64,000 bases of DNA from Candidatus Omnitrophota bacterium. GTDB lineage: Bacteria > Omnitrophota > Gorgyraeia > Gygaellales > JAQTUX01. Made by a program: the position numbers and the translations under genes. Within the stretch, counting starts at the first letter, position 1, and each line of letters starts with the position of its first letter. Below are positions 1 through 64,000 of the stretch, one piece after another. The notes beneath the pieces were generated by a model. That model was not told the DNA's origin, ran no database searches, and saw only the letters and a program-made list of their open reading frames with translations. The stretch covers positions 822,528 through 886,527 of the forward strand of contig JAQTUX010000001.1 in assembly GCA_028707125.1 (NCBI GenBank). Reading direction: 5' to 3'.

Positions 1-38
1 TATGCTGAGGCGGGCGCTTGATTTCGTAAAGTCAATCA

Positions 39-1313
39 ATGTATAACAAGACAACGCTGGATAACGGCATAAGAGTTATTACCTATAATATGCCGGAGAT
101 GAACTCCGTATCGTTCGGCATATGGATAAACGCGGGCTCAAGGAATGAAGAGGCGGGCCAGAAAGGCATTGCCCACCTGCTTGAGCATATGGTTTTCAAG
201 GGCTCGCGTAATTATTCCGGCCGCCGGATAAAAGAGTCCCTTGAAGGCGCGGGGGGAGCGTTAAACGCCTCCACTTCGGAAGAGCTCACCTGTTATTTTG
301 TGAAGATACCCGCGGAGTTCCAGCGGCTGGCCGTTCAGATCATATCCGATATGGCGCTTTATCCGCTGATAGAGGAGGCAGAGCTCGCCAAGGAGAAAGG
401 CGTCATAATTGAAGAGATAAAGATGTACAGAGACCTGCCGCAGGTCTTTGTATACGACCTGATGGATTCGCTTCTCTGGCCGGAACACCCGTTAGGCATA
501 AATGTCGCGGGGACCGAGGAGACGGTCGCCGCCATAAACAGGCAGCAGCTATTTGCCTTCAGGGATCAGTTCTATGATCCGGCCAACATTGTTATTACCG
601 CGGCCGGCAGGGTCAACCACGACCCGCTGTTGAAAGAATTGAACGGCATATTTAAGGCCGTTAAGAAGCAAGAGGCGGCCGGGTGCCTGGAGTTCAAGGG
701 CAGGCAGGAAAAGATCCAGGTGAAGATCATGGATAAGCCCACTGAACAGTCGCACCTCGTGATCGGTTTTCACGGATTAAGCCGCGGCGACCCAAAGAGG
801 TATAAGCTTTCATTGCTCAACATAATCTTAGGCGGGAATATGTCCAGCCGCCTCTTCAACGAGGTAAGGGAAGACAGGGGGCTTGCCTATGAGATAGGCA
901 GCGCGGTCAAGAGGTTCAAAGACACTGGCGCCTTTCTTGTGCACGCGGGCATAGACAATAAAAAGGTCACTGAGGCGATAGAGGTAATACTGAAGCAGAT
1001 ATACGGCATTAAGAAAGACCTGGTCAGCGATGATGAATTGAAACGGGCAAAGGATTTTTATATCGGCCAGCTCAAGATGGCTTTAGAAGATACATTGGAC
1101 CATATGGTATGGTTAGGCGAGCCGGAAGTCACGATGGGCAGGACATTTACGCCGGAAGAAGTATACGCGGAGATCTCCCGCATCAACGCCGCTGACCTGC
1201 GCGGCGTGGCAGGGGATATATTTGTGAAAGACGGATTGAATATAGCCCTTATCGGGCCGCTGAAGTCCAGGGAGAAAGAGATCAGTGGATGCGCAGAAAG
1301 AACAGGTAGTTAA
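39..1313 (+). CDS. M16 family zinc peptidase (pitrilysin/insulinase-like)
   Basis: Inverted zinc motif HLLEH (HxxEH) near N-terminus followed by downstream Glu; 424 aa two-half architecture typical of M16. Confidence 0.8.
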   Translation: MYNKTTLDNGIRVITYNMPEMNSVSFGIWINAGSRNEEAGQKGIAHLLEHMVFKGSRNYSGRRIKESLEGAGGALNASTSEELTCYFVKIPAEFQRLAVQIISDMALYPLIEEAELAKEKGVIIEEIKMYRDLPQVFVYDLMDSLLWPEHPLGINVAGTEETVAAINRQQLFAFRDQFYDPANIVITAAGRVNHDPLLKELNGIFKAVKKQEAAGCLEFKGRQEKIQVKIMDKPTEQSHLVIGFHGLSRGDPKRYKLSLLNIILGGNMSSRLFNEVREDRGLAYEIGSAVKRFKDTGAFLVHAGIDNKKVTEAIEVILKQIYGIKKDLVSDDELKRAKDFYIGQLKMALEDTLDHMVWLGEPEVTMGRTFTPEEVYAEISRINAADLRGVAGDIFVKDGLNIALIGPLKSREKEISGCAERTGS

Positions 1314-2709
1314 TAAGGGCTCCAGGAGGTCAACGCCCAGCGTATTCGCCTTATTTCTGCCTGAAATAAGGGAGCTGCTGGCAGTCAAGAACTTTCAGGA
1401 GCTGAAGAACCTGATCAGGGGCGTGCATTCCATGGATATCGCCGAGGGATGGCGCCTGCTCGAGCCAAATGAGAAACTCCTGATCTTTAAGCTGTTGAGC
1501 TTCAAACGGGCTGTGGAGTTGTTTGAAAATCTCAGGTTTGAGGAACAGTCGTTCCTGCTGGATAATCTCGGCAGCGTTGAGATCGCTTCGATCTTGAATG
1601 AGATGGCCTCCGATGAAAGGGCGCACTTATTTAAAGACCTCCCCGAGAAGATAATAAAGAAGCTGTTCTCCTTGATGAAGAAGGAGGAGGTTGACGATGT
1701 GCGCACCCTGCTTAAGTTTGAAGAAAACACGGCAGGCAGCCTGATGACCACCGAGTTTGTTATCCTTAAGAAGGACTTTACCGCGCGCAAGGCAATACTC
1801 AGGGTCCAGGAAAGCCATAAGGCCGGCCAGGCAAAGAATATCTATTCGGTTTACGTGGTTGATGACGAACACCGCCTTATCGGCGGTTTAAGCCTGCAGG
1901 ACCTTATAACCGCGCCGCCGGATATGCTGCTTAAGGACCTGCTTTCGCACGCCGAATTAATAAAGATAAATGTAAACAGCCCGAAGGAGGATGTCGCCAT
2001 TCAGTTCTCGCGCTATGACCTCCTTGACGCCCCGGTAGTTAACGACTCAGATCAGCTCGTAGGCATTATTACTATTGACGACGTTGTTGATTTGATACAC
2101 CGCCAGGCCACCGCCGAGATCTACGAAATAGGCAAGATGGGCCCGGCAGGCGGCAAGGAAATACGCTATGAAACGGCAAGCGTAGGGGAGCTGGTTAAAA
2201 GGCGCGCCGGATGGCTGATAGCTCTTTTGATCATAGATTTTATGACCGGGAAAGTTCTTAAGACGTATGAGGGATCGTTGACCGCCGTCGTAGCCCTTAC
2301 CTTCTTTATTCCGATGCTTCTTGATACCGGAGGCAACGCGGGAAACCAGGCGGCCATAACCATAATCAGGGGTCTGGCAACAGGCGATGTAAATTTTAAG
2401 AACGTATGGAAAGTGGCGCGCCTGGAAATAATAGCGGCTTTTATTATGGCGTTGATCGTGGCTTCAGTCGCCTTTGTAAGGGCGGTCATGCTCCAGGGAG
2501 ACATCATGCTTTCCCTGGTAGTCGGTTCTACCATGGGCCTTATCGTGATACTTGCTATCTTAACCGGGGTCTGTCTCCCTCTGTTCTCAAAGAAAATAGG
2601 CCTGGACCCGGCGGTCCTGGCAGGCCCTATCACAACGAGCGTAGTTGATATCGTGGGATTGATAATATATTTCAAGATCGCCCAATTCCTGATCCCCGCG
2701 TTAAACTGA
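1285..2709 (+). CDS. mgtE: Magnesium transporter MgtE
   Basis: N-terminal MgtE-N helical domain, tandem CBS region, C-terminal 5-TM domain with DTGGNAGNQ signature. Confidence 0.85.
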   Translation: MDAQKEQVVNKGSRRSTPSVFALFLPEIRELLAVKNFQELKNLIRGVHSMDIAEGWRLLEPNEKLLIFKLLSFKRAVELFENLRFEEQSFLLDNLGSVEIASILNEMASDERAHLFKDLPEKIIKKLFSLMKKEEVDDVRTLLKFEENTAGSLMTTEFVILKKDFTARKAILRVQESHKAGQAKNIYSVYVVDDEHRLIGGLSLQDLITAPPDMLLKDLLSHAELIKINVNSPKEDVAIQFSRYDLLDAPVVNDSDQLVGIITIDDVVDLIHRQATAEIYEIGKMGPAGGKEIRYETASVGELVKRRAGWLIALLIIDFMTGKVLKTYEGSLTAVVALTFFIPMLLDTGGNAGNQAAITIIRGLATGDVNFKNVWKVARLEIIAAFIMALIVASVAFVRAVMLQGDIMLSLVVGSTMGLIVILAILTGVCLPLFSKKIGLDPAVLAGPITTSVVDIVGLIIYFKIAQFLIPALN

Positions 2710-2726
2710 ATCAGAGGCTGTTTTCT

Positions 2727-3734
2727 ATGGAGAACTTTTTTACTTTACCGGCAATATTCACCGTCCTCGCCGTTCTTGTCATTCTTTCCGCTTTCTTTTC
2801 TTTATCGGAGACCTCCGTTATCGCCCTGAGCAAGATCAAATTGAGGCATATGGTGGAAAGGGGCGTAAGGCGCGCCAGGAGCGTACAGCGGCTGGTGACG
2901 AAATTAGACAGGTTTATCGCGGCGATCCTCATAAGCAACAATTTTGTGAATATAGCGATCTCCGCGATCGTGACCGCGGTCTTTATCGGCGTCTTCGGGC
3001 CGCGCAAAGGCGTTGTCGCCGCCACGTTTCTCTCCTCGCTGCTCATCCTTGTGTTTTGCGATATGATACCCAAGCTTATCGCCGTAAGGTTTCCCGATAA
3101 GATGGCGTTATTGACCTCTTATATTATGGAGGGGCTGATAGTAGTCCTTAATCCGTTGGTAACTTTGTTCACGGGTTTCAGTTCGTTTGTGCTTAAGTGT
3201 TTCGGCGTCGAACCGGGAAAACGCAAGCCCCTGATCTCGGAAGAGGAATTGCGGGTTATGATCGAGGTGGGCAAGGAAGAAGGGGTGGTAAGCGATGAGG
3301 AAAGAAAGATGCTGCACCGCATATTTGAATTCGGAGACACCATGGTAAGCGAGGTGATGGTGCCGAAGGAAAAAATGGCGGCTATGGATATAAGCAAGGG
3401 GGCGGAGGGCCTGCTTACCATACTTACCGAAGAGGGTTATTCCCGCATTCCGGTTTACAGGGACTCAATAGACAATATACTCGGAGTGATATATGCCAGG
3501 GATATCCTGTATATCTATTATAACAAAGGGCTGATAGTAGTAGAGGATATTTTGCATCAGCCGTTGTTTGTGCCGCCCGCCAAACGCGTTAATGAACTGT
3601 TGAGCGAATTTCAGACCAAAAAGGTGCAGATCGCCATAATCAAGGATGATAAAGGCATAACGCTGGGGCTGGTTACGCTTGAGGATCTGCTGGAAGAGAT
3701 AGTAGGCGAGATAGAAGAGGAAAAACACAGGTGA
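2727..3734 (+). CDS. CNNM/CorC-type DUF21 + CBS-pair membrane protein (TlyC/hemolysin-like)
   Basis: N-terminal TM DUF21-like region then CBS pair; same family architecture as CorC/TlyC. Confidence 0.75.
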   Translation: MENFFTLPAIFTVLAVLVILSAFFSLSETSVIALSKIKLRHMVERGVRRARSVQRLVTKLDRFIAAILISNNFVNIAISAIVTAVFIGVFGPRKGVVAATFLSSLLILVFCDMIPKLIAVRFPDKMALLTSYIMEGLIVVLNPLVTLFTGFSSFVLKCFGVEPGKRKPLISEEELRVMIEVGKEEGVVSDEERKMLHRIFEFGDTMVSEVMVPKEKMAAMDISKGAEGLLTILTEEGYSRIPVYRDSIDNILGVIYARDILYIYYNKGLIVVEDILHQPLFVPPAKRVNELLSEFQTKKVQIAIIKDDKGITLGLVTLEDLLEEIVGEIEEEKHR

Positions 3735-3876
3735 AGGCCGTTTCTGTCACGTTGTAATCCGCGTTCATCCGTGTTACAATAAATCCAGGAGGAATACCAT
3801 AGATTCGCGAAAGAAGGCCCTGCTGATAGCTCATCTCGCGCTTGATAAAAAGGCGGAGGATCTGCATGTCCTTGAT

Positions 3877-4146
3877 ATGAGGGGGGTAGCAAATTTCTGC
3901 GACTATTTTGTCCTGGCAAGCGGCTCATCCACGCGCCAGGTAAAGGCGATCGCGGAAAACATAGGCGAGGGGCTTCAAAACAGCGGCGAAAAGGACTTCT
4001 CCATAGAGGGGCTATCGGAGAGCCTTTGGGTGCTGATTGACTCCAGGGATGTGATCGTCCATATATTCTACGCGCCGCTTCGCGGGTACTACGCCCTTGA
4101 AAAGTTATGGGCGGACGCGAAAAGGGTAAGGGTAAGCAAGAGATGA
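3877..4146 (+). CDS. rsfS: Ribosome silencing factor RsfS (Iojap); start probably upstream of annotated ATG
   Basis: DYFVLASGSSTRQVKAIAENI motif. Frame stays open upstream to ~3799 with conserved-looking LIAHLALDKKAEDLHVLD and AGGAGG at 3786-3791 but no canonical start codon. Confidence 0.75.
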   Translation: MRGVANFCDYFVLASGSSTRQVKAIAENIGEGLQNSGEKDFSIEGLSESLWVLIDSRDVIVHIFYAPLRGYYALEKLWADAKRVRVSKR

Positions 4147-5222
4147 GAGACCTTTATGAACTGATACGGCTGGTTAATTCAACCCATGACCTTAACAGGG
4201 TATTGAATATAATAACCCGCAAGGTTTCAAATATGGTGGATGCTAAGGTGTGCAGCCTGCGGCTTCTTGACCGCGACAAAAAAGAATTGATACTGCGCTC
4301 TTATCACGGCCCATACAGAAGGTCGCATCTTTCCAAGGGTAATCTCAAGATGGGTGAGTCCATATCCGGCAGGGCGATCAAGGAAAAGAAGGCGTATATC
4401 ATAGCCGACCTTTACAAGGATTCGCTTTATAAGTCCCCGGAGATCGCCAGGCACGAGGGGGTGCGCTCCCTCTTAACGGTCCCCCTTCTTGACAGGGGAA
4501 AGGCGCTCGGCGTCTTGAGCGTATATTCCGATAAGCCGAACAGGTACCACATGGATGACCTGCACCTGCTTTCAATAGTGGCATCCCAGGTTGCCGTTGC
4601 CATATCAAACGCCCGGCTCTTTCAGGAGATCGAGTCCAACTATATTAATACCGTAAAGGTGCTGGTGAATACGATAGACGCCAAGGATAGCTATATCTAC
4701 GGCCATTCCGAGAAAGTGGCGATACACTCTTTTGCCATAGCCAGAGAGCTGGACCTGAGCCCGGAGGAAAGGCAGGCGGTAAGGACCGCCGGTTTTCTGC
4801 ATGATATGGGAAAGATCTCCGTTGACAGCGCCATACTCAGAAAGAAAGGTTTCCTAAATGACGATGAGTGGCACGAGATAGAGAAGCATCCGGAGATAGG
4901 CGCGCGCATAATAAGCCAGATCCCCAACCTTAATCACCTGGCGCCGCTGGTGCTGCATCATCATGCCAGGTTTGGAGGCGGAGGCTACCCGGATAAAAAC
5001 TTGAAAGGCGCGGATATCCCCATAGGCGCGCGCATAATATCTGTAGCAGACGCTTACGAAGCCATGGTTTCCGCCAGGCCATACCGCGGCGCCCTTGAAC
5101 ACAGGATCGTCGTAGAAGAACTCAGAAGCCGTTCCAACAGCCAGTTTGATCCTCATATCGTCCACACCTTTCTAAAAGTACTTAAGAAAGATCAGGAACC
5201 GCAGGAAGTGAGCATTGTATAG
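4143..5222 (+). CDS. GAF-domain sensor fused to HD-GYP phosphohydrolase (putative c-di-GMP phosphodiesterase)
   Basis: GAF-like N-terminus; HD motif in FLHDMGK; HHHARFGGGGYP (GYP signature). Internal ATG at 4143 forms ATGA overlap with rsfS stop. Confidence 0.75.
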   Translation: MRDLYELIRLVNSTHDLNRVLNIITRKVSNMVDAKVCSLRLLDRDKKELILRSYHGPYRRSHLSKGNLKMGESISGRAIKEKKAYIIADLYKDSLYKSPEIARHEGVRSLLTVPLLDRGKALGVLSVYSDKPNRYHMDDLHLLSIVASQVAVAISNARLFQEIESNYINTVKVLVNTIDAKDSYIYGHSEKVAIHSFAIARELDLSPEERQAVRTAGFLHDMGKISVDSAILRKKGFLNDDEWHEIEKHPEIGARIISQIPNLNHLAPLVLHHHARFGGGGYPDKNLKGADIPIGARIISVADAYEAMVSARPYRGALEHRIVVEELRSRSNSQFDPHIVHTFLKVLKKDQEPQEVSIV

Positions 5223-5224
5223 GG

Positions 5225-6880
5225 ATGCGTAAGGACATCAAGGCAGTTATAGCCTCGAGCTTGAAGGAATCACTTCGGATCTTTCAAATCCCTCCCGAGA
5301 GGATCCGGTCTCTTTCCATACAGTTAGACATACCGAAGGATGAAAGCTTCGGGGATATTTCGTCTAACCTTGCGATGCAGCTCAGCAAGGACTTGAAACA
5401 GCAGGCGCGCTCCATAGCCGATTCGCTCGTAGAGCATCTGAAGCGCGATCAGCGCCTTATGCCGCCGAAAGGCCTTGTTAAGGATATAAAGGCGCAAGAC
5501 CCCGGATTTATCAATTTTTATTTAAGCGACGAATACTTCTATGGAAGGCTCCGCGACGCGCTCATCCTGTCCGGGCGTTTCGGCTCTTCTAAGTCAGGAA
5601 GGGGCAAAAAAGCGCTTATTGAGTTTGTGAGCGCCAATCCCACAGGGCCTTTGTCTGTGGCCCACGCCCGGCAGGCGGCAGTAGGCGATTCACTTGCCTC
5701 CATACTTGAATTTCTGGGTTTCAGGGTGACCAGGGAGTATTACCTGAACGATAAGGGCAATCAGATCAATATACTGGGAAGGTCGGTAATGCTGCGCGCG
5801 CGTGAACTTAAAGGAGAGAGCGTCGCCTTTCCCGAAGATCATTATCAGGGGGATTACATACGGGATATCGCTAAAGAGGTCATCGGTTTGGGCAGGGAAA
5901 ATGAAGGCGAGAAGTGGTTTTGCGATTACGCCGTAGAATATTTGATGGGTATTATAGGGGCTGAGTTGAGGGATTTCGGCACTGGGTTTGACGTATGGTA
6001 TTCGCAGGCGGCCCTGGAGAGATCGGGAAAGATCGAAAAGGCGATAGGGCATCTGAAGAAAAAGGGCTGCGTATATGAAAATGAAGGCGCCGTGTGGTTT
6101 CGGTCTACCTCCTTCGGTGACGACAAAGACAGGGTGATCATAAAATCCGACGGCTCTTACACCTATATTACCCCCGATATCGCCTATCATGAGGATAAAT
6201 TCAGGCGCGGCTTTGACTGGCTTATAAACCTCTGGGGCCCCGACCATCACGGATATATCGGCAGGATCAAGGCGGCGGTCGCCGCCCTGGGTAAGAATAA
6301 GGAAGCCCTTTCCCTGATCATCGTTCAACTTGCCAGCATATTCCGCGACGGCAAGCAGTTATTGATGTCCACGAGAAAGGGCCAGTATATAACGCTGCGG
6401 CAGGTCCTTGATGAAGTCGGCAGGGACGCCTCCAGGTTCTTCTTTCTTATGCGCAGGACATCAAGCCACCTTGATTTTGATATTGACCTTGCCAAAAAAC
6501 ATAGCCAGGAAAACCCGGTTTTTTATGTGCAGTACGCCCACGCCAGGATAAGCAGTATATTGAAAAACGCGCGGGCGGGTTTTAACCTTAAGCGGGCGGA
6601 TCTAAAGCTGCTTAAGCAAAAAGAAGAACTGTTTTTAATGAGGGCCATCAGCCGGTTCCCTTACGTGCTCGAGGTCTGCCTTAGCAGCCTTGACCCGTTT
6701 TTTGTGACGGAATATTTGAAGAGGATGGCGGAGGCATTTCATAAATTCTACGATAACCACCGGGTGCTTGGCGATGATAAGCGGCTGACAGAGGCGCGGC
6801 TGGCTCTGATAAAGGCGGCGCAGATAGTGTTGTCCAACGGGTTCCGGCTTTTAGGCATAAGCGCTCCGGAGAAGATGTAG
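5225..6880 (+). CDS. argS: Arginine--tRNA ligase
   Basis: ANPTGPLSVAHAR class I motif, C-terminal DALR anticodon-binding region, 551 aa. Confidence 0.9.
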   Translation: MRKDIKAVIASSLKESLRIFQIPPERIRSLSIQLDIPKDESFGDISSNLAMQLSKDLKQQARSIADSLVEHLKRDQRLMPPKGLVKDIKAQDPGFINFYLSDEYFYGRLRDALILSGRFGSSKSGRGKKALIEFVSANPTGPLSVAHARQAAVGDSLASILEFLGFRVTREYYLNDKGNQINILGRSVMLRARELKGESVAFPEDHYQGDYIRDIAKEVIGLGRENEGEKWFCDYAVEYLMGIIGAELRDFGTGFDVWYSQAALERSGKIEKAIGHLKKKGCVYENEGAVWFRSTSFGDDKDRVIIKSDGSYTYITPDIAYHEDKFRRGFDWLINLWGPDHHGYIGRIKAAVAALGKNKEALSLIIVQLASIFRDGKQLLMSTRKGQYITLRQVLDEVGRDASRFFFLMRRTSSHLDFDIDLAKKHSQENPVFYVQYAHARISSILKNARAGFNLKRADLKLLKQKEELFLMRAISRFPYVLEVCLSSLDPFFVTEYLKRMAEAFHKFYDNHRVLGDDKRLTEARLALIKAAQIVLSNGFRLLGISAPEKM

Positions 6881-6882
6881 TT

Positions 6883-8580
6883 ATGCATAAGAATTGGATC
6901 TTTAGAAAAGGCGACAGCCGTATTCAGGAACATCTGGTTAAAGAGTTAAAGATATCCGCGCTGCTCGCGCGGTTATTGGTTAACCGCGGCATAAAACAGC
7001 CGCGGGACGCGCTTAAGTTCCTCAAGCCCGGCATCTCGGATCTATTAGACCCTTTGGATCTGCCGGATATGGAGAAGGCGGTAAAGCGCGTAAGAAAAGC
7101 GCTGAAAGATAAACAGCCGATCCTCATCTGCGGGGATTACGATGTTGACGGCATAACCGGCTGCGTGCTGCTTCACAAAGTGCTTGGCCGTATGGGCGGC
7201 CTGGCAGATATACATCTGCCCCACAGGATCAAGGACGGCTACGGCATAAGCAGGGACGCCGTTAAAATAGCCGTGAAGAAGAAGGCGCTGGCAATAAGCG
7301 TTGATTGCGGCATATCTGATTTTGAGGAAGTGGATGAGTTAAGAAAGAGCGGCATAGATACGATAATAATAGACCATCATACGCCTCATAACGGCAGATT
7401 GCCCACGGCCTTTGCCATTATCAACCCGAAACTGGAAACCTCCTCATACGGGTTTAAGGACCTTGCCGGAGTAGGCGTTGTCTTGAAAGTCGCGCAGGCG
7501 CTTACCGCGGATACCCTTGAGGCGGACCTGGACATAGTGGCCCTGGGAACGGTCGCGGATGTCGTGCCGTTACTTGGCGAAAACAGGATCATAGTGAAAG
7601 AGGGCCTGGCCAGATTGAATGCCACGCGGCATAACGGGCTGAAGGCGCTTATAGATGTTTCAGGCATAAAAGGCAAGGAGATATCGGTCGGCTATATAAG
7701 TTACATATTGGGCCCGAGGATAAACGCGGGCGGCAGGATGGGCGATGCCGGCGCCCCCCTGAAACTCTTGTTGAGCGATGATTATGATGAGGCAAAGTTG
7801 TTGGCAAACAGCCTGAATACGCATAACAGGAACCGGCAGAATATTGAAGAAAAGATCATGAACGAGGCGGTCTCCCGCATTGAATCAGGCGAGATGGATT
7901 TTAAAAATCATTATGTGATCGTTCTCGGCGGCGATAGTTGGCACAGGGGGGTGCTGGGGATCATCGCTTCCAAGATCGCGGACAGGTATTACAGGCCCGT
8001 TATCATAATCTCTTTTGAAGACGGCGTGGGAAAGGGCTCCTGCCGTTCCATAAGAAGCTTCCACATACTTGAGGCGCTGAGCCGCTGCCGGAAGCATCTG
8101 CAGGATTTCGGCGGGCACAAGTGCGCCGCGGGTATCACGGTCTTAGAGAGAGATCTGGATAATTTCCGGGAGAGTGTCAATGCCGCTGCCAGGGATATGC
8201 TTAAGCCGAGCGACCTTATACCTTCTATAGAGATCGATGCCGAGGTCAGGCTCGCGGATCTAAACCATGGCCTGCTTGATAGTATAAATGAGCTTTCGCC
8301 TTTTGGCTGTGATAACCCTGAGCCGTTATTTTCAACCCGTAACCTGAGTTTAAAGGGTCTGCCTCAGGTGATGGGCAGGGGTACGCTCAAGATGTGGGTA
8401 ACCGACGGCAATACAACTTATCAGGCCGTGGGCTTCGCGATGGCGTCGCTTAAGGATTACATAAGTTCGCTTTCGTCATTTGACGCCGCGTTCAAGGTCT
8501 CGGCAGATACCTGGGAAGGGCGTAACGATTTACAGCTGGAAATAGAGGATATCAGGCCTTCTGAACCTTCTCTGCTTTAA
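6883..8580 (+). CDS. recJ: Single-stranded-DNA-specific exonuclease RecJ
   Basis: DHH motif (IIIDHHTPH), DHHA1 region, ~565 aa. Confidence 0.9.
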   Translation: MHKNWIFRKGDSRIQEHLVKELKISALLARLLVNRGIKQPRDALKFLKPGISDLLDPLDLPDMEKAVKRVRKALKDKQPILICGDYDVDGITGCVLLHKVLGRMGGLADIHLPHRIKDGYGISRDAVKIAVKKKALAISVDCGISDFEEVDELRKSGIDTIIIDHHTPHNGRLPTAFAIINPKLETSSYGFKDLAGVGVVLKVAQALTADTLEADLDIVALGTVADVVPLLGENRIIVKEGLARLNATRHNGLKALIDVSGIKGKEISVGYISYILGPRINAGGRMGDAGAPLKLLLSDDYDEAKLLANSLNTHNRNRQNIEEKIMNEAVSRIESGEMDFKNHYVIVLGGDSWHRGVLGIIASKIADRYYRPVIIISFEDGVGKGSCRSIRSFHILEALSRCRKHLQDFGGHKCAAGITVLERDLDNFRESVNAAARDMLKPSDLIPSIEIDAEVRLADLNHGLLDSINELSPFGCDNPEPLFSTRNLSLKGLPQVMGRGTLKMWVTDGNTTYQAVGFAMASLKDYISSLSSFDAAFKVSADTWEGRNDLQLEIEDIRPSEPSLL

Positions 8581-8779
8581 GGCATTTTGTGCAGATGTTG
8601 ATCTTCTGCCTTCTGCCGTTAAGCAGCACCGTGATCTTCTGGATATTGGGAAGGAATGTCTTTTTATTGACGCGGGTTACCTTGCTTCCGGTACCGCCCT
8701 TTGCTTTGACGAGGCCCTTGCGCGAGAATGTGCGCCCCTTGACCGGGCCTTTATCGCATATGAAACATCTTTTTATCAT
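8552..8779 (-). CDS. rpmB: 50S ribosomal protein L28
   Basis: MxKxCxICxKGP...SRKG...KRTFLPN...CTKCLKAxKV pattern of bL28; 75 aa; 29-nt convergent overlap with recJ 3' end. Confidence 0.85.
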   Translation of the reverse strand: MIKRCFICDKGPVKGRTFSRKGLVKAKGGTGSKVTRVNKKTFLPNIQKITVLLNGRRQKINICTKCLKAEKVQKA

Positions 8780-8843
8780 AATGTGTCAGTATACTGTAAA
8801 AACCGTTTTTGTCAACATTTTTATCTAAAGAAAGCGAGGAGCC

Positions 8844-10097
8844 ATGGACAGAGTGGAACTGAAAAAATATCTATACGCCCGCGTTAAGGGCGTGATCAGC
8901 ACCGGTAAGCCCAGCCAGGACGAGCTCATTAGGCATTTTGATGAGATAGTGCAGGAACTGCAGAAGAATAAGAAATACGCCCATATACACCTGGATGAAG
9001 AGGTGGCGCGGGTGGCTATAAAGGAATTATGCGACGATATTACGGGGTTCGGGCCTCTGCAGGCGCTGCTGGATGATCCCGAGGTAAGCGAGATCATGGT
9101 TAACGGGATCCATAATATTTATATTGAGAAGAAGGGCAAAAGGGCGCTCAGCGGCATAAGTTTTGACGACGAAGAGCACCTTAAGTATATTGTTGAGAAG
9201 ATGCTTACCCCTTCAGGCAGGAGGCTGGATGAGTCCCTGCCTTTTGTGGATTTTGCCATGCCTGGAGGCATAAGGGTAAATGTCGCGATATCGCCGGTTA
9301 CTATGGAGGCGGCGGTGATCACGATACGGAAGTTCGCCTACGCCTTGAAATCCCTGGAGGATCTGGTCTCGCTGGGGACGCTTGATAAGCGCATGGCCTC
9401 TTTTCTTGTCTCTTGCGTGAAGGGCCGCCTTAATATTGTTTTTTCCGGCGCCACGGGCACCGGCAAGACCACGCTGCTAGCCGTCCTGTCTTCTCACATA
9501 GACAACAATGAGCGTATCATTATTATTGAGGATACGCCTGAGCTTGATTTTCGGCAGAGGCACGTTGTCCGCCTCTTGAGCCGGCTTGCCAATATCGCCG
9601 GCAAAGGCAAGATCAGCATCAGCGACCTTTTTATAAATTCGCTGCGAATGCACCCTACCCGCATTATCCTGGGAGAATTAAGAGGCGCTGAGGCAATGGA
9701 TTATCTTCAGGCATTAAACAGCGGACATAAAGGCAGCCTTGCCGTCCTTCACGCCAGTTCTCCGGAAAACGCGCTGGTGCGCCTTGAGCTGATGGCGCTT
9801 TACGCGGGGATCAACCTGCCTAATTGGGTTATCCGGGGGCTGATCGCTTCCGGAGTCGACCTTATTGTCCAGCTTGAGCAGTTCAAGGATGGAAGCCGCA
9901 AGGTAACGCGCATCAGCGAAGTAGGGGAACTGCAGAAAAACAATGATATCGCGCTTAAGGATATATTCGCCTATGAGATCGAATCCAGCAGCGACGAAAA
10001 GGTCAACGGCAGTTTTGTGGCGAAGGGCAAGCCGAGCTTCCTTGGCGACTTGAAGAAAAAGGGCGTAGAAATAGATGAAGCGATCTTTTCAAAGTGA
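8844..10097 (+). CDS. CpaF/TadA-family (VirB11-like) secretion ATPase
   Basis: Walker A GATGTGKTT, Walker B IIIEDTPEL, conserved His box; N-terminal CpaF-type domain. Confidence 0.8.
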   Translation: MDRVELKKYLYARVKGVISTGKPSQDELIRHFDEIVQELQKNKKYAHIHLDEEVARVAIKELCDDITGFGPLQALLDDPEVSEIMVNGIHNIYIEKKGKRALSGISFDDEEHLKYIVEKMLTPSGRRLDESLPFVDFAMPGGIRVNVAISPVTMEAAVITIRKFAYALKSLEDLVSLGTLDKRMASFLVSCVKGRLNIVFSGATGTGKTTLLAVLSSHIDNNERIIIIEDTPELDFRQRHVVRLLSRLANIAGKGKISISDLFINSLRMHPTRIILGELRGAEAMDYLQALNSGHKGSLAVLHASSPENALVRLELMALYAGINLPNWVIRGLIASGVDLIVQLEQFKDGSRKVTRISEVGELQKNNDIALKDIFAYEIESSSDEKVNGSFVAKGKPSFLGDLKKKGVEIDEAIFSK

Positions 10098-12996
10098 GCC
10101 CCTCTTAGAAGGCCTCAATGAAGAACAGCAAGAAGCGGTCACGCATACGGAAGGCCCTTTACTTATAATAGCCGGCGCAGGCACAGGCAAGACGCGGGTG
10201 ATCACCCGCCGCATCGCCTGGCTGATCAATTCCGGCCGCGCCACCACCCGTCAGATACTGGCGCTTACCTTCACCGATAAGGCGGCAACGGAAATGGAGG
10301 AGCGCGTTGACGTGCTGGTGCCGTACGGCTATACGGATATCTGGATCTCTACTTTTCACGCCTTCGGCGACAGGATCTTACGGGAAAATGCCATAGAGGC
10401 AGGGCTCAGGCCGGATTTTAAGGTGCTTACGCGCTCAGAAGCGGCCGTGTTCTTCCGCGAGAACCTGTATAAATTCAACCTTTCATATTACCGCCCGCTT
10501 TCAGACCCCGCGCATTTTATGACCGCGATGATAGGCCATTTTTCCCGCGCGAAGGATGAGGATATCTCTTCCGAAGAGTATATAGATTATTCGCTTAAAC
10601 TTACGCAGCGCGCCAAGGAGGATCCGGATGATGGAGCGCTTCAGGAGGAGGCGCTTAAGCAGGCGGAGATCGCTTACGCGTACCGCGCTTACCAGGAACT
10701 TCTCGTCAAGGCAGGCAAGGTTGATTTTGCCAATCAGTTTTCTCTGGCATTGCAGCTTTTGCGGGAGCATCCCGCGGTTTTAAGGCGCTATCAGGAGCAG
10801 TTCAAATATATCCTCGTTGATGAGTTCCAGGACACCAATTTCGCCCAATTTCAATTGCTTAAACTCCTGGGTTCACACGGCAGGAACATCACGGTTGTGG
10901 CCGACGATGACCAGTGCGTATTCAGGTTCAGGGGCGCGGCATACTCAAATATAATAAATTTCAATAATGAGTACCGGGACGCCAAGAAAATAAGCCTCAT
11001 ACGCAATTACCGCTCAACCCAGCCCATACTTGACTGCGCCTACCGGCTGATACAGCACAATAACCCGGAGAGATTTGAGGTCAAGGCGGATATCAATAAA
11101 CGCTTAGTCAGCGAAGAGAAGAACGGCGAGATGCCGCTGCATATGCATTTTGACACGTTTTCCAGCGAGGCAGACGCGGTGGCGCGGCAGATAAAGGAAA
11201 AGGCGGGCAAGGGCGGGTACCGCTATAATGATTTCTGCATACTCGTGCGTTCAAACAGCGACGCGGAGCCGTTCCTTCATTCGCTCAATATGCTTTCCAT
11301 ACCCTGGCGTTTCAGCGGCAACCGCGGCCTGTATTCCCGTGAAGAGGTCCGGTTGTGCGTTTCTTTCCTGCGGCTGATGGCCAATATCAACGATTCAATG
11401 AACCTCTATTTTCTCTCATCCGGAGCCGTATATGGCGTCCCCTTGAAAGACATTTCAGAGTGCATGCATTATTCCAAAAGGAGGAACCGCTCCCTGTTTT
11501 ATGTCTTTGAGCATTTATCCGAGATACCGGAATTGCAGGATATCAGCGCGGAGGCAAAGGAGAGGATAGGCAGGGTTGTTTCCGATATGAGCAGGTTCCT
11601 GGCGGACTCACGCGCGTTGATCACCGGCCGCCTGCTTTATCTTTTCCTTACCGATACCGGTTACATAAAGATGCTGGTAAAGGAAAAGAGCGCGGAGAGC
11701 GAAGAAAAGATACAAAATATCGCCAAGTTCTTTGAGCTGGTGCGCGCTTACGAACTTGTGGCGAGGGAAGACAGGGTGATATATTTCGTGAATTATTTAG
11801 ACCTGCTTATTGAAGCAGGCGATGACCCGGCAACGCAGGAGGCTGATTTAGACAGCGAGGCGGTAAATATCCTCACGATACACAAGGCAAAGGGGCTTGA
11901 GTTTCCGGTCGTGTTCATGGTATGCCTTGTCGCTGGCAGGTTCCCCTGGCCGCGCAGGCGCCAGCCGATCGAGCTGCCCGAGGAGCTATTCAAGGACATA
12001 CTGCCCAGCGGCGATTACCACACGCAGGAAGAAAGGCGGCTTTTCTATGTGGGGATGACCCGCGCCCAAAAGGAGCTCATTTTTACTTCCGCCCTTGACT
12101 ACGGCGGCAGCCGCGCCAGAAGGGTCAGCCCTTTTGTGCTTGAGGCGCTTGAGCTGCCCAAGGAAAGCACTCTTATCAAGCGCCCTTCCCTTGAGATAAT
12201 AAACAGGTATAAGCCGCCGGCGGAAAAGGAGCCGAGGCAAGGCGCGGGCACAATAAAGAACGGCGGGGTTCTATCGTTAAGCTATTATCAGTTGGACGAT
12301 TATCTTACCTGTCCGCTCAAATACAAGTATATCCATATTCTTCGCATACCTATTATGGAGCATCACACTGTTTTATACGGCAAGGCGATGCACGAGGCGG
12401 TGCAGATGTATTATACCTATAAGATGAAGGGCCTGCGCGTGGATGTCGATACTGTCATAGCGCGGTTCCGGGAGTCGTTTCGCGTAGAGGGGTTTCTCGC
12501 GCAGGAGCATCAGGATGACAGGTTGAAAAAGGGCAAGGAGTCGCTTAAGAAGTTTTTTGTGCTTGAGGAAGAGAGAAAACAGATGCCCTCCTATATAGAG
12601 AAAGAGTTTTCCTTTCAATATAAGGATAACCGCCTAAGAGGGCGCTGGGACAGGGTAGATGAGGCGGAAGAGGTCGTAATTATGGATTTCAAATCCTCAG
12701 AGGTTAAGTCGCAGCAGGAGGCGGATAAAAAGGCAAAGGACTCGCTGCAGCTCTCTCTATATGCCCTTGCCTATCAGCAGATCTATGACCGGCAGCCCGA
12801 TTATACGGCGCTTTATTTCCTTGAGACAGGCCTTATAGGCCGCGCGAAGAAGGAAGAGAAGGATTTTGAGAAGATCAGGGAGAATATAGATACCGTGGCA
12901 GGGGGTATCCGTCAGGCGGACTTTGAGGCCAGGCCTACCTATATGGCCTGTTCTTACTGCCCCTATAACTCCATATGCCCCAGCGCGTTTAAATAG
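10075..12996 (+). CDS. UvrD/PcrA-like superfamily 1 helicase fused to C-terminal PD-(D/E)XK (RecB/Cas4-like) nuclease with Cys cluster
   Basis: N-terminal AGAGTGKT Walker A and helicase motifs; C-terminal DFK...QLSLY and CxxC...CSYCPYNSIC cysteine cluster; 23-nt overlap with upstream cpaF-like gene. Confidence 0.8.
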   Translation: MKRSFQSEPLLEGLNEEQQEAVTHTEGPLLIIAGAGTGKTRVITRRIAWLINSGRATTRQILALTFTDKAATEMEERVDVLVPYGYTDIWISTFHAFGDRILRENAIEAGLRPDFKVLTRSEAAVFFRENLYKFNLSYYRPLSDPAHFMTAMIGHFSRAKDEDISSEEYIDYSLKLTQRAKEDPDDGALQEEALKQAEIAYAYRAYQELLVKAGKVDFANQFSLALQLLREHPAVLRRYQEQFKYILVDEFQDTNFAQFQLLKLLGSHGRNITVVADDDQCVFRFRGAAYSNIINFNNEYRDAKKISLIRNYRSTQPILDCAYRLIQHNNPERFEVKADINKRLVSEEKNGEMPLHMHFDTFSSEADAVARQIKEKAGKGGYRYNDFCILVRSNSDAEPFLHSLNMLSIPWRFSGNRGLYSREEVRLCVSFLRLMANINDSMNLYFLSSGAVYGVPLKDISECMHYSKRRNRSLFYVFEHLSEIPELQDISAEAKERIGRVVSDMSRFLADSRALITGRLLYLFLTDTGYIKMLVKEKSAESEEKIQNIAKFFELVRAYELVAREDRVIYFVNYLDLLIEAGDDPATQEADLDSEAVNILTIHKAKGLEFPVVFMVCLVAGRFPWPRRRQPIELPEELFKDILPSGDYHTQEERRLFYVGMTRAQKELIFTSALDYGGSRARRVSPFVLEALELPKESTLIKRPSLEIINRYKPPAEKEPRQGAGTIKNGGVLSLSYYQLDDYLTCPLKYKYIHILRIPIMEHHTVLYGKAMHEAVQMYYTYKMKGLRVDVDTVIARFRESFRVEGFLAQEHQDDRLKKGKESLKKFFVLEEERKQMPSYIEKEFSFQYKDNRLRGRWDRVDEAEEVVIMDFKSSEVKSQQEADKKAKDSLQLSLYALAYQQIYDRQPDYTALYFLETGLIGRAKKEEKDFEKIRENIDTVAGGIRQADFEARPTYMACSYCPYNSICPSAFK

Positions 12997-13007
12997 GGAT
13001 AAATGGC

Positions 13008-13036
13008 TTGACTATATTCATTAAGTGCGTTATACT
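13008..13036 (+). promoter_or_regulatory. Sigma70-like promoter for rpsO (TTGACT-17-TATACT)
   Basis: Hexamers read directly from sequence, 17-nt spacer, ~26 nt upstream of rpsO start. Confidence 0.5.
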
Positions 13037-13061
13037 ATGGCTTCTTTACTAATAGAGGGAG

Positions 13062-13340
13062 GTGGACAGATTGGTTTTGGCAAAGGAAGATAAGAGTAAG
13101 TTAGCAGGGCCATTCAAGGAACATCAGAAAGATACCGGCTCCGCGAGCGTGCAGATAGCCCTGATCACAGAGCGTATTAACCAGCTTAGCGAGCATTTTA
13201 AGGTCCATAAGAAGGATTTCGGCTCTCGCAGGGGCCTTCTTTCCTTAGTGAGCAAGCGCAAGAAGCTTCTCAAGTACCTTAAAATTAATGACGCGAAGAA
13301 GTATAAGGAAATATTAGATAAATTGGGTTTGAGAGGATAA
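13062..13340 (+). CDS. rpsO: 30S ribosomal protein S15
   Basis: DTGSxxVQIALxTERINxLxxHFKxHKKDxxSRRGLL hallmark; GTG start. Confidence 0.9.
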
Positions 13341-13367
13341 GCGTTTAAGTATATTTTTAGGAGGGGT

Positions 13368-15455
13368 ATGTCTTTAGAAAGCATGAAAATTGAGTTCGGC
13401 GGCAAGGAATTGATCTTAGAAACAGGCCATTTGGCCAGGCAGGCAGGCGGTTCGGTGACTGTCAGGTGCGGCGGGACGGTTGTGCTGGTTACTGCCTGTA
13501 TGTCCAGGGAAATAAAGGAGGACCGGGACTTTTTTCCTCTTACCGTTGAATATCAGGAAAAGACATATGCCGCCGGCAGGATCCCCGGGGGTTTCTTCAA
13601 GCGTGAAGGCAGGCCGTCAGAGAGCGAGATACTTTGCGCGCGGCTGATCGACAGGCCAATACGCCCGCTTTTTCCCGACGGGATGCGTAATGAAGTGCAG
13701 ATAATGGCTATAGTGCTTTCCAGCGACGGCGAAAACGACCCTGATGTGCTGGCGGTAGTAGGCGCCTCCTGCGCCCTTATGATCTCCGATATACCTTTTC
13801 CGGGCCCGGTCGGCGCTTCGCGCGTTGCCAGAGTGAATGGAGAGTTGGTGATCAATCCCACGTACGCGCAGATAGAAAAGAGCGATTTCGAAATGGTAGT
13901 GGCCGGCACGAAAGACGGCGTGATCATGCTTGAGTGCCGCGCGAAGGAGATACCCGAAGAGGATATTATTCAGGCGATCGAATTCGGCTATAAAAATACG
14001 CAGGTTTTAATGAAGCTTCAGGAGGAATTCAGCAGGAAATACGGAAGCAAGAAGCAGGAAGTGGTGTTAAAGGCGATAGACGAATCACTCGTAGAGAAGG
14101 TCCGCGGGCTCGCTGTCAGACCGTTGGAAGATATATTTAAGATAAGCGATAAGGAGGGGCGGGAAGACGCGGTTTCCGCCTTATCTAAACAGATCGAAGA
14201 GCAGCTTTTAAGCGATGAGATCTCTGCCAAGGACATAAGAGAGGCGCTTACTCGCGTGGAAAAGGCCCAGGTAAGGGATGCCATACTGGTTAAGTCCGTT
14301 CGCGCGGATTCAAGAGGGCTTAAAGAAGTAAGGCCTATAGATTGTAAGGTAGGTCTGCTTCCGCGCACGCATGGCTCGGGGCTTTTTACAAGGGGGCAGA
14401 CCCAGAGCCTGTCTGTCACCACATTGGGGACAGGGGAAGACGAACAGCTGATAGAGGCGTTAGAGGGGGAGAGCTACAAGAGTTTTATGCTGCATTACAG
14501 TTTTCCGCCTTTCAGCGTAGGCGAGACAAAGCCGGTGCGCGGCCCGGGCAGGAGAGAGATAGGCCATGGCGCGCTGGCGGAAAAGGCCCTGTCGGTAATG
14601 ATGCCTTCAAAAGAGGCGTTTCCCTATACTGTGCGCGTGGTCTCTGAAATATTGGAATCAAACGGTTCATCCAGCATGGCCACGGTATGCGCGGCAACCC
14701 TGTCGCTTATGGACGCGGGGGTCCCTCTGAAGGACGCCGTTGCCGGAGTTGCCATGGGCCTTATCAAAGAAAAACAAAAGGCCATCATCCTGACCGATAT
14801 AACCGGGCTTGAAGATCATTTCGGCGATATGGATTTTAAGGTTGCCGGCACTACAAAGGGCGTCACCGCTTTGCAGCTTGACCTGAAGATCGAAGGCATA
14901 TCGTCGGATATTTTGAGGCAGGCGGTAGCTCAGGCGGAAGAGGCGCGTTTATTTATCCTGGAAAAGATGAAGCAGGCAATTGCCGCGCCAAGGCAGGAGC
15001 TTTCCGCGTACGCCCCGCGCATAACCATGCTTAAGGTAAATCCCGAGAAGATAGGGGAACTTATCGGCCCCGGCGGAAAGAACGTAAAGAAGATCATCAG
15101 CCAGACAGGCGTTACCATAGATATACAGGACGACGGCACTGTGATGGTGGGTTCCACGGACCCCAAGAGGTCACAGGAGGCCATTGATATAATAAACAGC
15201 ATCACCGAAGAAGCCAAGGTCGGCAAGATCTATAACGCCAAGGTCAAGCGCATAATGAATTTCGGCGCCTTCTGCGAGATCGCTCCCGGAAAAGAAGGCC
15301 TGGTCCATGTTTCCGAGCTGGCCGATACCTTCGTCAAGAATGTAGAGGACGTGGTAAAGGTGGGGGATGAGATAAAGGTCAAGGTTGTGAACATAGACGA
15401 ATTGGGCAGGATAAACCTGAGCAAGAAACAGGCCGACGCTGAAGCCAAGAAATAA
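13368..15455 (+). CDS. pnp: Polynucleotide phosphorylase
   Basis: Two RNase PH domains, KH and S1 domains, 695 aa; conserved rpsO-pnp synteny. Confidence 0.95.
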   Translation: MSLESMKIEFGGKELILETGHLARQAGGSVTVRCGGTVVLVTACMSREIKEDRDFFPLTVEYQEKTYAAGRIPGGFFKREGRPSESEILCARLIDRPIRPLFPDGMRNEVQIMAIVLSSDGENDPDVLAVVGASCALMISDIPFPGPVGASRVARVNGELVINPTYAQIEKSDFEMVVAGTKDGVIMLECRAKEIPEEDIIQAIEFGYKNTQVLMKLQEEFSRKYGSKKQEVVLKAIDESLVEKVRGLAVRPLEDIFKISDKEGREDAVSALSKQIEEQLLSDEISAKDIREALTRVEKAQVRDAILVKSVRADSRGLKEVRPIDCKVGLLPRTHGSGLFTRGQTQSLSVTTLGTGEDEQLIEALEGESYKSFMLHYSFPPFSVGETKPVRGPGRREIGHGALAEKALSVMMPSKEAFPYTVRVVSEILESNGSSSMATVCAATLSLMDAGVPLKDAVAGVAMGLIKEKQKAIILTDITGLEDHFGDMDFKVAGTTKGVTALQLDLKIEGISSDILRQAVAQAEEARLFILEKMKQAIAAPRQELSAYAPRITMLKVNPEKIGELIGPGGKNVKKIISQTGVTIDIQDDGTVMVGSTDPKRSQEAIDIINSITEEAKVGKIYNAKVKRIMNFGAFCEIAPGKEGLVHVSELADTFVKNVEDVVKVGDEIKVKVVNIDELGRINLSKKQADAEAKK

Positions 15456-15475
15456 ACAGATGCACCCCCTTTACG

Positions 15476-17680
15476 ATGAAGGACAGGCATACGAGAGAGA
15501 TCAAGACAATACTTCTGCTTGCCTCAGGTATAATACTGCTGGCCAGCGTAATTTCTTATAATCCTTCAGACCTCGCTTTTTTCACCTCATCGCCGAATAT
15601 GCCCGCAAAGAATTTTGTGCGCGTATTCGGCGCTTATCTTTCAGCCGCGCTTTTTTTCCTTATAGGATGGGCCGCGTATGTCCTGCCCTTTCTCGTATTT
15701 TACTGGGCAGCCAGGGTGTTCAAGGGCAAAGCGCCGAATTTACGGGCGGTTAAGGTCCTGGGCGCGGCAGTGCTGTTTATGTCCTTGAGTTCTTTGCTGG
15801 CGATGTGCGGCATAAGGGAGGGCAATGCTATTTTTGCCAGGGGGGGCCTGTTAGGTTTTGCCTCTTCGGCGTTTATGGTGAGATACTTCGGGAATTTCGG
15901 CGCGGCCACCGTTTTTCTCGCCCTCGGCACGCTTTCCTTTATACTGGCTACCGACTATCTTGCTTCTCATATATTGTCCGGGTTCAGCACGCTTTACGCC
16001 TCTTTGCTTTCCATCTTGAATTATGGTAATAGAGTGATCAGGGTCTCTCCGCGGTTTAAGAAGATCAACGCCAGCAGGCCGCCCGAAGAGGCAAGGGCAG
16101 AGGAAGCGGCAAAGCCGCGTCCGGCCGCCGCCAGGGAGGAATTGCCGTTAAAGCCGAGGATAGAGATCAAGGTGAAAGAGCAGAAACAGCCGGCGAAAAT
16201 AAAGATCCCCGAAATGAAGATCGGCGACTATAAGCTTCCTTCTCTGGCGCTGTTGGATTCTCCTCCGCCAATAGGCGAGCGTCAGTTAAGAGGCGATCTT
16301 ACTTCTAACGCGAGGATACTGGAGGAGACCCTGTCTGACTTCGGCATATCCGTGAAGGTCACCGATATAGAAAGGGGCCCTGTCATTACCCGCTATGAAT
16401 TGGAGCCCGCGCCCGGCGTCAAGGTGCAGAAGATCACAAGCTTGGGAGATGACATAGCGCTTGCCCTGAAAGCCCAGTCGGTGAGGATAGTGGCGCCCAT
16501 ACCCGGTAAGGCGAGAGTGGGCATTGAGGTGCCCAACGCGCAGAGCAGCTTAGTATACTTACAGGAAGTTCTTTCTTCTAAAGAATACCTTGCTTCTGAT
16601 TCCAAGCTTACCCTTGTTTTAGGAAAAGATATAGCGGGGAAATCCGTGATAGCAGACCTCGGGGAGATGCCGCATCTTCTTATCGCCGGGACTACCGGCT
16701 CGGGAAAGACGGTTTGCGTCAATAGCTTGATCATGTCCATCCTGTTCAAGTCCACCCCGCGCGAGGTAAAACTGTTGATGGTTGACCCAAAAATGGTTGA
16801 GCTCGCCCCTTATAACGGGCTGCCGCATTTGCTCTGTCCGGTGGTTACAAACGCGAAAAAGGCGTCCAACGCCCTGAACTGGGTCGTGGCGGAGATGGAG
16901 GAGCGCTATAAACTGCTGGCAGGTTTAGGCGTAAGGAATATAGCTTCTTATAATGAAAAGTCCGAGTCGCTTATGCCTTATATAGTGGTAATAATAGATG
17001 AACTGGCCGACCTTATGGTGGTCGCCCAGGAACAGATCGAAGACGCGATAACGCGCCTGGCGCAGCTTTCCCGCGCCGTAGGCATTCATCTTTTGCTGGC
17101 GACGCAGAGGCCGTCCGTTGACGTCATAACCGGCGTCATAAAGGCGAATTTTCCCGCGAGGATCTCTTTTCAGGTCGCCTCCAAGGTCGATTCAAGGACG
17201 GTGCTTGACGCTAACGGAGCGGATAAGCTTTTGGGCAGGGGGGATATGCTTTTCCTGTCGCCCGGAGAGTCAAAATTGATCAGGGCGCAGGGCAGCCTTA
17301 TAAAGGATAAAGAGATAGAGCGCGTAGTTGATTTCATAAAATCACAGAGCCAGCCCGTATATGAAGAGGCGATCCTGAAGGAACAGGAGAGGTCTTCCGT
17401 ATCGGGAGGCATTAAAGACGAGCTTTACGATGAGGCGGTGCGGCTGATAATGCAAAGCGGCCACGCCTCGGTTTCCATACTGCAGAGAAGAATGCGGTTG
17501 GGTTATACCCGTGCCGCCCGCCTTATAGATATGATGGAGGAGAGCGGATTGCTCGGGCCTTATCAGGGCTCCAAGCCAAGGGAAATCCTGATCAACAGGG
17601 AGGAGTGGCTTAGAGAGAACCTCAATAAAGAAGGCGCCTCAAAGGATGAAGACCAGATAGGCGCCGCGGAGGAAAACTGA
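15476..17680 (+). CDS. ftsK: DNA translocase FtsK
   Basis: N-terminal TM segments, linker, FtsK motor with Walker A GTTGSGKT, C-terminal gamma winged-helix. Confidence 0.9.
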   Translation: MKDRHTREIKTILLLASGIILLASVISYNPSDLAFFTSSPNMPAKNFVRVFGAYLSAALFFLIGWAAYVLPFLVFYWAARVFKGKAPNLRAVKVLGAAVLFMSLSSLLAMCGIREGNAIFARGGLLGFASSAFMVRYFGNFGAATVFLALGTLSFILATDYLASHILSGFSTLYASLLSILNYGNRVIRVSPRFKKINASRPPEEARAEEAAKPRPAAAREELPLKPRIEIKVKEQKQPAKIKIPEMKIGDYKLPSLALLDSPPPIGERQLRGDLTSNARILEETLSDFGISVKVTDIERGPVITRYELEPAPGVKVQKITSLGDDIALALKAQSVRIVAPIPGKARVGIEVPNAQSSLVYLQEVLSSKEYLASDSKLTLVLGKDIAGKSVIADLGEMPHLLIAGTTGSGKTVCVNSLIMSILFKSTPREVKLLMVDPKMVELAPYNGLPHLLCPVVTNAKKASNALNWVVAEMEERYKLLAGLGVRNIASYNEKSESLMPYIVVIIDELADLMVVAQEQIEDAITRLAQLSRAVGIHLLLATQRPSVDVITGVIKANFPARISFQVASKVDSRTVLDANGADKLLGRGDMLFLSPGESKLIRAQGSLIKDKEIERVVDFIKSQSQPVYEEAILKEQERSSVSGGIKDELYDEAVRLIMQSGHASVSILQRRMRLGYTRAARLIDMMEESGLLGPYQGSKPREILINREEWLRENLNKEGASKDEDQIGAAEEN

Positions 17681-17683
17681 TAT

Positions 17684-18406
17684 ATGGATACCATCGGCAT
17701 TGTCTTAAGACAGAAGAGGGAGGAACTCGGTTTAAGCCTGAGCGACGCGGCGAAGAAGACCAAGATCCATATAAATATCCTGAAGGCGCTGGAAGAGGAC
17801 AGGTTTGAAGGCATAAGCCCCGTATACGTCAAAGGATTCTTAAAGATCTATTCCCGCCTGCTTGGCCTGAATGAGAGAGAGGTAATAGACAAATATTCTT
17901 CTCTTCAGGTGGAACAGGAGACATTTGATTTTGAAAAACAAAAAGAACCCAAAAAAGAAGATACGGCCTTAAGCAAGATCGATTACCGCCTTGCCGCTAA
18001 GGCCGCTGCCGGTGTCGTTGTTTTGTTATTGCTGTTTTTTATGGTTTCTAAAGCCGCCAGGTTTATCGGCTCTCACCGCGCCAGGAAGCCTGTCAGGGTA
18101 AGAACTGCCTCTCCAAGAGCCGGTCTCATCCCCATAAATAAAACCAATATATTAAAATTAAGCGTGCTCGTAAAGGAGGACAGCTGGGTCAAGGTGAAGG
18201 CGGACGGCAGGACGGTCTTTCAGAATGTGCTTAAACGCGGGAAGACCGAGGTCTGGCAGGCAAAAGATAAAATAGAGCTCTCCCTGGGCAATGCCGGCGC
18301 GACAGAACTTGAGGTAAACGGCAAGATCATTTCCGGCCTGGGCAGGCGCGGACAGGTGATCAAGTCGATCCTGATCACAAAAGAGGGGCTGGAAATAAAA
18401 GGTTAA
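17684..18406 (+). CDS. RodZ-like HTH/transmembrane cytoskeleton protein
   Basis: N-terminal XRE-type HTH, single TM, C-terminal DUF4115-like beta domain. Confidence 0.6.
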   Translation: MDTIGIVLRQKREELGLSLSDAAKKTKIHINILKALEEDRFEGISPVYVKGFLKIYSRLLGLNEREVIDKYSSLQVEQETFDFEKQKEPKKEDTALSKIDYRLAAKAAAGVVVLLLLFFMVSKAARFIGSHRARKPVRVRTASPRAGLIPINKTNILKLSVLVKEDSWVKVKADGRTVFQNVLKRGKTEVWQAKDKIELSLGNAGATELEVNGKIISGLGRRGQVIKSILITKEGLEIKG

Positions 18407-18410
18407 TTTA

Positions 18411-18534
18411 TAATGACCAATGTCCAAGCTCCAATGACGAATGAAATCACAATGACCCAAATCCCAAATAGAAAATACAAATTGGGTATTGGGATTTGGA
18501 CATTCATTCGTCATTGGGATTTGGTAATTGTGAC
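18411..18534. repeat. Heptamer-periodic imperfect palindromic intergenic element A (CCCAAAT / ATTGGGA units plus CCAATGACGAATGAA inverted 15-mer)
   Basis: Long imperfect inverted repeat read directly; fills the whole rodZ-like/rimO spacer. Confidence 0.6.
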
Positions 18535-18538
18535 TTAA

Positions 18539-19810
18539 ATGAAGAGCGAAATGAAAGTCGGTATATTAAGCTTAGGCTGCCCGCGCAACCTGGTGGATTC
18601 CGAAACCATGCTGGGGCGGCTTAAGTCCAAAAACCGCAGGATCGTAGATATAAAAGATGCCGACGTGGCGATCGTGAACACCTGCGCGTTCATTGAGGAT
18701 GCTAAAAGAGAATCGATAGACGCCATCCTGAATTTGATAGGCCTGAAGAGGGAAGGCGCGATCAGGAAGATCATTGTCGCCGGCTGCCTGGCACAGCGTT
18801 ACCCCGAAGAGCTTAGAAAAAACTTCAAAGAGGTAGACGCGTTTGTCGGTACATTAAATATCAATCATAACGAGATCAACCGTTATCTGCTCACCCCGCG
18901 CCACTCTGTTTATCTCAAGATATCCGAAGGATGCGCTAATAAATGCAGTTACTGCGTGATACCCGCCATAAAAGGGCCTTTTGTCAGCAGGGGTATGGCG
19001 TCTATAATCAATGAAGTGCGGCGCCTGGACAGGCTCGGCGTAAAGGAGCTCAATATAGTCGGCCAGGACATAACGCTCTACGGCAGGGATATCTTCGGCA
19101 GGCCGTCTTTGGCCGGATTGTTAAAGAAGATCGTTGCCGCGGCCGACAATATCAAGTGGATACGCCTGCTTTATATGAATCCGGAGCGGCTTGACGATGA
19201 GCTGATAGAGGTTATAGGCGGCGAGCCGAAGATCTGTAAATATATTGATATGCCCCTTCAGCATATCAATGACAGGATATTGAAATTGATGAACAGGAAC
19301 ACGAGCAGGAAGCGGATAACGTCTTTGATCAGGAAGATAAGAAAGGCCGTGCCGGGCGCCGCCTTGAGGACTTCGCTGATAGCCGGTTTTCCCTCCGAGA
19401 CAAAAAAGGAATTTGAGGAACTGGTTGATTTTATCGGAGAGGTTAAATTTGAGCGCCTGGGAGCGTTTATCTATTCCCGGGAGGAAGGCACGGCAGCGTA
19501 TCATCTTAAGGGCCAGGTCCCTCAGAAAACGAAAGAGGAGCGGTTTGACAGGATCATGGCCGCGCAGCAGGAGATAGCCAAAGGAGTAAACTCCGGGTTC
19601 ATAAACAAGGAGATAGACGCGTTGATCGAAGAGAAAGACGCGAAGGATGCCGGCCTGTACCTGGCGCGGTCTCAGTATGACGCGCCTGAAGTGGACGGGA
19701 TCGTGTATGTGCGTTCTCAAAAAAAGCTTAAGCCCGGAGATCTGGTAAGGGCCAGGATAGAAGATACGCTTGAATACGATTTAGTGGCGCGATATGAACC
19801 TTCCCAATAA
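18539..19810 (+). CDS. rimO: Ribosomal protein S12 methylthiotransferase RimO (MiaB-family radical SAM)
   Basis: N-terminal MTTase domain LGCPRN, radical SAM CANKCSYC, C-terminal TRAM. Confidence 0.8.
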   Translation: MKSEMKVGILSLGCPRNLVDSETMLGRLKSKNRRIVDIKDADVAIVNTCAFIEDAKRESIDAILNLIGLKREGAIRKIIVAGCLAQRYPEELRKNFKEVDAFVGTLNINHNEINRYLLTPRHSVYLKISEGCANKCSYCVIPAIKGPFVSRGMASIINEVRRLDRLGVKELNIVGQDITLYGRDIFGRPSLAGLLKKIVAAADNIKWIRLLYMNPERLDDELIEVIGGEPKICKYIDMPLQHINDRILKLMNRNTSRKRITSLIRKIRKAVPGAALRTSLIAGFPSETKKEFEELVDFIGEVKFERLGAFIYSREEGTAAYHLKGQVPQKTKEERFDRIMAAQQEIAKGVNSGFINKEIDALIEEKDAKDAGLYLARSQYDAPEVDGIVYVRSQKKLKPGDLVRARIEDTLEYDLVARYEPSQ

Positions 19811-20372
19811 ACTTACTATTTCCAGAATTTTCCTCACCTTTATATTCCTCTATCTTTTATTCCGCCAAAGCATCGGCGGCAAAGCCGCCGCCCTTGTAAT
19901 ATTCGTATTCGCGGCAGCGTCCGATCTGTTTGACGGATGGATCGCCAAAAAGCGCAATATGGTCACCGATTTCGGCAAGATAATGGACCCCATAGCGGAT
20001 AAGATACTGGTGCTTGGGGCGTTCATTGCCTTCGTGAAGCTCGATCTGATAGATGTGTGGATGGTCGTGGTGATCATAGTAAGGGAGTTGATAATCACTC
20101 ATCTTCGGCTTTATGCCCTGACGCAGAAAAAAGTAATGGCCGCGGAAAGGGCGGGTAAGCATAAGACGGTATCGCAAATGGTAGCCATATTCACGATCCT
20201 TTGCTACCTTTTATTCAAGGAAATACTGGTAGGTTTTGGTATATGGGGCGCCGGCTGGGAGCGTTCCTTCAGCGTAGGCATATACCTGCTTATGCTGGTC
20301 ACGGTGGTGCTTACTCTTATTTCCGGCCTGTCTTATTTCTGGCGCAATAGAAAACTTATAGTATCAAAATAA
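19794..20372 (+). CDS. pgsA: CDP-diacylglycerol--glycerol-3-phosphate 3-phosphatidyltransferase
   Basis: CDP-alcohol phosphatidyltransferase motif DLFDGWIAKK...GKIMDPIADK. Confidence 0.85.
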   Translation: MNLPNKLTISRIFLTFIFLYLLFRQSIGGKAAALVIFVFAAASDLFDGWIAKKRNMVTDFGKIMDPIADKILVLGAFIAFVKLDLIDVWMVVVIIVRELIITHLRLYALTQKKVMAAERAGKHKTVSQMVAIFTILCYLLFKEILVGFGIWGAGWERSFSVGIYLLMLVTVVLTLISGLSYFWRNRKLIVSK

Positions 20373-20374
20373 AA

Positions 20375-20836
20375 GTGTTATTGACCGCGGCCAAACTGAT
20401 CTCTACGGGTTTTTTTCTGGGTTTTTGCCCTGTTATGCCGGGGACTGTCGGGAGCCTGGCTGGGTTAGGGCTGTCGTTTTTTCTCAATGGGCATTCTTTT
20501 ATACAGTGGTTAATTTTATTGCTGCTGTTTATCGCTGGCGTATGGTCGGCATCAGCGGCCGAGAGGGCGCTGCGGAAAAATGACCCGCCTCAAGTAATAG
20601 TTGACGAAATCTTTGCGATGCTGCTTATCGCGGCATTTCTGCCGCGCAATACCGCGGTATTGCTTGCCGCATTTGTACTTTTCCGCGTTTTTGACATACT
20701 CAAACCTCCGCCGATCAAAAAGATCCAGGGCCTTCATGCCGGTATCGGCATTATGCTGGATGACGTTGTAGCTGGTATTTATACGGTGGCGGTTATTCAG
20801 ATAGCGCTTAAATTTGCCCTGAAGAGGGTTTCGTAG
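20375..20836 (+). CDS. pgpA: Phosphatidylglycerophosphatase A
   Basis: PGTVGSLAG motif and PgpA-type membrane topology. Confidence 0.85.
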   Translation: MLLTAAKLISTGFFLGFCPVMPGTVGSLAGLGLSFFLNGHSFIQWLILLLLFIAGVWSASAAERALRKNDPPQVIVDEIFAMLLIAAFLPRNTAVLLAAFVLFRVFDILKPPPIKKIQGLHAGIGIMLDDVVAGIYTVAVIQIALKFALKRVS

Positions 20837-21384
20837 ATTGAGCCTTTGGGGGTAAGCGTGCTTTTGATAAGAGAAAGGGAAGATACCCTGAATGACCTGC
20901 CTGCTCCGGAGAAATGATCCTTCCTTGATTTTATTTCGTCAGCCAGTTTTAAGAGGTTCAGTGAAGAACGCACCCTGCCTAATGTCAGATGTGATTTGAA
21001 CTCTCTTTTTTCTTTGGGAAATCCCAACCGTTGCATTTCTTCCTCAATTGCCTGAGCGATCCTGCCGCAGGCATTTTCTTTGTCTTTGAGCCCTGCCCAG
21101 ACCACCCGCGGAGAGCCTCCCGGAGGGAATGTGCCAAGGCCGGAAAGAGTTGCCTCAAACGCGCTGAAACCGGCCGCGATCTTACTTAATGACTCATTTA
21201 TTTTATCCAGCGCGGCCACGTCCGTATCGCCGAGGAATTTTAAGGTGAGATGGATATTGTCCGGCTCCACCCATTTTACGTCCGCTCCGGTTTTTTTAAG
21301 CATATGCTGCAGTTCTTCAAGGGCGTCTTTGATTTCTTGCGGGAGCTCAATCGCGATAAATGCTCTTATTGTTTCTTCAGGCAT
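20797..21384 (-). CDS. thpR: RNA 2',3'-cyclic phosphodiesterase (2H/LigT family)
   Basis: Two HxT motifs (HLTLKFLG, HLTLGRV). Confidence 0.85.
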   Translation of the reverse strand: MPEETIRAFIAIELPQEIKDALEELQHMLKKTGADVKWVEPDNIHLTLKFLGDTDVAALDKINESLSKIAAGFSAFEATLSGLGTFPPGGSPRVVWAGLKDKENACGRIAQAIEEEMQRLGFPKEKREFKSHLTLGRVRSSLNLLKLADEIKSRKDHFSGAGRSFRVSSLSLIKSTLTPKGSIYETLFRANLSAI

Positions 21385-21842
21385 TTTAAGATCAGTTTTA
21401 AGGCCGAATCAGCTGACTTGTTCTTGATCTGAAGGCGGGTTCCGGAGAATTTAAATTTATTACAGGCAGATCTGCCCTTATAATTTACACAGACGAACAC
21501 AGTGCCTACGGGCTTAGCCTTTGTCCCGCCGGAAGGCCCGGCAGTGCCGGTTATGCTTACGCCGACAACGCTGCCGCCTTTTTTCTTCACGTTTTTTGCC
21601 ATACATACGGCGCATTGGCTGCTTACCGCCCCGTATTTCTTGATCAAGGAGCCGGGCACGCCCAGAAGTGTTGTCTTGGCCTGGTTAGAATAGGCGACGA
21701 CCCCCAGTTTGAAGAATCTTGAGGCGCCGCTTACGTTGGTTATCCTATGGGCAAGCAGGCCCCCTGTGCAGGACTCGGCAATGCTTAGGGTGAGGCCGTT
21801 TCTTGTGAAGGCCTCTTTGATCTTGTTTTCTAACGCGGCCAT
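21366..21842 (-). CDS. pncC: Nicotinamide-nucleotide amidohydrolase PncC (CinA C-terminal domain); start trimmed to internal ATG
   Basis: LSIAESCTGGLLA motif. The longer GTG-initiated ORF would overlap the FMN riboswitch and rib promoter, so internal Met (MAALENK) is preferred. Confidence 0.8.
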   Translation of the reverse strand: MAALENKIKEAFTRNGLTLSIAESCTGGLLAHRITNVSGASRFFKLGVVAYSNQAKTTLLGVPGSLIKKYGAVSSQCAVCMAKNVKKKGGSVVGVSITGTAGPSGGTKAKPVGTVFVCVNYKGRSACNKFKFSGTRLQIKNKSADSALKLILKCLKKQ

Positions 21843-21871
21843 AGGCCTATTATACCACAGGCGATATTTCT

Positions 21872-21899
21872 TGACATAGAGATTTTCCCTGATATAATA
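21872..21899 (+). promoter_or_regulatory. Sigma70-like promoter of rib operon (TTGACA-16-TATAAT)
   Basis: Consensus hexamers read directly, immediately upstream of the riboswitch 5' end. Confidence 0.55.
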
Positions 21900-21907
21900 A
21901 AACTTGT

Positions 21908-22065
21908 CTTCGGGGTAGGGTGAGATTCCCGACTGGTGGTTGCGCAGAAAGCGCACACCGGCGCTTCCTTTAGCGCCGGGTGTTATAGCCCACGAGTTCG
22001 CTGATAGGCGAGCAGAACCGGTGAAATGCCGGTGCCAATGGTAAAGTCCAGATGGAAGAAGGCAG
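21908..22065 (+). promoter_or_regulatory. FMN riboswitch (RFN element) aptamer
   Basis: 5' CTTCGGGGTAGGGTGAGATTCCCGACTGGTGGT and 3' CCAATGGTAAAGTCCAGATGGAAGAAGG match conserved RFN segments; located upstream of ribBA. Confidence 0.75.
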
Positions 22066-22092
22066 GCGGCATCAGGTTTGATGTCGGGAAGC

Positions 22093-22120
22093 CCCGAAGA
22101 ATTTTCGGGGTTATTTTTTT
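22093..22120 (+). terminator. Riboswitch expression-platform intrinsic terminator (CCCCGAAGAATTTTCGGGG + T-run)
   Basis: GC stem followed by TTATTTTTTT just before the ribBA RBS. Confidence 0.65.
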
Positions 22121-22133
22121 GGGAGAATAAAAT

Positions 22134-23336
22134 ATGAAATTCAATGAGATTCCGGAGATAATTGAAGAACTGAAATCAGGCAGAATGGTCATCGTTGTTG
22201 ATGATGAGGACAGGGAGAATGAAGGGGACCTTGTAATGGCCGCCTCATCTGTCAACGCCGAGGCGATAAATTTTATGGCCACGCACGGCAAAGGCCTGAT
22301 CTGCGTGCCTATGGAGGCGGGGCGGCTGAACGAATTGAATATCCACCCGATGTCTTCATACAACGACAGGTTCAGGACCGGCTGGATGGTCTCTGTGGAT
22401 GCCGCTTCAGGCATCACTACCGGAATATCCGCCGCGGACAGGGCAAGGACGGTACAGGTCTTGATCGGCCCCGGATCGCGGCCCGAAGACATAGTGCGCG
22501 GCGGGCATATCTTTCCGCTTAAGGCAAGCAACGGCGGCGTGCTTGTGCGCGCGGGCCATACAGAGGCATGCGTTGATCTGATGCGGCTGTCTTCTTTGTA
22601 TCCTGCAGGCGTGATCTGCGAGATCATGAACTCGGACGGCACAATGGCCCGGTTCAATGATTTGGCAGAGTTTTCCAGGAAGCACGGTTTAAAGATATGC
22701 AGCATAGCCGGTCTTATCCAGTACCGCCGCCGCTCTGAGAAGCTGGTTAAAAGGGCGGCGCGGGCCAAGCTCCCCACGGAATTCGGCGAGTTTGATCTGA
22801 TACTTTACAGCACCGAGATAGACAGTAGCTATCACACGGCTTTGGTAAGATCGCTTAAGGCCAACGATAGTGATCCGGTTTTAGTCAGGGTGCACTCGGA
22901 ATGTTTGACAGGCGACGTGTTCTCTTCTTTAAGATGCGACTGCGGCAGGCAGCTTAAGATCGCCATGGAGATGATAGGCAAGGCAGGCAGCGGCGTAATA
23001 TTGTATATGAACCAGGAGGGCAGGGGTATCGGACTTCTGGGTAAGATAAAGGCCTATGCCCTGCAGGACGGCGGTATGGATACGGTTGAAGCAAACCACG
23101 CATTGGGATTCGGCGCGGACCTGCGGGATTATGGTATAGGCGCGCAGATCCTGGTAGACCTGGGCATTAAGAATATACGGCTGATCACCAATAATCCAAA
23201 AAAAATTGTGGGGTTGGAGGGTTATGATTTGAAGGTGGTCGAAAGGGTGCCGCTTGAGATAAAGCCGAACCCCGCGAATTACAAGTATCTTAAGACAAAG
23301 AAAGAGAAATTGGGGCACGAACTGACATTGGAGTAA
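22134..23336 (+). CDS. ribBA: Bifunctional 3,4-dihydroxy-2-butanone-4-phosphate synthase / GTP cyclohydrolase II
   Basis: DHBP synthase N-half (RENEGDL) and GCHII C-half with CxCGxxxxC zinc motif. Confidence 0.95.
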
Positions 23337-23352
23337 GAATAAGGAGGGAGCG

Positions 23353-23817
23353 ATGGTAAAGATAGTAGAAGGTAATCTGATAGCAAAGGGAAAGAAATTC
23401 AGCATTGTCGCATCAAGGTTCAACGATTTTGTCACAAAGGAGCTCGTGAGGGGCTGCCTGGATACATTAGTGCGCCATGGAGCGGATGACGCGGACGTAA
23501 AAGTGGTATGGGTGCCGGGGGCGTTTGAGATACCCGCGGTTGCCGATAAGCTGGCCGCGGGAAAGTCAAGCGACGCGGTGATCTGCCTCGGCACGGTCAT
23601 CAGGGGCGCTACTCCGCATTTTGAATTTGTGGCAAGCGAATGCGCCAAAGGCGTAGCCAACGTGTCTTTAAAGACGGGCAAACCCGTAATATTCGGGGTC
23701 ATCACAGCTGATACCATTGAACAGGCAATTGAGCGCGCCGGAACAAAGGACGGCAACAAAGGCAGGGACGCGGCCTTAAATGCCATAGAAATGGCAAATC
23801 TTATAGATAAGATATAG
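23353..23817 (+). CDS. ribH: 6,7-dimethyl-8-ribityllumazine synthase
   Basis: 154 aa, conserved lumazine synthase core (VPGAFEIP). Confidence 0.95.
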
Positions 23818-23819
23818 GC

Positions 23820-24239
23820 ATGAGAAAGCGCACGCTGGCGCGCGAATGCGCGCTGAAGATTCTTTATCAGGTAGACATTACCGGCTCCGGCTTTGAGAAA
23901 GCTAAAGAGGAGTTCTGTTCCGTTTTCAACGAAGAGTGGGATAATGAAGAGGTAAAGGACTATTCCACCATGCTTGTGGAAGGCGTGATAGAAAATACGG
24001 CGCGCATTGATAAGGAGATATCCGCGCACGCCACCAATTGGCAGCTTAAGCGCATGGCAGTGGTAGACAGGAATATACTGCGGCTGGGATGCTTTGAGCT
24101 GCTCTTCCGCGACGATATCCCTCCCAAGGTCGCCATAAACGAAGCCGTTGACCTCGCCAAGAGATATTCATCTAATGAAGCGGGCAAGTTCGTGAACGGC
24201 GTCCTCGACAAGATAAAATCCGATAAGGAAAAGGCCTGA
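23820..24239 (+). CDS. nusB: Transcription antitermination factor NusB
   Basis: 139 aa all-helical, conserved NusB residues; canonical ribH-nusB linkage. Confidence 0.9.
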   Translation: MRKRTLARECALKILYQVDITGSGFEKAKEEFCSVFNEEWDNEEVKDYSTMLVEGVIENTARIDKEISAHATNWQLKRMAVVDRNILRLGCFELLFRDDIPPKVAINEAVDLAKRYSSNEAGKFVNGVLDKIKSDKEKA

Positions 24240-24248
24240 GATACCCGT

Positions 24249-25058
24249 ATGAGATACGCGGACCTGCATACGCACACCATCTATTCAGACGGCACCTGCA
24301 CTCCCGAGGAGCTTGTTGATTCCGCCGTCAAGGCGGGGCTTTACTGTGTAGCCATATGCGACCATGACGTGGTTGACGCGGTCGGGCCGGCGCTGGATGA
24401 AGCAGCCAGGCGCAATATCGAGGTCGTGCCCGCCATTGAATTATCCGCCAATATAGAGAACGGAGAAGTCCACATACTCGGATATTTTATAGACCATACC
24501 GATAGGGCGCTCAAGGAGCGCGTTGCTAAATTAAAGGAAGCGCGCGTTGAGCGGGTGTTCAGTATCTGCGATAAGCTGAAAACGCTGGGGGTTGATATCA
24601 GGGCTGAGGATGTGCTGGATCTCGCCGGGCCGGGTTCCGTCGGCCGCCTTCACATCGCGCGTTTTATGCATCAAAAAGGATATATCTCTTCCGTCGGTGA
24701 AGCGTTCAGGAAATATATCGGGGACAGAGGGCCTGCCTATGTAAACCGTTTCCGCCTGTCTCCTCCTTCAGCGATCGATCTTATTGTTGAGGCGGGAGGC
24801 GTGCCCGTGCTTGCCCATCCGTATTCATTGCCTGACGATGGCATGATAGAGCAGTTTGTTTCTCAGGGCATAAAAGGCATAGAGGTTTTTTACCCGGAAC
24901 ACACCCCTTCAATGATAGAAAAGTACAGGGCCCTTGCCGCGCGGTTCAATCTGTTTATGACCGGCGGCTCTGATTTTCACGGTAAGGCAAAGGATACGCC
25001 CCTGGGCAGCGTGAGGGTGCCCTACGAGCTTGTGGAAAGGTTAAAAAATGCGAGGTAG
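24249..25058 (+). CDS. PHP-domain phosphoesterase of the TrpH/YciV (RNase AM / pAp-phosphatase) family
   Basis: N-terminal DLHTHTIYSDG, internal VLAHP, C-terminal GGSDFHG; embedded in the rib operon. Confidence 0.8.
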   Translation: MRYADLHTHTIYSDGTCTPEELVDSAVKAGLYCVAICDHDVVDAVGPALDEAARRNIEVVPAIELSANIENGEVHILGYFIDHTDRALKERVAKLKEARVERVFSICDKLKTLGVDIRAEDVLDLAGPGSVGRLHIARFMHQKGYISSVGEAFRKYIGDRGPAYVNRFRLSPPSAIDLIVEAGGVPVLAHPYSLPDDGMIEQFVSQGIKGIEVFYPEHTPSMIEKYRALAARFNLFMTGGSDFHGKAKDTPLGSVRVPYELVERLKNAR

Positions 25059-25071
25059 GGAAGAATTCTAT

Positions 25072-26148
25072 ATGCGCATGGCCCTGGAATGCGCTTTAAA
25101 GGCAAAGGGGCATACCAGCCCCAATCCTCTTGTAGGCGCTGTTTTAGTCAAGGGCAACAGGGTCATCTCAACCGGTTTTCACAGAAGGGCGGGCCTTGAC
25201 CACGCGGAGATAGACGCGATAAACAATGCCATAGGCAGCATCAGGGGTTCTACGCTTTACGTTACGCTTGAGCCCTGTTCCCATTTTGGCAGGACGCCGC
25301 CTTGCGCGGATGCCATAATCAAAAGCGGCATAAAGAAGGTGGTCGTAGGCATGAAGGACCCCAATCCCTTGAATAACGGCAGGGGCTTAAGCGCCTTGAA
25401 AAAGGCGGGCATAGAATTAAAGGCAGGGGTCCTTGAGCCGGAGTTGAGGGAAATAAACCGTCCGTTCATAAAATTCATTACCAGGAAAATGCCCTATGTG
25501 GTGGTCAAGGCGGGTATGAGTTTGGACGGCAGGATCGCCACCAGCACAGGTGAGTCCAAATGGATCACCTCGGATAAGGCGCGCAGATCCGCCCGGCGCC
25601 TGCGAAGCGAGTTTGACGCGATCATGGCAGGCAGTAATACGGTATTGCGCGATGACCCCTCTTTGGAGCCGGAACCGGCAAGGCCGGGTTATAAAAAGAT
25701 AATAATAGACAGGAAGTTGAGGATATCCCCGCGGGCCAGACTATTCAGGGGCGGTTCGGGGGTCATAATAGCGGCCTCCGATAAGAATCCCCTATCCAGA
25801 ATAAACAGATTTAAAGATAAGGCGGTTATACTGCCTGTGAGAGAACAGCGCGGCCGCCTGGATTTGAAGGACTTAATGAGGAAGTTGGCAGGGCTTGAGA
25901 TCACCAGCGTATTTGTTGAGGGCGGCGGAGAGCTTATCGGTTCACTATTTGATGCGCGCCTTGTGGACAGGGTAATGTTTTTTATCGCGCCTAAGATAAT
26001 CGGAGGCAGGGATGCTGTCAGTGTAGTGATGGGGAGGGGGGTGCCTAGCATAGCCAATTCCCATAAGATAACTAATCTCTCAGTAAGGAAAATCGGTAGA
26101 GATTTGTTGGTAGAAGGGGATGTGGATTCTACACACGTAAGTGTGTAG
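25072..26148 (+). CDS. ribD: Bifunctional riboflavin biosynthesis deaminase/reductase RibD
   Basis: CDA zinc motif HAEIDAI...PCxHxGRTPPC and C-terminal RibD_C reductase; last 7 codons lie inside a REP hairpin. Confidence 0.9.
   Translation: MRMALECALKAKGHTSPNPLVGAVLVKGNRVISTGFHRRAGLDHAEIDAINNAIGSIRGSTLYVTLEPCSHFGRTPPCADAIIKSGIKKVVVGMKDPNPLNNGRGLSALKKAGIELKAGVLEPELREINRPFIKFITRKMPYVVVKAGMSLDGRIATSTGESKWITSDKARRSARRLRSEFDAIMAGSNTVLRDDPSLEPEPARPGYKKIIIDRKLRISPRARLFRGGSGVIIAASDKNPLSRINRFKDKAVILPVREQRGRLDLKDLMRKLAGLEITSVFVEGGGELIGSLFDARLVDRVMFFIAPKIIGGRDAVSVVMGRGVPSIANSHKITNLSVRKIGRDLLVEGDVDSTHVSV
26129..26148. repeat. REP-type hairpin copy (CTACACAC-GTAA-GTGTGTAG)
   Basis: Perfect 8-bp stem/4-nt loop, same family as hairpins flanking the IS200-like tnpA. 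Confidence 0.55.
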
Positions 26149-26157
26149 TGAGAAATT

Positions 26158-26742
26158 ATGTTCACTGGTATTGTAGAAGAATTAGGCAAAGTAAAAAACC
26201 TCAAGCGGGGCGCCGCTATTTCTGTCCTGGAGATCGAAGCAGATAAGGCCTTGGAAGGCGTAAAGACAGGGGATAGCGTTTCTGTCAACGGCGCCTGCCT
26301 CACTGTTACAAAAAAAGATAAGAATACCCTGCAGTTTGACGTGATGAACGAGACGCTGAAAAAGAGCAATCTCGGGGAATTGAAGTTTAATCAGCCGGTA
26401 AACCTTGAACGCGCCTTAAAAACGGGAGACAGGGTTTCCGGCCATTTTGTCACAGGCCATATTGATTGCGTCGGAGTAATAAGGGATAAACGCCATATAG
26501 AAGGTAATCTTGTTTTTGAGATCGCCCCGCCGGCGAAATTCATGCCCTTAATTGCCCCCAAGGGGTCTGTCTGCGTAGAGGGCGTATCCCTTACAGTAGT
26601 AGATAAAAAAAGCGGCAGTTTCACCGTTTATATGATCCCGCACACCTTAAAATCCACCACCTTGGGCCTTAAAGGACATTCCGCGAAGGTTAACCTTGAG
26701 TTTGATATCCTCGCCAAATATGCCTCCACGGCATTATGTTAA
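26158..26742 (+). CDS. ribE: Riboflavin synthase alpha subunit
   Basis: MFTGIVEE N-terminus, two lumazine-binding repeats. Confidence 0.9.
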   Translation: MFTGIVEELGKVKNLKRGAAISVLEIEADKALEGVKTGDSVSVNGACLTVTKKDKNTLQFDVMNETLKKSNLGELKFNQPVNLERALKTGDRVSGHFVTGHIDCVGVIRDKRHIEGNLVFEIAPPAKFMPLIAPKGSVCVEGVSLTVVDKKSGSFTVYMIPHTLKSTTLGLKGHSAKVNLEFDILAKYASTALC

Positions 26743-26790
26743 CTTGCCAAATTACCCGTAATTTGATATACTAATAGGACTATAAATATA

Positions 26791-26828
26791 GGTACCGCAT
26801 AACGCAGCAGCGGGCGGTACCGTTTTTC
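26791..26828 (+). terminator. Intrinsic terminator after rib operon (GGTACCGC...GCGGTACC + GTTTTT)
   Basis: 8-bp perfect stem plus T-run. Confidence 0.6.
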
Positions 26829-26850
26829 AGGAATTCAATAGCGGGAAAAA

Positions 26851-26928
26851 CGGGGAGTAGCTCAGTTTGGCTAGAGCGTTTGGTTCGGGACCAAAAGGCC
26901 GTGGGTTCAAGTCCCACCTCCCCGACCA
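26851..26928 (+). tRNA. tRNA-Pro (anticodon CGG)
   Basis: Cloverleaf folded by hand: 7-bp acceptor CGGGGAG/CTCCCCG, U8A9, D-stem GCTC/GAGC, anticodon loop TTCGGGA, T-loop TTCAAGT, encoded CCA. Confidence 0.85.
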
Positions 26929-26936
26929 TCTTTATT

Positions 26937-29684
<2,748 letters not shown>

Positions 29685-29688
<4 letters not shown>

Positions 29689-30302
29689 TCTTTAAGCATT
29701 TAGCCGTAGGCAGCATGGGTGTCAATTGCTACATACTCGCGGATGAGAATACGGCAGAGGCGGTGATAATTGACCCGGGGGCAGAGGCGGATAAGATAAA
29801 GACGTTATTGGAGCGTTCAGGGCTTAAGGCGAAATTTATCGTGCTTACGCACGGCCACTTTGACCACATAGGCGCCGTCAACGCGTTCAATGTCCCTGTA
29901 CACGCTCATAGCGGCGATAAAGAGATGCTTGTCTCCGCCAGAAAGAACCTGTCTTCGCTTTTCTCCCGTTCCTTTGAAGTCAAGGCGCCGGTCAAGCCCC
30001 TTGAGGAGAACGATACGCTGACATTGGGCGAGATAGCGCTCAAGGTTATCCATACGCCCGGCCATACAGCGGGCGGCATATCGCTTCTTGTCCTGAAGCC
30101 GGTAAATGATATTATTTTCACGGGGGATACGCTTTTTTGTGACGGTGTGGGAAGGGCAGATCTTGAGGGATCGGACCAGGAGGCGCTGTTAAGTTCCATA
30201 AAAGACAAGCTCTTCGCCCTTCCCGATAAAACGGTGGTTTACCCCGGCCATGGCCCCAAGACCACTATCGGCTGGGAGAAAAAGCATAACTCGTTTTTGT
30301 AA
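29685..30302 (+). CDS. MBL-fold metallo-hydrolase (glyoxalase II-like)
   Basis: THGHFDHIG metal-binding motif. Confidence 0.8.
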
Positions 30303-30304
30303 GA

Positions 30305-31192
30305 ATGGAAGAATTCTTAGACACATTTCTTGATTATCTTTCGGTGGAACGGGGCCTGGCCCGGAATACCATCATCTCTTACCGCAAGGACCTGTCTTAT
30401 TACCTGAGTTTCTTGAGGGGGCGCAAAGTGGCCGCCCTCTCCGATACCACGAAGGAGCACATAACCGATTTTATGTTCAAACAGAAAGGCCGCGGACTTT
30501 CCGCGAACTCTATTGCCAGAGGCCTGGCAGCGATGAGGATGTTTTACAGGTTTCTGCAGCGGGAAAAGGTCATACCTCGCGACCCGACCGCGTTGCTGGA
30601 TTCCCCCAAGCTCTGGAAGAAGATCCCCGAGTCCTTAAGCCTGAATGAAGTTGAGGCGCTGCTGAACGCGCCGAATTTACGGAACGCGCAGGGCGTAAGG
30701 GACAGGGCGATACTTGAGGTAATGTACGCGACCGGTATGAGGGCATCGGAGGTAGTTGACCTCAAACTGGATAATATAAATAAAGATGTCGGTTTCCTGC
30801 GCTGCATAGGCAAGGGCAACAAGGAGAGGGTCATCCCTTTAGGCAGAAAGGCGATCTCCGGAGTGGACAGGTATATAAGCCAGGCCAGGCCCGCCCTGTT
30901 GAAGGGCAGGGAAAGCCCATATGTTTTCCTGAACAGGTTCGGCGGCAGGATCTCACGGCAGTCATTGTGGAAGATAATAAAGAAATACGCGCGCGTAGCG
31001 AATATAAAGAAGCCGATAAAGCCGCACATAATCAGGCATTCGTTCGCTACCCATCTTTTAGAGAGGGGCGCTGACTTGAGGTCTTTGCAGGAGATGCTCG
31101 GCCATTCAGATATCTCGACAACGCAGATCTACACGCATGTTGACAGGGACAGATTAAAGAAAGTGCACAAGTTGTTCCATCCGAGAGGATAG
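30305..31192 (+). CDS. Tyrosine recombinase XerC/XerD
   Basis: R...HxxR...Y catalytic set (IRHSFATHLL, LGHSDISTTQIYTHV). Confidence 0.85.
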   Translation: MEEFLDTFLDYLSVERGLARNTIISYRKDLSYYLSFLRGRKVAALSDTTKEHITDFMFKQKGRGLSANSIARGLAAMRMFYRFLQREKVIPRDPTALLDSPKLWKKIPESLSLNEVEALLNAPNLRNAQGVRDRAILEVMYATGMRASEVVDLKLDNINKDVGFLRCIGKGNKERVIPLGRKAISGVDRYISQARPALLKGRESPYVFLNRFGGRISRQSLWKIIKKYARVANIKKPIKPHIIRHSFATHLLERGADLRSLQEMLGHSDISTTQIYTHVDRDRLKKVHKLFHPRG

Positions 31193-31196
31193 GGTT

Positions 31197-32477
31197 ATGC
31201 GGGGATATATCGGAAAACTACCGAAGGATGTTGTTGGTTTGCTGAAAATCTGCGCGGATGCCGCGGAGGGGCTTGGTTTTCGCGCCTACGTAGTCGGCGG
31301 GTTTGTGCGGGACCTGATCCTCGGGGTGAGGAATCTCGATGTTGATATAGCGATAGAGGGCGGCGGTATCGCGTTCGCGGACGAACTTTCTAAAAAGCTG
31401 GGAGGCGAGGCAGTGCGGCACAAGCATTTTGGCACGGCAACAGTCGTATCCAAAGACGGTTTTAAGATAGACATAGCTACTGCCCGTAAAGAGTCATACC
31501 ACGCGCCGGCGCAGCTGCCCACGGTAAAGCCCGGCCTCATAGAGGACGACCTCAAGAGGCGTGATTTTACCATAAACGCGATGGCAATAGACATAAGCAG
31601 GAGCGGCTTTGGCCGGCTGCTTGATCTTTTTGACTGCCGGGAGGACCTGAAGACGGGAAAGATAAGGGTCCTGCACGACAGGAGTTTTATTGATGACCCG
31701 ACGCGCATAATGAGGGCGGTGAGATTTGAGCAGAGGTATGATTTCAGGATAGAGCCGCGCACGGAAACGCTCTTGCGCGAAGCGGCAGAGCTCAAGATGC
31801 TGGATATTGTCCAGAAACACAGGGTGCGCGATGAATTGATGCTTATGCTTAAAGAGGATGAGCCGATACGCTGTATAAAACGGCTGAATAATATATACGG
31901 TTTTTCCTTTTTGCATCCCGGATTGAAATTAGACAACAATATCTTCGGCCTGCTTAAGGATGTCGGCGGCGTCATAACATGGTTCAGGAAAAGGTTCCCT
32001 TCAAAGCGGCCTTTGGATACCTGGCTTATGTATCTTATGGCCTTGCTTGACAGGTTATCGGTCCCGGCCGTAAATGTGGTATGCGGCCACTTTGCCTTCA
32101 GGAGGGGCGAGACAAAGAGGATCATCTCTTGCAAGAAAGACGTTAACAGCGTCATTGGATTCCTCAAGAAGAAGGGCTTAAGGCCGTATTTGATATATAA
32201 GAAACTTGAACCCCTGACTTATGAGGTAATACTGCTTGCTTACGTCAAATCAGGGAGCAAGGCGGTAAAACAGAGGGTAGTTGATTTCTTATCAAGCTAT
32301 AACGAGACGAGAATATCGGTTTCCGGAGAAGATATCCGCGCGATAGGGCTGTCCCCGGGCCCGCGTTTTAAAAAGATGCTGGAAGAAATACTTTTTGCCA
32401 AAATAGACGGGCGGATCAAGACCAGGAAGGACGAGCTGGATTACCTTCGCAGGAAGGGCAAGGCAAAGAACAGATAA
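31197..32477 (+). CDS. cca: tRNA nucleotidyltransferase (CCA-adding) / poly(A) polymerase family
   Basis: Pol-beta head GGFVRDLILG...DVDIA. Confidence 0.75.
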   Translation: MRGYIGKLPKDVVGLLKICADAAEGLGFRAYVVGGFVRDLILGVRNLDVDIAIEGGGIAFADELSKKLGGEAVRHKHFGTATVVSKDGFKIDIATARKESYHAPAQLPTVKPGLIEDDLKRRDFTINAMAIDISRSGFGRLLDLFDCREDLKTGKIRVLHDRSFIDDPTRIMRAVRFEQRYDFRIEPRTETLLREAAELKMLDIVQKHRVRDELMLMLKEDEPIRCIKRLNNIYGFSFLHPGLKLDNNIFGLLKDVGGVITWFRKRFPSKRPLDTWLMYLMALLDRLSVPAVNVVCGHFAFRRGETKRIISCKKDVNSVIGFLKKKGLRPYLIYKKLEPLTYEVILLAYVKSGSKAVKQRVVDFLSSYNETRISVSGEDIRAIGLSPGPRFKKMLEEILFAKIDGRIKTRKDELDYLRRKGKAKNR

Positions 32478-32494
32478 TTCAGGGAGAGGATCAA

Positions 32495-32887
32495 ATGTAC
32501 AGGGCTGGGAAGGTAGCAGAGGCGATAAGGAGGGAAGTAGGCATCATAATACAAAAGGAGTTGAAGGACCCGCGCATGGGATTTGTGACGGTTACCAGGG
32601 TAGAGGTCACCAATGACCTGCGCTATGCCAAGGTTTATTTCAGCACGTTAGGGAAAAAGGAAGACGAACAGAAAAGCATAGACGCGCTTAACAGCGCGTC
32701 CGGCTATATCAAGCGGCTGGTTTCAGAGCGCGTTAAACTGAGGTTGTTCCCGGAAATGACCTTTATGATCGACCGCTCGGCGGAATACAGCATACATATA
32801 CAGGATGAACTGGATAAGATACGCGAACAGAAACAGAGGGAGATAGATGAGCTTAAAAAGGGTGAGAGAGGCGATAGAAAAGAATAA
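32495..32887 (+). CDS. rbfA: Ribosome-binding factor A
   Basis: KH-like RbfA core (VTVTRVEVTNDLRYAKVYF). Confidence 0.85.
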   Translation: MYRAGKVAEAIRREVGIIIQKELKDPRMGFVTVTRVEVTNDLRYAKVYFSTLGKKEDEQKSIDALNSASGYIKRLVSERVKLRLFPEMTFMIDRSAEYSIHIQDELDKIREQKQREIDELKKGERGDRKE

Positions 32888-33827
32888 GAGTTTTCTGGTC
32901 AGCGCCCACGTAAATCTTGAAGGCGACGCCATAGGCTCGGAACTGGCGCTCGCGCACCTGCTTAAATTAAAGGGTAAATCCGTGGCCGTGGTGAATGATT
33001 CAAGGGTCCCTGCCGAGTATTCTTTTATGCCGGCCCAGGAGTATCTGGCGGGGCTTAACGAGGTGGAAAGGCAGGGGCGAAGATTTGATGCCGCTATCCT
33101 GGTCGATTGTTCCGATATGGGCAGGATAGGCGCGGTCAAGGCTCTCGCGGAAAGATCCCGGACGATAATAAATATAGACCATCACATCAGCAATGCCAGG
33201 TTCGCGGATATAAACTGGGTCGTTCCTCACGCCTCTTCCGCGTCCGAGTTGATCTTTAAATTGTATAAGGCGGAGAAGGCCCGTTTTGATAAGACGTCGG
33301 CATTACTGTTATATGTGGGGCTGCTTACCGATACGGGTTCGTTCCGTTATTCAAACACAAGCCCGTCAACTCACAGGATGGCCGCGGAACTGCTGAAGTT
33401 CGGGATAAACGCCCGGGATATTTATTCTTTGATCTACGAGGCAAACCCCTATTCAGATATGATGGCGCTTGCCCGCGCGTTTACACAGTTAAAACGGGAT
33501 GCCGGAGGCAGGGTGATATGGGCCAAGCTAAAGAGGGATTTTTTCACTAAAAGAAAGATCAAGATCGACGTAAGCGATCAGATACTCGGTTTCGCCCGTT
33601 CAGTAAAAGGCGTTGAAGTGGCCGTTATTTTTAAGGAGAATCTGGGGGATAGGCGTGAGGTCAGGGTCAATTTCAGGTCCGCGGGCAAAGTGGATGTTGC
33701 CGGGATAGCCGCGTCTTTAGGGGGCGGAGGCCACAGGACCGCGGCCGGCTGCACCGTATCCGGAAACATAGACAATATACAGAAGAAGGTATTGGGCATG
33801 ATAAGGGAGGCGATAAGAAAAATATGA
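32847..33827 (+). CDS. nrnA: DHH/DHHA1 phosphoesterase NrnA-like (nanoRNase/pAp phosphatase)
   Basis: DHH motif INIDHHISN, GGGH motif in DHHA1 (GGGGHRTAAG). Confidence 0.8.
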   Translation: MSLKRVREAIEKNKSFLVSAHVNLEGDAIGSELALAHLLKLKGKSVAVVNDSRVPAEYSFMPAQEYLAGLNEVERQGRRFDAAILVDCSDMGRIGAVKALAERSRTIINIDHHISNARFADINWVVPHASSASELIFKLYKAEKARFDKTSALLLYVGLLTDTGSFRYSNTSPSTHRMAAELLKFGINARDIYSLIYEANPYSDMMALARAFTQLKRDAGGRVIWAKLKRDFFTKRKIKIDVSDQILGFARSVKGVEVAVIFKENLGDRREVRVNFRSAGKVDVAGIAASLGGGGHRTAAGCTVSGNIDNIQKKVLGMIREAIRKI

Positions 33828-34495
33828 TCCGCAAGGACGGAATAATAATAATAGATAAGCCCGCGGGGCTTAGTTCCCACGATGTGGTGCTTCAGGTAAG
33901 GCGCAGGCTTAAGGTAAAAAAAGTGGGGCACGCCGGTACTCTTGACCCTATGGCGACAGGCGTGCTTGTGGTATTCGTCGGTTCAGCCACCAAGTTATTC
34001 GGCAGCTTCTCATCAATGGATAAGGAATACGCCGCCACGTTCAGGCTGGGAAAGGCGACCGATACAGGCGACCTTCAAGGCAAGGTAATAAAAGAGATGC
34101 CTTACGCTCATATAACCGAAGGCCGGGTAAGGGAGGTCTTTAAGCTTTTCACGGGCGATATTGAGCAGGTGCCTCCGATGACTTCGGCCTTAAAACATAA
34201 AGGCAGCCGGCTTTATGAGCTTGCCAGAAAAGGCATTTCCGTTGAGCGCGCGCCCAGGAAGCTGAAGATATATGATCTTGAACTGAAGAATTTCAATCCC
34301 CCTGACGTAGAGTTTTATCTGAAGTGTTCAAAGGGGACATATGTAAGAAAGCTCGCTGAGGATATAGCTGAGGCGTTATCCTGCTGCGCGTATATTTCTC
34401 AGATAAGGCGCCTTTCCGTGGGCGGTTTCACATTAGACAAGGCAGTGAAACTTGACGATGTAAATGAAGGCCATATATTATACTGGAAGAATTAG
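33824..34495 (+). CDS. truB: tRNA pseudouridine(55) synthase
   Basis: HAGTLDP catalytic Asp motif. Confidence 0.9.
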   Translation: MIRKDGIIIIDKPAGLSSHDVVLQVRRRLKVKKVGHAGTLDPMATGVLVVFVGSATKLFGSFSSMDKEYAATFRLGKATDTGDLQGKVIKEMPYAHITEGRVREVFKLFTGDIEQVPPMTSALKHKGSRLYELARKGISVERAPRKLKIYDLELKNFNPPDVEFYLKCSKGTYVRKLAEDIAEALSCCAYISQIRRLSVGGFTLDKAVKLDDVNEGHILYWKN

Positions 34496-35366
34496 CCCGC
34501 GGATCAAGGGCGCAGTTATTGCCATAGGTATCTTTGACGGTATGCACATCGGCCACAGCGCGCTGCTGGACAAGGCGGTGGGCAGGGCCAGGCGCCTTAA
34601 AATAAAAAGCGCGGCGGTCACATTTTGGCCGCATCCGGCTAAGACGCCGGTGATCTGTTCGCTGCATAAACGGCTGGCGCTTATGCGCCGGAGAGGCCTG
34701 GATTATTGCCTCATCCTTCCATTTACAAAGATGTTCTCGCGTATCCCCCCGCGCAAATTTATAAATGATATGATCGTGAAGAAGCTCTCTCCCCGGTATT
34801 TATTTGTGGGCTCAAACTTTACCTTTGGTAAAGACGCGCAGGGCGATGTGCGGCTCCTCAAGGAGTTCTCCCGTAATTTCAACTTCTCCGTGGAAGAGGT
34901 AAAATTGAAAGAGCTCGGCGGAAAGGCCGTAAGCAGCACAGCGATAAGGCGCCTGATAATTAAAGGCCGCCTGCGCCGGGCGGCCAGGTTATTGGGCAGG
35001 GATTTTACCATAGAAGGAGATGTGATAAGTTCCAAGAAACTCGGCAGGCACCTGGGTTATCCGACGATAAACGTTGATTACGGCAACGAAGTGCTCCCCC
35101 CCGACGGCATATACGCGGCCCGGATCCTTATCGGCACGGGCCTTTATAAAGGCGTCTGCTATATCGGCAGGAGGCCTACTATTGAAAAGGGGATGAGGCG
35201 TTCAGTCGAGGTCCATATTTTTGATTTCGCTCAAGATGTATACGGCAGGTATGTTGAAATAAGCCTGCTCAAGTTCCTCAGAAAAGACGCCAAATTCAAT
35301 ACCCTCCATGATTTAACCCGCCAGATATCCCGCGATATAAAAGCGTCCAGGAAGTACCTCTCTTAA
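34464..35366 (+). CDS. ribF: Bifunctional riboflavin kinase / FMN adenylyltransferase
   Basis: GxFDGxHxGH nucleotidyltransferase motif and C-terminal riboflavin kinase domain. Confidence 0.9.
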   Translation: MKAIYYTGRISPRIKGAVIAIGIFDGMHIGHSALLDKAVGRARRLKIKSAAVTFWPHPAKTPVICSLHKRLALMRRRGLDYCLILPFTKMFSRIPPRKFINDMIVKKLSPRYLFVGSNFTFGKDAQGDVRLLKEFSRNFNFSVEEVKLKELGGKAVSSTAIRRLIIKGRLRRAARLLGRDFTIEGDVISSKKLGRHLGYPTINVDYGNEVLPPDGIYAARILIGTGLYKGVCYIGRRPTIEKGMRRSVEVHIFDFAQDVYGRYVEISLLKFLRKDAKFNTLHDLTRQISRDIKASRKYLS

Positions 35367-35399
35367 TTTCCGCGCCTTAAAATAAACACACTTTTTTTC

Positions 35400-35428
35400 T
35401 TGACAAAGTGGCACGCCCGCACTATACT
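35400..35428 (+). promoter_or_regulatory. Consensus sigma70-like promoter of dcw cluster (TTGACA-17-TATACT)
   Basis: Read directly; followed by MraZ operator repeats. Confidence 0.6.
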
Positions 35429-35439
35429 CCTACTATGTT

Positions 35440-35465
35440 GTGGAGCAAAGTGGTATAAAGTGGAG
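35440..35465 (+). promoter_or_regulatory. Putative MraZ operator: three GTGG(A/T) direct repeats at exact 10-bp spacing
   Basis: GTGGAGCAAA GTGGTATAAA GTGGAG read directly, between promoter and mraZ start. Confidence 0.55.
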
Positions 35466-35471
35466 TAGGCT

Positions 35472-35912
35472 ATGTTTTACGGTGAACACCAGCATTCAAT
35501 AGACAATAAAGGAAGGCTTGTCCTGCCGTCCCGTTTTCGCGAGACAGCCAAGGCCCATTTCATAGAGAAATTTTTTATAACCAGGGGCCTTGATAAGTGC
35601 TTGTTCATGTTCTCCGAAGACGAGTGGCGCACGCAGGAGGCAAAATTCAAATCAATATCTTTTACCAAGCAGCAGGCGCGCGTATTTAACAGGATCTATT
35701 TCTCAGGGGCGGTAGAGGCCTCTTTTGACAAGCAGGGGAGGATGCTCATACCCCAATATCTTAAGAACTACGCGGGGATAAAGCGCGATGTGGTCCTGGT
35801 CGGTGTATCCAACAGGATCGAGATATGGTCTAAGGACGCCTGGCAGAAGTTTTACGCGGATTACCAGCCTTCTTTTGAACAGATAGCAGAGCAGATATTG
35901 GAAACGGAATAA
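35472..35912 (+). CDS. mraZ: Transcriptional regulator MraZ
   Basis: Tandem MraZ/SpoVT-AbrB repeats, DxxGR motifs. Confidence 0.9.
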   Translation: MFYGEHQHSIDNKGRLVLPSRFRETAKAHFIEKFFITRGLDKCLFMFSEDEWRTQEAKFKSISFTKQQARVFNRIYFSGAVEASFDKQGRMLIPQYLKNYAGIKRDVVLVGVSNRIEIWSKDAWQKFYADYQPSFEQIAEQILETE

Positions 35913-35916
35913 TAGT

Positions 35917-36810
35917 GTGGAAAAATATGAACATAAACCGGTCATGTATAAAGAAGCCATAGAATACCTTGATCCAAAGCCCGGAGATATCATAATAGAC
36001 GCCACTGTCGGTTTGGGGGGTCATACTGAAGAACTGATAAAGAGGGTGCGCCCCGGAGGTCGGGTCATCGGCATAGACAGGGACGAGGAGTCCCTGTCTT
36101 ATGCCGGGGACCGGCTCAAGGATTACGCCGATTCCCTGCTTCTGGTGCACGGAGACTTCAGGCAGATCGACGAGATAATGCGCAAGCTCGGCATAGATAA
36201 GGTTGACGGGATATTATACGATTTTGGATTGTCTTCCTTTCAGATCCAGGACGCCAAAAGGGGTTTTAGTTTTAACAGAGAGGGGCCGTTGGATATGAGA
36301 ATGGACAGGAACAGCTACATTTCGGCCTATGACCTTGTGAATAATCTGACTGAAAGCGAGATATCAAACATACTGAAACTTTACGGGCAGGAAAGGTGGC
36401 ATAACCGCATCGCCCGTTTTGTGGTCCAGGAGCGTTCGCGTTCGCCGATATCCACCACGACGCAGCTTTCAAACATAGTATTGAGGTCCATGCCTTATCA
36501 TAGAGGGCACTGGCACATACATCCGGCAACGCGCACATTTATGGCGCTGCGTATCGCCGTGAACCGGGAACTGGAGGCGATAGATTCCTCTCTTATTAAA
36601 TCAGCGGATCTTCTCAACAAGGGGGGCAGGATATGCGCCATCAGTTTTCATTCGCTTGAGGACAGGATAGTGAAGAATAATTTCAAGAAACTCGCCAAGG
36701 AAGGCCGGCTGAAGATAGTGACCGCCAAACCGCTGAGGCCGTCATTCCTGGAGATCAGGGAAAACCGCAGGGCGCGCAGCGCCAAATTCAGGGTAGCAGA
36801 AAGGGCCTAA
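35917..36810 (+). CDS. rsmH: 16S rRNA (cytosine1402-N4)-methyltransferase
   Basis: SAM-binding DATxGxGGH and conserved RsmH core. Confidence 0.9.
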   Translation: MEKYEHKPVMYKEAIEYLDPKPGDIIIDATVGLGGHTEELIKRVRPGGRVIGIDRDEESLSYAGDRLKDYADSLLLVHGDFRQIDEIMRKLGIDKVDGILYDFGLSSFQIQDAKRGFSFNREGPLDMRMDRNSYISAYDLVNNLTESEISNILKLYGQERWHNRIARFVVQERSRSPISTTTQLSNIVLRSMPYHRGHWHIHPATRTFMALRIAVNRELEAIDSSLIKSADLLNKGGRICAISFHSLEDRIVKNNFKKLAKEGRLKIVTAKPLRPSFLEIRENRRARSAKFRVAERA

Positions 36811-37176
36811 ATGGTAAAAAGATTCCTTATATGCGCAGTTATAACCACGACCACAGCGTTGCTTTATGTCTATCAGCACACAGAGATATTCAAGCTCGCC
36901 TATCTGGCGCAGAAAAGATCCGCGCGCTATCAAGAACTTCTTGATAAGAATACGCACCTGAGATATAATAACAGATGTGTATCTTCTTTGTCTAATATCG
37001 GCAGCAGGATGATGAACGAAAGGGAATTTGAGATCCCTGTTTCCGAGCAGATGGTAAGGGTAAACCTTCCCGGCAGCAAAGAGGGCTCTCTGCAAGAGGC
37101 GCGGGCGCGGACAAGCCTGTTGAGCCTTTTGAACATCAGATTGCGGCAGGCAGAGGCCAAGACAATAGGAAGGTAG
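36811..37176 (+). CDS. ftsL: Putative cell division protein FtsL
   Basis: Small bitopic protein (N-terminal TM, coiled-coil) in the canonical rsmH-ftsL-ftsI slot; no strong sequence signature. Confidence 0.5.
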   Translation: MVKRFLICAVITTTTALLYVYQHTEIFKLAYLAQKRSARYQELLDKNTHLRYNNRCVSSLSNIGSRMMNEREFEIPVSEQMVRVNLPGSKEGSLQEARARTSLLSLLNIRLRQAEAKTIGR

Positions 37177-37237
37177 CCTGAGCAGATTCGATTGACTCCA
37201 GCCACATTTTAGATAGATCCACAATCTGATTTCAAAG

Positions 37238-38944
37238 GTGCGCATTAAAAGCTCCATTCCCCGCTTTTATATATTATTCGTTGTAAGCTCCGTTTTTATT
37301 TTACTGGTTTCATTCCGCCTTATCTACATTCAATTCTTTAAATCCTCCTACCTTAATTCCCTTGCCGGGAAGCAGCACAATCTTTATGTTGAAATCGAGC
37401 CGCAGAGGGGCCGCATATTTGACAGGAATATGCGCCTTGAAGCGGTGAATATGCCGATTGAATCCCTGTATGCCTCTCCCGATGATATAGAAAACAAGGG
37501 CGAGGCAGCGGCGGTCATCGCGAAGTACGCGGGTTTGGACTACGGATTTGTCAAGGGCAGGCTGGACAGGCGCAAACAGTTTGTCTGGATCGCCAGGAAG
37601 CTCTCTCCGGAAATATCCGATAAGATCGAAGGCCTTAATATCAAGGGGCTGGGTTTTATCAGGGAAAGCAAGCGCAGCTATCCCAACGGCCGCCTGGGAG
37701 CTCACATAATAGGGTTTGCCGGCCTGGATAACACGGGGCTTGAAGGGATAGAGCTGGTATATGATAAATATTTAAAGGGCGAAAGCGGCTGGGCGTATGT
37801 GCTGAGGGATGCCCGCCAGAAACAGCTATCCATCCAGGACAGGATAACCCCTTCCAAAGACGGTTTTGATGTAGTGCTGACCATAGATGAAGTCATTCAG
37901 TTCATCGCTGAGACCGAATTGGAAAAGGCCTGCAAGGCGCATAACGCCAGGGGCGGCAGCATTGTAGTCATGGACCCCGCGACCGGCGAGATACTGGCGA
38001 TGGCGAGCATTCCGGGATTTAACCCGGATTCTGTCTTGAAGAGAAACCCGGACGCGGTGCGCAACCGCGCGGTATGCGATCTATTGGAGCCGGGTTCGGT
38101 GTTCAAGATCGTAGCCGCCTCTGCCGCCCTGGAAGAGGGCTTCTGGAACGAAAGCGATAGAATATTCTGCGAGAACGGCAGTTACCGCGTTGCCAATCAT
38201 ACGCTCCATGACCACAGGCCGCACGGAGACCTTAGCTTTAGAGAGGTAGTTGAACAGTCCAGCAATATAGGCGTGACCAAGATCGCCCAGAAGATGGGGG
38301 CCGATGTCATATATAAGTACGCTAAACTCTTCGGTTTCGGCAGCGCGACGGCGGTCGATCTGTCGGGCGAGATAAACGGGATGTTGAAAAAGCCCTCGGA
38401 GTGGTCCAAGACCTCCATAGGCGCGGTGCCTATCGGGCAGGAAGTAGGCGTTACCACTATTCAGCTTGCCTGCGCGATCTCCGTGATCGCCAACGGCGGA
38501 AAACTTATGCGCCCCTACGTGGTTAAGAGGATACAGGATAAATTTGATGAAGCGATAAAGGAGTATTCTCCGCTGTTCAAGAGGCAGGTGATTTCCGAAC
38601 CGACATCTCTGAGGATGAGAAGGATATTGCAGGGAGTCGTGGAGCAGGGCACGGCAAAAATGGCCGTCTCCGATAAATTTACCATGGCGGGCAAGACCGG
38701 CACAGGCCAAAAGGTAGAGAAAGACGGCCGGTATTCGCACAGCAAATTCATAGCTTCATTCGTGGGGTTTGCCCCGGCTGAAAACCCGCGGCTTGCCATA
38801 GCGGTAGTCGTTGATGAACCGCACCCTTATTATTTCGGAGGGGTCGTATCCGCCCCTGTGTTTAAAAAGGTCGCGGAGGAATCGTTAAAGTACCTTGGAG
38901 TTCCGGCAGATAAGCTGCATATGGCAGCGCAGAAGGCCAGATGA
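37238..38944 (+). CDS. ftsI: Peptidoglycan D,D-transpeptidase FtsI (PBP3)
   Basis: N-terminal TM, dimerisation domain, transpeptidase motifs SxxK (SVFK), SxN, KTGT. Confidence 0.9.
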   Translation: MRIKSSIPRFYILFVVSSVFILLVSFRLIYIQFFKSSYLNSLAGKQHNLYVEIEPQRGRIFDRNMRLEAVNMPIESLYASPDDIENKGEAAAVIAKYAGLDYGFVKGRLDRRKQFVWIARKLSPEISDKIEGLNIKGLGFIRESKRSYPNGRLGAHIIGFAGLDNTGLEGIELVYDKYLKGESGWAYVLRDARQKQLSIQDRITPSKDGFDVVLTIDEVIQFIAETELEKACKAHNARGGSIVVMDPATGEILAMASIPGFNPDSVLKRNPDAVRNRAVCDLLEPGSVFKIVAASAALEEGFWNESDRIFCENGSYRVANHTLHDHRPHGDLSFREVVEQSSNIGVTKIAQKMGADVIYKYAKLFGFGSATAVDLSGEINGMLKKPSEWSKTSIGAVPIGQEVGVTTIQLACAISVIANGGKLMRPYVVKRIQDKFDEAIKEYSPLFKRQVISEPTSLRMRRILQGVVEQGTAKMAVSDKFTMAGKTGTGQKVEKDGRYSHSKFIASFVGFAPAENPRLAIAVVVDEPHPYYFGGVVSAPVFKKVAEESLKYLGVPADKLHMAAQKAR

Positions 38945-40407
38945 AATTAAGAGATGTGGTAGCCAACCTGGGTATTGACAGCCAACTGGGGGCATTCGCG
39001 GATATTGAGATCAAAGGCGTATCCCGCGATTCCAGGGAGGTATCTTCCGATTTTATATTCATAGCGGTTGACGGCTTCAGGCAGGACGGCAGGGCATTTA
39101 TAGATGAGGCGATAAGAAGGGGGGCAAGGGCGATAGTTTCCAAATGCGGAGCGCTGCCTGGGCGCGGCAATATCTGTTTTCTTAATGTGGCGGATGACAG
39201 GAAGGCGGAGGCGGTCATAGCGTCCAATTTTTATTCCCATCCTTCCAGGAAGATAAAATTGACAGGGATCACCGGCACCGACGGAAAGACGACCACCTCA
39301 TATTTAACGGAGGCAATATTCAACAAGGGGGGGTTCAAGACAGGCGTGATCGGCACGGTTGAATACAGGTATGGCGGCAAAAGGATGGAAGCGGCGAACA
39401 CTACTCCGGGAGCGGTTAAATTACAGGCTTTATTGAGCTCAATGTTGAAGGCGGGCATTGACTACGCTGTCATGGAGGTATCTTCCCACGCCCTGGAACA
39501 GGCAAGAACGGACGGCCTGCTGTTTAAAAGCGCCGTATTCACCAACCTTAGCCCCGAACACCTGGATTACCATAAGACGATGGAGGCATATTTTCAGGCA
39601 AAGTCGCGTTTATTCCAGGGCCTGGGCGCTGGTTCCCGCGCGATAATCAACAAGGATTCTCCGTACGCCGATAAACTTTTGGGTATCTGTAAAGCCGATA
39701 CCCTGACCTACGGCATTGGGCCGGCGGCTTGCGTGCGGGCGGATGATATAGCGCTTGGCGACACAGGAAGCAGTTTTATAATGCGTACAAGCGGCGCTTC
39801 TGTTAAAATAAGCACATCGCTTATAGGCAGGCACAATATCTACAATATCCTCGCGGCTGCCTGCGTAGGCATCAGCGAGGGAATAGATTTGGAAACGATA
39901 GCCGAGGGGGTCAAGCAGCTTGTTTTTGTGCCGGGGCGGCTGGAGGCTGTAGACCGCGGACAGGATTTCCGCGTTTTTGTTGATTATGCCCATACTGATC
40001 AGGCGCTCCAGAACGTATTAAGCGCCCTGAGGCAGTGCTCGCGCCGCAGGATCATCACGGTATTCGGCTGCGGCGGAGGCAGGGATAAGCTTAAGCGCCC
40101 GCGAATGGGCAGGGTCGCTGCCGAGATGTCGGACCTCTGTTTCATTACATCGGATAACCCCCGCGATGAAGAGCCGCTTGATATAATCAAGGATATCCTG
40201 TCCGGCATCAGCAAGAATAACTTTAAGGTCGTGGCTGACAGAGGACAGGCGATCTGTGAGGCAGTGGCGGAGGCGGATACCGCGGACGTGGTCTTGATCT
40301 GCGGCAAGGGCCATGAGGATTACCAGATATACGGCAAGAAAAAGATCAGGTTCAGCGACAGGGAGGCAGTAGAGGAATGCCTGCGGCATTTACCGTTGAA
40401 GAAATAA
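38941..40407 (+). CDS. murE: UDP-N-acetylmuramoyl-L-alanyl-D-glutamate--2,6-diaminopimelate ligase
   Basis: Mur ligase P-loop GITGTDGKTT and DNPR motif. Confidence 0.9.
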   Translation: MKLRDVVANLGIDSQLGAFADIEIKGVSRDSREVSSDFIFIAVDGFRQDGRAFIDEAIRRGARAIVSKCGALPGRGNICFLNVADDRKAEAVIASNFYSHPSRKIKLTGITGTDGKTTTSYLTEAIFNKGGFKTGVIGTVEYRYGGKRMEAANTTPGAVKLQALLSSMLKAGIDYAVMEVSSHALEQARTDGLLFKSAVFTNLSPEHLDYHKTMEAYFQAKSRLFQGLGAGSRAIINKDSPYADKLLGICKADTLTYGIGPAACVRADDIALGDTGSSFIMRTSGASVKISTSLIGRHNIYNILAAACVGISEGIDLETIAEGVKQLVFVPGRLEAVDRGQDFRVFVDYAHTDQALQNVLSALRQCSRRRIITVFGCGGGRDKLKRPRMGRVAAEMSDLCFITSDNPRDEEPLDIIKDILSGISKNNFKVVADRGQAICEAVAEADTADVVLICGKGHEDYQIYGKKKIRFSDREAVEECLRHLPLKK

Positions 40408-41741
40408 TCCGGGCAACAGGGGCGCGGCTGGTTTCAGGCGGCTTCAACCGCCTGATCAAAGGCGTTTCCATTGATTCCAGAAAGCTCAAGGCGGGTGAGG
40501 CGTTTATCGCCATTAAGGGCGAGCGCTTTGACGGCCATTCATTTATAGGCGGCGTCTTAGAAAAACATCCCGCCGCCGTTATAGTGGAAAAAGAGGGCGC
40601 GGCCGTTTGCATACCGAAAGATATCTGCCTTTTGCGGGTGCCTGATACAAGGCGGGCGTTGGGCGATATAGCGGCATTCCACAGGAACAGATTTAATATC
40701 CCGGTCATAGCGGTCACCGGTTCAGCCGGTAAGACAACGGCAAAAGAGATGGCGGCGCACATCCTTTCTGCCAGGTTCAAGGTACTGAAGAATGAAGGCA
40801 CGGAAAACAACCATATAGGCGTGCCTTTGACGCTGCTTCGGCTTAATAAGAGCCACCAGGCAGCGGTGATTGAGCTGGGGACAAACCATTTCGGGGAGAT
40901 AGAAGAGTTATCAAGGATATCCTCGCCGAATGTAGGCATAATTATAAATATCGGGCCCGCGCATCTTGAGTATCTCGGAGACCTGTCCGGCGTGCTGAAA
41001 GAGAAGGCGTCTCTTATAAAGAATTTAAGGCATCCTGCTGTCGCGGTGCTGAATTCAGACGATCCGATGTTAAGGAAGATAGCCCCTGCCAGAGGGGCCC
41101 GCGTATTTAGTTTCGGGGCCAACGCGGCCGCGGATATGGCGGCGTCGGAGATCTCCTTGAAGGCGGATAAATTAAGGTTCAGGGTAAATTCGCGATGCGG
41201 CATAAAACTTGGCACCCTCGGCAGGCATAATGTATATAACGCGCTGGCAGCCATCACGGCCGCGCGGATCCTGGGGATGGGTTACGCGGCCATAAAACAG
41301 CGGCTGGCGAGTTTCAAGTTTCCTTCGGGCAGGCTTAATCTTCTAAAGCGCGGGGATTTTTTTCTTATAGATGATTCTTACAACTCTAATCCCTTGAGCC
41401 TGGAAAAGGCGCTTTCAGCCTTATCGGGTTTTACCGCCGCCGGAAGGAAGATCCTGGTTATGGGAGATATGCTTGAACTGGGCGAGGACAGGGAACATAT
41501 ACACAGGTCGCTTTGCGAAAAGATCAAAGGCGCCTGCGATGTGTTCATTTCCGTGGGAGACCTGTCAGGGCTGGTCGCCGAAGAGCTGAAAAAAGACGAT
41601 TTTAATTGTGAGTCCATATTCATATGCGGTTCATCAAAGGATGCCAGGGACATCCTGTTTGAGTCGGTGAGGCCGAAGGCCGATGATGTGGTCCTGATCA
41701 AGGGGTCTCGCCGGATGAGATTGGAAGATATCTTAACCTGA
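40377..41741 (+). CDS. murF: UDP-N-acetylmuramoyl-tripeptide--D-alanyl-D-alanine ligase
   Basis: Mur ligase P-loop GSAGKTT, three-domain architecture. Confidence 0.9.
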   Translation: MPAAFTVEEIIRATGARLVSGGFNRLIKGVSIDSRKLKAGEAFIAIKGERFDGHSFIGGVLEKHPAAVIVEKEGAAVCIPKDICLLRVPDTRRALGDIAAFHRNRFNIPVIAVTGSAGKTTAKEMAAHILSARFKVLKNEGTENNHIGVPLTLLRLNKSHQAAVIELGTNHFGEIEELSRISSPNVGIIINIGPAHLEYLGDLSGVLKEKASLIKNLRHPAVAVLNSDDPMLRKIAPARGARVFSFGANAAADMAASEISLKADKLRFRVNSRCGIKLGTLGRHNVYNALAAITAARILGMGYAAIKQRLASFKFPSGRLNLLKRGDFFLIDDSYNSNPLSLEKALSALSGFTAAGRKILVMGDMLELGEDREHIHRSLCEKIKGACDVFISVGDLSGLVAEELKKDDFNCESIFICGSSKDARDILFESVRPKADDVVLIKGSRRMRLEDILT

Positions 41742-41748
41742 TCATATT

Positions 41749-42834
41749 ATGTTTTACTACCTGGCGCATTCGCTTCGCGATCTATTCTTCGGATTTAACG
41801 TCTTCCGTTACATATCATTCCGTTCCATCGCCGCCGCGATATGCGCCTTCCTTGTATGCGTTATATTCGGGCCGGCCGTTATAAAGCGGCTGACTAAATT
41901 CAACTGCCTGGAAAACGTGGATAACGCCCATTGCCCTCAACTTAATGCCTTTCACGAAGGCAAGAAAAACACTCCCGGGATGGGCGGCATACTGATCGTG
42001 TCTTCAATACTGATAACCAATCTTTTATGGTCGGATATCTTTAACAAGTACATCATCCTTTGCCTGTTGAGCCTCGTGTATCTGGGTATTGTCGGTTTCA
42101 TTGACGATTATATAAAGATAATAAAAAGGGACAAGAACGGCCTTTCGGGCAGAGTCAAGCTGGCGTTCCAGATCGTTCTCGGGCTGGGTGTGGGCCTGGC
42201 GTTGTTCATTGAACCGGGAAGGACTGTCATGGATGTGCCGTTACTAAAAGGCCCCATATTGGACCTGGGGGTCTTTTATGTCCTGTTCGCTATATTGGTC
42301 ATAAGCGGCACTTCCAACGCAGTTAATATAGCCGACGGCCTGGACGGCCTGGCAGCCGGAAGTATGATCATGGTTGCCGCGGCATACGGCATACTGAGTT
42401 ATGTCACAGGCCACGCCAGGATCAGCGAATATCTGCTTATCCCTTTTGTGCCGGGAGCCGGTGAACTGACGGTGTTCTGCTCCAGCGTTTTCGGGGCTGT
42501 GCTGGGTTTTCTCTGGTTTAACTGTTATCCTGCGGCAGTATTTATGGGCGACGTGGGCTCGCTTTCCCTGGGCGGCGCGTTGGGCGTGGTGGCGCTGTCC
42601 ATAAAGAAGGAGCTGTTGCTTGTAATAGTGGGCGGGATATTCGTGGTAGAGATCGTCTCGGTTATTTTACAGGTGGCTTCTTTTAAACTGAGAGGCAAGC
42701 GGCTGTTTAAGGTAGCGCCGCTTCATCATCACTTGCAGATGATCGGCTGGAAGGAGCCGAAGATAATCACCAGGTTCTGGATAGTTTCCATTATGTTGGC
42801 CCTCCTTACGCTGCTGACGTTAAAATTAAGATGA
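41749..42834 (+). CDS. mraY: Phospho-N-acetylmuramoyl-pentapeptide transferase
   Basis: Polytopic membrane protein with NAxNxxDGxDGL motif. Confidence 0.95.
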   Translation: MFYYLAHSLRDLFFGFNVFRYISFRSIAAAICAFLVCVIFGPAVIKRLTKFNCLENVDNAHCPQLNAFHEGKKNTPGMGGILIVSSILITNLLWSDIFNKYIILCLLSLVYLGIVGFIDDYIKIIKRDKNGLSGRVKLAFQIVLGLGVGLALFIEPGRTVMDVPLLKGPILDLGVFYVLFAILVISGTSNAVNIADGLDGLAAGSMIMVAAAYGILSYVTGHARISEYLLIPFVPGAGELTVFCSSVFGAVLGFLWFNCYPAAVFMGDVGSLSLGGALGVVALSIKKELLLVIVGGIFVVEIVSVILQVASFKLRGKRLFKVAPLHHHLQMIGWKEPKIITRFWIVSIMLALLTLLTLKLR

Positions 42835-44099
42835 AAGAATTCAAGGGTAAAAAGGCGGCTGTCCTGGGGGCGGGCCGTTCCGGGCTCGCGGCCGCGGCCC
42901 TGCTTAAAGACGCGGGGGCGGACGTGTTTGTCTCCGACCTGAGCGATTCCAGCAAGATCCTGGAGAGCGAGAGATTCCTTGCCGCCCGGGACATAGAATT
43001 TGAATTTGGAAAGCACTCCAAAGACAGGATAAAACAGAGCGGCCTTATTGTCATAAGCCCGGGCATAAGCGGGAACTCCGACATAGTGAAGTGGGCGGAT
43101 GGCCTGAAAATACCCATCATAAGCGAGATCGAACTGGGTTATCTTTTTTGCAAGGGCAGGATCGTGGCGGTCACCGGCACCAACGGGAAGACCACGGTAA
43201 CCACCCTCATCGGGAAGGTGATCTCGGCTGCCGGCTATAAGTGTTTTACCTGCGGCAACATCGGCAGGCCGTTTTGCGCGGACGCGGGGCAGGCGAGAGA
43301 GGGGGATTTTATCTCTTTGGAGGTAAGCTCTTTTCAGCTTGAAAGGACCCAAAGTTTTAAGCCGCGTGTGGCGGTAATGCTCAACATCAGCCCCGACCAT
43401 ATGGACAGATACCGCGATATTGATGAGTATTTTTCCGCGAAAAAGAAGATATACGCCAATCAGGGCAGCGACGATTTTCTTATACTCAATTACGATGACC
43501 CGCTTTTGGCCGGCCTGGCAGGCGAGGCGCCTTCCAGGGCGATGTTTTTCAGAGACAAGTTGGAAGATTCCAAACACGGCGTAAAATTGAATCCCAATCA
43601 CTTCGCGGTTATGGCCGCGGCCGAGGCGCTGGGCATACCTGAGAAGACCTGTATGGCGGTATTCAGGGAATTCAAAGGCGTGGAGCATCGCCTTGAAGCA
43701 GTGCGCACGATCAGAGATATATTATTCATCAACGACTCAAAGGCGACCAACGTGGATTCCGCGATCTGGGCATTGAAAAATTTGAGCCGGCCGGCGGTGA
43801 TCATTGCCGGCGGCAGGGATAAAAATTGCCCGCTGGACCCGGTCTTGCCGCTGGTAAGGCAAAAGGTAAAGCATATGGTGCTGATCGGCGAGGCCACGGA
43901 TAAGTTCTATGATTTTTTTAAAGATACCGTCAGTATTGATAAAGCCGGCGATCTGGAAGGCGCGGTAAGGGCCGCCTATAAGAGGGCAGCGCCCGGCGAC
44001 TGCGTCATCCTCAGCCCCATGTGCGCGAGTTTCGATATGTTTGATAACTATGAACATAGAGGGAGAGTATTTAAAGAGATAGTTAATAAATTGACATAG
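42831..44099 (+). CDS. murD: UDP-N-acetylmuramoylalanine--D-glutamate ligase
   Basis: GTNGKTT P-loop, MurD domain organisation. Confidence 0.9.
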   Translation: MKEFKGKKAAVLGAGRSGLAAAALLKDAGADVFVSDLSDSSKILESERFLAARDIEFEFGKHSKDRIKQSGLIVISPGISGNSDIVKWADGLKIPIISEIELGYLFCKGRIVAVTGTNGKTTVTTLIGKVISAAGYKCFTCGNIGRPFCADAGQAREGDFISLEVSSFQLERTQSFKPRVAVMLNISPDHMDRYRDIDEYFSAKKKIYANQGSDDFLILNYDDPLLAGLAGEAPSRAMFFRDKLEDSKHGVKLNPNHFAVMAAAEALGIPEKTCMAVFREFKGVEHRLEAVRTIRDILFINDSKATNVDSAIWALKNLSRPAVIIAGGRDKNCPLDPVLPLVRQKVKHMVLIGEATDKFYDFFKDTVSIDKAGDLEGAVRAAYKRAAPGDCVILSPMCASFDMFDNYEHRGRVFKEIVNKLT

Positions 44100-44104
44100 G
44101 GAAA

Positions 44105-44249
44105 TAAAACCCTAAACCCGAAACCCTAAACTCTAAATAAACCCAAATGTTAAAACCACAAACCCAAAACTTGATTATGGTTGCTGTTTGTAGTTTTGTG
44201 TTTTGAGTTTGTAGTTTGTTTAGTGTTTAGAGTTTAGTGTTTAGAGTTT
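44105..44249. repeat. Heptamer-periodic imperfect palindromic intergenic element B (CCCTAAA-like array facing TTTAGDG-like array)
   Basis: Left arm AAACCCT AAACCCG AAACCCT AAACTCT; right arm GTGTTTA GAGTTTA GTGTTTA GAGTTTA; occupies the whole murD-ftsW spacer. Confidence 0.6.
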
Positions 44250-44255
44250 AAGAAT

Positions 44256-45344
44256 ATGAGGCGGACAAGGATAACATTATTCTGCGTGACGGTGGCCCTG
44301 ATATGCCTGGGCCTGGTGATGATCTACAGCGCCAGTTCGATCTACGCCTGGGAAAACTACAAGGACAGCGCCTTTTTCCTGAAGAGGCAGCTGCTTTACG
44401 TCATCTTGGGGGCGATAGGCGGTTTTTTCACGCTTTCCTTTGATTACGCCCTCCTGCGCAAGGCGGCCAAGCCGCTGATGGTATTCTCAGTATTTCTGCT
44501 TTTACTTCTGCTCCTGCCGGGTATTTCCAGGGAGGTCTCAGGGGCAAGGCGCTGGTTCAGGTTAGGATTGATCGGTTTCCAGCCGTCGGAGCTGGCCATA
44601 TTGACAATGATCATCTATGTTTCGGATTTCATCTCCCGCAAAAAGGGCATCGTCAGGGATTTCTATTCCGGGTTCCTTCCGCCGGTGATGGTTTTAGGTT
44701 TTGTCACGCTGCTTATATTCCTTCAGCCGGACTTCGGCACCGCGGTAGGGATGGGCACGGTCACGCTGATAATCATTTTCCTGGGCGGCGCGCGGCTGGC
44801 CCATCTCGGTTCAATACTCCTGGCGGCTTTCCCTTTCTTATACGTTCTGGTCTTCAGCGTTCCCTATCGCAGGGCGAGGATAATGTCGTTCCTTAATCCC
44901 TGGCTTGACCCCAAGGGCAGCGGTTTCCAGATCATTCAATCGCAGATAGCGCTTGGTTCGGGCGGGCTTTTCGGAGTGGGGCTGGGCGAAGGCAAGCAGA
45001 AGCTGTTTTACCTGCCTGCCGCGCATACCGATTTTATATTCTCCATAATCGGAGAAGAACTGGGTTTTCTCGGCACAATGGCCGTGGTCATACTTTTTGT
45101 CACGTTGATATGGCAGGGCGTAAATATTGCCAGGAACTCTCCGGATCTATTCGGATGTTTATTGAGCGTGGGAGTGACATCAATGCTCGCCTTTAAGGCA
45201 TTCATAAACATAGGCGTGTCTTGCGGTATCCTGCCTACCAAAGGGCTCCCCTTGCCGTTTATAAGTTACGGGGGCTCTTCCTTATTGTTTGATATGATAG
45301 GCGTGGCTATTTTGCTTAATGTGGCAAAACACGCTGAGATATGA
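44256..45344 (+). CDS. ftsW: SEDS-family peptidoglycan glycosyltransferase FtsW
   Basis: 10-TM SEDS topology, conserved FtsW/RodA motifs. Confidence 0.9.
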   Translation: MRRTRITLFCVTVALICLGLVMIYSASSIYAWENYKDSAFFLKRQLLYVILGAIGGFFTLSFDYALLRKAAKPLMVFSVFLLLLLLLPGISREVSGARRWFRLGLIGFQPSELAILTMIIYVSDFISRKKGIVRDFYSGFLPPVMVLGFVTLLIFLQPDFGTAVGMGTVTLIIIFLGGARLAHLGSILLAAFPFLYVLVFSVPYRRARIMSFLNPWLDPKGSGFQIIQSQIALGSGGLFGVGLGEGKQKLFYLPAAHTDFIFSIIGEELGFLGTMAVVILFVTLIWQGVNIARNSPDLFGCLLSVGVTSMLAFKAFINIGVSCGILPTKGLPLPFISYGGSSLLFDMIGVAILLNVAKHAEI

Positions 45345-46429
45345 AAATACTGATCGCCTGCGGCGCCAGCGGCGGCCACATATTTCCGGCGATAAGTTTC
45401 GCGGAGCGCCTGAAGGCAGAGAGGCCTCAAGCGCGGATATTGTTCGTTGTCTCAAAGACGGCGTTCGGCAGCGCGATCCCGGGCGGCTATGATACCAGGG
45501 TCATTTCTGTTCTGCCGCCGGCGAGGTTCTTTTCCGCGCGTTTTTTCTGTTTTCTATTCTCGCTGGCCAGGGCATTCTTTGAAAGTATCTCCATCATCCG
45601 TAAATTTGATCCCGTCTTAGTAGTGGGATTCGGCTGTTATTCCTGCGTCCCCGCGGTATTGGCGGCGGTTATTTTAAGGAAGAAGACATTGCTGCACGAA
45701 CAGAACGTTATTCCGGGAAGGGCGCTGCGCCTTCTGGCGCCGTTCGTGAACAAAATAGCGATAAGCTTTCAGGAGACGCGCGATAGATTCGGTTTCTTAT
45801 ATAGGAAAAAGATCGTATTGACCGGCAATCCTTTACGCGGGGAGCTGTTTGGGAAGAGCCGGGATGACGCCTTGAGTTTTTTCGGTTTTGATCCGGGGAA
45901 GAAGACGATCCTGGTAATGGGCGGCAGCCAGGGAAGCCGGAAGATCAACAAGGCCTTTATCAGCGCGGCGGCGCCGCTCAAGGATCATCTGTCCATGCAG
46001 GTCATACATATTTGCGGCAGGGACGACAGGGAATATCTGGCGGGCGAGTACAAAAGATTAGGCGTAGATGCCCGCGTGTTTGATTTCCTGAAAGATATGG
46101 GATACGCCTATTCTCTGGCAGACGCGGTGGTATCGCGCGCCGGGGCTATGGCGGTATCTGAGATCATCGGGCTGGGAAAACCATCCGTGCTTATACCTTA
46201 TCCGTTTGCCAGGGCCCATCAATCGGCGAATGCCGAGGTGCTTTCTTCGGCGGGCGCCGCCATTGTGATAAAAGATGTCGAGCTGAGCGCGGAATACCTG
46301 CGCGGCAGATTATTGCTTTTATTGCGCGAACAGGAAGAAATTGATAGAATAAAGCGGGGGTTATCGGGGTTGGCAGTGCTGGAGGCGGATAAATTGCTGG
46401 TTAACAGCGCGTTGGAGCTATCGCATTGA
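45341..46429 (+). CDS. murG: UDP-N-acetylglucosamine--N-acetylmuramyl-(pentapeptide) pyrophosphoryl-undecaprenol N-acetylglucosamine transferase
   Basis: GT28 fold, GGSGGHIFP motif. Confidence 0.9.
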   Translation: MKILIACGASGGHIFPAISFAERLKAERPQARILFVVSKTAFGSAIPGGYDTRVISVLPPARFFSARFFCFLFSLARAFFESISIIRKFDPVLVVGFGCYSCVPAVLAAVILRKKTLLHEQNVIPGRALRLLAPFVNKIAISFQETRDRFGFLYRKKIVLTGNPLRGELFGKSRDDALSFFGFDPGKKTILVMGGSQGSRKINKAFISAAAPLKDHLSMQVIHICGRDDREYLAGEYKRLGVDARVFDFLKDMGYAYSLADAVVSRAGAMAVSEIIGLGKPSVLIPYPFARAHQSANAEVLSSAGAAIVIKDVELSAEYLRGRLLLLLREQEEIDRIKRGLSGLAVLEADKLLVNSALELSH

Positions 46430-47238
46430 TGGGCCTTATCAAGAGATGTTTGCTGCCGCTGGCAGTAATGATGTTTTGTGTTTTATCCTGCCGTGCTGAA
46501 TCCGTAGCGGGAAAAGAATGGAAAGAGAAAAGGAGCGAGCATTTCATTGTCTATTATGATGAGTTCAACAGGGATTTCCTGGATAAGCTGATAAGGCAGG
46601 CAGAGCGCCTGTATACGAAGATCACCGATAATCTGGGATATATGCGTTATGATTACTGGACCTGGGACAACAGGGCGAAGTTTTATATTTATAATGATAA
46701 AGACGGCTACGTGTCAGGCACGGGGCAGCCGCGCTGGTCTGAGGGCGCGGCAGATACCTACAACAAGATAATCACGACCTATTACGGCGCTTCAGACATT
46801 TTTTTTAACAGCATCCTGCCTCATGAGTTGGGGCATCTTATGTTCAGGGAATTCGTCGGTTTCAAGGCCTCGGTCCCGCTCTGGTTTGAAGAGGGCGTGG
46901 CTGTGATGCAGGAGGTATTGATGGATGAGGTGAGGCGGCATTCGGCAAGAAGCAGGGTAAAGAACGCCTGGCGCAACAAGACGTTCATACCCCTGACTAT
47001 CCTTTCATCCATGTCCGTGAGGGATGAGGATGATGAGTCAAGGGTAGGTTTATTTTATGACGAAGCGCTGATGGCCGTGTATTTCCTGATGGATGAGTTC
47101 GGCAGGGAAAGGTTTGTGAGGTTGTGCAGGCGCATAAGGGACGGCGACGGCTTTGCCGAGGCGCTGGTCTCCGTGTATCGCATTAATTCACTTGAAGAGT
47201 TGAATGAACGATTTGTTGAATATATAAGCAATGAATAG
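46426..47238 (+). CDS. Secreted putative gluzincin metallopeptidase (peptidase MA-like, HExxH + downstream Glu)
   Basis: Signal peptide; HELGH motif followed ~20 aa later by EEG; inserted between murG and murC. Confidence 0.55.
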   Translation: MMGLIKRCLLPLAVMMFCVLSCRAESVAGKEWKEKRSEHFIVYYDEFNRDFLDKLIRQAERLYTKITDNLGYMRYDYWTWDNRAKFYIYNDKDGYVSGTGQPRWSEGAADTYNKIITTYYGASDIFFNSILPHELGHLMFREFVGFKASVPLWFEEGVAVMQEVLMDEVRRHSARSRVKNAWRNKTFIPLTILSSMSVRDEDDESRVGLFYDEALMAVYFLMDEFGRERFVRLCRRIRDGDGFAEALVSVYRINSLEELNERFVEYISNE

Positions 47239-48610
47239 GCGCGTGCATTTCATAGGCATAGGCGGCATAGGCATGAGCGGGATCGCCAGCATACTGCTTA
47301 AAAAGGGCGAGAGCGTAAGCGGTTCCGACCTTAAGCTCAGCGCGGTAACCGATAAATTGAAGAAAGAGGGCGCCAGGGTCTCTCAGGGCCATTCCGCGGC
47401 TAACGTGGGATACGCCGACATAGTGGTCTATTCCTCGGCCATCAAGGAGGAGAATCCTGAATTAAAAGAGGCGCGCAGGCGCGGCATTGAGATATACAGC
47501 CGCGCGAGGATGCTGGCTGAGATAATGCTAGGTCATAAAGTCGTCACAGTGACCGGCGCGCACGGAAAGACCACCACCACATCCCTTATCTCGCACCTTT
47601 TGCAATACGCGGGATTATCGCCGACGGTGGCGGTGGGAGGCATACTGGCCAACATAGAAGATAACGCTTCCTTCGGCAACGGCTCGTTTTTTGTGGCTGA
47701 GGCGGACGAATCAGACGGCTCTTTCCTCTGTTATTCGCCGGATTATTCCGTGATAACCAACCTGGATTTTGAGCATATGGATTTCTATGGGACAGAGGAA
47801 AAACTCTTTGCCGCGTTCAGCGAGTTCATAAACAAGACCCGCGACAACGGCATTATCTTTGCCTGCGGCGACGACCGCAATTTAAGGCAGATGCTGGCAA
47901 AGAGCGGCAAAAAGAGCGTCCTGTTCGGCCTGGATGGGAATACGGATGTATATGCCGGGGATATTGTCCTGAACGGTTTTTCCTCGGAATTTGACTGTTA
48001 CGCTAAAGGCGCTTTCCTGGGAAGGTTCCATCTGCCTTTGGCGGGAAGGCACAATGTCTCAAACGCCCTGGCTGTAATAGCGGTAGGCAGCGAGGCCGGC
48101 GTAAAGGCCGATGTGATGAAAGAGGCCATGGCCTGTTTTCGCGGCATAGGCAGGAGGTTTCAGGTGAGGGCGGAATTAAAAGATGAGCGGATAATCGTAG
48201 TGGAAGATTACGGCCATCACCCCACTGAAATAAAGCGGACGCTGGAGGCGGTTAAGTCCTGCAAGTATGACAGGATAATCTGCGCCTTTCAGCCGCACAG
48301 GTACACGAGGACGCGGCTGTTGATGGACGAGTTTACGAAATGCTTTGACGCGGCAGACCACCTGATACTTACCGATATTTACGCGGCGTCGGAGCAGCCG
48401 ATTGAAGGCATTGATTCGCGGGTCTTATATAGAAATATACAGAGCAGGTTGGGCGGCAGGGTGGAATTCGCGCGCAAGGCAGAGATATCCGCGCGGATCG
48501 AGCGGATCTTGCGGCCCGGAGATTTTGTTATTATACTCGGCGCCGGAGATATCACAGAGGTATGCGATGAATTGGTGGAAAGGATTGGAAGGAAGGCTGA
48601 GGTTAGATGA
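47231..48610 (+). CDS. murC: UDP-N-acetylmuramate--L-alanine ligase
   Basis: GIGGIGMSG N-terminal motif, P-loop GAHGKTTTT. Confidence 0.9.
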   Translation: MNRRVHFIGIGGIGMSGIASILLKKGESVSGSDLKLSAVTDKLKKEGARVSQGHSAANVGYADIVVYSSAIKEENPELKEARRRGIEIYSRARMLAEIMLGHKVVTVTGAHGKTTTTSLISHLLQYAGLSPTVAVGGILANIEDNASFGNGSFFVAEADESDGSFLCYSPDYSVITNLDFEHMDFYGTEEKLFAAFSEFINKTRDNGIIFACGDDRNLRQMLAKSGKKSVLFGLDGNTDVYAGDIVLNGFSSEFDCYAKGAFLGRFHLPLAGRHNVSNALAVIAVGSEAGVKADVMKEAMACFRGIGRRFQVRAELKDERIIVVEDYGHHPTEIKRTLEAVKSCKYDRIICAFQPHRYTRTRLLMDEFTKCFDAADHLILTDIYAASEQPIEGIDSRVLYRNIQSRLGGRVEFARKAEISARIERILRPGDFVIILGAGDITEVCDELVERIGRKAEVR

Positions 48611-49454
48611 GCCGCTGCGGCGCCACAGCAGTTTTCGCATAGGCGGCAAAGCGCGCTTCTGGTATGAGCCGAAGGATATAGAGGGCTTGAGAGAGGCGCT
48701 TAGGCGGATCAAACAACATTCCATAAAAGCTGCCATAATCGGCGCCGGCAGCAATATCTTATTTGATGATAGTGGATTTAAAGGGGCCTGCCTGCGGCTT
48801 TGCTCGCCGGGATTCAGCGCGATCAGTAAGGCGGGAAGCAGTTCTATTGTCTGCGGCGCTGGCGCGATGCTCAAGGATATCGTGAGTTTTGCCGGGAGCC
48901 ATAATATGGGCGGGGCAGAGTTCCTGGCAGGCATACCCGGGACCCTGGGCGGCGCTATTATCATGAACGCGGGAGTAGAGAGCAGGAACATTTCCGATCT
49001 GGTCTCTGAAGTCGATCTTATGGATTATTCAGGCCGCGTCAGGGCGGTCAAGAAAGAAAACATCGCTTTCGCTTACCGGCGCTCTCGCCTGGGCAGGTAT
49101 ATAGTGCTTGGGGCTAAATTAAGGCTTTTCGCGCGCGAAGGGGAGTTGATCGGCAGGGATGTCAGGCGCATCATTGACAGGAGGCTCAAGACGCAGGACT
49201 ACAGCCATCCCAGCGCCGGGTGCGTATTCAAGAACCCTCCTTCTGATTCAGCCGGCCGGCTCATAGATATCTGCGGCCTTAAAGGAGAAAGGGTCGGCGG
49301 GGCAGAGGTTTCCAGCCGCCACGCCAATTTTATAATAAACAGGGGCAGGGCCAGATCGCGGGACGTTATACGGCTGATGAATATAATAAAAGGCAGGGTA
49401 AAGGACGAGTTCGGGATATGCTTAGAGCCGGAAATAAAGATATTGGGAAATTAA
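48567..49454 (+). CDS. murB: UDP-N-acetylenolpyruvoylglucosamine reductase
   Basis: FAD-binding PCMH domain (RIGGKA), MurB C-terminal domain. Start trimmed to ATG at 48567 (MNWWKG), a 44-nt overlap with murC. Confidence 0.85.
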   Translation: MNWWKGLEGRLRLDEPLRRHSSFRIGGKARFWYEPKDIEGLREALRRIKQHSIKAAIIGAGSNILFDDSGFKGACLRLCSPGFSAISKAGSSSIVCGAGAMLKDIVSFAGSHNMGGAEFLAGIPGTLGGAIIMNAGVESRNISDLVSEVDLMDYSGRVRAVKKENIAFAYRRSRLGRYIVLGAKLRLFAREGELIGRDVRRIIDRRLKTQDYSHPSAGCVFKNPPSDSAGRLIDICGLKGERVGGAEVSSRHANFIINRGRARSRDVIRLMNIIKGRVKDEFGICLEPEIKILGN

Positions 49455-50374
49455 AGAAAGCTAATGTAGGCATTTTGATGGGAGGGGTCTCTTCTGAGAG
49501 AGAGATATCTCTTAAGTCCGGCGCAGCCGTGGCTGCCTGCCTGCGCGAGGCGGGATTCAACATAAAAGAGATAGATATTGCTACGGATAGGCCGGCTGAT
49601 ATAAAGCGGCTGCTGCGGGAGTCAGGGATCGGCCTCGCCTTTATCGCGCTGCACGGCCGGCTGGGAGAAGATGGGAAGATCCAGAAGATACTCGGCGATC
49701 TGGGCATTGTTTATACCGGCTCTTCTCCGCGCGCCAGCGATCTTGCCCTGGATAAGGTATCTTCAAGGGTGCTGTTTGAAAAAGGCGGTTTGCATACGCC
49801 GCGGTATAGCATTTTGAACAAAAAACGTTCGTTGGATGATCTGCCTGATATTTCCTTTCCGGTTGTGGTAAAGCCGCCGCGCGAGGGCTCCAGCATAGGC
49901 CTGTCAATAGTTGATTCGCCTGGCGGCCTGAAACAGGCGTTGTCCCGCGCGTTTGAATATGACAGCAGGGCGATCGTGGAGGAATATATACGGGGGCGCG
50001 AAGTGACCGTGGGTATCCTGGCGGATAATGCCCTGCCTGTCATAGAGATCTTCCCCAAAAGAAGGTTCTTTGATTATAGCGCGAAATATAAGAAGGGGTT
50101 CACCGAATATATAGTGCCGGCAAAATTAAAGAAGAGCGAATCCTCTGCCTGTAAGGACGCGGCCTTGAAGGCGCACCGGCTGCTGGGCTGCGACAGTTTT
50201 TCCCGGGTGGACATCATTCTTTCCCAGGGCGGCAGGCCGTATGTGCTGGAGGTTAACACCATACCGGGCTTTACCGCGTCCAGCCTGCTGCCGAAGGCGG
50301 CGGCTTCTATTGGGTTGACTTTTTCTGATTTATGTATAGAATTGTTAAGGTTGGCTTATGAAAAAGAAAAATAA
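49418..50374 (+). CDS. ddl: D-alanine--D-alanine ligase
   Basis: VGILMGGVSSEREISLKSG N-terminus, ATP-grasp motifs. Confidence 0.9.
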   Translation: MLRAGNKDIGKLKKANVGILMGGVSSEREISLKSGAAVAACLREAGFNIKEIDIATDRPADIKRLLRESGIGLAFIALHGRLGEDGKIQKILGDLGIVYTGSSPRASDLALDKVSSRVLFEKGGLHTPRYSILNKKRSLDDLPDISFPVVVKPPREGSSIGLSIVDSPGGLKQALSRAFEYDSRAIVEEYIRGREVTVGILADNALPVIEIFPKRRFFDYSAKYKKGFTEYIVPAKLKKSESSACKDAALKAHRLLGCDSFSRVDIILSQGGRPYVLEVNTIPGFTASSLLPKAAASIGLTFSDLCIELLRLAYEKEK

Positions 50375-51092
50375 AAAGACATTATCGCTTATAATAATCC
50401 TGCTCATTGCCCTGGGTTCAGCCGCTGCCCTCGCGTGGTACGCGGCGCGGGCCGTAAGGTCCTCGGCATTCTTCAGGATAAAGGGCGTAGCCATCGCTTC
50501 CAACGCGAAGATAGATGTCTCGCATCTTATAGGCAGGAATATATTTGACGTTGACCTGAGAAGGGAGATCCGGTTTCTCAGGAACAACTATCCCCGGCTC
50601 AGGATATTGAGCGTGGTCAAGCGTTTTCCCGACAGGATGATCATAAATTCCCGGACGCGCGCGGCAATAGCGCAGATAAAGTCCTACCGCTACCTGTTCA
50701 TAGACGAAGAGGCGGTCATATTGCCGGAAGAATCCGATTATGGCAGCAGCACGCTTCCTGTCATCGTAGGCCTGGAGTCAAAGATAAGCAGGCCCAGGTA
50801 CGGCTGGTCATACGCCGATCTAAAGGAGATCAAGATCGCGTTTGAGCTTATGAAAGAACTGAAAGGTAATCCCGATACCGCCGGTTTAGATATCGCGAAG
50901 ATAGACGTGTCCAGCCCCGGCAGCCTTTCTTTTTCTGTCAGGCCTTCCGGCTTGCCGATCAAGGTGGGGGATGAGGATATAAAAAAGCGCGTAAGATCGC
51001 TGGGGGCTGTATTGCGCAAGCTGGACGCGAAATTGGATAACTTGAGCTATATAGACCTCAGGTTTTCTGAGCCGGTAGTCAAACCAAAATAA
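50358..51092 (+). CDS. ftsQ: Cell division protein FtsQ/DivIB
   Basis: Single N-terminal TM then POTRA-like domain; canonical ddl-ftsQ-ftsA position. Confidence 0.75.
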   Translation: MKKKNKKTLSLIIILLIALGSAAALAWYAARAVRSSAFFRIKGVAIASNAKIDVSHLIGRNIFDVDLRREIRFLRNNYPRLRILSVVKRFPDRMIINSRTRAAIAQIKSYRYLFIDEEAVILPEESDYGSSTLPVIVGLESKISRPRYGWSYADLKEIKIAFELMKELKGNPDTAGLDIAKIDVSSPGSLSFSVRPSGLPIKVGDEDIKKRVRSLGAVLRKLDAKLDNLSYIDLRFSEPVVKPK

Positions 51093-51095
51093 ATC

Positions 51096-52319
51096 ATGGC
51101 AGTTAAGAACAGTATGGTCTGCGGACTGGATATCGGCACGAGCAAAATAGCGGGCTGCCTTTGCCTGGGCGCCAGGGGGCAGCAGAAGCCCGCGTTGTTT
51201 TTTTCTTCCGCGGAGGCGCGCGGCATAAAGAAAGGCGTGGTAAACGACGCTGCCTTGTTTTGCGAATCGGTGGATAAGGTTTTAGGCGGCCTGCAGAAGG
51301 ACTCAGGCGCGCGGTTCAGGGAAGTGCATGTAAGCCTCCAGGGGGATTTTTCCTGCAGGCATTCCAACGCCGCTGTTACGCTCTCTGAACGAGGGAACAG
51401 GCAGATAACCAGCCAGGACATCAGGAAAATAAACGAACAGGCAAGGATGCTTGGGGTGCGCCTGGATGAATCGCTTCTGTATTCTTTTCCGGTTTACTAC
51501 GTTATAGATGACGATGTGAGGAGCGCCAAGCCCGCGGGGCTTTACGCGCGCAAATTTGAGGTGGACCTTTATCTGGTCACCGCCCCGGCGAGCTTAACGG
51601 ATAACATCGCCCTGGCGATAAATAACGCCGGCTATAATGTGGCCGGCTTTTATTTGTCTTCGGCGGCATTGGGGCATTCCGCGTTAACCGCTGAGGAGCA
51701 GGATAAGGGGGTGCTGTTGATAGATATGGGCGCTGAGATCACCGAGGCGGCTGTATTCAAAGACGGCGGCGTCAGGCACCTTGAGATATTCGGCTTCGGC
51801 GCGGATGATTTTACGCGCGCGTTAAAGGATGAGCTTAAGATAGGCATTGAGCTGGCAGAGGAGATCAAGGAATCATACGGCACTCTGTTTGTGGAGCAGC
51901 TGGACGATAAACAGGAGATCATGATAAACCGGCATGGTTCGTATGTGCCGGTTAAGCGCAGCGAGATTTGCTGCGCGCTGGTAAAGAAGTCAGGGCCCAT
52001 ACTAAAGGCAATGGAGAACAGGTTAAGGTATATCATCAACAAGGAGGAGTTGCCTTGCGGTATTGTGGCGGCAGGGGGCGGCTCTTACCTTGAAGGGCTG
52101 CTTGAGGCGATGGAGAAGGTCTTCCATGTTTCCGTAAAGATCGCAGCCATACGCCAGGATCTGACGCAAAAGAAGGAGCTGAAATACGCCACCGCGCTTG
52201 GCATCATTAAAATGGTGCTTGAGTCGCGGGAGCAGAAAGAATCATCTCTACCCACCCCCGAAGGCCTCTTCCGCAGGCTATCCGAGAAGCTCAAGGAAGT
52301 GTATCAGGAATATTTCTAG
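51096..52319 (+). CDS. ftsA: Cell division protein FtsA
   Basis: Actin-like ATPase motifs (GLDIGTSKI), FtsA domain layout. Confidence 0.9.
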   Translation: MAVKNSMVCGLDIGTSKIAGCLCLGARGQQKPALFFSSAEARGIKKGVVNDAALFCESVDKVLGGLQKDSGARFREVHVSLQGDFSCRHSNAAVTLSERGNRQITSQDIRKINEQARMLGVRLDESLLYSFPVYYVIDDDVRSAKPAGLYARKFEVDLYLVTAPASLTDNIALAINNAGYNVAGFYLSSAALGHSALTAEEQDKGVLLIDMGAEITEAAVFKDGGVRHLEIFGFGADDFTRALKDELKIGIELAEEIKESYGTLFVEQLDDKQEIMINRHGSYVPVKRSEICCALVKKSGPILKAMENRLRYIINKEELPCGIVAAGGGSYLEGLLEAMEKVFHVSVKIAAIRQDLTQKKELKYATALGIIKMVLESREQKESSLPTPEGLFRRLSEKLKEVYQEYF

Positions 52320-52347
52320 TCTTTACCATCTTCCAAGGCGTTTCCCT

Positions 52348-52367
52348 CTACACACTTACGTGTGTAG
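52348..52367. repeat. REP-type hairpin (CTACACAC-TTAC-GTGTGTAG) overlapping tnpA stop codon
   Basis: Perfect 8-bp stem; the TAA stop of tnpA lies in the loop. Confidence 0.6.
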
Positions 52368-52727
52368 AATCCTTTGGCTGCGGATGTATTCTTGCACGCT
52401 TTCTAATTCTACTATATCCACTTCTCTAAAACCATATCGCCTTGCCCAGAAATGCTTAGGATTGTAATTCCCCACACGTAAGTGTGGGGTGTTCTCCAAT
52501 AGTTTCTTACCAGAAACAGATTTTAGTGTTCTTACCATATCAGCCAATTCTTTCCTGTCTTTTGCTTCCAGCAACATATGCACGTGGTTCTTATTGGATT
52601 CCATTTCCAAAATATTATAGTTCTTTCGTTGTGCTACCTCTAGAAAAGAGTTCTTTGCTATCTCTTCAGCTTTCGCTTCCAGTGTTTCTCTTCTGCGCTT
52701 TGTCACGAACCAGATATGGTAATACAT
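52356..52727 (-). CDS. tnpA: IS200/IS605-family Y1 (HUH) transposase TnpA / REP-associated tyrosine transposase-like
   Basis: HUH motif HVHMLL, C-terminal catalytic Tyr in SVQEYIRSQ, ~123 aa; REP hairpins at gene end and inside it. Confidence 0.8.
   Translation of the reverse strand: MYYHIWFVTKRRRETLEAKAEEIAKNSFLEVAQRKNYNILEMESNKNHVHMLLEAKDRKELADMVRTLKSVSGKKLLENTPHLRVGNYNPKHFWARRYGFREVDIVELESVQEYIRSQRILHT
52470..52489. repeat. REP-type hairpin in inverted orientation (CCCCACAC-GTAA-GTGTGGGG), inside tnpA coding sequence
   Basis: Perfect 8-bp stem; encodes TPHLRVG of TnpA. Confidence 0.55.
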
Positions 52728-52806
52728 GGTTTTTGCGGAAATTACCCCCCTCTACTATATATGACGCAAAAATCAGCGTTTTACTTGCAAGAAAGTTTAA
52801 ATATTC

Positions 52807-53042
52807 TATGAACCCGCTGGCTTCCTCGCTCATATCGGTTTTGCCCCGAATGGTATTCAAAGAGGGCCGGCAAAGGTCTCTCGCAGCTCGGTGCTTGCGG
52901 AACTCGCCCTTTTTGCTCCAGCAAAAAGGGCTCAGACAGTCCTCGCACTTTGGGCCTTATAGGCCACAAAGTTCCCTCGCTGCTCGAGCTGCTTTGCCTA
53001 AAACCTCAAATTCGCTCGTAAGCCAGCGGGTTCATTTACGAG
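52807..53042. repeat. MITE-like element with ~24-bp terminal inverted repeats (ATGAACCCGCTGGCTTcCtCGCTC) and internal 11-bp perfect hairpin
   Basis: TIRs read directly at ~52808-52833 and ~53016-53040; internal GCCCTTTTTGC-TCCA-GCAAAAAGGGC. Confidence 0.45.
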
Positions 53043-53177
53043 ATGCTCGCTCGTAGGAATATCAAAAATAACTAAGCAATCAGAACTTATTACGGTATAA
53101 TAGATAGCAGCAAGGAGAACCGTCCCCGATCCAATATTTATATTACAAGAAAGCATAATGTCGACTAATTATTTTCT

Positions 53178-53205
53178 TGACATATAATATTAAATGTGTT
53201 AATCT
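53178..53205 (+). promoter_or_regulatory. Sigma70-like promoter of island operon (TTGACA-16-TAATCT) with AAAGGAGG RBS downstream
   Basis: Read directly in AT-rich spacer upstream of 53232. Confidence 0.45.
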
Positions 53206-53231
53206 GTTAACATCTATGAAAGGAGGCAAGC

Positions 53232-53432
53232 ATGCAAAAACAAAAAAATGACACTGAAAGAGATATGGTAAAACATCTGAAGAAATTAGTTATGCTTAGC
53301 GAAAATTCCTTGATTATAAGTCTATCTCAACAAGATGTCCCTCATCAGACGATACGAAAAGTTGCCGGAGTTGATATGTCTCGTGTCACCTCGTTGCTTC
53401 GCGGGGTAAAGTCTGCAAAAAAGACTGATTAG
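53232..53432 (+). CDS. Small putative HTH protein, paralog 1 of 4 (66 aa)
   Basis: Hydrophobic helix then helix-turn-helix-like HQTIRKVAGVDMSRVTSLLRG; aligns with the other three small ORFs. Confidence 0.5.
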   Translation: MQKQKNDTERDMVKHLKKLVMLSENSLIISLSQQDVPHQTIRKVAGVDMSRVTSLLRGVKSAKKTD

Positions 53433-53448
53433 CGAAAGGAGTACTACT

Positions 53449-53613
53449 ATGCAAAACACTGACAAAATCATTGAGGAATTAGTGGCTATAAAGAAGCTGC
53501 TTATGCTTCAATTAATGCGCGATGACGTGGACGCCTCCGTAATTGGGAAGGTACTAGAACTAACCCCTACGCGAATACGACAAATAATACCAGTAAAAGA
53601 CGTACGCAAATAA
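53449..53613 (+). CDS. Small putative HTH protein, paralog 2 of 4 (54 aa; below ORF-track cutoff)
   Basis: MQNTDKIIEELVAIKKLLMLQLMRDDVDASVIGKVLELTPTRIRQIIPVKDVRK; AGGAG RBS 8 nt upstream; same architecture as neighbours. Confidence 0.5.
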   Translation: MQNTDKIIEELVAIKKLLMLQLMRDDVDASVIGKVLELTPTRIRQIIPVKDVRK

Positions 53614-53628
53614 TAAGGAGCCTTCATA

Positions 53629-53856
53629 ATGAAACGAACTAGGAAAATTGGCGCAGAAGACGAAGTTTCAGTAAAATTGGGCATCTTAATCCGGTTGTTT
53701 ATTGAATTTCTGATAACATCGGAAAATAAGAACTTTAATACTGGCAACGTTGCAAGAATCTTAAAATCACTCGATATTACACCAACCGAAATTGCAAGAA
53801 TGTTAGGTAAGAAATCTGTAACTGATGTTGCACCATTTCTTTATCGTAAGAAGTAA
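53629..53856 (+). CDS. Small putative HTH protein, paralog 3 of 4 (75 aa)
   Basis: LGILIRLFIEFLI helix then NVARILKSLDITPTEIARMLG HTH-like segment. Confidence 0.5.
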   Translation: MKRTRKIGAEDEVSVKLGILIRLFIEFLITSENKNFNTGNVARILKSLDITPTEIARMLGKKSVTDVAPFLYRKK

Positions 53857-53869
53857 GGGGTAGATACCA

Positions 53870-54769
53870 ATGTCTACTTATATTCAGCAAGTAACAGACG
53901 TTAGATCAAATTCAAGTGACCAAATACACTTCGCAGCAAAATTGATTAGGCGTTCCAGACAAAAAAAGGCCGTGTTTAAGGCAATCTACCGTGGTAAAAA
54001 ACAGATTAAATCCATTTCTGAAATAGAGAAAGTCACCGATTTAAATAATATCCAAATATTAAAAGCTGGTGGGACCTTAGCTGGGAATGGTATTGTCAAA
54101 AAAGTAAAAAAGGGATACCAAAAAGATACATTTTATGCACAACATTATCGCAAAATATTGTCTCTCGCCTCAAATAGTAAAAAGTTGAAACAATTCCCAA
54201 CAAAAACACAACCCTATCTCAATTCTAATATAGGCACAACTAGTAGAATATCGCTTAAAAAACCTGCGCAAAAAGTAAGATTTATTACAATTGATGATAT
54301 CTATTCATTTAGAAAAATTAAAGATAATAAATCAAAAAATAATATAGATGGAACATTTCTTTCCAAACTTCCTGAGAATGAAATCAAAAGTGGAATCGCA
54401 AAGATCATTAGGGAAAGCGGAATATTTAAAGACTGGGCAGGAGAAAAAAATGATCTATTTACAACAAAAGTAAGCATTGGATCAAAAAGGGTGGCTGCTG
54501 TTTTTGCGTTTAAAGGAAAAGGCACAAAAGGCATTTTAACATTAGATAAAATGGGAAAAAGAGCAGACCAAATTCAGCGACTATTTGACAGCCAATCTTC
54601 TCAACTATTTATAGTGGTTTATAAAGGACAAATAGGCCAAGTTATTCTTGAGCAGATGTATGCTTACGCTATTGCGAAGGCTCTTTACGGTAAAGAGATC
54701 TATTACGGTATTATTGATGGAGATGACTTGATGCGGCTAATTTCATCTTATAAGAACTGTTTTGAATAG
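53870..54769 (+). CDS. Hypothetical K-rich 299-aa protein, no recognisable domain
   Basis: AT-rich codon usage; N-terminal possible winged-helix-like segment, low-complexity K/N/S linker, C-terminal alpha/beta region (possible nuclease-like fold, unproven). Confidence 0.5.
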   Translation: MSTYIQQVTDVRSNSSDQIHFAAKLIRRSRQKKAVFKAIYRGKKQIKSISEIEKVTDLNNIQILKAGGTLAGNGIVKKVKKGYQKDTFYAQHYRKILSLASNSKKLKQFPTKTQPYLNSNIGTTSRISLKKPAQKVRFITIDDIYSFRKIKDNKSKNNIDGTFLSKLPENEIKSGIAKIIRESGIFKDWAGEKNDLFTTKVSIGSKRVAAVFAFKGKGTKGILTLDKMGKRADQIQRLFDSQSSQLFIVVYKGQIGQVILEQMYAYAIAKALYGKEIYYGIIDGDDLMRLISSYKNCFE

Positions 54770-54780
54770 GAGGCGACATA

Positions 54781-54990
54781 ATGAAGAAAAAGCGCAGTAT
54801 AACTAAAAAAAGTCTGTCTGATTCCGATCGTTTAGATATAATCATATCTTTACTAAGTCACTTACTAACTGTTCAGTTATATAAATCAGGCGCGACAATG
54901 GATGATATATGTAGGCATTTACATATTGCAAAAACATCCGTGGTCGATATGTTAAAAGGTTTCAAGCGAAAGCTCGGTAATAATTCGTAA
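54781..54990 (+). CDS. Small putative HTH protein, paralog 4 of 4 (69 aa)
   Basis: IIISLLSHLLTVQL helix then TMDDICRHLHIAKTSVVDMLKGF. Confidence 0.5.
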   Translation: MKKKRSITKKSLSDSDRLDIIISLLSHLLTVQLYKSGATMDDICRHLHIAKTSVVDMLKGFKRKLGNNS

Positions 54991-55080
54991 ACAAGACGGT
55001 TACAATTAATCTTGGACCAATAACATAATGGGGACGGTTCTCATTAGTTTTAGTTGCTGAATCATAACAGACCTAGTAGC

Positions 55081-55180
55081 CGCTTTTCGTAATTAGCTAA
55101 TTTCCCGTAACTTACAGAACAAATATTTACCCCACACTTACGTGTGGGGAATGGCAATCCCTGATTGTCTCAGCGGGTGG
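55081..55180 (+). repeat. Repeat unit U1: CGCTTTTCGTAATTAGCTAATT head (12-bp perfect palindrome AATTAGCTAATT) + REP hairpin (55130-55149) + CTGATTGTCTCAGCGGGTG tail
   Basis: Read directly; second copy U2 ~175 bp downstream. Confidence 0.55.
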
Positions 55181-55255
55181 CTTTGGACGGGGCGCCCCGC
55201 CCCGCGCGGAGTTCTCCCGTCCGTTATGGTAATGAATTCTATGAAGAATGGCAGA

Positions 55256-55400
55256 CGCTTTTCGTAATTAGCTAATTCCCCCATAACTCTATATAAGGAT
55301 ATCACAAGATGTGATATCCTTTATTGTTTCTAATGCTATTGGAGGGTACCCCACACTTACGTGTGGGGAATGACAATTCTGCACTGATTGTCTCAGCGGG
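55256..55400 (+). repeat. Repeat unit U2: same head, extra perfect hairpin AAGGATATCAC-AAGAT-GTGATATCCTT (55295-55321), REP hairpin (55349-55368), tail merging into 230-bp repeat copy 1
   Basis: Read directly. Confidence 0.55.
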
Positions 55401-55613
55401 TGACTGCCGAGCGGGCACAGAATTTCGGGAGGGGTGACGTCGTTTTGAGGGCTCCCGCCGCGCGGACCCGCCAAGACATCTGGCGGGGAGCACGGCGGGA
55501 AACAAAACGACGGCAGGACCCCTCCCTCAGAGTTACAATCTAGATACTTCGGCGGTGATTTATTGACAAGGCCGCCTCAGTATCAACACCAGGACGCATA
55601 CGAAGGTGTTGAC
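55384..55613 (+). repeat. ~230-bp GC-rich structured direct repeat, copy 1 (upstream of MNT/HEPN pair)
   Basis: Near-identical to 56405-56634; nested inverted repeats GGGAGGGGTGACGTCGTTTTG / CAAAACGACGGCAGGACCCCTCCC and inner CCCGCCA-AGACATC-TGGCGGG. Confidence 0.7.
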
Positions 55614-55638
55614 ATTTATATAAGTTATATTGTATAAT
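55609..55638 (+). promoter_or_regulatory. Consensus sigma70-like promoter (TTGACA-18-TATAAT) for MNT/HEPN operon
   Basis: Perfect hexamers read directly at the end of repeat copy 1. Confidence 0.55.
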
Positions 55639-55679
55639 TAAGTTGCGAATACTTAGCGGGATAAAAAAATTAGGCAAAT

Positions 55680-55967
55680 ATGACGACAAAGATTAGTAGA
55701 ATAAAACAAATAATACTGCCGATCTTGCAACAATACGGCGCTAAAAAAGCAGCGCTATTTGGCTCATATGTCAGAGACCAGATGAAAAAGGATAGTGATA
55801 TTGATATATTGGTAGAAATTGAAAAGGATATCAGCCTGCTTGATTTTATAGGTCTTAAACAAGAGATTGAAGAGGCGTTAGGAAGGAAGATAGATTTGGT
55901 GGAATATGACAGCATTAAACCTCTTCTCAGAAAGCGTATTTTAAAAGAGCAAGTGGTAATTCTATGA
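55680..55967 (+). CDS. Minimal nucleotidyltransferase (MntA-like antitoxin)
   Basis: GSxxRG...DSDIDILV pol-beta NTase motif, 95 aa. Confidence 0.8.
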   Translation: MTTKISRIKQIILPILQQYGAKKAALFGSYVRDQMKKDSDIDILVEIEKDISLLDFIGLKQEIEEALGRKIDLVEYDSIKPLLRKRILKEQVVIL

Positions 55968-56308
55968 AAAGAGACGCTAGAGTATATATCGAAGATATCA
56001 TAGAGAGCATTACAAAGATAGAAGAGTATACGAAGGATCTTAAGTCCGAAGACGATTTCTATAAGGATACTCAGATTCAAGATGCTGTCTTAAGGCGGCT
56101 GGAAATCATCGGTGAGGCAGTTAAGAATATCCCCGAAGAGATCAAGAGGAAATATCCGCAGATACCATGGAAGAAGATTGCCGGCATGAGAGATATTCTT
56201 ACTCATCAATATTTTGTAGTAAACCTGAAACAAACATTTAAGGCAGTCAAAGAAGACATCCTCGATCTAAAAAAGAACATTGCGCAGATAAACAAAGAAT
56301 TGCCATAG
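55964..56308 (+). CDS. HEPN-domain toxin (DUF86/HepT-like)
   Basis: Rx4HxY motif (RDILTHQY), 114 aa, 4-nt overlap with upstream NTase gene. Confidence 0.8.
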   Translation: MKRDARVYIEDIIESITKIEEYTKDLKSEDDFYKDTQIQDAVLRRLEIIGEAVKNIPEEIKRKYPQIPWKKIAGMRDILTHQYFVVNLKQTFKAVKEDILDLKKNIAQINKELP

Positions 56309-56352
56309 TTGTTTTGAGGTCGCAAAGTGCGACCTCAAAGATTGTTTCGTTT

Positions 56353-56384
56353 ACGCCTCCAAATTAACTTGGAGGCGTTTTTAT
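56353..56384 (+). terminator. Intrinsic terminator after HEPN gene (GCCTCC-AAATTAAC-TTGGAGGC + T-run), preceded by a second hairpin at 56314-56338
   Basis: Read directly. Confidence 0.65.
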
Positions 56385-56404
56385 TGGACGCGGATGGATT
56401 GGTT

Positions 56405-56634
56405 CTGATTGTCTCAGCGGGTGACGCCGAGCGGGCACAGAATTTCGGGAGGGGTGACGTCGTTTTGAGGGCTCCCGCCGCGCGGACCCGCCAAGACATC
56501 TGGCGGGGAGCACGGCGGGAAACAAAACGACGGCAGGACCCCTCCCCTCAGAGTTACAATCTAGATACTTCGGCGGTGATTTATTGACAAGGCCGCCTCA
56601 GTATCAACACCGAGCAGCATACGAAGGTGTTGAC
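56405..56634 (+). repeat. ~230-bp GC-rich structured direct repeat, copy 2 (upstream of yggS)
   Basis: Near-identical to 55384-55613 (few substitutions/indels). Confidence 0.7.
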
Positions 56635-56664
56635 TTCCTCGATAGATTATGATAATTTAAGGCG

Positions 56665-57312
56665 ATGATTAGGGAGAATATTGCCCGCATAAGAGAGGAA
56701 ATATCGGCTGTTTGCGGGAAAATCGGCCGTGACCCTAAGGAAATCAGGATTATTGCCGTATCAAAAGGCAGGTCAATAGAGGAAATTGAGGAAGTTCTGG
56801 CCTGCGGCATCACTGATATCGGCGAAAATAAGGTCCAGGAAGCCAAGCGCAAGATTAAAGGTTTAAGCGCCAAGTTGCACATGGTTGGACACCTGCAGTC
56901 AAACAAGTCCAAGGGCGCTGTTGAGCTCTTTGATCTGATACATTCTGTGGACAGCTTTGAACTCGCTGAAGCCATTGATAAACAGGCGGCAAAACTCGGC
57001 AAAGTCCAGGATATCCTGATCGAGGTCAACACTTCCGGCGAAAAGAGCAAATTCGGCATAAGGCCGGACGACCTTATCCTGCTTATCGGCCGGATAAGAG
57101 AGCTTAAACACATTCGCGTCAAGGGGCTGATGACAATGGCGCCTGTGGCGGATAACCCCGAGGAAATAAGGCCGTATTTCAGGAAGTTAAGGGAGTTAAG
57201 AGACCGGGAACATCTGGCAGAACTATCAATGGGAATGAGCGATGACTATAAGGTCGCCATAGAAGAAGGCGCCACAATAGTGCGCCTGGGCAGGGCGATA
57301 TTTGAAAAGTAG
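56665..57312 (+). CDS. yggS: PLP homeostasis protein YggS/PROSC family
   Basis: Alanine-racemase-N-like TIM barrel with conserved Lys in IAVSKGRS...HMVGHLQSNK. Confidence 0.85.
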   Translation: MIRENIARIREEISAVCGKIGRDPKEIRIIAVSKGRSIEEIEEVLACGITDIGENKVQEAKRKIKGLSAKLHMVGHLQSNKSKGAVELFDLIHSVDSFELAEAIDKQAAKLGKVQDILIEVNTSGEKSKFGIRPDDLILLIGRIRELKHIRVKGLMTMAPVADNPEEIRPYFRKLRELRDREHLAELSMGMSDDYKVAIEEGATIVRLGRAIFEK

Positions 57313-57322
57313 CGAGTAGAGA

Positions 57323-58168
57323 GTGGCAAGTAGCGAGATGAAGAAGATCATAGGTATAATCGGTTTTGGCAATATGGGTTCGGCGATCGCCGGCAGGGCA
57401 AAGGCCGCGTATCAAGTTTGCGTATTTGATAAAGACAATGCCAAACTCAAGGGCCTGGCAGGCATAGATGCCGCGGGCAGCGTTTCCGAACTTATTAATA
57501 AGTCAGAAATAATAATACTGGCTGTAAAACCGCAGGACTTTGAGCCGCTGCTTAATGAAATTGGCAGCGGCATAAAAGATAAATTGGCGGTCTCTATCGC
57601 CGCTGGAGTTGCCACGACTTACGTTGAGAAACGCCTGCGCGGAGCGCGGGTTGCGCGGGTTATGCCGAATATGCCGGCAAAGATCGGCAAAGGCGTTTCC
57701 TGCGTTACGGCAGGCAGGTCGGCAACGCCGGATGATATCAAGGCAACAAAAGATATATTCGCTAATTTAGGGCAGGTTATGGCATTGAAGGAAGAGATGA
57801 TGGACGCGGCAACCGCGGTTTCCGGCAGCGGCCCGGGTTTTTATTTCAACGAAGTTGAAAGCCGCCCTGATGAGCATAAACAAAATTGCTATGAGTTCCA
57901 GGAGGATTTTATCTCGCGGCTGAGCAAGGCGGCTGAGGCAGCGGGTTTTGACGAAAAAGACGCCCATTTTTTAGCGCATCATACTGTCACGGGCAGTGAG
58001 TTATTGCTTAAGGCCGGCAGCCTGAATGCCGCGCAGTTGAGGGATCAAGTCGCTTCAAAGGGCGGCACTACCGAAGCAGGGTTAAAGGTTTTGCAGGCAG
58101 GAGGGGATCTGGTTGAGGCGGTTAAGGCCGCGGCAGAACGCGCGGCAGAACTTTCCAGGAAGGAGTGA
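57323..58168 (+). CDS. proC: Pyrroline-5-carboxylate reductase
   Basis: IGFGNMGSAIAGR Rossmann motif, ProC dimerisation domain. Confidence 0.85.
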   Translation: MASSEMKKIIGIIGFGNMGSAIAGRAKAAYQVCVFDKDNAKLKGLAGIDAAGSVSELINKSEIIILAVKPQDFEPLLNEIGSGIKDKLAVSIAAGVATTYVEKRLRGARVARVMPNMPAKIGKGVSCVTAGRSATPDDIKATKDIFANLGQVMALKEEMMDAATAVSGSGPGFYFNEVESRPDEHKQNCYEFQEDFISRLSKAAEAAGFDEKDAHFLAHHTVTGSELLLKAGSLNAAQLRDQVASKGGTTEAGLKVLQAGGDLVEAVKAAAERAAELSRKE

Positions 58169-59034
58169 AGGATATGGGTAAGATCGGCATTATCGGAGGA
58201 AGCGGGCTTTACAAAATAGAAGGTATTAAGAATATAAGGGAAAAAGAGGTTGATACGCCTTTCGGCGCGCCTTCAGATAATTTTATTCTGGGAGAACTTG
58301 AGGGTAAGGAAGTGGTGTTTCTGCCGCGGCACGGAGTAGGCCACAGGATCTCGCCCAGCGAGATAAATTACCGCGCGAACATATTCGCCATGAAAGTTCT
58401 GGGCGTGGACAGGATCATTTCCGTCTCCGCCTGCGGCAGCTTAAGGGAAGAGCTCAGGCCTCTGGACTTTGTGCTTCCCGGACAATTTGTGGACAGGACA
58501 AACCAGGCGCGCAAGATGACCTTTTTCAGCGGCGGCATCGTCGCCCATATATCCTTCGCGGAGCCGGTCTGCCGCAACCTGTTGGAAAGCGTTTACAAGA
58601 CGGCCAGATCAGAGGGCATATCCATACACAAGGACAAGACATATCTGAATATGGAAGGCCCGGCGTTTTCCACTATCGCGGAATCCAATCTATATAGAAG
58701 CTGGGGAATGGATATAATAGGTATGACCAATATGGCTGAGGCGCGGCTGGCAAGAGAGGCGGAGATCTGCTATGTTACGCTGGCGGCTATAACCGACTAT
58801 GACTGCTGGTATCCCGAACATGATAAGGTCACCATTGAGATGATCATCAACAATCTTAATAAGAACGTGGACAATGCCAAGAATATAATAAAGCAAGCGG
58901 TGAAGAATATGCCGCAAAGCTCCGATTGCGGCTGCGGGAGCGCGCTTCAATACGCCATTCTGACCGACAGAAAGGCCATACCGGTAAAGGTCAAAAGGCA
59001 GTTGGCCCCGATCATCGGGAAATATATCAAGTGA
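58165..59034 (+). CDS. mtnP: S-methyl-5'-thioadenosine phosphorylase (PNP/MTAP family)
   Basis: IGIIGGSGLY N-terminus and PNP-family core. Confidence 0.85.
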   Translation: MKDMGKIGIIGGSGLYKIEGIKNIREKEVDTPFGAPSDNFILGELEGKEVVFLPRHGVGHRISPSEINYRANIFAMKVLGVDRIISVSACGSLREELRPLDFVLPGQFVDRTNQARKMTFFSGGIVAHISFAEPVCRNLLESVYKTARSEGISIHKDKTYLNMEGPAFSTIAESNLYRSWGMDIIGMTNMAEARLAREAEICYVTLAAITDYDCWYPEHDKVTIEMIINNLNKNVDNAKNIIKQAVKNMPQSSDCGCGSALQYAILTDRKAIPVKVKRQLAPIIGKYIK

Positions 59035-61817
59035 TGGACTATAAATCTACTCTGAATCTTCCCAAGACAGATTTCCCCATGAAGGCCGACCTGCCTAATC
59101 GCGAGCCGCTCCTGCTGCGGAAATGGCAGGGAGAAGATATCTATAAGCTTATCCTGCGAAAAACCGCCGCCGGGAGCAAATATATCCTTCATGACGGCCC
59201 TCCTTATGCCAACGGGAACATCCATATCGGCCACGCCCTGAATAAAACCCTCAAAGATATTATCGTAAAATACAAGGCCATGCGCGGGTTTAATTCGGCG
59301 TACGTGCCGGGATGGGACTGCCACGGCCTGCCGGTAGAGCACCAGTTATTCAAAGAGCTCAAGATCAATAAATACCAGATCGCGCAGGTTGATTTCAGAA
59401 AAAAGGCCTATGATTATGCCCTGAAATATGTGGCTATCCAGAAAGAGGAATTCAGGCGCTTGGGGATCTTTGGCGAATGGTCTCATCCTTACCTGACGCT
59501 GGATAAGGATTATGAAGAGAGCATAGTCGGCTCCTTTAACGCCCTGGTCAAGAAGGGATATGTTTACCGCGGCTTAAAGCCGGTGAACTGGTGTTATAGA
59601 TGTGAAACCGCTCTTGCCGAAGCGGAGGTAGAATATGAAAACCATACCTCGCCGTCCATATTTGTCAAATTCAAGCTGGATGAGACCGGGGATTTCGGCA
59701 AAGAAAGTTATCTGGTCATCTGGACGACGACCCCCTGGACGCTGATCGCCAATGTGGCAGTGGCGGTCCATCCTCGGTTCGTTTATCATTACGTCAAGAC
59801 CGACAAGGGAAATCTGATCATAGCCAAAGACCTCCTGCCCAACGTTTTATCGCTTTCAGGCATAGAAAAGTACGAAGTGCTTAAGGAAGTAAAAGGCAAA
59901 GACCTCGAGGGCCTGAATTACGTCCATCCTTTCGGGCTGAGAAACGGCCGTGTGGTGCTGGCGGATTATGTTTCGTCTGAAGAAGGAAGCGGTCTGGTGC
60001 ATACAGCGCCCGGCCACGGCAACGAAGATTATTTTACCGGCATCAAATATAAATTGGATATAGTCATGCCGGTTGACAGCAAAGGGAATTTTGATGCCGG
60101 CGCCGGAGAGTTCAAGGGGTTGAGCGTCCATGACGCGAACAAGCCCATATTAGAGAAGCTGCAAGGTTTGGGCGCCCTGCTTTGGTCAGGGCAGATCCAG
60201 CATTCCTATCCGCATTGCTGGCGCTGTAAGAATCCCGTGATCTTCAGGGCGACCCGGCAGTGGTTTTTAAATATTGATTTCCGGGAAGAAGGCGCTAAGG
60301 ATACCTTGCGGCAGCGGCTCCTGGAAACGATAAAGAGAGATATCGTATGGATCCCGGGGTCAGGCAAGGAGAGGATCTCCGGCATGGTAGAATTGCGCCC
60401 GGACTGGTGCCTGTCCCGACAGAGATATTGGGGCGTACCCATTCCAGCGCTGGCGTGTAATAGCTGCAAAGAAGAATTTTTAGAGCCGGCGGTAATTGAA
60501 AAATTCGCCAAATTTACAAAAGAAGAAGGAAGCGATTGCTGGTTTCAGAGAGACGTAAAGGACTTTTTACCGGCAGGCCTGAAATGCCCGCGCTGCGGCA
60601 AGGCGGATTTTTCTAAAGGCAGCGATATATTGGACGTCTGGTTTGATTCGGGGGTCAGCCATCAGGCAGTGCTGAACAAGCGCGAAGAATTAGGCGGCAG
60701 CCCCGCTGAATTATACCTGGAAGGGTCTGACCAGCATCGCGGATGGTTCCAGTCATCCTTGATCCCGTCCATGTGCATTGATGGCCATCCGCCGTTTAAG
60801 GCGGTGCTGACGCACGGCTTTGTGGTTGACGGCGAAGGAAAGAAGATGTCAAAGTCGCAGGGCAACGTTATAGCGCCTCAGGATATCATCAAGAATTACG
60901 GGGCGGACATCCTGCGGCTGTGGGTGGCGTCCAGCGATTATAACGAAGATATCCGTATTTCAAAAGAGATATTGACCCGCCTTTCAGAAGGGTATCGTAA
61001 GATCAGGAATACGGTGAGGTTTATATTGAGCAACATCTATGATTTTAACCCCGATACGGATAAGGCCGGCGAAGATGATTTAAAAAATATCGACCGGTGG
61101 ATATTACGGGAAGCGAATGTTTTATTACAGAACGCGGAGAAAGCGTATGATTCTTTTGTTTTTCATCAGGCTTATAAATTGATCTATGATTTTTGTAATC
61201 AAGACCTTTCTATGGGCTATCTGGATATGGTAAAGGGGAGGCTTTACACGACATATCCCCCTGATTCAAAAGAGAGGAGAGCGGCGCAGACGGCGATCTA
61301 TGAACTATTAAGCATTTTAGTAAGGTTAATGGCGCCGATACTGGCATTTACCGCGGAAGAGATCTGGGAGAATATGCCCAAGGAGAAAAAAGATGTTTCA
61401 GCGGTCAGCGTGCATGCTTTAGATCTCCCCCAACCTGAAAATATTGAGATAACAAAAGAAATGGCTGATTTTGATTCAGGCGTTATGCTGTGCAGGCCTT
61501 ATGTAGCGAAGGCATTAGAGGAAAAACGCGCCGCGGGCCTCATCGGCAGTTCCTTTGACGCGAAAATTAAACTGTTGACAAATAACGAAGAAAGATATAC
61601 ATTTCTATCAAGTTTAGAAGGCGACCTTTGCGAGATTTTCAAGGTTTCGCAGGTAGAGGTCAAGCGGCAGGACGATCTAGATAAGGATTTTGCCGTTGAG
61701 GTTGATAAGGCGGACGGCATAAAGTGCGAACGCTGCTGGAATTATTCGCGTCCGGCGGAAACTGAAAAGGCGGGCCCGTACATCTGCGCGAGGTGCGCGA
61801 AAGCAATGGGAGGATAA
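59034..61817 (+). CDS. ileS: Isoleucine--tRNA ligase
   Basis: HIGH motif (PYANGNIHIGH), KMSKS, C-terminal Zn finger CxxC...CxxC. Start trimmed to MDYKSTLNLPKT (TGATG overlap with mtnP). Confidence 0.95.
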   Translation: MDYKSTLNLPKTDFPMKADLPNREPLLLRKWQGEDIYKLILRKTAAGSKYILHDGPPYANGNIHIGHALNKTLKDIIVKYKAMRGFNSAYVPGWDCHGLPVEHQLFKELKINKYQIAQVDFRKKAYDYALKYVAIQKEEFRRLGIFGEWSHPYLTLDKDYEESIVGSFNALVKKGYVYRGLKPVNWCYRCETALAEAEVEYENHTSPSIFVKFKLDETGDFGKESYLVIWTTTPWTLIANVAVAVHPRFVYHYVKTDKGNLIIAKDLLPNVLSLSGIEKYEVLKEVKGKDLEGLNYVHPFGLRNGRVVLADYVSSEEGSGLVHTAPGHGNEDYFTGIKYKLDIVMPVDSKGNFDAGAGEFKGLSVHDANKPILEKLQGLGALLWSGQIQHSYPHCWRCKNPVIFRATRQWFLNIDFREEGAKDTLRQRLLETIKRDIVWIPGSGKERISGMVELRPDWCLSRQRYWGVPIPALACNSCKEEFLEPAVIEKFAKFTKEEGSDCWFQRDVKDFLPAGLKCPRCGKADFSKGSDILDVWFDSGVSHQAVLNKREELGGSPAELYLEGSDQHRGWFQSSLIPSMCIDGHPPFKAVLTHGFVVDGEGKKMSKSQGNVIAPQDIIKNYGADILRLWVASSDYNEDIRISKEILTRLSEGYRKIRNTVRFILSNIYDFNPDTDKAGEDDLKNIDRWILREANVLLQNAEKAYDSFVFHQAYKLIYDFCNQDLSMGYLDMVKGRLYTTYPPDSKERRAAQTAIYELLSILVRLMAPILAFTAEEIWENMPKEKKDVSAVSVHALDLPQPENIEITKEMADFDSGVMLCRPYVAKALEEKRAAGLIGSSFDAKIKLLTNNEERYTFLSSLEGDLCEIFKVSQVEVKRQDDLDKDFAVEVDKADGIKCERCWNYSRPAETEKAGPYICARCAKAMGG

Positions 61818-61819
61818 AA

Positions 61820-62215
61820 TTGAAGAAGAGACAGACAAAGAAACTGACAAAGAAACAATTGAATGATTTCAAGAAACTGATCATAAAGAGAAAAGAAGAG
61901 ATGCTTGACGACATAAGGCATATGTCGGAAAACACGCTGAGGAAGTCCCAAAAAGATAATTCCGGGGATATCTCGGGATACACTTACCATATGGCGGATG
62001 TTGCCACGGACACCTATGACCGCGAGTTCTCAATGGGCATCGCCTCCAATGAGAGGCAGCTGCTGTATGAAGTAGATGAGGCCCTGAAAAAGATCAAAGA
62101 CGGCACCTACGGTATCTGCGAGGATTGCGAGAAGATCATTCCCAAGACCCGCCTTAAGGCCATACCTTACGTAAAACTTTGCCTAAAGTGCCAGAAAGAA
62201 AGAGAAAAAAGATAA
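61820..62215 (+). CDS. DksA/TraR-family C4 zinc-finger protein
   Basis: CxxC...CxxC (CEDCEKII...CLKCQ) at C-terminus; TTG start 5 nt after GGAGGA RBS. Confidence 0.7.
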   Translation: MKKRQTKKLTKKQLNDFKKLIIKRKEEMLDDIRHMSENTLRKSQKDNSGDISGYTYHMADVATDTYDREFSMGIASNERQLLYEVDEALKKIKDGTYGICEDCEKIIPKTRLKAIPYVKLCLKCQKEREKR

Positions 62216-62637
62216 TCCTTTTATTATCTTTCATTTTATTACTTGACCAGGCAACGAAGTTATACTTCAGCAGCCGTTTCTCGCCAGGCGAGTCCTTACC
62301 GATAATCAAAAACATCCTGCATTTTACGCTTGTGTTTAACACAGGCGCGGCATTCGGCATATTCAAGGACCAGGCGTCTGTATTTGTGCTGATAGGGATA
62401 CTGGCGGTCTGTTTTATAATCTTTAATCTTCGGCGTGACGGCGCATCCGGGCGTTGGGCGCTGCTGCTGATCCTTGCCGGCGCCATAGGAAATCTTATAG
62501 ACAGGGCGCGCCTGGGTTACGTGATCGACTTCATTGATTTCCGCGTCTGGCCCGTATTCAATATCGCCGATTCCGCCATTACCATCGGCGCTGTCTGGCT
62601 TTTCATCAGCGCATTTTTACGAAAGCAAAAAGCGTAG
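62179..62637 (+). CDS. lspA: Lipoprotein signal peptidase II
   Basis: NTGAAFG and FNIADSAI motifs; canonical ileS-lspA linkage. Confidence 0.9.
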   Translation: MPKVPERKRKKIILLLSFILLLDQATKLYFSSRFSPGESLPIIKNILHFTLVFNTGAAFGIFKDQASVFVLIGILAVCFIIFNLRRDGASGRWALLLILAGAIGNLIDRARLGYVIDFIDFRVWPVFNIADSAITIGAVWLFISAFLRKQKA

Positions 62638-62643
62638 AACTTT

Positions 62644-63378
62644 ATGCACCCAGTCATTTGTACAATCGGGCCGTTCACAGTATACTCCTACGGCCTTATG
62701 GTGGTCGCCGGATTCCTGCTTGCCTTGTTCCTGGCGAAAAGGCAGGCGCCGAAATACGGCATAGACCCGCAGCTTCTATCTAATCTCTGTTTTCTGCTTC
62801 TTGTTTCGGGAGTGCTCGGCGCGCGGATATTTTATGTGGCGCTGCACTTTTCTTTGTTCAGGGACAACCCGTTTGAAATATTTTTGCTTAACAGGGGCGG
62901 CTTGAGCTGGTTCGGCGGCTTGTTTTTCGCTGCGGCAGGCAGCGTATTTTATTTGCGCAAAAAGAAGGCCGGTGTATTTTTGCACCTTGATTTCCTGGCG
63001 CCCTACATCGCTCTGGCTCAGGCAGTGGGAAGGATAGGGTGTTTCCTGAACGGCTGCTGTTTCGGTTATCCTTCCGATAATGGGGTGTATTTTCCGGTTC
63101 ATGGAGCGCGGCTGGTCCCTGTCCAGCTTTATTCCGCGTTGTCGCTCTTCGTCATCTTTCTGCTGCTCAGGTCTTTTCAGGGGCGTATGCTCAAGCGCGG
63201 CTCTCTATTTTCCCTGTATCTGTTGTTCGCTTCCGCCGAAAGATTTCTTAGCGAATTTCTAAGAGCGGAGGAGCGCCTGTTTTTCGCTGGCCTCAGCATA
63301 TTCCAGTGGATATGCGCAGGCATATTTCTGGCATCCCTTATCGCATTAGTCGCAATAAAACTCAATCGACAAAAATAG
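62644..63378 (+). CDS. lgt: Phosphatidylglycerol--prolipoprotein diacylglyceryl transferase
   Basis: Lgt signature G...Y...G and conserved GRIGCFLNGCCFG region. Confidence 0.9.
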   Translation: MHPVICTIGPFTVYSYGLMVVAGFLLALFLAKRQAPKYGIDPQLLSNLCFLLLVSGVLGARIFYVALHFSLFRDNPFEIFLLNRGGLSWFGGLFFAAAGSVFYLRKKKAGVFLHLDFLAPYIALAQAVGRIGCFLNGCCFGYPSDNGVYFPVHGARLVPVQLYSALSLFVIFLLLRSFQGRMLKRGSLFSLYLLFASAERFLSEFLRAEERLFFAGLSIFQWICAGIFLASLIALVAIKLNRQK

Positions 63379-63570
63379 TCCGTCATTGCGAGCCCCGCAT
63401 TTGTCTGGGCGAAGCGACCGAAGGGAGTCCCGAGCGAAGTCGAGGGGCAATCTCTTTTTGCGGCTGGATTGTCTGTGTTTCGCGGCAGCGGGGCCTGCCG
63501 CCGAGCCACCCTATCCGTGCTCATTTTCCATAACAGACGGGAGGACTGCGCGCGGATAGGGGACCTGTCT

Positions 63571-63595
63571 CGGCGTCACCCGCTGAGACAATCAG
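63571..63595 (-). repeat. Inverted copy of the 25-nt head (CTGATTGTCTCAGCGGGTGACGCCG) of the 230-bp repeats
   Basis: Exact reverse complement of 56405-56429; sits in a GC-rich hairpin-rich spacer after lgt. Confidence 0.55.
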
Positions 63596-63765
63596 AACTA
63601 CTTAACCCCTCGCCCGCAATGTAACTACCCACTTTCCTATTCAGATAGGAAACAGTTTCTTATCCGTTCCGTAGAATACATCTCCTGTTATCCTTGTTTT
63701 GCCTGCTTCTAAGTAGTATAATATGGTTCAACGTAAAATGTTAGGAGTTCAAAATAGGAGTGATA

Positions 63766-64000
63766 ATGTTTAAAAAAATATTTCTTCTGAAATTCAAAGT
63801 GGTTTTGTTATCGGTTGTATCGTTAATGGTTTTTATGTTTGTTTCAGGGTGTGCTACTATGGGTAGCGGAAGATTCATGTTGCGACAGGACTTGATAGTT
63901 AATCAGTATGATACAATAAAAGAAATCGTGATTGAGGAAGCTGCAAATAACGGCTTTAGTCATCTCGTTTCAGAAGTAAAGCCATCACAGTTTAATAATT
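63766..64000 (+). CDS. Putative lipoprotein, 5' partial (runs off window end)
   Basis: ATG after AGGAG RBS and TATAAT-containing promoter; signal peptide with lipobox-like VSGCAT. Confidence 0.45.
   Translation, partial: MFKKIFLLKFKVVLLSVVSLMVFMFVSGCATMGSGRFMLRQDLIVNQYDTIKEIVIEEAANNGFSHLVSEVKPSQFNN

Follow-up and report, generated by a model that had tools for sequence, protein, structure and literature searches.

Within the 64,000-nucleotide stretch of DNA analysed here—the window—five ORFs on the + strand, encoding proteins of 66, 54, 75, 299 and 69 aa, are packed between positions 53232 and 54990, with spacers of 16, 15, 13 and 11 nt. AGGAGG, AAGGAG or AAGGGG can be seen by inspection ahead of every one of the five starts, and ORF coordinates and sequence alike bear out the sequence-only reading of this DNA on that point: five same-strand ORFs, 11–16 nt apart, each with its own ribosome-binding site. 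The promoter that it proposed fares less well. A promoter-like site, TCGACT-16-TATAAT, does precede the first gene (53161–53188, + strand), matching the consensus at 10 of 12 positions; matches of this quality are no commoner here than in shuffled sequence. The TTGACA originally picked out (53177–53182) overlaps that site and abuts TATAAT, with no spacer in between. An 8-bp palindrome, TGTTAACA, can be made out by inspection between the promoter-like site and the ribosome-binding site of small gene 1. The five genes are conspicuously AT-rich, as had been claimed: GC drops to 0.372 and 0.330 in the 53–55 kb interval, against about 0.50–0.54 elsewhere in the window; over the five genes it is 33–37%, against about 51% around them, and the cassette as a whole lies 16 points under its flanks.

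Neighbours that the sequence-only reading assigned to this island are confirmed: an IS200-like tnpA (Y1_Tnp match, 1e-27), a toxin–antitoxin (TA) pair (nucleotidyltransferase, 1.9e-17, plus HepT, 1.6e-28), and repeated elements. The cassette sits between the tnpA and inverted fragments of that same gene, and Rfam yields zero matches in 52–57 kb. A 16-nt inverted repeat, 15/16 complementary, brackets the five genes, its left arm at 53112–53127 and its right arm at 55030–55045, 40 nt past the last stop codon; its core, GAGAACCGTCCCC, occurs at just these two positions in the window. The repeat may mark a boundary of the cassette here, a local one, we think, because terminal inverted repeats turn out to be no feature of the family.

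The largest gene (53870–54769, + strand) encodes the 299-aa protein, the predicted nuclease effector. It had been called domain-less, and that description has to be given up. In the AF2 model (pLDDT 90.9) an N-terminal winged helix-turn-helix domain (about residues 15–110; 53912–54199, + strand) is followed by a C-terminal domain (residues 125–299; 54242–54766, + strand) that displays the alpha-beta-beta-beta-alpha-beta core by which the PD-(D/E)XK, or restriction-endonuclease, fold superfamily is defined. The C-domain's best structural match is FokI, at 13% sequence identity; further structural neighbours include MspJI and AspBHI, both Type IV enzymes, and an Mrr-like nuclease from LlaBIII. 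Foldseek with the C-domain against the PDB gives no significant match, the profile of the large family finds nothing among PDB sequences, and Pfam offers nothing for the full-length protein at E ≤ 1 or for its C-domain at E ≤ 10. A P-loop was considered for the stretch FKGKGTKG and dismissed: its spacing does not fit GxxxxGK[ST].

Conservation across 240 family members is lopsided. The winged helix has almost no invariant residues; the C-domain has a constellation of conserved ones—E169, D188, E192, D195, K215, D233 and Q234—of which E169, E192 and D195 are present in 240/240 and K215 in 239/240. D195 stands at the start of one strand of the model and K215 in the next, 20 residues on; in FokI, 19 residues separate D450 from K469. 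The canonical (D/E)xK is incomplete: its middle acidic position, 213, is occupied by Ala or Gly. If catalysis occurs, E169, E192 or D233 would have to take over, as relocated acidic residues do in enzymes of the Cfr10I type.

The change at 213 invites the thought that the protein might be no nuclease at all. All five proteins would then simply bind DNA, in a module for xenogeneic regulation or of the nucleoid-associated kind, and the C-domain would be a catalytically dead fold that binds DNA or ligand. HTH-type domains on all five proteins, basic tails on the small ones, and the lack of a significant nuclease match with Foldseek would all sit comfortably with this. Invariance of E169, E192, D195, K215 and Q234 over 240 diverse members, however, is typical of an active site rather than of a scaffold. 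Genes for HEPN RNases, moreover, have been recruited by the cassette repeatedly, and in one variant locus the large gene is apparently replaced by two separate proteins, one a winged helix and the other with a D...ExK-like motif. We consider a module without nuclease very unlikely, and if the nuclease reading holds, the large family would be a new one of restriction-endonuclease fold.

The four remaining genes encode 'mini-HTH' proteins. Small gene 1 (66 aa; 53232–53432, + strand) is nearest to subfamily D, its best matches being the D-type proteins of loci L035, L067, L077 and L032; small gene 2 (54 aa; 53449–53613, + strand) belongs to subfamily A; and small gene 3 (75 aa; 53629–53856, + strand) belongs to subfamily K, and matches the gene immediately 5' of the large gene in locus L059 with a phmmer E of 7.9e-19. 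Against a family HMM from which the window was left out, these three score E-values of 1.5e-9, 6.1e-8 and 8.8e-6, respectively. Small gene 5 (69 aa; 54781–54990, + strand; HMM E 4.6e-12) is of subfamily C, and lies 3' of the nuclease gene here. The four were first described as paralogs that align with one another. Pairwise BLAST among them gives no match at E < 1e-3, but an HMM built from other loci only matches exactly these four among the 384 ORFs of the window, at 20.5–40.7 bits; with 500 shuffles per protein, the top score is 8.5–11.3 bits. Because one profile recognizes all four and pairwise BLAST relates none of them, their paralogy, judged from sequence comparison, is real but ancient.

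That they form one small DNA-binding family, as had been suspected, also stands, and the type of HTH can be narrowed. Among 150 small proteins, Pfam matches at E ≤ 0.01 are to Sigma70_r4_2 (44), HTH_23 (35) and GerE (13); HTH_3 is matched by just 14 of the 150. By these matches, and by the motif that the proteins have in common, L..aGls..EIA..LG.s..tV, the HTH is of the Sigma70_r4_2/HTH_23/GerE-like type. From sigma-70 region 4, LuxR-GerE and HTH_23 domains elsewhere they differ in several ways. Sigma factors these are not, being stand-alone proteins of 54–90 aa with a single region-4-like HTH and no region 2; they carry neither a receiver nor a ligand domain; and their genes stand in tandem, as diverged paralogs linked to a single nuclease gene.

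Within a locus, the paralogs differ more from each other than from their counterparts elsewhere: the best BLAST match of a small protein was always in another locus (same locus, 0/273). Subfamily order recurs from locus to locus, E B A C (large) and G B A (large), for example, and in 33 of the 65 tightly coupled loci the gene immediately 5' of the large one is of type A, the commonest type in that place. By this evidence the paralogs are differentiated, ancient subfamilies in partly conserved order. At least 14 subfamilies make up this stand-alone HTH family; they are kept across phyla and are not hypervariable. A profile search with subfamily C alone found 455 proteins and, looked at in the reverse direction, the large gene was present in 6 of 7 sampled contexts of C-type genes. 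Tandem fusions of the small HTHs do not exist, the long ORFs being start-codon artefacts. Among the motifs of the cassette proteins are a conserved N-terminal one, V.D.RSN..DQI, and PTK..P, in a linker.

In the family at large, the linkage is just as strict. The large gene adjoins 1–8 small paralogs in 83 of 86 loci, most often three or four (range 0–8), and a single one in just 7/86; the resulting cassettes are about 1.1–3.3 kb in size. Counted over the 12-kb loci, 246 small genes precede the large gene in the same orientation, 20 follow it, 25 are divergent and only 3 lie elsewhere. In 65 of 78 loci, no more than 60 nt separate the end of a small gene from the large gene's start; the median gap is 5 nt. 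The large protein has 71 homologs, and 1383 clusters at 50% identity; in GTDB, taken at one genome per species, 298 matches are scattered through numerous phyla of both Bacteria and Archaea, and CPR and DPANN organisms, whose genomes are tiny, are among the carriers. GC is lower in the cassette than on either side of it in 63 of 69 loci (median −8.3 GC points), and cassettes occupy unrelated chromosomal sites, without an integrase, mostly among housekeeping rather than defence genes. The cassette is conserved and horizontally spread: low GC, the AT bias of the homologous loci, and scatter over phyla among housekeeping genes together speak for horizontal acquisition, as the sequence-only reading had supposed from composition and surroundings.

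Could the cassette be mobile-element machinery, then, with the large protein a transposase or homing nuclease of restriction fold and the small HTHs its DNA-binding accessory factors? Unrelated sites among housekeeping genes, with no integrase, are what one might expect of it, as are, in the window, the bracketing 16-nt repeat and the tnpA sequences on either side. In the family, however, flanking inverted repeats average 8.8 nt at best, against 8.3 nt in shuffles, and a tRNA gene is nearby only rarely, in about 4 of 60 loci. No genome was seen with several copies; the sole apparent duplicate (L049/L050, both from a single MAG) arises where the ends of contigs overlap. IMG/VR, with 2.9 million viral contigs, has no relative of the cassette, and 72,556 plasmids have no full-length copy, only distant relatives of the C-domain. 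Mobile-element machinery is therefore the least probable of the explanations we weigh, and a long shot. The 50,697 phage records hold one distant C-domain relative only. A distant relative of the C-domain has as neighbours ORFs which, by their motifs, we take to be SIR2-like and HerA-like, and this we count towards a conflict role. A known prophage regulatory cassette of the cro/cI/xis kind, an assignment that the sequence-only reading had said would refute it, this is not, by these viral and phage searches and by PHROGs, where no match is better than E 0.15.

Other catalogues are equally silent. All five proteins, run against Pfam, NCBIfam, PADLOC and PHROGs, give only sub-threshold, mutually inconsistent matches; in PADLOC-DB 2.0.0 the large protein has none, and the small ones have only matches at chance level. 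Nor did we find a description of the cassette in the literature—a weak negative, as most subscription journals were outside the scope of that search. The cassette is apparently undescribed, and the initial failure to match it to any described system extends to Pfam, NCBIfam, PADLOC, PHROGs, the PDB and the literature searched.

One tie to known conflict systems is an optional gene. The cassette contains or adjoins HEPN genes in 15 loci, and these match Hypoth_Ymh and HEPN_Swt1. Among 91 neighbours, 9 match PDC-M34B, a PADLOC candidate (best E 3.6e-40), and the cassette HEPN genes also match PD-Lambda-3_B, weakly. The large and small proteins match none of the PADLOC models of PDC-M34 or PD-Lambda-3, and so the overlap with these concerns the accessory gene only. 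The Ymh HEPN family has been described in operons with R-M systems (PMC3710099).

Among characterized enzymes, the large protein matches in plan the Type IV enzyme Mrr of E. coli (EcoKMrr). Mrr, too, has an N-terminal winged helix and a C-terminal PD-(D/E)XK domain, is about 300 aa long, and is solitary, with no cognate methyltransferase. The large protein might thus be a divergent, modification-dependent Type IV enzyme, and the HTH genes upstream plain transcriptional controllers, like the C proteins of R-M systems; MspJI, AspBHI and the LlaBIII nuclease are, as noted, among its structural neighbours, and the cassette has no methyltransferase. There is no detectable sequence relation, however: hhalign assigns a probability of just 0.1% when the family profile is compared with E. 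coli Mrr, Pfam Mrr_N and Mrr_cat do not match, and the motif of the large family has no middle acidic or Gln residue. Nor do the small genes behave as C genes should. HTH_3 is far outnumbered by Sigma70_r4_2 (14 versus 44 of 150), no methyltransferase accompanies them, and upstream of the arrays there is no conserved operator, no excess of palindromes over shuffles, and no common 8-mer. To our knowledge, no description of Mrr gives it dedicated small partners, of which the large family here almost always has 1–8, and no controller genes have been described for Type IV enzymes; three to six anciently diverged controllers per gene would be unprecedented. We think this account decidedly unlikely.

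FokI suggests a different role for the small proteins. Its cleavage module is non-specific and is steered by separate recognition domains, and one can imagine each mini-HTH binding a DNA motif of its own, and recruiting or licensing a shared FokI/Mrr-like cleavage protein, so that a modular, restriction-like system would owe its specificity to the array. The structural match to FokI would fit, as would ancient, differentiated subfamilies combined in variable number, from 1 to 8; the want of a conserved operator weakly favours targets outside the cassette. FokI, though, is a single chain and has a methyltransferase as its partner, whereas the cassette divides DNA binding between a winged helix within the large protein and separate small genes, and has no methyltransferase; without one, self-cleavage at copies of the motifs in the host is hard to explain. 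The large protein already bears its own winged helix; no small HTH is fused to it in any of 218 family members; and the subfamilies are conserved across phyla, unlike specificity subunits, which usually diversify. Combinatorial targeting strikes us as improbable to about the same degree as a Type IV enzyme with controllers.

The explanation that we prefer, at a probability of about 0.5, is that these are the genes of a self-contained conflict operon that moves horizontally—a defence or addiction module—in which a nuclease effector is joined by mini-HTH partners. The 299-aa protein would be the effector, held on DNA by its winged helix, and its PD-(D/E)XK-fold domain would cut nucleic acid, most likely DNA. 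The co-transcribed mini-HTH proteins would be dedicated partners of this predicted nuclease. Since they are differentiated, ancient subfamilies in partly fixed order, they probably act jointly, not redundantly, and their likeliest job is to restrain the nuclease, whether as repressors of the operon or by attaching to the nuclease itself or to the DNA that it cuts. The nuclease would be active, then, only on foreign DNA, or once infection or loss of the cassette upsets the balance. In the roughly 10–20% of loci where a HEPN RNase gene joins the operon, its product would be a second effector. The restriction fold, the recurrent HEPN genes and the absence of a described match lead us to keep, as the best reading, the regulatory or defence-type module that the sequence alone had first suggested.

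Several observations pull the other way. The canonical acidic residue at position 213 is missing; the operon in the window has no HEPN gene; methyltransferases are only 2 of 91 immediate neighbours, leaving no partner for self-protection; most neighbours are housekeeping genes; and neither a small HTH fused to the large protein nor a conserved upstream operator has been found. Type II TA systems are instructive here. As in these, small DNA-binding genes stand just 5' of a predicted nuclease gene, a median of 5 nt away, in an autonomous, AT-rich unit that has spread horizontally. Type II TA systems have two genes, though, with one small antitoxin to one toxin, and here three to six different genes lie upstream; the toxin would be a two-domain protein of 299 aa with a DNA-binding domain of its own; and TA family models do not match the cassette proteins.

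If the conflict-operon reading is right, a compact cassette spread through Bacteria and Archaea has been missing from the domain and defence catalogues that we searched, and with it a new restriction-fold family, a new stand-alone HTH family, and an arrangement with several tiny DNA-binders per nuclease. Why a nuclease should need three to six distinct HTH partners—as locks, as sensors, or as targeting subunits—is a question whose answer could reveal a new mode of controlling or directing such an enzyme. If we are mistaken, there remain two sizeable, uncharacterized protein families in strict genomic linkage.

A bolder version, which we hold to be unlikely yet somewhat less so than any of the rivals above, is that the cassette belongs to a new immune or conflict class, in which a fixed set of diverged mini-HTHs forms a sensor or recognition assembly that gates a winged-helix/restriction-fold nuclease, the effector being exchangeable. 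We know of no characterized defence system that uses an array of DNA-binding paralogs to feed one effector. The notion of an exchangeable effector draws on the loci with an added HEPN RNase, and on the one variant locus that has a different putative nuclease.

The cassette is a run of five genes on the forward strand: small genes 1 to 3 (66, 54 and 75 aa; 53232-53432, 53449-53613 and 53629-53856), the large gene (299 aa; 53870-54769) and small gene 5 (69 aa; 54781-54990), in the subfamily order D-like, A, K, [large], C. Gaps of 16, 15, 13 and 11 nt separate the ORFs in turn, an AGGAGG, AAGGAG or AAGGGG box can be read ahead of all five start codons, and a promoter-like site, TCGACT-16-TATAAT, lies on the same strand at 53161-53188. 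GC content is 0.37 and 0.33 within 53-55 kb versus about 0.50-0.54 for the remaining window; that GC is lower here had been remarked in the sequence-only reading. We found no description of the cassette in Pfam, PADLOC, PHROGs, NCBIfam, the PDB or the searchable literature. Its best-supported interpretation is a mobile conflict operon, in which a predicted restriction-fold nuclease, the effector, would be tethered through its winged helix, and the mini-HTH paralogs would be dedicated partners, most likely in control of the nuclease; the nuclease activity itself, the function of the partners and the biological role of the operon are what we infer here. The cassette's components have known folds, and the pairing of HTH proteins with a nuclease effector is itself familiar. 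We see a modest chance that the array of paralogs represents a new principle.

The earlier claim that the four small proteins are paralogs of one family is borne out. Pairwise BLAST gives no matches among them, identity in a four-way alignment is only 19-33%, and their kinship is visible only by way of relatives in other genomes. Each significantly matches, by phmmer, small ORFs that adjoin homologs of the 299-aa gene elsewhere, and different window proteins match the same foreign ORFs. A family profile built from non-window members alone and searched on the 384 window ORFs of at least 40 aa picks exactly these four (E 4.6e-12 to 8.8e-6; 20.5-40.7 bits, versus a best score of 8.5-11.3 bits among 500 shuffles of each), and so the paralogy stands, by profile rather than by pairwise match. 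Among 150 family members, HTH matches at E<=0.01 are to Sigma70_r4_2 (44), HTH_23 (35) and GerE (13). Together with the profile kinship, these matches indicate that the small proteins, which have basic tails, are paralogous, stand-alone helix-turn-helix proteins of the sigma-region-4/LuxR/HTH_23 type.

A hypothetical protein of a Candidatus Omnitrophica MAG has the same sequence as the large protein (100% identity). Pfam, PADLOC, PHROGs and NCBIfam offer the large protein no significant match, and a search of PDB sequences with its family profile came back empty. A word-indexed search returned 71 homologs of about 290-300 aa, and an exhaustive one 1383 clusters of relatives at 50% identity, 569 of them at E<=1e-30; judged by these searches, the protein belongs to a well-defined family. 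Modelled separately (pLDDT 91.6), its C-terminal 175 residues match restriction-endonuclease-fold nucleases: AF1548 (7.9), VC1899 (7.4), LlaBIII (7.3), MspJI and AspBHI (both 7.0) and, lower, BspD6I, NucS, Avs4, HamA, Can2, Hna, HindIII and BamHI. Of the 240 distinct, full-length sequences compared, all carry E169, E192 and D195, 239 carry K215, as many carry Q234, and 238 carry D188; the winged helix has nearly no invariant residue. In the predicted model D195 opens one strand and K215 lies in the next, the usual position of these residues in the D...(D/E)xK motif. The motif's central position is Ala or Gly, not acidic, and an active site, if present, would need E169, E192 or D233 as a stand-in; enzymes of the Cfr10I type have their acidic residues relocated. 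With both that substitution and the invariant residues in view, we find it rather improbable that the cassette is a non-catalytic DNA-binding module. E. coli Mrr has its architecture in common with the large protein but is not detectably of the same family, the comparison by hhalign being non-significant, and a divergent Mrr-like type IV enzyme, with the small proteins as plain transcriptional controllers, seems an unlikely identity. Conserved V.D.RSN..DQI at the N-terminus (residues 8-20, outside the folded domains) and PTK..P (residues 111-115, in a low-confidence linker of pLDDT 57-78) are candidate partner-binding or processing sites.

The anatomy, linkage and evolution of the cassette can be followed from genome to genome. 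Scanning GTDB, one genome per species, gave 298 matches in Bacteria—among them Planctomycetota, Acidobacteriota, Nitrospirota, Pseudomonadota, Actinomycetota, Chloroflexota, Bacteroidota and CPR groups—and in Archaea, including Thaumarchaeota, Bathyarchaeia, Thermoplasmata and DPANN archaea. Eighty-six loci of 12 kb each, searched with the iterated small-protein profile, yielded 297 small ORFs, 294 of which could be placed relative to the large gene: 246 same-strand upstream, 20 downstream, 25 divergent and only 3 elsewhere. At least one small gene is present in 83 of the 86 loci (mode 3-4), and in 65 of 78 it ends within 60 nt of the large-gene start (median gap 5 nt). Conversely, searching with a profile of subfamily C, to which small gene 5 of the window belongs, brought up 455 proteins, and six of seven sampled contexts contain the large gene. 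The two kinds of gene are linked in both directions, and the cassette as a whole is conserved. At locus L096 (4403-5304) the large gene is broken into overlapping ORFs of 74 and 226 aa that each match the family profile; either this copy is frameshifted or its sequence contains an error.

Clustering sorts the small proteins into 14 subfamilies, and none of 273 has its best match within its own locus. The orders E B A C [large], G B A [large] and E D C [large] recur across phyla, as does the divergent arrangement j' c' d' e' <-> A [large]. The paralogs are ancient, and their order is partly conserved. Most hhalign probabilities between subfamilies exceed 90%; HTH profiles commonly cross-match, and so we count these links as supportive only. 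No fusions of small domains with one another or with the large protein were found, and that the small proteins are targeting subunits, set beside the control of the nuclease that we favor, strikes us as unlikely.

In 63 of 69 loci the cassette has a higher AT content than its flanks (median -8.3 GC points; -16 in the window), and in none is it more than 3 points GC-richer. Searches of the cassette loci for inverted repeats at the flanks, for neighboring tRNA genes and for conserved operators showed none of them to be a family feature; that the cassette is itself mobile-element machinery is very doubtful. Most immediate neighbors are housekeeping genes. The sole recurrent accessory is a HEPN gene of Ymh or Swt1-like type (15 loci), matching the PADLOC candidate PDC-M34B in 9 of 91 neighbors or, weakly, PD-Lambda-3_B. 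Ymh HEPN genes have been described in operons with R-M systems (PMC3710099). One locus (L001, 1-6885) is a clear defense island: a Swt1-like HEPN gene sits between the small-gene array and the large gene, the cassette lies just 3' of an MmeI-type R-M gene, and a Ymh protein matches PD-Lambda-3_B at 8e-83. Close by is a gene for bAvd, a diversity-generating retroelement accessory.

In the window, the cassette is part of an island of 4.3 kb, with ddl-ftsQ-ftsA on one side and a yggS-like gene and proC on the other (49418-58168 overall). Because the FtsZ signature GGGTG[ST]G occurs in no frame of the whole 64-kb window, ftsZ is missing from its usual position after ftsA. The sequence-only reading had noticed in the island an IS200-like tnpA (it matches Y1_Tnp, 1e-27), a toxin-antitoxin module and a MITE-like element. 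The module is a nucleotidyltransferase/HepT pair (95 and 114 aa; 55609-56308; 4-nt overlap) with its own perfect promoter match, TTGACA-18-TATAAT. HepT belongs to the HEPN RNases, and it is genes of this class that accompany the cassette elsewhere as accessories; in the window the pair looks like an independent module. The MITE-like element is a repeat unit of ~200 nt, in tandem and dispersed copies on either side of the pair (55078-55543 and 56327-56587), two of which have spurious ORFs with the peptide AERAQNFGRGDVVLRAPAARTRQDIWRGARRETKRRQDP in common. A 32-45-nt piece of tnpA coding sequence, encoding TPHLRVGN and including the hairpin CCCCACAC..GTGTGGGG, is present at 52458-52502, 55128-55160 and 55336-55380; the hairpin has no further occurrence in the window. 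Both extra pieces are inverted and lie across the cassette from the intact tnpA, so that the five genes stand between tnpA and two of its fragments. A 16-nt inverted repeat (53112-53127 and 55030-55045; 15/16 complementary) brackets exactly the five genes, and its 13-nt core occurs in just two places in 64 kb, the two arms. Almost all other loci lack a comparable repeat (L035 has one of 24 nt), and we treat the window's as local.

The seventh subfamily C context (L092, 3992-6540) may show a swapped effector: behind four small HTH genes, the place of the large gene is taken by two others, one for a 149-aa winged-helix protein weakly like the large-protein N-terminus (hhalign E 4.6e-4, probability 33%), the other for a 257-aa protein that has a D..ExK-like GFVD...MEIK motif. 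Farther along are genes for a PhdYeFM antitoxin and a 299-aa Y1_Tnp protein. No relative was found among 2.9 million viral contigs, and plasmid and phage records hold solely distant relatives of the large protein's C-terminal domain. One, a 366-aa protein in a record labelled Bacteriophage sp. (MT837022.1; L090, 2196-6403), has only that domain in common, with the stretch PKDWGGEQHDL...LKG...LGKNGDQLQRM; directly downstream are putative SIR2-like (YKLHGS) and HerA-like (GSTGGGKS) ORFs, read from motifs. Similar C-domain-only relatives are found on Rhodococcus and Gordonia plasmids.

Follow-up and report, generated by a model that had tools for sequence, protein, structure and literature searches.

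What question does this locus raise?

In the genome of an uncultivated Omnitrophota bacterium, a toxin–antitoxin (TA) pair lies just upstream of yggS, bracketed by two nearly identical copies of a GC-rich sequence of some 230 nt, and the question is what this repeated sequence is and how the pair came to lie between its copies. Our window, meaning the whole stretch of DNA that was analysed, is 64 kb long (64,000 nucleotides), and all coordinates below refer to it. The features at the centre of the question are the two copies of the repeat, here called R, together with the pair that they enclose:

55384–55613, + strand: R1, the upstream copy of the 230-nt repeat, made up of a head segment (55384–55426), a long hairpin LH (55427–55526) and a tail (55527–55613) that ends in TTGAC
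55680–55967, + strand: MNT-type nucleotidyltransferase, the antitoxin, 95 aa (PF18765, 2e-17; PF01909, 5e-17; MDD4909902.1)
55964–56308, + strand: HepT-like HEPN ribonuclease, the toxin, 114 aa (PF01934, 1.6e-28)
56312–56388, + strand: two terminator-like hairpins from the terminator scan that close the TA module, with R2 beginning 16 nt further on
56405–56634, + strand: R2, the downstream copy, with head segment (56405–56446), LH (56447–56547) and tail (56548–56634)

The initial annotation had described the two copies as near-identical, and indeed they align as direct repeats at 97.4% identity over 231 columns (E 3e-112), so the feature is real and was accurately located. Two single-base indels separate the copies, namely an extra T in R1 at 55405 and a run, CCCCTCCC, in which R1 is one C short, at the end of LH. 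At both positions R2 matches an independent copy (element D, described below, for the head, and a related genome, L011, for the end of LH), which means that R1 holds both derived changes. The substitutions form a single cluster within the loop capping the last small hairpin (CCAGGACGC vs CCGAGCAGC), and the central 121 nt show no differences at all. The limits of the homology are sharp, with a start at CTGATTG and an end at GGTGTTGAC, and at the right end of R1 the GC content falls from about 60% to about 36% precisely at 55613/55614.

As an aside, all of the substitutions lie within 5 nt of that one loop (AGGAC vs GAGCA; 55591–55597 vs 56612–56617) and leave the stem unchanged, and the cluster may have arisen in one mutation of several bases, or as a patch converted from a third copy. 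We discarded the idea of a DGR template/variable repeat pair, since no reverse transcriptase is present and the changes are not confined to adenines.

What is the repeat made of?

R is a patchwork of the head segment, LH and a tail of about 85 nt, and it is GC-rich relative to its surroundings. Nested inverted repeats had been noted in each copy, and these do form, in each, an imperfect hairpin of about 100 nt with a folding energy of about −69 kcal/mol, the end of LH being placed at CCCCTCCCCT by comparison with L011. Set against dinucleotide shuffles, the full repeat folds with z-scores of −6.0 (+ strand) and −6.5 (− strand). Neither strand folds better than the other (0 and 3 G-U pairs), which is what one expects of a DNA palindrome. 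A candidate right inverted repeat of R is at chance level, as 157 of 500 shuffles score as well.

Database searches place R in no known family. With Rfam 15, nothing overlaps R, the related elements A and D (below) or a further GC-rich element at 52800–53050, even at E<=10, and the only matches above the gathering threshold in the window are an FMN riboswitch and one tRNA. No match to R turned up in plasmids or phages by blastn, or to the 3' arm of LH in viral contigs, and a six-frame translation of R, aimed at spurious ORFs called over related elements, gave nothing in the protein database at E<=10. Literature searches yielded nothing relevant on Omnitrophota repeats or on repeat-flanked HEPN/MNT modules. 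For the record, the FMN riboswitch (98 bits; 21902–22067) lies ahead of riboflavin genes, and the tRNA gene is at 26851–26925. Several familiar candidates were also tried and discarded: SRP or 6S RNA, for which there is no Rfam signal; a yggS leader or riboswitch, since R lies upstream of the promoter; and an att duplication of the tRNA type, as there is no tRNA-like sequence.

Whose promoters lie at the ends of the repeats?

Three short features lie at the right-hand ends of R1 and R2:

55609–55638, + strand: hybrid promoter of the TA pair, TTGACA-18-TATAAT (promoter scan, sequence, GC profile)
within 56405–56634, + strand: the last five nucleotides of R2, which are the native yggS −35 (sequence and relatives)
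56630–56656, + strand: yggS promoter-like motif, TTGACT-N15-GATAAT, conserved in the relatives L011 and L012

The perfect promoter that had been proposed ahead of the nucleotidyltransferase gene is confirmed, and its composition is a mixed one, in which TTGAC comes from the GC-rich repeat while the spacer and the −10 come from the low-GC cassette; the spacer contains an operator-like palindrome, ATATAA-G-TTATAT. The promoter proposed for yggS fares somewhat differently, since its arrangement is conserved in two relatives but its spacing of 15 nt falls outside the 16–18 nt that were scanned. The repeats had also been said to stop a few nucleotides short of these promoters, and this is not so: each actually includes the first five bases of the −35 hexamer. 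Nor can ending before a promoter be taken as a property of the element, because TTGACT stands at the matching position in two relatives that have no tail, so that the last five bases of R2 are the native −35 of yggS. R1 ends in GGTGTTGAC just as R2 does, and the GC content drops there, from which it follows that R1 copies a stretch including half of the yggS promoter and that its own closeness to a promoter is inherited from the duplication. Judged from sequence, then, R1 appears to be not an independently inserted element and instead a segmental duplication that carries part of the yggS promoter, and the MNT/HEPN pair is predicted to be driven by a hybrid junction promoter with a −35 from duplicated host sequence. 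The shared TTGAC could, for its part, be a coincidence of two promoters and not duplicated sequence.

What do related genomes and assembly break points tell us?

The more distant of the two relatives, L012 (YggS 65% identical), has ftsA, about 100 nt and then yggS, with TTGACT-N15-GATAAT present and none of the repeats, and from there the series yggS, proC, phosphorylase, ileS, dksA-like, lspA and lgt runs in the same order and orientation as in the window, where an inversion of this 7.1-kb yggS–lgt block had been suggested. As the whole zone is absent from L012, 52320–56630 can be regarded as a zone of insertion where the dcw cluster ends. (In passing, ftsZ does not follow ftsA in the window, at 52320–56664, nor in L012, at 8671–10690.)

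The closer relative is represented by L011, a Logan contig from another run, with DNA 88.7% identical over yggS–proC. Its first 30 nt are those at the end of LH (30/30 identical); 20 unrelated nt come next, and then TTGACT and the −10 region of the window. The presence of the LH 3' arm ahead of yggS in L011 means that LH was there before the lineages split and predates the TA insertion, and the lack of the tail makes the 85-nt tail an indel between the two genomes.

Two further short-read Logan contigs, L007 and L023, match the window at 100% identity, and the places at which contigs break are themselves informative. L023 covers 52989–55157, starting inside the 52800–53050 element and ending 3 nt before the head of element A. 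L007 starts at 56582, which is the first 31-mer to include an R2-specific base, and two variants of R must therefore be present in that run. L011, likewise, starts with precisely 30 shared nt plus the first divergent base. These breaks are as expected at repeated or polymorphic sequence, and we take them as signs that the modules are multi-copy or polymorphic.

What else has entered the zone between ftsA and yggS?

Besides the TA pair and several GC-rich repeat modules, the insertion zone contains an IS200-like transposase and orphan ORFs of low GC content. Housekeeping genes in the window have about 50% GC, and from the end of ftsA (52319) to R the sequence is mostly at 30–40%. Transposase-related features in the zone are as follows:

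52356–52727, − strand: IS200/IS605-family Y1 transposase gene tnpA, at the left edge of the insertion zone (PF01797, 1e-27)
55128–55160: a shorter tnpA-like fragment before the head of A (sequence comparison)
55336–55380, + strand: a 45-nt fragment homologous to the tnpA coding region (LLEgTPHLRVGN), directly before the head of R1 (sequence comparison)

Directly upstream of tnpA (− strand) is the element at 52800–53050, which is about 250 nt long, GC-rich and closed by a 16-bp stem (ATGAACCCGCTGGCTT / AAGCCAGCGGGTTCAT), with folding z-scores of −6.1 (+ strand) and −7.3 (− strand); it may be multi-copy, as L023 begins inside it. The five ORFs at 53232–54990 (66, 54, 75, 299 and 69 aa; 30–40% GC) match no family in Pfam, PHROGs or PADLOC, and Logan run SRR22315508 contains all of them at 100% identity; for the 69-aa ORF there is a weak HTH match, and the NCBI annotation omits it. 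Across the island ORFs, PHROGs and PADLOC gave no match apart from MNT, and near the array of repeats Pfam matches are limited to FtsA, the Y1 transposase, the TA pair and housekeeping genes.

Where else does the head of the repeat occur?

The first 19 nt of R, which we call the head (CTGATTGTCTCAGCGGGTG), has four matches in the 64-kb window against 0.01 expected by chance, at 55161, 55384 and 56405 on the + strand and at 63577–63595 on the − strand. Copies at R1, at R2 and, inverted, after lgt had all been recognised earlier, but the copy at 55161–55179 was overlooked, and the inverted copy, which is indeed present, extends over 30 nt and not 25, at 100% identity to R2 (56402–56431 vs 63569–63598). 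The two additional heads belong to elements of their own:

55161–55252, + strand: element A, with the 19-nt head of R, a different body (a second subfamily) and apparent truncation (sequence comparison)
63465–63598, − strand: element D, with the inverted head, 30 nt of it identical to R2, folding as one hairpin (sequence comparison, folding)

The bodies of A and D are 81% identical over 42 columns, a score reached by 0 of 2000 shuffles, and since this body differs from that of R there must be at least two subfamilies of head-bearing element. The D head has an inverted partner, CTGGATTGTCT, 120 nt away at 63465–63475 (19 of 500 shuffles score as well), and it is these two ends that close the D hairpin. 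All four heads have a sharp left edge, upstream of which the context of A and R1 is unlike that of R2 and D, and the heads recur at junctions of low-GC cargo with GC-rich repeat. No target-site duplication is visible at any of the four, and the tetranucleotides to their left (ATCC, TGCA, GGTT, AGTT) are not shared; an IS200/IS605 end structure was accordingly rejected, as the four flanks share no cleavage tetranucleotide. Searches with the exact 19-nt head in genome, metagenome and viral contig collections returned chance matches only, in unrelated high-GC genes (Planctomycetia and others).

What is the cargo, and where are its relatives?

The pair qualifies as a HepT/MntA (HEPN/MNT) type VII TA system, with adjacent genes that overlap by 4 nt and pass the Pfam cut-offs, and MNT in addition matches the PADLOC candidate system PDC-S09. 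The module is self-contained in that it brings its own −10, the operator-like palindrome and two terminators. Its closest HepT homologues (79% and 78% aa identity) are found beside a T2SS ATPase gene and on a plasmid-like contig with RepA and integrase, and among more distant matches (68–70% aa) there are two Omnitrophica loci in which the pair follows directly after leuA or a secretin gene. At five homologous MNT/HEPN loci elsewhere, no flanking direct repeats were found. For MNT, HEPN and tnpA the NCBI MAG is the sole source of exact protein records, and all three are missing from the Logan assembly of a run in which the flanking genes are found at 100% identity. The island ORFs and YggS are known from Logan as well; this pattern hints at presence/absence variation of the TA pair, or at assembly fragmentation.

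How might the arrangement have arisen?

On balance, we think it probable that the R1–TA–R2 arrangement is a repeat-mediated insertion or duplication that went through R, and that R represents native palindromic modules upstream of yggS and not an RNA gene. R would be a block of non-coding, GC-rich palindromic modules that stands ahead of yggS in this Omnitrophota lineage. A foreign, low-GC MNT/HEPN module would then have come in before yggS, with a segmental duplication of 230 nt, including the yggS −35, giving R1–TA–R2. Recombination through R itself seems the likeliest route, either as a single crossover between the resident R and a copy of R linked to the TA pair on circular or incoming DNA, or as an unequal exchange between copies of R. 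Because the duplicated stretch reaches as far as the yggS −35, yggS and the TA pair both keep a −35, and the TA pair would by this means have gained a consensus hybrid promoter. Recombination between the direct repeats could presumably remove the resulting 1,021-bp unit once more or set it free as a circle, and an addictive TA pair would be expected to oppose such loss.

This reading keeps part of what was first proposed, a duplicated structured element that captured a TA pair: the element is indeed duplicated and structured and brackets the MNT/HEPN genes, but its suggested identity as an RNA gene, or as a cassette boundary in the sense of an integron, is unsupported. In addition, we infer that the modules belong to a dispersed, MITE- or REP-like repeat family of this genome, on the basis of the assembly break points and of four heads in one 64-kb window, no further full copies of R having been found. 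One counterpoint should be kept in mind, which is that cargo followed by head occurs three times (A, R1 and R2, with D inverted), with sharp left edges, and so regular an array is more than one would expect of simple homologous recombination and would be in keeping with a site-specific system.

Which other explanations have to be weighed?

The proposal that R encodes a structured small RNA in two copies is very improbable indeed. A very stable fold, with z about −6, and a GC-richness that stands out from the surroundings would be in keeping with it, as would the 30/30 match of LH in a relative with 88.7% identity in the adjacent genes, a match for which the chance at that identity is about 3%. 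Against this, the strands fold equally, there is no Rfam family, the scan finds neither a promoter-like site upstream of R nor a terminator downstream, R is upstream of promoters and not in a leader, and the tail is absent from the relative. An assembly artefact, in which the TA pair and one R exist as a separate circle or at another copy of R and were threaded ahead of yggS through the repeat, is very unlikely as well. It is true that a circle of TA plus R and an integrated copy would yield identical assembly graphs, that short-read contigs break at the repeat, and that the exact MNT and HEPN proteins come from the NCBI MAG and not from the Logan assembly with both flanks; however, R1 and R2 differ at defined positions, L007 breaks at the first R2-specific base, implying two R variants in the reads, and the source contig is 1.26 Mb long. 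We also find it quite unlikely that R is a MITE-like non-autonomous element that inserted twice independently and carried an outward-facing −35, a feature of Correia elements and of many IS ends. The inverted ends that close D as one hairpin, the IS200-like transposase and its fragments in the zone, and assembly breaks that suggest several copies of the modules all speak for such an element. Yet the right inverted repeat proposed for R stays at chance level, there is no target-site duplication, Y1 transposases do not use terminal inverted repeats, and in the tail-less relatives TTGACT is in place, so that what looks like the right end of R2 belongs to the host promoter; two independent insertions both ending precisely in a −35 would, moreover, be improbable.

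A rather different idea is that the head, or the whole of R, is a recombinase site, and that the locus is a cassette array (integron- or CALIN-like, or a tandem att integration) in which the TA pair plus one R is the mobile unit. We regard this as unlikely, and it would nevertheless account for three direct heads and one inverted one, each at a junction of low-GC cargo with GC-rich repeat and each with a sharp left edge, for elements that are imperfect bulged hairpins reminiscent of attC, and for a Logan assembly that matches the flanking genes at 100% but is without MNT, HEPN and tnpA. A TA module that brings a promoter of its own, as the present one does, is a typical integron cassette. The cassette boundary that had been suggested nonetheless finds no backing as one of integron type, as a regular-expression scan of 54900–56700 and 63350–63700 detected no RYYYAAC...GTTRRRY core pair on either strand, and the closest homologous TA cassettes are without such flanks. 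The sole AAC/GTT hairpin (TCAACACC...GGTGTTGA) has about 30 nt and an unbroken stem, where attC sites are imperfect hairpins of 55–140 nt, and Pfam identifies no integrase among the ORFs beside the array. The homology between R1 and R2 also runs 210 nt past the head into the native promoter, which fits homologous exchange. It seems quite unlikely, too, that the head-bearing hairpins of A, R1, R2 and D serve a so far undescribed recombination system of Omnitrophota, site-specific or acting on single strands, that stacks cargo (the TA pair and defence-like ORFs) beside housekeeping operons, integron-like but lacking canonical attC cores and IntI. A possible enzyme for such a system would be the nearby Y1 (HUH) transposase, whose substrates are DNA hairpins.

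How does the locus compare with known systems, and why does it matter?

As non-coding imperfect palindromes of 100–160 nt that are GC-rich relative to their surroundings and apparently multi-copy, the modules resemble ERIC/IRU, Correia/NEMIS and REP/BIME elements, and they share with these an intergenic position near promoters and a role as substrates for recombination and rearrangement. The likeness is one of form and not of demonstrated sequence relation, however, and there is no target-site duplication, with inverted ends that are marginal and confined to D. Integron cassettes and CALINs offer a parallel in cargo followed by a hairpin repeat in one orientation, in a TA pair with its own promoter and in a unit that could be excised as a circle, but R''/R' cores and a nearby integrase are lacking here, and a 230-nt near-identical repeat reaches into the host promoter. 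The hybrid promoter, with TTGAC at the end of a GC-rich repeat and, at consensus spacing, a −10 supplied by the low-GC cassette, recalls those formed at insertion junctions, the difference being that the −35 seems to be half of a duplicated host promoter and not an IS end. Finally, IS200/IS605 elements and their derivatives (PATEs, REP/RAYT) come to mind through the Y1 transposase gene in the zone and through hairpins related to the tnpA 3' end elsewhere (26124–26155), but R has no conserved flanking tetranucleotide and bears no similarity to the hairpins beside tnpA.

If the repeat-mediated reading is true, short palindromic repeats would have served as landing pads in a streamlined, uncultivated bacterium, placing a foreign TA module in the ftsA–yggS interval, where the cell-division (dcw) cluster ends, by a duplication that kept the host promoter and gave the newcomer a consensus promoter of its own. 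This would be useful for Omnitrophota genome annotation and for understanding the spread of TA and defence genes, if not surprising, and the importance would be greater if the head-bearing elements were sites of a dedicated recombination system. For now, the locus is best read as an ordinary, though tidy, repeat-mediated insertion or duplication built from uncharacterised small repeats.

What other small repeats accompany these elements?

A hairpin core of the form CACAC-GTAA/TTAC-GTGTG occurs five times in the window (52345–52369, 52467–52491, 55128–55158, 55347–55377 and 26124–26155): within the tnpA coding region, where it encodes PHLRVG, at the tnpA stop codon, in the two 32–45-nt tnpA-like fragments that precede heads A and R1, and by itself between ribD and ribE. 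By its appearance this hairpin family looks REP-like. A motif of 26–29 nt, CGCTTTTCGTAATTAGCTAATTYCCC, occurs twice (55078–55106 and 55253–55281) and, together with a tnpA-like fragment and a head, forms a unit that is itself present twice, at 55078–55179 and 55253–55402, the second with an additional terminator-like hairpin at 55295–55321.

At the far side of the housekeeping block, a second low-GC stretch (about 35%; 63600–64000) begins right after element D, with an ORF from 63766 that starts with a lipoprotein-like signal (…FVSGC); the relative L012, unlike the window, has a pseudouridine synthase gene after lgt. Directly after lgt in the window there is a GC-rich segment at 63383–63460 (GTCATTGCGAG...GCGAAGCGACCGAAGG...CAATCTC), which may resemble a short repeat that is common among many environmental bacteria.
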